From a virus (taxonomy: Duplodnaviria > Heunggongvirae > Uroviricota > Caudoviricetes): 6,048 bases of DNA. Below the pieces are notes generated by a model that ran no database searches, had not been told where the DNA came from, and saw nothing but the letters and a program-made list of their open reading frames with translations. A program made the translations under genes and the position numbers. Shown here piece after piece: positions 1 to 6,048 of the stretch. Every line of letters begins with the position of its first letter. Position 1 is the stretch's first letter. Where the stretch lies: IMG/VR virus record IMGVR_UViG_2675903562_000001, one strand, 5' to 3'.

Positions 1-107
1 CCCACGGCCATTGCAGACAGCGTTACTTTTTTCCCGCCGGGGACAGTGGCGGCTGCCAGCTTTGCGGCTCCGGCAGTAGTGATAACGGTTTTAAATTTCG
101 TGCTCAT
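1..107 (-). CDS. H: Tail fiber protein, N-terminal 35 codons only (gene continues beyond window start)
   Basis: Minus-strand ATG at 107..105; translation MSTKFKTVITTAGAAKLAAATVPGGKKVTLSAMAV closely matches the conserved N-terminus of P2-family tail fiber gpH as I recall it. Lies 10 nt downstream of the I stop, in the expected I-to-H order. Open to the window edge. Confidence 0.7.
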   Translation of the reverse strand, partial: MSTKFKTVITTAGAAKLAAATVPGGKKVTLSAMAV

Positions 108-117
108 TGTTTCTCAC

Positions 118-645
118 TTATCCGGGATAAACAGTAATAACATCACCATCACAGACCACACCGCCTGTATACAGATAGCCTGGAATGTCCTGGATAATGT
201 TCAGGCCGATAAGGTGGCGACTTGCGGGTTTGGCATCGGCAATCAGCCGTTCCATTTCCAGATACATTTCCTCAGTCACGCCACTGTCCAGCGTGCCAAC
301 ATCAACCTTGAATGTTCCGGGTTCGCCGTCGAACTCCCACCACTCAGACACGCGAATGAGGTATCCCAGCGGCTCAATGGCCCGGCGCAATGCGCTGATG
401 GTCCCTTTGTGTCGGTGTATCAGCCATGCATCACGAATAACCTGTCGCTTTGTCTCTTCCGGCCAGTTGCGATCCCAGCGGTCAACGGAAAATGCCCAGG
501 CGAGATAAGGCAGCAGATGCACCGGGCAGGTGTCCGGTGACCACAGCGTGTTGAGGTCTACCGGGATGTTTGTAATGCGCGCTCCGACAGCTTCGGCGCA
601 ACGCATGAAATTGCTGGCTGATGGTGGTAACAGTGAATTACTCAT
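118..645 (-). CDS. I: Baseplate assembly protein I (175 aa)
   Basis: Sub-range of listed ORF 118..678. Preferred start is ATG at 645 with RBS AAGGTGG upstream; the ORF start at 678 is GTG with no RBS. Translation (MSNSLLPP...DGDVITVYPG) resembles P2 gpI along its length. Overlaps the J stop by 8 nt. Confidence 0.85.
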   Translation of the reverse strand: MSNSLLPPSASNFMRCAEAVGARITNIPVDLNTLWSPDTCPVHLLPYLAWAFSVDRWDRNWPEETKRQVIRDAWLIHRHKGTISALRRAIEPLGYLIRVSEWWEFDGEPGTFKVDVGTLDSGVTEEMYLEMERLIADAKPASRHLIGLNIIQDIPGYLYTGGVVCDGDVITVYPG

Positions 646-1534
646 TACGCCCACCTTCGCTGATGGTGAATGACTCACAGCGCGCCGCCTGTATGTCGCT
701 GATGGCCATATTCTGTGTGGGTTCGATTATCTCCACGCGTTGCACACCGTGCACATGCAGTGCGGCAGCAATGGCGGACAACGCCACGTCCTGACCGATA
801 AGCCCCTGCTCAGCCAGCCACTTCCTGAACGACGATTCAGCCGCAGCCAGAATAGGTTCGGATTCCGGGCCGGGATAAAAGTACAGTTTTGCATTCAGCC
901 GCCATGTCACGATTCTGGCACTCTGTACGGTCAGGCGGTCGGCCACCGGGCGGGTATCCTCTGCATTCAGAACGGCACGAACGGTATTAAGCAACGCCTC
1001 CGTTGCTGTGCCGTCGCCTTCAGTGGACAGGATGGAAACCGTCACGTTGGCCGGAGACGGACTGATAGCCCGCGCATCACGCACCAGACCGCTGGCGCTG
1101 CGGGCAAAATACTCGTATGCACCTGACGGGCCAGCAACACTCAGGCCGTCGTACGCCCGCTGCGCCCGCAGTCTCAGCGAGGTGTCACTCTCCATCACCG
1201 CGTCGGTGGTATCCGTTGCCGGAGTGATGGTCAGGCGCTTTGTGTTCATATTGCCCGCGAGGTTGTCCAGGTCTGTCCCGGTGCTGTGGCTTAACATGCA
1301 GGCCCGTGCCCCCTCATTGACCCGCTGGCGTAACAGCATTTCACGAAACGCTGTTGTCTGGGCGATAACGTTCAGGGGTTCCGATTCCAGCTCCAGCGCG
1401 GCGGAGACGGCTTCACGCTGTTCGGCGGGATAAGCCGCAATCATCATGGCCTTTGTGTCAGCCAGAATTGCCTCAAAATCAGGCTCCGCGATAATGGCGG
1501 GGTCCGGTAACTGGGAAAGGTCAACAGCAGGCAT
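638..1534 (-). CDS. J: Baseplate assembly protein J (298 aa)
   Basis: Listed ORF 638..1534. Translation (MPAVDLSQLP...ESEPL...RLTITPA...VADRLTVQSA...YPGPESEPI...HVHGVQRVE) matches P2 gpJ along its whole length from memory. Start is 3 nt after the W stop. Confidence 0.9.
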   Translation of the reverse strand: MPAVDLSQLPDPAIIAEPDFEAILADTKAMMIAAYPAEQREAVSAALELESEPLNVIAQTTAFREMLLRQRVNEGARACMLSHSTGTDLDNLAGNMNTKRLTITPATDTTDAVMESDTSLRLRAQRAYDGLSVAGPSGAYEYFARSASGLVRDARAISPSPANVTVSILSTEGDGTATEALLNTVRAVLNAEDTRPVADRLTVQSARIVTWRLNAKLYFYPGPESEPILAAAESSFRKWLAEQGLIGQDVALSAIAAALHVHGVQRVEIIEPTQNMAISDIQAARCESFTISEGGRNE

Positions 1535-1537
1535 GAT

Positions 1538-1888
1538 TTACTCTCTCAGCGTGATGGTTAATTCAACATTCTGCATGGTCTGCATGACAGTGCCCGACAG
1601 CGTCACCCCGGCGCGGCCTCCTGCCTTCCAGACAACGTCGATGGCATCCAGGGCAATGCGGGGTTCCCATCGCGTCAGTGCAATCACGGCAGCACTCATG
1701 CATTGCAGACGCGTGGTGTTATTCATGGGTTCGTCAATCAAATCAGGCACAAGGCTGCCATATTCCCGTCGCATAACCCGGCTGGCCAGCGGGGTGGTCA
1801 GGATGTCCCTGACTGACTGTTTCAGGTGCTCCGTATCGTTCAGGTTTCCCGTTCTGTCCGGGTTCATTCCTGTGTAGCGGGTTGTCAT
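1538..1888 (-). CDS. W: Baseplate protein W (gp25-like wedge protein, 116 aa)
   Basis: Listed ORF. Translation MTTRYTGMN...SRVMRREYGSL...WEPRI...VTLSG resembles P2 gpW. RBS AGGAGG 6 nt upstream. ATGA overlap with the V stop. Confidence 0.9.
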   Translation of the reverse strand: MTTRYTGMNPDRTGNLNDTEHLKQSVRDILTTPLASRVMRREYGSLVPDLIDEPMNNTTRLQCMSAAVIALTRWEPRIALDAIDVVWKAGGRAGVTLSGTVMQTMQNVELTITLRE

Positions 1889-2466
1889 TGCGGGCCTCCT
1901 GTCGAATCGCTGCCACCTTTAACGCCACCGTGTTTATGCGTATGCACTGTGATGCCGTTTGAGGTGAAATTGCCGCCGCTGTGCGTGATATTGCCGCTCA
2001 TCTTTCCCCCTTTTGTGACGTCAAGCGTCGCTGTTCTCAGAAGGTCTGTGCATTCCACGACGGGCGTGTCCAGTGTCACGCTGACGGATGCCTGCAGGGT
2101 GGCCGTTTTCATGCCGCTGGCGCTCAGTGCGCCTGCGTCCGCGTCGTAGCGGAACACCGCGCCATCCGGCGCGCTGATCACGATTTCTTTCAGGCTTTTG
2201 CCGGGGGCCGGACTGGCATCACTCCACAGGCTGCCAATTATCATGGCGGTTTCCGGGTTGCCGCCAATGCAGGCAATTGCCACCTGTTCGCCTGGTGATG
2301 GCGGCAGCCACACATTGAAGGCTCCCGCGCGCGTGGTGTTCCAGCGCAACCAGCCTGTTTCCAGTTCGCCGCTGCGAACGCGCACGCGCCAGGACTTCTC
2401 ATCAACTTCAGAGATGATCCCGGTACGGATGATATTGCTCAGCAGTCGCATGAGTTCTGCGCTCAC
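1885..2466 (-). CDS. V: Baseplate spike/hub protein V (193 aa)
   Basis: Listed ORF with GTG start at 2466 preceded by RBS GGAGG at 7 nt spacing. Translation (…IRTGII.EVD…WL.W…RAG…GEQV…PDGA…TLD.P.V.CT…TL.V.KGG.M.GNI.H.GG…SNG…HTHKH) is typical of P2 gpV. Confidence 0.85.
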   Translation of the reverse strand: MSAELMRLLSNIIRTGIISEVDEKSWRVRVRSGELETGWLRWNTTRAGAFNVWLPPSPGEQVAIACIGGNPETAMIIGSLWSDASPAPGKSLKEIVISAPDGAVFRYDADAGALSASGMKTATLQASVSVTLDTPVVECTDLLRTATLDVTKGGKMSGNITHSGGNFTSNGITVHTHKHGGVKGGSDSTGGPQ

Positions 2467-2573
2467 CGTACAGCCTCCGCAATCCGGCCCAGCACCGTGT
2501 TATAAATCAGGCGCTCATCTGTCTGGCTGATACCCAGCAGCTCACGTGCCGGGTACCCCGGCGCTGATAATAT
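2463..2573 (-). pseudogene. Orphan open frame of 36 codons with no start codon (ILSAPGYPARELLGISQTDERLIYNTVLGRIAEAVR); likely the displaced C-terminus of the upstream lysis gene or a remnant of a deleted tail completion gene
   Basis: Minus-strand frame open from 2573 to a TGA at 2465..2463 that overlaps the V start (GTGA coupling). It is +1 relative to the Rz-like ORF, which stops at 2544..2542. No ATG/GTG/TTG start with an RBS inside it. Confidence 0.35.
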
Positions 2574-2718
2574 TCAGGGTGTCGGCGGTACTTTTCAGGG
2601 TGCTGGCCTGCGCTTCGTTTCTGGCGTTCTCCCGGCCCAGCGACCACGACAGACGCATGGATGTTCCCCATCCAGCAATCAGAAGGAAAGCGACGCCCAG
2701 CGTGGGCCAGAGCTTCAT
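2542..2718 (-). CDS. Small membrane lysis protein, Rz/LysB-like (i-spanin-like) N-terminal portion, 58 aa, apparently truncated by a frameshift
   Basis: Sub-range of ORF 2542..2862. ATG at 2718 in ATGA overlap with the endolysin stop. N-terminal hydrophobic segment MKLWPTLGVAFLLIAGW followed by a charged, Ala/Gln-rich stretch. Position after holin and endolysin matches lysB in P2. Ends prematurely at 2542, after which the frame shifts. Confidence 0.4.
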   Translation of the reverse strand: MKLWPTLGVAFLLIAGWGTSMRLSWSLGRENARNEAQASTLKSTADTLNIISAGVPGT

Positions 2719-3107
2719 GCCGGATAGGCTCCGTGTGGTAACTGAAAATGCGGTCCGTCTTTCAGGGTCTTCCAGTCGCCGCCCCATTCCACCGGAATAT
2801 TCAGTTCCCGGCTGGCCTGTCTGAATGCTGCTGCGATTTTTTCGTACAGCGGCCATTCCCATGACACCTGGCTGCCGATATAAGCCACAACATCCACGGC
2901 ATGTCCCGTAAGGTGGCGGCTGTTCATGGTCTGGCTCTTACCCGTGGCCACCAGTTGCTTCTGGTGGTAACGGCTGCGCAACCCTTCGGTGATACCAAAA
3001 TCCACTTCCGAAATTTCCAGTGCCCGTCGGGTCACTTTCACCAGATCAGGATTTACGCCCTGCAAATTCTTTTCGCTCCGGCTGCTGAATTTAAATGTGT
3101 TGCTCAT
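2715..3107 (-). CDS. Endolysin, peptidase M15 (VanY / L-alanyl-D-glutamate peptidase-like) family, 130 aa
   Basis: Listed ORF. RBS AAGGAG upstream and ATGA overlap with the holin stop. Contains SRHLTGHAVD and a C-terminal GPHFQLPHG, consistent with the His/Asp/His zinc-binding arrangement of M15-family cell-wall peptidases such as the T5-type endolysin. Sits in the endolysin position directly after the holin. Confidence 0.8.
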   Translation of the reverse strand: MSNTFKFSSRSEKNLQGVNPDLVKVTRRALEISEVDFGITEGLRSRYHQKQLVATGKSQTMNSRHLTGHAVDVVAYIGSQVSWEWPLYEKIAAAFRQASRELNIPVEWGGDWKTLKDGPHFQLPHGAYPA

Positions 3108-3427
3108 TCGTCCTTCTCCTTCACCCTGCGATTAAAGGCTGCAATAACCTTGTCGCGTGCTTTCTCTGCGCCCATAAAACCGATTGATGCGCCGATAAAC
3201 GTCACGGCATCTTCAGGAAAACCGAAGAAGCGCAACGATCCGGCCACGGCCATGGCAAGAACGCCGCACGCCAGCGATCCCGTTACGGTCTGAACCAGTG
3301 TTCGTCCGTCATAAAGACTCATCAGCGCGGAAATGCTGACCGCCGCGCCTACTGCATACACCGTTGGCAGGTGGTCAAAGAGCCACGCAATAACCTGCTC
3401 TGTGATCCCTGTTTGAATGGTGCTCAC
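3104..3427 (-). CDS. Class I holin, lambda S-like (107 aa)
   Basis: Sub-range of ORF 3104..3646 (the long N-terminal extension overlaps X and is rejected). GTG start at 3427 with RBS GGGGGAG upstream, overlapping the X stop. Three hydrophobic segments and a charged C-terminal tail (EKARDKVIAAFNRRVKEKDE). The segment FIGASIGFMGAEKARDKVIAAF resembles the lambda S C-terminal region. Confidence 0.65.
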   Translation of the reverse strand: MSTIQTGITEQVIAWLFDHLPTVYAVGAAVSISALMSLYDGRTLVQTVTGSLACGVLAMAVAGSLRFFGFPEDAVTFIGASIGFMGAEKARDKVIAAFNRRVKEKDE

Positions 3428-3429
3428 TG

Positions 3430-3630
3430 CTACTCCCCCCACAACTGAATCATTTCTCGTTTCTTCTTCTCCGGCTCCGGCATCTCCACTTCCTGCCCGG
3501 CGTCCAGAAATACCTGCTGACAGAGTCCGGGGTTGGCATCCAGCACCTTTTCGGTGACGCCCTGCGTCGTGCCGTAGTACCGGAAACAGAGCGAATCCAC
3601 GGTGTCGCCTTCCAGTACCTTCACTTTCAT
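3430..3630 (-). CDS. X: Tail protein X (LysM-like, 66 aa)
   Basis: Sub-range of ORF 3430..3663; ATG at 3630 in ATGA overlap with the L stop. Translation MKVKVLEGDTVDSLCFRYYGTTQGVTEKVLDANPGL matches P2 gpX (…GDTLD..C.RYYG.T.GV.E.VL.ANPGL). Confidence 0.8.
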   Translation of the reverse strand: MKVKVLEGDTVDSLCFRYYGTTQGVTEKVLDANPGLCQQVFLDAGQEVEMPEPEKKKREMIQLWGE

Positions 3631-4124
3631 CAGCACAACTCCGCAAAGATTCGCGGGCGGCACAGAATGTCAGAGATGGCCCAGCTCACATCACGCCACA
3701 AATCCGATGTCTGTATATCCAGTGCGTCCGCCCGGCGGTCGCCCTTGTCCGTTGTGTCCGCATCGCGGTAACGCTCCAGTATCAGGGCGCGTGTGGCGGT
3801 ATAAACAGCATTGCGCCAGTGCCAGAGATTGACGCTTTCTCCGTTAATTGCGGGTGCCGGAACATCGGCCAGCGTCTGATGGCCAGCTGCCTGCTGTTCC
3901 TGCTGCCATGCTTCCAGCTCGCGGGTAACGTGTGCCACAGCCCCGGTGGCAGTATGCAGCAGGCGGGAGGTGGTCACGCGGCCCGGCAGTCGTACCGCCA
4001 GACGCAGCTCGCGCAGCACAATATCCGGCCAGAATGCACCCGCTGAAATGCGGGTATCGCCATCATCGGTATCGGTGATGTCGTCCTCTGCGGGTCCGGG
4101 TTCAGTTCTGGCAACCATACTCAT
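3630..4124 (-). CDS. L: Head completion/stabilization protein L (164 aa)
   Basis: Sub-range of ORF 3630..4133; ATG at 4124 preceded by RBS AGGAG at 8 nt spacing. Translation contains F.PDI…LADVPA…GES…ERYR…DKGD.RAD…LWRD..WA, matching P2 gpL as recalled. Confidence 0.85.
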   Translation of the reverse strand: MSMVARTEPGPAEDDITDTDDGDTRISAGAFWPDIVLRELRLAVRLPGRVTTSRLLHTATGAVAHVTRELEAWQQEQQAAGHQTLADVPAPAINGESVNLWHWRNAVYTATRALILERYRDADTTDKGDRRADALDIQTSDLWRDVSWAISDILCRPRIFAELC

Positions 4125-4138
4125 GGGGTTCACTCCTG

Positions 4139-4209
4139 AAAAAAATCGGGCGGTGGGTGCGCGGTGTAAACGGTCACGGAGTCAAACCGGAACACCGCGC
4201 ACGCCGCCC
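4139..4209 (-). terminator. Putative rho-independent terminator (or attenuator) on the minus strand between O-like and L
   Basis: Minus-strand sense reads GGGCGGCGTGCGCGGTGT, a 24-nt loop, ACACCGCGCACCCACCGCCC, then GATTTTTTT. This is an imperfect GC-rich stem of about 17 bp followed by a T7 run, immediately upstream of the L RBS. Confidence 0.45.
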
Positions 4210-4219
4210 GCTGACGGGG

Positions 4220-4807
4220 TCAGTCGTTAATCCCCATTACGCGGTTAAACCACTGGGTGCCTTCTTCCTGGCGTTGTTCTGCCATTTCGATGATTTCAGA
4301 CTCGATGGCTTCGGAAATGAGCGGTGCTTCACCCTGGACACTGTTGAACGTCATCACCGCCTGACGCTGCTGTGCCGTGAATTTCAGGCGCTCAGTGCCC
4401 AGGCTTGCCGGGGTGTCGGTCATCGCCAGCCCGACCAGATAGGCGCGCCCGTTAACGGAGAACTGCGGGTGCAGTTCGATACTGGAATAGATTTTCTTGC
4501 CGTCCGCGACAAGCTGCTTCATGCGCTCGGTCGGTTCGATTTCTGCATACAGCGCAGTACGTCCGGCCAGCGGACCTTCCGTAATGTCTTCCGTACTCAG
4601 TGCGGTGACATCGCCCATTGCGGAAAATTCGCTTGACGGGCATGGCGAGAGATAGTGCTCAACGTTCACGCGGGCAGCGTAAACATCCGGGTTGAAGTTC
4701 TCGGCGGCTTCACGCAGATGCACCGGACTGATTTCACGGCCATCAACAGTTGATCCGGAGACAGCCACGCGAAACTTTTTGCGGGATGTCTTTTTTTCAT
4801 TAGCCAT
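4220..4807 (-). CDS. O: gpO-like capsid maturation protease domain (195 aa), short relative to P2 gpO; C-terminal scaffolding region apparently absent
   Basis: Sub-range of ORF 4220..4840; ATG at 4807 with RBS GAGGGG upstream. Translation (…FRVAVSG.TVDGR.IS…NVEH…YSSIEL.PQF…YLVGLAMTDTPASLGTE…) matches the N-terminal protease part of P2 gpO, including candidate catalytic His about 51 and Ser about 108. It ends roughly 55 residues after the PASLGTE motif, whereas P2 gpO is about 284 aa by recollection. Confidence 0.7.
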   Translation of the reverse strand: MANEKKTSRKKFRVAVSGSTVDGREISPVHLREAAENFNPDVYAARVNVEHYLSPCPSSEFSAMGDVTALSTEDITEGPLAGRTALYAEIEPTERMKQLVADGKKIYSSIELHPQFSVNGRAYLVGLAMTDTPASLGTERLKFTAQQRQAVMTFNSVQGEAPLISEAIESEIIEMAEQRQEEGTQWFNRVMGIND

Positions 4808-4961
4808 AGTTTTTGCCCCTCTGACTGGTTCTTCAGTCATGATGGCAAAGCGTAACAGGCTGATACAAAGGGCTTTTGTTGTAAGAAAACGGCCAGAACA
4901 GGGGGTTAAGGAGAACGGTTTCGCGCGCGGGTAATCTTCCTGTAATTACTCAGGGGGAGCA
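4808..4961. promoter_or_regulatory. Divergent intergenic region between O-like (minus) and terminase P (plus); expected site of the two divergent late promoters
   Basis: 154-bp non-coding gap between divergently oriented genes, as in the P2 P|O late-promoter region. Contains an imperfect dyad TGT-N12-AGA (4880..4897) that only partly matches the Ogr/Delta-type TGT-N12-ACA element, and a palindrome ACAAAGGGCTTTTGT (4865..4879). No clear sigma70 -35/-10 pair identified. Confidence 0.3.
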
Positions 4962-6048
4962 ATGATTCAGGACGCTTTTGTGCGCCAGCGTGCGCGGCAA
5001 CTTTACTGGCAGGGTTATCCGCCCGCAGAAATATCACGTCTGATGGGAATAAACCCGAACACGATTTATGCGTGGAAAAAACGCGACCAGTGGGATGAAA
5101 CGCCACCCGTGCAGCGTGTCACGCAGTCCATCGATGCGCGCCTCATCCAGCTTACTGAAAAACAGAATAAAACAGGTGGTGACTTTAAGGAAATAGACCT
5201 GCTGACCCGGCAGCTTAAAAAACTGCATGATGGCCAGCCGGATGCGACGGCCACAGGAAAGAAAGGCCGGGCGAAAAAACTTAAAAATCATTTCACGCCG
5301 GAGCAGATTGCCGCACTGCGGGAAAAAATCATCAGCAGGCTGGAGTGGCATCAGCGGGGCTGGTTTGACTCCCTGAGCCTTTGCAGGGAAGCCGGGATAC
5401 GTAACAGGATGATCCTGAAATCCCGACAGATTGGGGCGACCTGGTATTTTGCACAGGAAGCACTGCTGATGGCGCTGCGTGACGATGTGGCACAACCTTA
5501 CCAGCGTAACCAGATTTTTTTGTCTGCGTCGCGTCGTCAGGCGTTCCAGTTTAAAAGCATTATTCAGAAGGCCGCGGCTGAAGTTGATGTGGAGCTGAAA
5601 GGGGGCGATAAAATCATCCTCTCCAACGGCGCAGAACTGCATTTTCTCGGTACTTCTGCTGCGACGGCACAGTCCTACACAGGCAATTTTTATTTTGATG
5701 AATTTTTCTGGGTCAGTCGCTTTGCTGAACTGCGCAAGGTGGCTGGCGCTATGGCAACCCTCAGCGGGCTGCGACGCACCTACTTCTCCACGCCATCCAC
5801 CGAAACGCACGAGGCATACGTCTACTGGAACGGCGACCGCTGGAACGAGAAAAAGGCCGCGCATAAACGCCAGCGTTTTTCTGTGGACTGGAAAACGCTG
5901 CATAACGGGCTTATCTGCCCCGACCGGACGTGGCGGCAAATTGTCACGCTGGAAGATGTGGTTAATCACGGCTGGAAACACACCGATATTGACGAAATTC
6001 GTGATGAAAACACCGAAGACGAGTTCCGCAATCTCTATATGTGTGAGT
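4962..6048 (+). CDS. P: Terminase large (ATPase) subunit, gpP-like, N-terminal 362 codons (continues beyond window end)
   Basis: I translated this frame by hand from the ATG at 4962 and it stays open to the window end; it is not in the ORF track, presumably because it has no stop within the window. G-rich RBS immediately upstream. N-terminus looks HTH-like (YWQGYPPAEISRLMGINPNTIYAWKK). Contains ILKSRQIGATWYFAQEAL and a Walker-B-like NFYFDEFFWV. Divergent orientation from O matches P2. Confidence 0.75.
   Translation, partial: MIQDAFVRQRARQLYWQGYPPAEISRLMGINPNTIYAWKKRDQWDETPPVQRVTQSIDARLIQLTEKQNKTGGDFKEIDLLTRQLKKLHDGQPDATATGKKGRAKKLKNHFTPEQIAALREKIISRLEWHQRGWFDSLSLCREAGIRNRMILKSRQIGATWYFAQEALLMALRDDVAQPYQRNQIFLSASRRQAFQFKSIIQKAAAEVDVELKGGDKIILSNGAELHFLGTSAATAQSYTGNFYFDEFFWVSRFAELRKVAGAMATLSGLRRTYFSTPSTETHEAYVYWNGDRWNEKKAAHKRQRFSVDWKTLHNGLICPDRTWRQIVTLEDVVNHGWKHTDIDEIRDENTEDEFRNLYMCE

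Follow-up and report, generated by a model that had tools for sequence, protein, structure and literature searches.

The short lysis-to-V interval of a defective P88-like Escherichia coli prophage is very probably the scar of a 1,385-bp deletion

The window analysed here, a stretch of DNA of 6,048 bp, is almost certainly the late-gene region of a P88-like prophage (Xuanwuvirus, P2 family) of Escherichia coli that became defective via two simple deletions. Judging from alignments with intact P88-like phages and prophages, the short interval from the lysis genes to the baseplate gene V is very probably the scar of one of these deletions, which is 1,385 bp in length. A first-pass annotation of the same DNA had noted that only about 250 bp separate the endolysin stop from the start of V. 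This spacing was confirmed, with the endolysin stop at 2715 and the GTG of V at 2466.

Gene content and relatives of the window

Genes in the window were identified using Pfam and annotated relatives. Across all retained DNA, the window shares 97.7% nucleotide identity with phage P88 (NC_026014; Xuanwuvirus P88, Peduoviridae) and 99.3-100% with a prophage of E. coli strain 5283 (NZ_CP103762; locus L002). The identity and colinearity that define a P88-like element (Xuanwuvirus, Peduoviridae) were observed throughout, the two deletions excepted. The gene order, P / O, L, X, holin, M15 endolysin, Rz-like gene, V, W, J, I, H, is the same as in P88 and the strain 5283 prophage. In contrast to both, the window lacks 1,385 bp, which comprise lysC, R, the 3' two-thirds of the i-spanin gene, and the greater part of S, and also lacks 2,178 bp, which comprise the 3' end of O, N, and M. 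The element does not carry the complete set of essential morphogenesis genes of a functional phage.

The large terminase gene P starts at about 4962 on the plus strand and continues past the right end of the window. The other genes are on the minus strand. They begin with a truncated gene for the gpO scaffold (4807..4220; PF05929), followed by the genes for the head completion protein L (about 4133..3630), the tail protein X (about 3630..3430), and the holin (3427..3104; PF05106). The endolysin gene (3107..2715) is intact and encodes an M15 metallopeptidase of 130 aa (PF13539, Peptidase_M15_4, 46 bits). It is located directly 5' of the broken spanin gene and is colinear with the P88 endolysin gene and the M15 metallopeptidase gene of strain 5283. 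The broken spanin/S region (2718..2463) lies between the endolysin gene and V (2466..1885), which encodes an intact baseplate spike of 193 aa from a GTG start codon (PF04717, PF18715, and PF18946). W (1888..1538), J (1534..638), and I (678..118) are located downstream. Outside the two deletions, the window showed zero gaps or frameshifts relative to the strain 5283 prophage, and the other genes are full length.

We also noted an ORF of 315 codons at 5034-5981 on the minus strand, antisense to the large terminase gene. This ORF is not called in any of the related loci and is most likely a spurious open frame of GC-rich coding DNA.

The late region of P2 (Y, K, lysA, lysB, lysC, R, S, and V) similarly proceeds from a lysis cassette to R and S and then to V. 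Moreover, gpR, gpS, gpV, gpO, and LysC of the P88 type belong to the same Pfam families as their P2 counterparts. However, P88-type elements encode an M15 peptidase as the endolysin and have no annotated lysA, and in the intact P88-like relatives the S stop and the V start overlap directly (GTGA). In P2, an intergenic region and a dedicated late promoter precede V. At the DNA level, P88 shows little similarity to P2, with 5% coverage (PMC5285337). The first-pass annotation used P2 as its reference for gene content. This choice was slightly off; the proper comparator is a P88-like phage, which carries a DUF2570 Rz-like gene, lysC, R, and S. No lysA was found in the window.

The deletion junctions and the gene remnants

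A megablast search with window positions 1800-3700 against phage genomes returned 12 records with full coverage, including P88, 503458, 520873, 500465-2, PhiR44_2, Chuche, and Xuanwuvirus P884B11. All 12 matched the 1,901-bp query in two pieces that spanned 3,285-3,286 bp. The query was also covered by at least 80% in 656 E. coli genomes, and the same two-piece pattern was present in 25 of 25 among the matches listed. The span in the relatives is 1,385 bp longer than that in the window. Therefore, the window is without 1,385 bp that are present in every relative. No intact relative with a short lysis-to-V spacing was found among those compared.

Blastn alignment to the prophage of strain 5283 (L002), which is the closest relative, yielded three gap-free blocks. 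Window positions 1-2555 aligned to L002 4202-6756 (99.84% identity), 2553-4230 to 8139-9816 (99.34%), and 4228-6048 to 11992-13812 (100%). The junction of the 1,385-bp deletion is at 2553-2555, where a 3-bp microhomology, GTA, is common to both parental ends, and the deleted interval corresponds to L002 6757-8138. At this position, the left parent reads ...CACGTACCGGGTA|ATCGGTG..., the right parent ...ATATCCTGTA|CCCCGGCGCTGAT..., and the window ...CACGTGCCGGGTACCCCGGCGCTGAT.... The missing 1,385 bp are located exactly at the break in the reading frame for which a deletion scar had been one of two explanations offered, and the alignment to intact relatives supports this explanation.

The second deletion, of 2,178 bp, was mapped in the same alignment to 4228-4230 (context 4133-4840), with the microhomology TAA. 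The genes for the major capsid protein (N) and the small terminase (M) were lost with it, together with the C terminus of gpO (residues 194-278). The L upstream region is fused to gpO codon 193, and of the 278 residues of gpO, only those up to residue 193 remain. Tblastn did not reveal any match to N or M in the window.

The 1,385-bp deletion joined the GTA within the Rz-like i-spanin gene, after codon 55, to the GTA located 30 codons before the end of S. We infer that it arose by microhomology-mediated illegitimate recombination or replication slippage in the integrated prophage and was then fixed in one E. coli lineage.

In the intact relatives (P88 and strain 5283), four genes are present between the endolysin gene and V, and these are annotated as a DUF2570 protein, LysC, a tail protein, and a virion morphogenesis protein. 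The DUF2570 protein (135 aa) matches PHROG 214 'Rz-like spanin' (E 7e-42). Its scores are below the cut-offs of Pfam DUF2570 (20.1 vs 26.6 bits) and NCBIfam LysB (16.3 vs 92.75 bits). We assigned it as an i-spanin because of the PHROG 214 match, the position of the gene, an N-terminal hydrophobic segment, and the overlapping LysC gene. LysC (89 aa), the o-spanin encoded by this overlapping gene, matches PF23793 (48.9 bits, cut-off 27). The tail protein is gpR (155 aa; PF06891 GpR, 136.6 bits), and the virion morphogenesis protein is gpS (211 aa; PF05069, 97.6 bits; TIGR01635, 73.7 bits).

The deletion removed i-spanin codons 56-135, which encode the periplasmic two-thirds of the protein, the whole of lysC, the whole of R, and S codons 1-181 of 211 (about 86% of gpS). 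Of the i-spanin gene, 166 nt are retained, and of S, 93 nt. The i-spanin remnant (2554..2718, minus strand; DUF2570/PHROG 214) consists of codons 1-55 of 135 and includes the N-terminal membrane anchor. Over residues 1-55, its identity with the 135-aa DUF2570 protein of E. coli 5283 is 100%, and it matches PHROG 214 with an E value of 1.3e-8 (profile positions 10-60 of 176). A full i-spanin, in which the N-terminal anchor is followed by the entire periplasmic domain, is not encoded. The parental lysC gene (L002 7746-8015) lies entirely within the deleted interval, and tblastn identified no match to LysC, and hence no o-spanin partner, in the window. The parental gpR gene also falls inside the deletion. 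No gpR homologue is present between the lysis cassette and V, and tblastn of the window and of the related loci L003-L012 returned no match to gpR.

The two remnants are out of register because 1,385 is 2 modulo 3. The i-spanin frame runs into the S remnant out of frame and halts three codons later, resulting in an ORF of 58 aa, and the S remnant persists as a start-less frame of 36 codons overlapping V. Both frames had been described in the first-pass annotation, and both were found as described. The 58-codon chimeric ORF (2718..2542, minus strand) has its ATG at 2718 and its TGA at 2544..2542. Its translation, MKLWPTLGVAFLLIAGWGTSMRLSWSLGRENARNEAQASTLKSTADTLNIISAGVPGT and a stop, begins with i-spanin residues 1-55 at 100% identity and ends with PGT and the stop, which are read from S DNA out of frame. 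The 36-codon frame (2573..2463, minus strand) is stop-free and in the +1 register, and its terminal TGA overlaps the GTG of V (GTGA). It is translated as ILSAPGYPARELLGISQTDERLIYNTVLGRIAEAVR and a stop, namely, five out-of-frame i-spanin codons and then the last 30 codons of gpS.

The S remnant proper (2463..2555, minus strand) consists of the last 30 codons and the stop of this tail-completion/virion-morphogenesis gene, and this stop, a TGA, overlaps the V start codon GTG. A comparison of the 36-aa tail with S, which had been proposed as a check, gave a clear result: 28 of 30 residues were identical between the remnant, YPARELLGISQTDERLIYNTVLGRIAEAVR, and the gpS C terminus, YPVRELLGISQADERLIYNTVLGRIAEAVR. 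The remnant also matches PHROG 26 'tail completion or Neck1 protein' (E 5.7e-7) and has a sub-threshold match to PF05069 (positions 121-144 of 148, E 5e-4). A full-length gpS domain with a start codon (PF05069 and TIGR01635) is not present; 30 of 211 codons are left, and these are start-less.

The other explanation offered for the frame break was a one-base homopolymer indel, caused by slippage or sequencing error, in a run of four G residues, which would have split an Rz/LysB-like gene of about 85 aa coupled to V. The run exists (C4 on the plus strand, 2556..2559; G4 on the coding strand), the break adjoins it, and the removal of one G in silico fused both frames into an ORF of 84 aa. However, the break itself is the deletion junction at 2553-2555, which immediately adjoins the run, and the run is unaltered parental i-spanin sequence. 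The right-hand parent reads CCTGTACCCCGGCGCTGAT at this position, with the identical CCCC, and the intact 135-aa gene reads through a G4 of equal length in frame as GCC GGG GTA CAG (A G V Q). Furthermore, the downstream frame is gpS rather than spanin, and the 84-aa product would be an artificial i-spanin::gpS chimera and would not represent the restoration of a gene. The absence of 1,385 bp at the break relative to every relative and the recurrence of the junction sequence in 10 independent assemblies also argue against an indel, which we regard as having a negligible probability. When the region was examined as a homopolymer frameshift, for which a run changed by one base between colinear flanks is characteristic, the run length was equal to that of the parent and the flanks were 1,385 bp apart in the relatives; this candidate was rejected.

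Distribution of the deletion allele

An exact look-up of the chimeric 58-aa protein, the only approach that recovered the allele, showed that 36 blocks of the assembly collection contain it. At least 10 loci with the chimera were recovered from 10 different samples, namely, nine isolate assemblies from NCBI and one metagenome assembly from ENA. Both junction sequences were present exactly in 10 of 10 loci (junction 1 as a 26-mer); the two deletions co-occur in all of these related loci. Four loci are 100% identical to the entire 6,048-bp window. Relative to the window, L006 carries 4 SNPs and L009 carries 9, all in the terminase gene, and both loci retain both junctions. That these two loci share the junctions despite the SNPs elsewhere indicates that both junctions have been inherited. 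The chimeric protein is recorded as a 'hypothetical protein' on at least 21 E. coli contigs, the longest of which is 4.87 Mb, and a truncated gpO of 195 aa is recorded on 12 contigs, such as that of E. coli CE549.

Neither junction was detected in any of the 5,426 complete RefSeq E. coli genomes using 141-bp junction-spanning queries at a coverage of at least 80%. The two halves were present separately in about 1,030-1,080 of these genomes; for junction 1, both halves were about 1.4 kb apart in about 1,030. An exact scan of GTDB representative genomes found neither junction, and an exact scan of IMG/VR and JGI metagenomes, which was for junction 1 only, found none. These absences would fit an assembly artefact, in which the short spacing resulted from a collapse or mis-join in the source assembly. 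However, the homology at the junction is only 3 bp, and hence there is no repeat able to collapse. Identical junctions were present in 10 assemblies from differing samples and sources, including the 4.87-Mb contig, and L006 and L009 keep both junctions in spite of their SNPs. An artefact of this type is extremely improbable. The deletion allele is genuine, heritable, and limited to one E. coli lineage.

The SNPs of L006 and L009 are confined to window positions 5768-6028, corresponding to about 260 bp of the terminase gene. Such clustering is more suggestive of a small recombination patch than of mutations scattered along the sequence.

These results have implications for annotation. The 58-aa 'hypothetical protein' of public E. 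coli assemblies is a truncated i-spanin with an out-of-frame gpS remnant, and the prophage that encodes it needs to be marked as defective, without spanin, R, S, N, and M. The two base-exact junctions may serve as convenient lineage markers of the E. coli clone in which they occur.

Predicted consequences and fate of the element

The first-pass annotation reported R and S as missing, and tblastn of the window found no homologue of either. Relocated copies of R, S, lysC, N, and M were sought by tblastn in the window and, on identical contigs, in flanks of up to 10 kb on each side; none was found. Like the window, 20 kb of the identical locus L003 contain no R, lysC, N, or M, and most of S and the 3' end of O are likewise missing from both.

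For P2, PMC11099176 (Table 1) lists gpS as the tail completion protein and assigns tail-to-head joining to gpR, with a tail-head junction phenotype. The full module is present in P88, an inducible phage that produces plaques (PMC5285337). Tails lacking gpR and gpS would be neither completed nor joined to heads, and without N and M, capsids could be neither made nor filled. The earlier view that tails would be incompletable unless R and S were supplied in trans appears reasonable from the gene content. However, it understates the damage because N, M, and the C terminus of O are lost from the same prophage. Regarding lysis, the intact holin and endolysin would still act, and the final, spanin-less step of outer-membrane disruption would fail or be impaired. 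The i-spanin remnant would be a membrane-anchored stub of 55 residues without an o-spanin partner. The element would yield infectious particles only if a co-resident P2-family phage supplied the lost functions. The megablast search with window positions 1800-3700 revealed up to 7 matching places per E. coli genome, and another P2-family prophage in the same genome may hold R, S, N, M, or the spanin genes.

The baseplate gene downstream of the scar encodes a gpV that is identical to P88 gpV at 190 of 193 residues and to the 188-aa V annotation of strain 5283 over its length. The annotated start of V (window 2451-2466) differs between these relatives. In P88, it is the GTG that overlaps the S stop (193 aa), and in strain 5283, PGAP placed it at an ATG five codons downstream of this GTG (188 aa). 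A GGAGG motif, read directly from the sequence, is located 7 nt 5' of the GTG and favours the GTG over the ATG as the putative start. The translational coupling of V to S would be lost in the deleted element, and V is probably still translatable from its own Shine-Dalgarno sequence. A strict TGT-N12-ACA scan for an Ogr-type late promoter for V gave no hit in the window, the sites that it returned in L002 were at chance level, and a scan of 2300-3200 for sigma-70 and terminator consensus sequences found no match. V-W-J-I-H may still be expressed because the GGAGG is kept and no terminator-like site is present between V and the upstream genes.

The element is a lineage-specific defective prophage that reflects the ordinary deletional decay of a known phage genus, with a loss of function of a known kind. 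In decayed enterobacterial prophages, as in this element, essential morphogenesis genes have been lost through internal deletions at short microhomologies, with the other genes, accessory cargo included, left intact; the window allele is confined to one lineage, and no unusual difference from such prophages was observed. The general picture of defective prophages is reportedly that drawn by Bobay et al. in PNAS in 2014 ('Pervasive domestication of defective prophages by bacteria'). The present case adds one documented example of a prophage inactivated by deletions at short microhomologies and does not pose a new biological question.

Alternatively, the doubly deleted element may have been retained by selection as a helper-dependent or domesticated unit and may not be neutral debris. 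It keeps the portal, large terminase, head completion, holin-endolysin, baseplate, and fibre genes together with defence cargo, and a co-resident P2-family phage would supply N (capsid), M, R, S, and the spanins and mobilize the element. The intactness of the retained window genes, with zero gaps or frameshifts relative to L002, is consistent with such retention, as are the persistence of the allele across multiple isolates with few SNPs, the IetAS defence pair carried by the element, and the presence of several P2-family prophages in many E. coli genomes. However, no signal of selection was obtained, and a recent deletion in a clonal lineage accounts equally well for the intact remainder. Genes were cut at arbitrary internal points, leaving out-of-frame stumps, as random decay predicts. 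We consider retention by selection to be very unlikely and favour ordinary decay.

Three accessory gene sets were noted outside the window at L003, and they occupy what we take to be variable-cargo positions of P2-family phages. An AAA ATPase and an S8 peptidase are encoded beside the portal gene (L003 1172-4455) and score strongly as an IetA/IetS anti-phage defence pair; PADLOC identified IetA with an E value of 2.5e-89 and IetS with 5.7e-41. At the edge of the cargo region beyond IetAS (L003 1-793) are genes for a ParM/StbA-like actin-type segregation ATPase and Plasmid_stab_B, a plasmid-type partition cargo that appears unusual for an integrated P2-family element. A hexapeptide-repeat (LbetaH) acetyltransferase gene lies between the genes for tail-fibre assembly and gpU, in the opposite orientation (L003 15850-16395; L002 525-1070), and may be a lysogenic-conversion or cargo gene.

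Follow-up and report, generated by a model that had tools for sequence, protein, structure and literature searches.

The closest described relatives of the prophage fragment considered here are two intact phages, P88 (NC_026014, Xuanwuvirus P88, Peduoviridae) and PhiR44_2 (PV340564), in which the genes Q and P are divergent from a long late series that reads O-N-M-L-X-holin-endolysin-lysB-lysC-R-S-V-W-J-I-H. Two other kinds of element bear a superficial likeness to it, namely P2-type tail and lysis genes with the capsid gene absent: R-type tailocins, which are devoid of head genes and keep a complete tail with a terminator, and phage satellites (P4-like or PICI-like), which are small (~10-15 kb in the P4-like case) and hold few structural genes along with dedicated helper-exploitation genes. 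In P2, the internal protease and scaffold gpO comprises a protease at residues 1-141, a stretch at residues 142-194 that may bind the portal, and a C-terminal scaffolding domain at residues 195-284 (PMC7552001); S107 is the site of the protease-dead mutant S107A (PMC7552001).

Using a comparison with these systems, we have analysed a stretch of 6,048 nucleotides (the window) in which a short gpO-like gene, here called O', is followed directly by L, with neither N nor M between them. We conclude that the missing genes were very probably lost by simple deletion, and hence by ordinary decay, from a P88-like prophage (Xuanwuvirus, P2 family) that one E. coli lineage carries in defective form. Defective prophages are a known kind of element, and the truncated protein itself is already in public databases.

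Gene content of the window and its intact relatives

The features of the window are as follows, in order of position:

107-3, minus strand: tail fibre gene H, first 35 codons
118-645, minus strand: gpI, baseplate, intact
638-1534, minus strand: gpJ, baseplate, intact
1538-1888, minus strand: gpW, baseplate, intact
1885-2466, minus strand: gpV, baseplate spike, intact
2463-2555, minus strand: gpS remnant, last 31 codons only
2553-2555: junction of deletion A, with a 3-bp GTA microhomology
2542-2718, minus strand: truncated lysB (DUF2570, Rz-like spanin), 58 aa, made of ~55 of 135 residues, 3 out-of-frame codons and a stop
2715-3107, minus strand: M15 endolysin, intact, 130 aa (PF13539; 99.2% identity)
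3104-3427, minus strand: holin, intact, 107 aa (PF05106; 100% identity)
3430-3630, minus strand: gpX, tail protein, intact, 66 aa (PF05489; 97% identity)
3630-4124, minus strand: gpL, head completion protein, intact, 164 aa (PF05926; 97.6% identity to the PhiR44_2 protein over its full length)
4125-4219, minus strand: former M-L intergenic region, now O'-L, with a hairpin, U7 and the gpL ribosome-binding site
4228-4230: junction of deletion B, with a 3-bp TAA microhomology
4220-4807, minus strand: O', gpO-like, 195 aa, with a homologue-supported start at 4807 and its stop at 4220-4222
4962-6048, plus strand: large terminase gpP, N-terminal 362 aa, running past the window end

In a megablast against phage genomes, PhiR44_2 matched 100% of the window at 98% identity and P88 covered 99% of it at 97% identity. 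The matches fall into three colinear pieces, each 94-99% identical to P88 and PhiR44_2, so arranged that 9.6 kb of phage sequence correspond to the 6.0 kb of the window, with two clean gaps outside which identity to both intact genomes is 97-99%. In the annotation of the phages, one gap holds N, M and the 3' end of O, whose product has 278 aa in these genomes, and the other holds R, most of S, the lysC-like gene and the 3' part of DUF2570/lysB. The window therefore differs from P88 and PhiR44_2, whose gene order it otherwise shares, by the absence of 2,174 bp (deletion B) and 1,382 bp (deletion A). It shows the identity and colinearity of a Xuanwuvirus prophage and lacks the complete O-N-M-L head operon of one; with N and M missing and O cut short, it counts as a defective derivative rather than a functional member of the group.

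Outside the two gaps the sequence is very clean. The remaining genes are full length and encode proteins 97-100% identical to the phage versions, no frameshift or stop codon interrupts 13 other prophage genes, and beyond the deletions a single indel occurs, an additional base at 4139 in a homopolymer run between genes. The preliminary description had called P, L and X intact, which holds for L and X at 97-100% identity and for P over the 362 aa in the window, gpP being 583 aa long in related loci. The open reading frame of the gpO-like gene extends over 4220-4840 (minus strand) and thus encloses the start at 4807 that homologues support.

Deletion B and the truncated gpO

Measured against PhiR44_2 and P88, deletion B takes N and M in their entirety together with gpO residues 194-278. 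The blastn pieces abut at window positions 4228-4230, equivalent to positions 7114 and 9289 of locus L001, and a comparison of the phage flanks finds only TAA in common. The endpoints, whose mapping against intact relatives had been proposed at the outset, are thus resolved to the base: the deletion fuses gpO codon 193/194 to the M stop codon, and the last two residues of O' (N and D) and its stop are read in another frame across that former stop codon. Only 95 bp separate the O' stop from the gpL start, just as the preliminary description had it when it placed an O-like gene directly before L with no N or M. With the N and M proteins of PhiR44_2 as queries, tblastn found no match in the window or in 15 related loci, each of up to 20 kb, which bears out their absence by a check of the kind that had been suggested.

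Residues 1-193 of O', encompassing the protease domain and the middle region, are 99.5% identical to residues 1-193 of PhiR44_2 gpO. With its 195 aa, O' falls well short of the 284 aa of P2 gpO and the 278 aa of the P88 and PhiR44_2 proteins, and the difference of about 90 residues from P2 noted earlier is correct. The Pfam family Phage_GPO (PF05929) matches O' with E = 2e-71 (241 bits) over only positions 2-183 of its 268, whereas it covers 2-267 in PhiR44_2 gpO, and in an alignment with P2 gpO the truncated protein ends at about P2 residue 189. The columns of P2 residues D19, H48 and S107, which we take to be the full catalytic triad, are invariant in the alignment and are kept in O'; the identity of the full triad of P2 gpO was reportedly given by Chang et al. 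in 2009. O' accordingly resembles P2 gpO in its N-terminal protease domain and middle region and differs from it in having no scaffolding domain (P2 195-284), which is needed for procapsid assembly, and in having lost the substrate gpN as well. The view that the protease core was kept and the capsid-binding scaffold lost is therefore upheld.

O' could in principle belong to a natural lineage of short gpO proteins, in which a protease-only O works with an alternative capsid module. Its 90%-identity cluster does contain many members of 140-251 aa, but most of the short members listed are labelled 'partial' by their source. The closest phage records have a gpO of 278 aa, rather than the ~195 aa that a natural short form would call for, and it is 99.5% identical to O' over the shared part; two out-of-frame codons from the M stop region end O', and in the related loci the 10 kb to either side of the truncated lysB gene (lysB') contain no homologue of N or M. 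Such a lineage is, in our judgement, hardly credible. The shape of O' is an accident of where the deletion starts and not that of a designed protein. It has no match to a defence family in a PADLOC search, is identical to ESS95454.1 of E. coli CE549, and is best annotated as a gpO pseudogene fragment, with the element as a whole annotated as a defective P88-like prophage.

Deletion A, tail terminators and lysis genes

Deletion A spans 1,382 bp and takes the 3' part of lysB, the lysC-like gene, R and codons 1-180 of S; its flanks have only GTA in common. The remnant lysB' falls in a 90%-identity cluster of 135-aa DUF2570 proteins. For neither gap did a repeat search reveal long repeats able to mediate the deletions, and the 3-bp overlaps point to a microhomology-mediated mechanism. 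Deletion A sits outside the coordinates treated in the preliminary description and was missed there.

P2 mutants in R and S produce tails whose tubes or sheaths are too long, and the R2 pyocin is among the contractile machines that have a tail-terminator homologue (PMC11784142). The earlier suggestion that the element supplies tails and lysis stands in part: holin and endolysin are intact, but the spanins and the terminators R and S are lost.

A separate deletion lies in strain AST85 (L020 7209-7928), where it runs from S into the M15 endolysin gene, both of which are marked as pseudogenes. In H138, a different genome, the features under the match suggest an N-to-I junction. In these two cases, prophages of the type considered here have independently undergone deletions that differ in extent.

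Recurrence and clonality

Intact O-N-M-L is the norm in E. coli. About 1,080 of 5,426 complete genomes carry this prophage type, and a query made of intact L-M-N-O is found to at least 80% in one place in 1,043 of the 1,135 E. coli genomes that it matches. A junction-spanning megablast found neither junction spanned in the 5,426 complete RefSeq E. coli genomes, and the 24-nt O'/M junction has no exact match in GTDB at one genome per species, a negative result that fits a strain-level event inside E. coli.

The junctions are nevertheless not confined to the window. An exact-protein look-up places O' in 31 collection blocks and the lysB' fusion in 36, the two occur together on a 4.87-Mb contig, and the junction-bearing element is present in dozens of assemblies and metagenomes. 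Of the 15 copies fetched, 14 agree with the window at 100% wherever the two overlap and the remaining one has 4 mismatches, whereas the nearest intact phages diverge from it by 2-3%. Because the fetched copies are nearly identical, we infer that the junctions arose once and that their recurrence reflects clonal inheritance rather than convergence. The carriers, judged by their sequences, probably constitute one clone.

An independent recurrence of the architecture, with other backbones or junctions, did not appear among the 15 fetched copies, the 5,426 genomes and the GTDB species scan. The possibility raised at the outset, that the same architecture recurs in unrelated strains, thus found no support, the copies being clonal and the complete E. 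coli genomes yielding none.

As many carriers are short-read draft contigs, collapsed or chimeric assemblies could be imagined to have produced false junctions. Against such an artefact, the same junctions recur in independent NCBI, ENA metagenome and Logan assemblies made by different pipelines, as well as in the 4.87-Mb contig, and an overlap of 3 bp is far too short for assembly collapse; we give an assembly or sequencing error next to no weight.

A third deletion in a sub-lineage

In the loci L004-L010, the O'/M junction is present and the match to the window extends only down to position 4052. When L004 and L005 are aligned with L013, a third deletion becomes apparent: 6,258 bp are gone between about gpL codon 25 and a point within the tail fibre gene H, and with them X, the lysis genes, the junction of deletion A and the whole baseplate. 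The junction of this third deletion lies at L004 9627-9632 with a 6-bp overlap, the rest being 100% identical, and it yields an open reading frame of 136 aa that fuses L' to H'.

One of the loci with the third deletion, L008 (GCA_000497015.1, contig KI544479), is probably the CE549 assembly. CE549 is an ETEC clinical isolate of ST4 with the colonisation factors CS2/CS3/CS21 (PMC4415261), and three of four strains, CE549 included, fall into two major globally distributed ETEC lineages (PMC4415261). The three nested deletions offer clean lineage markers for the carrier ETEC clone.

Cargo and retained genes

The related loci retain A, ParM/StbB, Q, P, L, X, the lysis genes, the baseplate and fibre genes, U, T and E, colinear with P88. 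Between the ParM/StbB partition genes and the portal gene Q they carry an IetAS defence system (L013 1172-4455), composed of IetA, an AAA ATPase (E = 2.5e-89), and IetS, an S8 peptidase (E = 5.7e-41); P88 has other small genes in this slot. The related loci also differ from P88 in having another tail fibre, and, these differences in cargo and tail fibre aside, the element is colinear with a P88-type genome in all stretches that were fetched.

A gene for a hexapeptide-repeat acetyltransferase lies between the tail fibre assembly gene and gpU (L013 15850-16395, minus strand; L020 1732-2277) and is annotated as a serine acetyltransferase in AST85. P88 has an invertible tail-fibre cassette where the acetyltransferase sits in L013. 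The enzyme may be lysogenic-conversion cargo.

Comparison with tailocins, satellites and cryptic prophages

The preliminary description left two readings side by side, a deletion in a decaying prophage and a deliberate architecture. An adaptive or domesticated element, whether helper-dependent and satellite-like, a tailocin-like producer or a safe carrier of defence cargo, would account for its presence in dozens of assemblies and metagenomes, for the intact state of the remaining genes and for the IetAS cargo, and the retention of A, Q and P makes trans-complementation by a superinfecting relative conceivable. Set against this, the near-identity of the fetched copies speaks for clonal inheritance and not for convergence, and the architecture occurs in none of the 5,426 complete E. 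coli genomes. A producer of tails would be ill served by the deletion of R and S, whose loss gives over-long tails in P2, and by disrupted spanins, and the sub-lineage that has shed the stretch from L to H, baseplate included, gives no sign that tail function is under constraint.

The comparison with known elements leads the same way. R-type tailocins have no head genes and a complete tail with its terminator; our element still has Q, P, L and O' among its head genes and has R and S deleted, and we know of no tailocin that retains these head genes. The element is phage-sized, its gene set is that of a phage and colinear with P88, no extra gene lies at the deletion site, and no capsid-redirecting or helper-exploiting gene is seen in the window or the related loci, all of which sets it apart from satellites. 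Unlike R-type tailocins and P4-type satellites, it keeps the portal, large terminase, gpL and gene A, and it has lost R, S and the spanins. Given these losses, the single origin of the junctions, the further decay in a sub-lineage and the intact norm, the deliberate architecture finds no support, and we regard an adaptive element as improbable.

A narrower form of the idea holds that an IetAS-carrying, still inducible prophage that makes no virions is selectively retained in an ETEC lineage of global distribution and might be rescued by a P88-like helper that provides O, N, M, R and S. If true, this would be a satellite in the making, mobilised by superinfecting P88-like helpers; we rate its chances slightly lower still.

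Prophage decay is the reading that the mapped endpoints and the intact relatives support. The element shares with the cryptic prophages of E. coli internal microhomology deletions, vertical inheritance, stepwise loss and the keeping of cargo, and differs from them in nothing of substance, except that it is young and its remaining genes are intact. Some observations weigh against decay. The remaining genes are so clean that a recently selected architecture would look alike; both deletions in the window strike late morphogenesis functions and spare holin, endolysin, Q, P, L and the genes of tail structure; and IetAS could favour the keeping of a non-lytic version.

A stepwise route of decay

We propose the following sequence of events for the decay of the prophage:

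(i) Illegitimate recombination at TAA would have deleted 2,174 bp, from gpO codon 193/194 to the M stop codon. The O' reading frame would be a by-product of this event, closed by two extra codons and a stop.

(ii) A second event of the same kind at GTA would have removed 1,382 bp, and with them R, S and the spanin genes.

(iii) A sub-lineage would later have lost a further 6,258 bp, reaching from within L to within H, in a third deletion.

(iv) The deletions are probably recent and have persisted by vertical inheritance, and the architecture itself is likely not under selection.

(v) What is left over would be a non-productive prophage with replication, portal, large terminase, holin/endolysin and tail structural genes and its cargo.

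The functional consequences can be predicted from the established biology of P2. The lack of gpN and of the gpO scaffold should preclude procapsids, and the lack of gpM a terminase holoenzyme; absent gpR and gpS, termination of tube and sheath is expected to fail, and absent lysB and lysC, no spanins should be made. The element has thus probably lost the ability to build capsids, to cut and package DNA and to finish tails. It represents a tidy natural case of stepwise prophage decay by short-microhomology deletion with IetAS intact, and matters little beyond annotation.

Regulatory and RNA features

A consensus scan for sigma-70 promoters and terminators over positions 2400-5000 yielded nothing above shuffled expectation, and it missed the hairpin described below. 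The activator motif of the P2 Ogr type is TGT-N12-ACA, of which there is no exact copy in the window, including the divergent P/O region at 4808-4961; P88-like phages may activate their late genes through a variant of it.

The M-L intergenic region, which now separates O' from L, is unchanged from that of the intact phage except for the one additional homopolymer base. It contains a long and very stable hairpin at window positions 4134-4210 on the minus strand (-50.6 kcal/mol, z = -6.35), after which come U7 and the ribosome-binding site of gpL. The hairpin belongs to no Rfam family, with only a chance, sub-threshold miRNA match at E ≤ 1, and is unannotated in the P2 record. P2 has a hairpin at the same place (L019 5922-5985; -47.6 kcal/mol, z = -4.2), in which the outer stem is alike and the inner sequence differs. 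The M-L hairpin could serve as a terminator or attenuator, or as an RNA-stability element.

What the first reader, a model, noticed from the sequence alone, without database searches (positions are those of the whole stretch)
4139..4209. Strong intrinsic-terminator-like hairpin inside the late operon, immediately upstream of the L ribosome-binding site
A GC-rich stem of about 17 bp followed by T7 lies on the coding strand between O-like and L, with the L RBS beginning right after the T-run. Efficient termination would uncouple L, X and the lysis genes from the O promoter. This suggests an attenuator, a junction created by loss of N-M, or a regulatory boundary.
Basis: seen in the sequence. Interest (0 to 1): 0.4.

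Follow-up and report, generated by a model that had tools for sequence, protein, structure and literature searches.

The report
Conserved hairpin upstream of phage gene L
The terminator-like hairpin is real, but it is the normal, deeply conserved structured element that P2-like phages carry between their small-terminase gene M and head-completion gene L; here it lies next to a truncated scaffold gene only because a 2.2-kb deletion removed the genes in between.

Summary
On the minus strand a 7-bp + 11-bp GC-rich stem (4147-4210) is followed by A+U7 (4139-4146), then AGGAG and the L start codon; dG is -43 kcal/mol and no shuffle folds as well.

The window is a decayed P88-like (Peduoviridae) prophage. 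A 2,174-bp deletion joins mid-O to the stop codon of M at 4228-4230, 18 nt upstream of the stem. The hairpin was not made by that junction: it is the native M-L intergenic element, nearly invariant in 76 P88-like loci read.

The same architecture recurs upstream of L in P2, 186 and relatives from eight other host genera, one copy per genome. It has a GGCGG/CCGCC basal helix, an almost invariant internal loop (C opposite CCA) and an upper helix with abundant compensatory changes. It matches no Rfam family.

Only the P88 lineage and one other lineage have a U-tract. So the conserved role is probably not plain termination.

Here it most likely acts as a leaky terminator and/or 3'-end-forming hairpin that lowers L, lysis and tail expression relative to the head genes. 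Full termination is unlikely, because essential genes downstream have no recognisable promoter. What recognises the C/CCA loop is unknown.

The parts
4878..4899 (-). Candidate late-activator site of the O promoter (GTTC-N13-ACAAC), about 70 nt upstream of the O' start
   Evidence: Exact motif in the window. In P88, exact copies lie in both late-promoter regions (P/O and sheath/D) and at two minus-strand sites inside genes taken as chance. The motif was derived here from only two sites, so this is an inference.
4220..4807 (-). O' : truncated capsid scaffold/protease gene (195 codons; native O is 278)
   Evidence: Pfam Phage_GPO E = 2.4e-71, profile positions 2-183 of 268. 99.5% identical to P88 O up to the junction. 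Its stop codon TGA at 4222-4220 is new and lies inside the small hairpin P0.
4228..4230 (-). Deletion junction (TTA microhomology): O nucleotide 580 joined to the last bases of M; 2,174 bp lost (O 3' end, N, M)
   Evidence: BLAST of the window against P88 and PhiR44_2. The junction is absent from 5,426 complete E. coli genomes, 80 IMG/VR loci and the GTDB species representatives. It is present in two metagenome contigs.
4211..4223 (-). P0: small hairpin CTGAC-CCC-GTCAG with a C-rich loop
   Evidence: Folds. Present in most relatives. Covariation support is weaker than for P1 and P2 (63-78% of cells paired).
4204..4210 (-). P1 5' strand CGGGCGG (basal helix)
   Evidence: GGCGG is nearly invariant family-wide and P1 is 99% paired.
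4203..4203 (-). 5' side of the internal loop: single C
   Evidence: C in 79 of 82 distinct family members.
4192..4202 (-). P2 5' strand GTGCGCGGTGT (upper helix)
   Evidence: Perfect 11-nt inverted repeat (I3). All 7 modelled P2 pairs show changes on both sides across the family.
4168..4191 (-). Variable cap (24 nt) with a 5-bp mini-helix
   Evidence: Fold. Sequence and length vary between lineages.
4157..4167 (-). P2 3' strand ACACCGCGCAC
4154..4156 (-). 3' side of the internal loop: CCA
   Evidence: CCA in 81 of 82 distinct family members. It is kept even in AT-rich Pasteurellaceae phages.
4147..4153 (-). P1 3' strand CCGCCCG
4139..4145 (-). U7 tract, 1 nt after the stem (specific to this lineage)
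   Evidence: Read directly. The run is T6, T7 or T8 in 46, 25 and 5 P88-like loci. It is absent or weak in most other lineages.
4133..4137 (-). AGGAG ribosome-binding site of L
   Evidence: Read directly; 8 nt before the ATG at 4124.
3630..4124 (-). L: head-completion protein gene (164 codons)
   Evidence: Pfam Phage_GPL E = 1e-45. 99% identical to P88 gpL.

Best explanation
The hairpin is the P88-lineage copy of a structured element found between the small-terminase gene M and the head-completion gene L in nearly all P2-like phages (Peduoviridae).

It lies on the coding strand and is transcribed within the long late mRNA that starts at the O promoter.

Its conserved core has four parts:
- a small C-loop hairpin (P0);
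- a GGCGG/CCGCC basal helix (P1);
- an internal loop of one C opposite CCA;
- a 7-11-bp upper helix (P2) whose sequence is free to change as long as pairing is kept.

In the P88 lineage, including this window, a U6-8 run directly follows the basal helix. The element therefore has the full anatomy of an intrinsic terminator.

The most likely action here is partial termination, with the hairpin left at the 3' end protecting the upstream head-gene message. That would give less mRNA for L, X, the lysis genes and the tail genes than for O-N-M, while read-through still supplies those essential genes.

The invariant C/CCA loop implies a further, sequence-specific recognition shared by the whole family, by a host or phage factor not yet identified.

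In this window the element abuts a truncated O gene only because a 2,174-bp deletion removed the end of O, all of N and all of M. The deletion left the element intact but moved the upstream stop codon from 16 nt to 9 nt from the basal helix.

Shown: the structure, its homology, its covariation, the distribution of the U-tract, and the deletion map. Inferred: partial termination, stabilisation, and recognition of the loop.

The confidence of 0.55 is for the whole statement. The identity part (a native, family-wide M-L element, not made by the deletion) stands at about 0.97. The mechanism part (leaky terminator / expression step-down) stands at about 0.45.
For: Structure and stability:
- dG is -43.3 kcal/mol, z = -6.9.

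Native position:
- Intact P88 has a 101-nt M-L gap holding the same hairpin.
- The hairpin is nearly invariant in 76 P88-like IMG/VR loci read.

Family-wide homology:
- P2, 186 and phages of Klebsiella, Salmonella, Yersinia, Aeromonas, Pseudomonas, Burkholderia, Ralstonia and Mannheimia fold the same way in a 92-110-nt gap.
- A covariance model hits 97 of 100 sources, always on the L strand and ending just before the L start.
- There is one copy per genome in P88 and P2.
- 117 of 120 pattern matches in IMG/VR are followed by gpL.

Covariation:
- P1 is 99% and P2 97.5% paired over 82 distinct sequences.
- All 7 P2 pairs show changes on both sides.
- The covariation score is 0.48 against 0.04-0.08 when partners are slid by 1-3 columns; 0 of 500 shuffles reach it.

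Loop conservation:
- C in 79/82 and CCA in 81/82 distinct sequences.

Terminator anatomy here:
- U7 lies 1 nt after a 7-bp GC helix.
- A d'Aubenton-Carafa-type score, written from memory, is about +31 for the window. It is positive for only 5 of 91 distinct members.

Need for read-through:
- The P2 record puts L through S in the O operon.
- In P88 the genes from L to G follow one another, with S and V overlapping. The motif shared by its two late-promoter regions does not recur between M and G on the coding strand.
Against: - No transcript data were available, so termination efficiency, 3' ends and processing are all untested.
- About 95% of family members lack a U-tract, so partial termination cannot be the conserved function. 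Here it may be a lineage add-on or even neutral.
- The hairpin is much longer than typical terminators (65 nt with a 24-nt cap).
- Strand and molecule are not settled. G.U versus A.C counts favour the sense strand (22 vs 7). Predicted folding energy is slightly better for the antisense strand (-36.5 vs -34.5 kcal/mol on average).
- The absence of an internal late promoter rests on a motif derived from only two sites.
- Older P2 and 186 sequence papers could not be read, so a prior description cannot be excluded.
Confidence: 0.55

Rival explanations
1. RNA processing or stability element. The conserved hairpin is a recognition site for an endoribonuclease: RNase III on the roughly 20-bp helix with its asymmetric loop, or RNase P on 'helix + CCA'. 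Alternatively it binds an RNA-binding protein. Cleavage would split the late mRNA into an O-N-M segment ending in a protective hairpin and an L-... segment. The U-run in P88 would then be incidental.
For: - The unpaired C and CCA are invariant while the helices covary. This argues for sequence-specific recognition rather than a generic hairpin.
- 86 of 91 distinct members score as non-terminators.
- Hairpin length is kept within 53-68 nt.
- From general knowledge: a helix followed directly by CCA resembles the acceptor end of tRNA-His and the 4.5S RNA precursor, both RNase P substrates.
Against: - There are no cleavage data.
- The CCA is enclosed by a strong GC helix, not free at a 3' end.
- ARAGORN finds nothing tRNA-like and the cap has no T-loop.
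- RNase III has little sequence specificity, so it does not explain the CCA.
Confidence: 0.25
2. Efficient intrinsic terminator that ends O-promoter transcription before L, so that L, X and the lysis genes need another promoter. This is the strong form of the first reader's idea.
For: Canonical anatomy in this lineage: a 7-bp GC helix, 1 nt, then U7; positive terminator score.
Against: - The 101-nt gap is filled by the hairpin and holds no promoter-like site.
- The motif shared by the two late-promoter regions does not recur between M and G on the coding strand in P88.
- The P2 record lists L through S as part of the O operon.
- L, X, R, S, V, W, J, I, H and G are essential virion genes downstream.
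Confidence: 0.07
3. Single-stranded-DNA element. The hairpin forms in the strand displaced during rolling-circle replication and serves as a priming or helicase-loading site for lagging-strand synthesis, like the intergenic hairpins of phiX174 and G4.
For: - P2-like phages replicate by a rolling circle and gpB is annotated as required for lagging-strand synthesis.
- Covariation cannot distinguish RNA from ssDNA.
- Predicted energy does not favour the sense RNA.
- There is one copy per genome.
Against: - The element is placed tightly between the M stop and the L ribosome-binding site (17-33 nt before the ATG).
- Two separate lineages have gained a U-tract on the sense strand.
- G.U pairs outnumber A.C mismatches on the sense strand.
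- No conserved primase trinucleotide was seen.
- Which strand is displaced was not established here.
Confidence: 0.08
4. Cis-acting antiterminator RNA, like HK022 put. The folded transcript binds the transcribing RNA polymerase and makes it resistant to downstream terminators across the long L-to-G stretch.
For: - Two adjacent stem-loops with conserved unpaired residues.
- A long downstream operon; the P2 record annotates a putative attenuator in it.
Against: - This is purely an analogy recalled from memory; no sequence comparison with put was possible.
- The element sits 2.8 kb from the promoter, whereas put sites are promoter-proximal.
- In P88 the element itself looks like a terminator.
Confidence: 0.05
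5. Chance palindrome, or a by-product of the deletion junction.
For: The junction lies only 18 nt upstream of the stem.
Against: - The identical hairpin occurs in intact phages.
- Covarying homologues occur across the family.
- 0 of 200 shuffles fold as well.
Confidence: 0.01

Closest known systems
Rho-independent (intrinsic) terminators acting as partial terminators inside operons, e.g. the rplL-rpoB intercistronic attenuator of E. coli (own knowledge)
   Same: A GC-rich helix immediately followed by a U-run, on the coding strand, between two genes of one operon. Essential genes downstream imply partial read-through and a step-down in expression.
   Different: The hairpin is far longer (65 nt with a 24-nt structured cap). 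It has an invariant C/CCA internal loop. Its homologues in most related phages lack the U-run, so termination is not the conserved property.
Intercistronic stabilising hairpins (malE-malF REP hairpins; Rhodobacter puf operon hairpins) (own knowledge)
   Same: A stable stem-loop between a highly needed upstream gene block and less needed downstream genes. It could protect the upstream segment from 3' exonucleases.
   Different: REP elements are dispersed multi-copy repeats with their own consensus. This element is single-copy per genome and tied to one gene junction.
Phage T7 RNase III processing hairpins (R1.1 type) (own knowledge)
   Same: Intergenic position in a long phage mRNA; a helix of about 20 bp interrupted by an asymmetric internal loop; the hairpin would remain at the 3' end of the upstream product.
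   Different: No cleavage evidence. RNase III sites do not show an invariant CCA. The helices here are extremely GC-rich.
Hairpin substrates of RNase P (4.5S RNA precursor, tRNA-His acceptor end, P4 CI and P1 C4 RNA precursors) (own knowledge)
   Same: A helix followed directly by CCA on the 3' strand; precedent for RNase P processing of phage and satellite RNAs.
   Different: The CCA is closed in by a 6-7-bp GC helix rather than single-stranded at an end. There is no T-loop and no ARAGORN hit. Untested.
M-L (R-Q) intergenic hairpins of P2, 186 and PHL101 as present in public records
   Same: Direct homologues with the same position, the same P1 helix and the same C/CCA loop. The PHL101 record annotates part of its copy as a 'terminator'.
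   Different: The upper-helix sequence differs. P2 has only CUUUUC and 186 has no U-run. The P2 and 186 records carry no feature there.

Membership tests
Rho-independent (intrinsic) terminator | GC-rich stem closing within 0-2 nt of the U-tract | tested here: met
   7-bp CGGGCGG/CCGCCCG helix, then one A, then U7.
Rho-independent (intrinsic) terminator | U-tract of at least about 5 U | tested here: met
   U7 at 4145-4139. The run is U6-8 in P88-like relatives. It is absent or weak in 86 of 91 distinct homologues.
Rho-independent (intrinsic) terminator | Compact hairpin (stem about 5-14 bp, loop 3-8 nt) | tested here: not met
   65-nt hairpin: 18 bp with a 1x3 internal loop and a 24-nt cap. The consensus scan did not report it.
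Rho-independent (intrinsic) terminator | Transcripts actually end at the U-tract | not testable with these tools
   No RNA data were available. The operon layout argues against complete termination.
Peduoviridae M-L intergenic hairpin (family defined here, model R1) | Position: coding strand, between the M stop and the L start, one per genome | tested here: met
   The window hit is at 4144-4226 on the minus strand, and the relic of the M stop codon is kept at 4227-4229. 97 of 100 sources have the hit just upstream of L. One copy each in P88 and P2.
Peduoviridae M-L intergenic hairpin (family defined here, model R1) | P1 GGCGG/CCGCC, internal loop C opposite CCA, covarying P2 | tested here: met
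   All three are present in the window. The model score is 55.1 bits, E = 3.5e-8, but the window was in the seed. Non-seed loci score 30-66 bits.
Ribosome- or leader-controlled attenuator (alternative antiterminator fold) | A mutually exclusive alternative helix that sequesters the 5' strand of the terminator | tested here: inconclusive
   The MFE and centroid folds agree, and the MFE structure makes up 43% of the ensemble. Only a 4-bp alternative pairing with the P0 loop was seen by eye. No systematic search was run.
REP/BIME-type extragenic palindromes | Dispersed multi-copy repeat with the REP consensus | tested here: not met
   Single copy per phage genome and confined to the gpL-upstream context.
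Any Rfam 15 family | Score at or near a family's gathering threshold | tested here: not met
   Only sub-threshold miRNA-type noise on the window and on 8 homologous loci.
RNase III / RNase P substrate | Specific cleavage by the enzyme | not testable with these tools
   Resemblance only: helix length, asymmetric loop, helix followed by CCA. There is no tRNA-like hit.

The most novel reading that the evidence does not exclude
The M-L hairpin is an undescribed, family-wide cis-acting RNA of the P2-like phages. Its invariant C/CCA internal loop and GGCGG/CCGCC helix would be the docking site for a specific host or phage factor, such as a processing nuclease or the transcribing RNA polymerase. That factor would set the ratio of head-gene to tail- and lysis-gene expression. 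The U-tract of the P88 lineage would be a secondary tuning device.
Probability: 0.3. Interest if true: 0.65.

Novelty: new variant of a known kind. Interest (0 to 1): 0.45.

Why it matters
For this window, the puzzle of a strong terminator in the middle of a late operon is largely resolved. It is the ordinary M-L element of a P88-like prophage, brought next to O by a deletion.

More generally, a roughly 80-nt structure with strong covariation and an invariant internal loop is conserved at one gene junction across a whole phage family. The hosts span gamma- and betaproteobacteria. The element is absent from Rfam and unannotated in the P2, 186 and P88 reference records.

If it controls the ratio of head genes to tail and lysis genes, it would be an unrecognised layer of late-gene regulation in a classic model phage group. 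It would matter for engineering P2/P4-based particles and tailocins. It is also a practical marker for annotating P2-like prophages and their remnants.

Tried and rejected
- **Consensus terminator scan.** It does not list the hairpin because its loop limit is 8 nt, so this is uninformative.
- **Rfam.** Searched at permissive E-values on the window and on 8 homologous loci. Only miRNA-like noise came back.
- **Literature.** Seven full-text searches returned results (an eighth failed on term length) and two look-ups by id found nothing on this element. The original P2 sequence paper and the Bacteriophage P2 review sought by id are not held, and other older P2/186 papers were not found, so prior description cannot be ruled out.
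- **Junction provenance.**
  - It is not in 5,426 complete E. coli genomes.
  - It is not in 80 IMG/VR loci.
  - It is not in the GTDB species representatives.
  - It is found in two metagenome contigs.
- **P2-type activator motif TGT-N12-ACA in P88.** It is not at the late promoters, so it was replaced by a motif derived from the two P88 late-promoter regions. That evidence is weak.
- **tRNA-like reading.** ARAGORN finds nothing.
- **Sense versus antisense folding energy.** It did not favour the sense strand and so did not settle RNA versus DNA or which strand. G.U versus A.C counts favour the sense strand only modestly.
- **Considered by eye and dropped for lack of sequence match:**
  - RfaH ops site;
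  - Chi;
  - integron attC;
  - K-turn;
  - lambda boxB;
  - an embedded sigma-70 promoter in the hairpin (TTGACT is present but has no -10 partner).

Full report
**1. The observation**

  - The basal helix P1 has 7 bp: CGGGCGG at 4210-4204 pairs with CCGCCCG at 4153-4147.
  - The internal loop has a single C (4203) opposite CCA (4156-4154).
  - The upper helix P2 has 11 perfect bp (4202-4192 with 4167-4157).
  - The cap is 24 nt and contains a 5-bp mini-helix.
- After the stem come one A, then T7 (4145-4139), C, AGGAG (4137-4133) and, 8 nt later, the ATG of L (4124).
- The hairpin with its U-run folds at -43.3 kcal/mol. Dinucleotide shuffles average -22.8 +/- 3.0 (z = -6.9; 0 of 200 fold as well).
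- The pattern-based terminator scan did not list the hairpin only because it allows loops of 3-8 nt.

**2. What surrounds it**

All genes of the window except one read on the minus strand. In order they are:
- O' (Phage_GPO, E = 2.4e-71, but only profile positions 2-183 of 268);
- the hairpin;
- L (Phage_GPL, E = 1e-45);
- X;
- holin;
- an M15 endolysin;
- a truncated lysB-like ORF;
- V, W, J and I.

The large-terminase gene P starts at about 4962 on the plus strand and runs off the window. This follows from the coordinate mapping to P88.

The window is 97-98% identical to the Xuanwuvirus phages P88 and PhiR44_2, but in three pieces: 6,048 bases here correspond to 9,609 bases there.

- Deletion B removes 2,174 bp, from nucleotide 580 of O to the stop codon of M.
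  - The junction is at window 4228-4230, with a 3-nt overlap (TTA on the coding strand).
- Deletion A removes 1,382 bp, from inside the lysB-like gene to the last 31 codons of S.
  - The junction is at 2553-2555, also with a 3-nt overlap.

The junction lies 18 nt upstream of the stem and 5 nt upstream of a small preceding hairpin. Everything from there to L is native sequence.

**3. The hairpin is native to the M-L gap**

- In intact P88 the M stop and the L start are 101 nt apart, and the gap holds the same hairpin.
- Of the 80 IMG/VR loci encoding a 98-99% identical gpL, the upstream region was read in 76, and the hairpin is nearly invariant in them. They show scattered single substitutions. 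The T-run is 6, 7 or 8 long in 46, 25 and 5 loci.
- Pieces of this region occur in 1,080 of 5,426 complete E. coli genomes. None of them spans the O'/M junction.
- The junction is also absent from the GTDB species representatives.
- It does occur, 99.8% identical to the window over the region spanning it, in two metagenome contigs.
  - Those contigs carry a different further deletion that fuses L codon 27 to the end of a tail-fibre gene.
  - Deletion B is therefore natural and older than the later decay steps.

**4. A family-wide structure**

- P2 (M-L gap 99 nt) and 186 (R-Q gap 92 nt) fold in the same way.
  - Each has a small hairpin with a CCC loop and a GGGCGG/CCGCCC helix.
  - Each has C opposite CCA and an upper helix of different sequence.
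- Fourteen more phages show the same architecture in a 92-110-nt gap. Their hosts are Klebsiella, Salmonella, Yersinia, Escherichia, Aeromonas, Pseudomonas, Burkholderia, Ralstonia and Mannheimia.
- A Zymomonas prophage in which M and L overlap has no such element.
- On a 17-sequence seed alignment, 92.9% of cells form standard pairs, against 36-44% when the 3' partners are slid by 1-3 columns. All seven modelled P2 pairs show changes on both sides.
- A covariance model built from that seed was run over the window and 99 loci. About 87 of these were chosen by clustering the regions upstream of gpL at 96% identity.
  - It hit 97 sources, always on the L strand and ending shortly before the L start.
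  - There was one weak extra hit.
- Over 82 distinct sequences, P1 is 99% and P2 97.5% paired.
  - The covariation score is 0.48 against 0.04-0.08 for the slid controls, and 0 of 500 shuffles reach it.
  - That alignment was fitted to the model, which favours the structure; the seed result does not have this bias.
- The unpaired residues are the most conserved part: C in 79/82 and CCA in 81/82.
- The AT-rich Pasteurellaceae versions keep GGGG-C...CCA-CCCC.
- The element occurs once per genome in P88 and P2, searched with filters off.
- A context-free pattern search in IMG/VR returned 120 matches, and 117 are followed by gpL. One exception is at a contig end. The other two are not hairpins.
- No Rfam 15 family matches.
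- The P2, 186 and P88 records carry no feature at this position.
- The PHL101 record annotates part of its copy as a terminator.

**5. Is it a terminator?**

- Only the P88 lineage (T6-8) and one unrelated metagenomic lineage (T5-8) have a real U-tract after P1.
- Among 88 distinct element-plus-tail combinations, 79 have at most four T in the first eight bases.
- A d'Aubenton-Carafa-type discriminant, re-implemented from memory and therefore approximate, is positive for 5 of 91 distinct members. The window scores about +31.
- So the conserved property of the family is the hairpin and its loop, not termination. This window belongs to the minority that also looks like a canonical terminator.
- Complete termination is unlikely.
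  - The P2 record lists O, N, M, L, X, Y, K, lysA, lysB, R and S as one operon.
  - In P88 the genes run on from L to G with S and V overlapping.
  - The motif shared by the two P88 late-promoter regions (GTTC-N13-ACAAC) does not recur on the coding strand between M and G. This argument is weak because the motif rests on two sites.
  - The genes downstream are essential virion and lysis genes.

**6. Strand and molecule**

- Compensatory changes show intramolecular pairing rather than a double-stranded protein-binding palindrome.
- G.U pairs outnumber A.C mismatches in P1 and P2 by 22 to 7 on the sense strand.
- The predicted energy is slightly better for the antisense strand, -36.5 against -34.5 kcal/mol on average. 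There the UGG opposite G can add a wobble pair.
- Three things favour an mRNA element:
  - the tight placement between the M stop and the L ribosome-binding site;
  - the fixed orientation;
  - the gain of a U-tract on the sense strand in two separate lineages.
- A single-stranded DNA role during rolling-circle replication is not excluded.

**7. Most likely mechanism**

- In this lineage the element most probably acts as a leaky terminator and/or leaves a 3'-terminal protective hairpin on the O-N-M message. Either way, expression of L, X, the lysis genes and the tail genes steps down relative to the head genes.
- The invariant C/CCA loop and the GGCGG/CCGCC helix point to an additional, sequence-specific recognition common to the family. 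The candidates are:
  - a processing nuclease;
  - the transcribing RNA polymerase;
  - a phage protein.
- None of these can be tested with sequence alone.
- In the window the deletion moved the upstream stop codon from TAA at 4229-4227 to TGA at 4222-4220, so it now lies 9 rather than 16 nt from P1. A terminating ribosome could reach the first bases of P1 and weaken the terminator when translation is coupled. This is inference only.

**8. Comparison with known systems and novelty**

- The nearest functional analogues are all cited from general knowledge:
  - intra-operon partial terminators such as the rplL-rpoB attenuator;
  - intercistronic stabilising hairpins (malE-malF, the puf operon);
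  - T7 RNase III sites;
  - hairpin substrates of RNase P.
- As an intrinsic terminator the element meets the stem and U-tract criteria. It fails the compact-hairpin criterion, and actual termination could not be tested.
- The sequence itself is common in public genomes.
- The new point is the recognition that it belongs to a covarying, family-wide motif with an invariant internal loop, a motif not catalogued in Rfam or in the reference annotations.
- The original P2 sequence paper and the Bacteriophage P2 review were not held, and other older P2/186 papers were not found, so an earlier description cannot be excluded.

**Verdict.** For this window the finding is ordinary, but the family-level motif gives it moderate interest.

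Noticed in passing
window 2553-2555 (junction); 2542-2718 (lysB' ORF); 2463-2555 (S remnant): A second deletion of 1,382 bp relative to PhiR44_2/P88. It removes the end of the lysB-like gene, the tail-completion gene R and most of S, again with a 3-nt overlap at the junction. Together with the loss of N and M, the prophage cannot make virions.
   Followed up: partly
L395 1-240 and L396 340-1500 (metagenome contigs OJKG01000503.1, OGLS01001945.1): Two metagenome contigs share the O'/M junction and the hairpin with the window (99.8% identical over that region). They then fuse L codon 27 to the C-terminal repeats of a tail-fibre gene, followed by a tail-fibre assembly gene. This is a different, larger later deletion in the same decaying prophage lineage.
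   Followed up: partly
window 5034-5981 (-) versus about 4962-6048 (+): The 315-aa minus-strand ORF has no Pfam hit and is probably spurious. By coordinate mapping to P88, the real gene here is the large terminase P on the plus strand. It runs off the window and so is not in the ORF list.
   Followed up: partly
window 4878-4899 (-); P88 (L393) 14214-14235 and 33253-33274: A shared motif, GTTC-N13-ACAAC, sits in both late-promoter regions of P88 and in the window upstream of O'. The P2-type TGT-N12-ACA motif is absent there. It may be the activator site of this lineage.
   Followed up: partly
window 4139-4145; L003-L082 about 1475-1482: The T-run after the hairpin is length-polymorphic among near-identical P88-like prophages: T6 in 46, T7 in 25 and T8 in 5 loci. 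If the hairpin terminates, this would tune its strength.
   Followed up: no
L089 1-63 and L517 1-37 (Burkholderia phage phi52237, NC_007145.2): The phi52237 record is linearised inside the M-L hairpin. M ends 36 nt from one end of the record and L starts 63 nt from the other. Several related Burkholderia records place L at the very end too. It may be arbitrary, or an assembly break at the GC-rich hairpin.
   Followed up: no
L394 (P2) 118-189 (-): The only other hit of model R1 with E below 1 in P2 is a weak one (15.9 bits, E = 0.3). It overlaps the annotated tQ terminator next to cosL. It is probably just a GC-rich hairpin.
   Followed up: no
L389 and L390, about 520-585: A metagenomic lineage only 52% identical in gpL to the Aeromonas phage has independently acquired T5-T8 directly after the conserved hairpin. 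This is the only group besides P88-like phages with a canonical U-tract.
   Followed up: no
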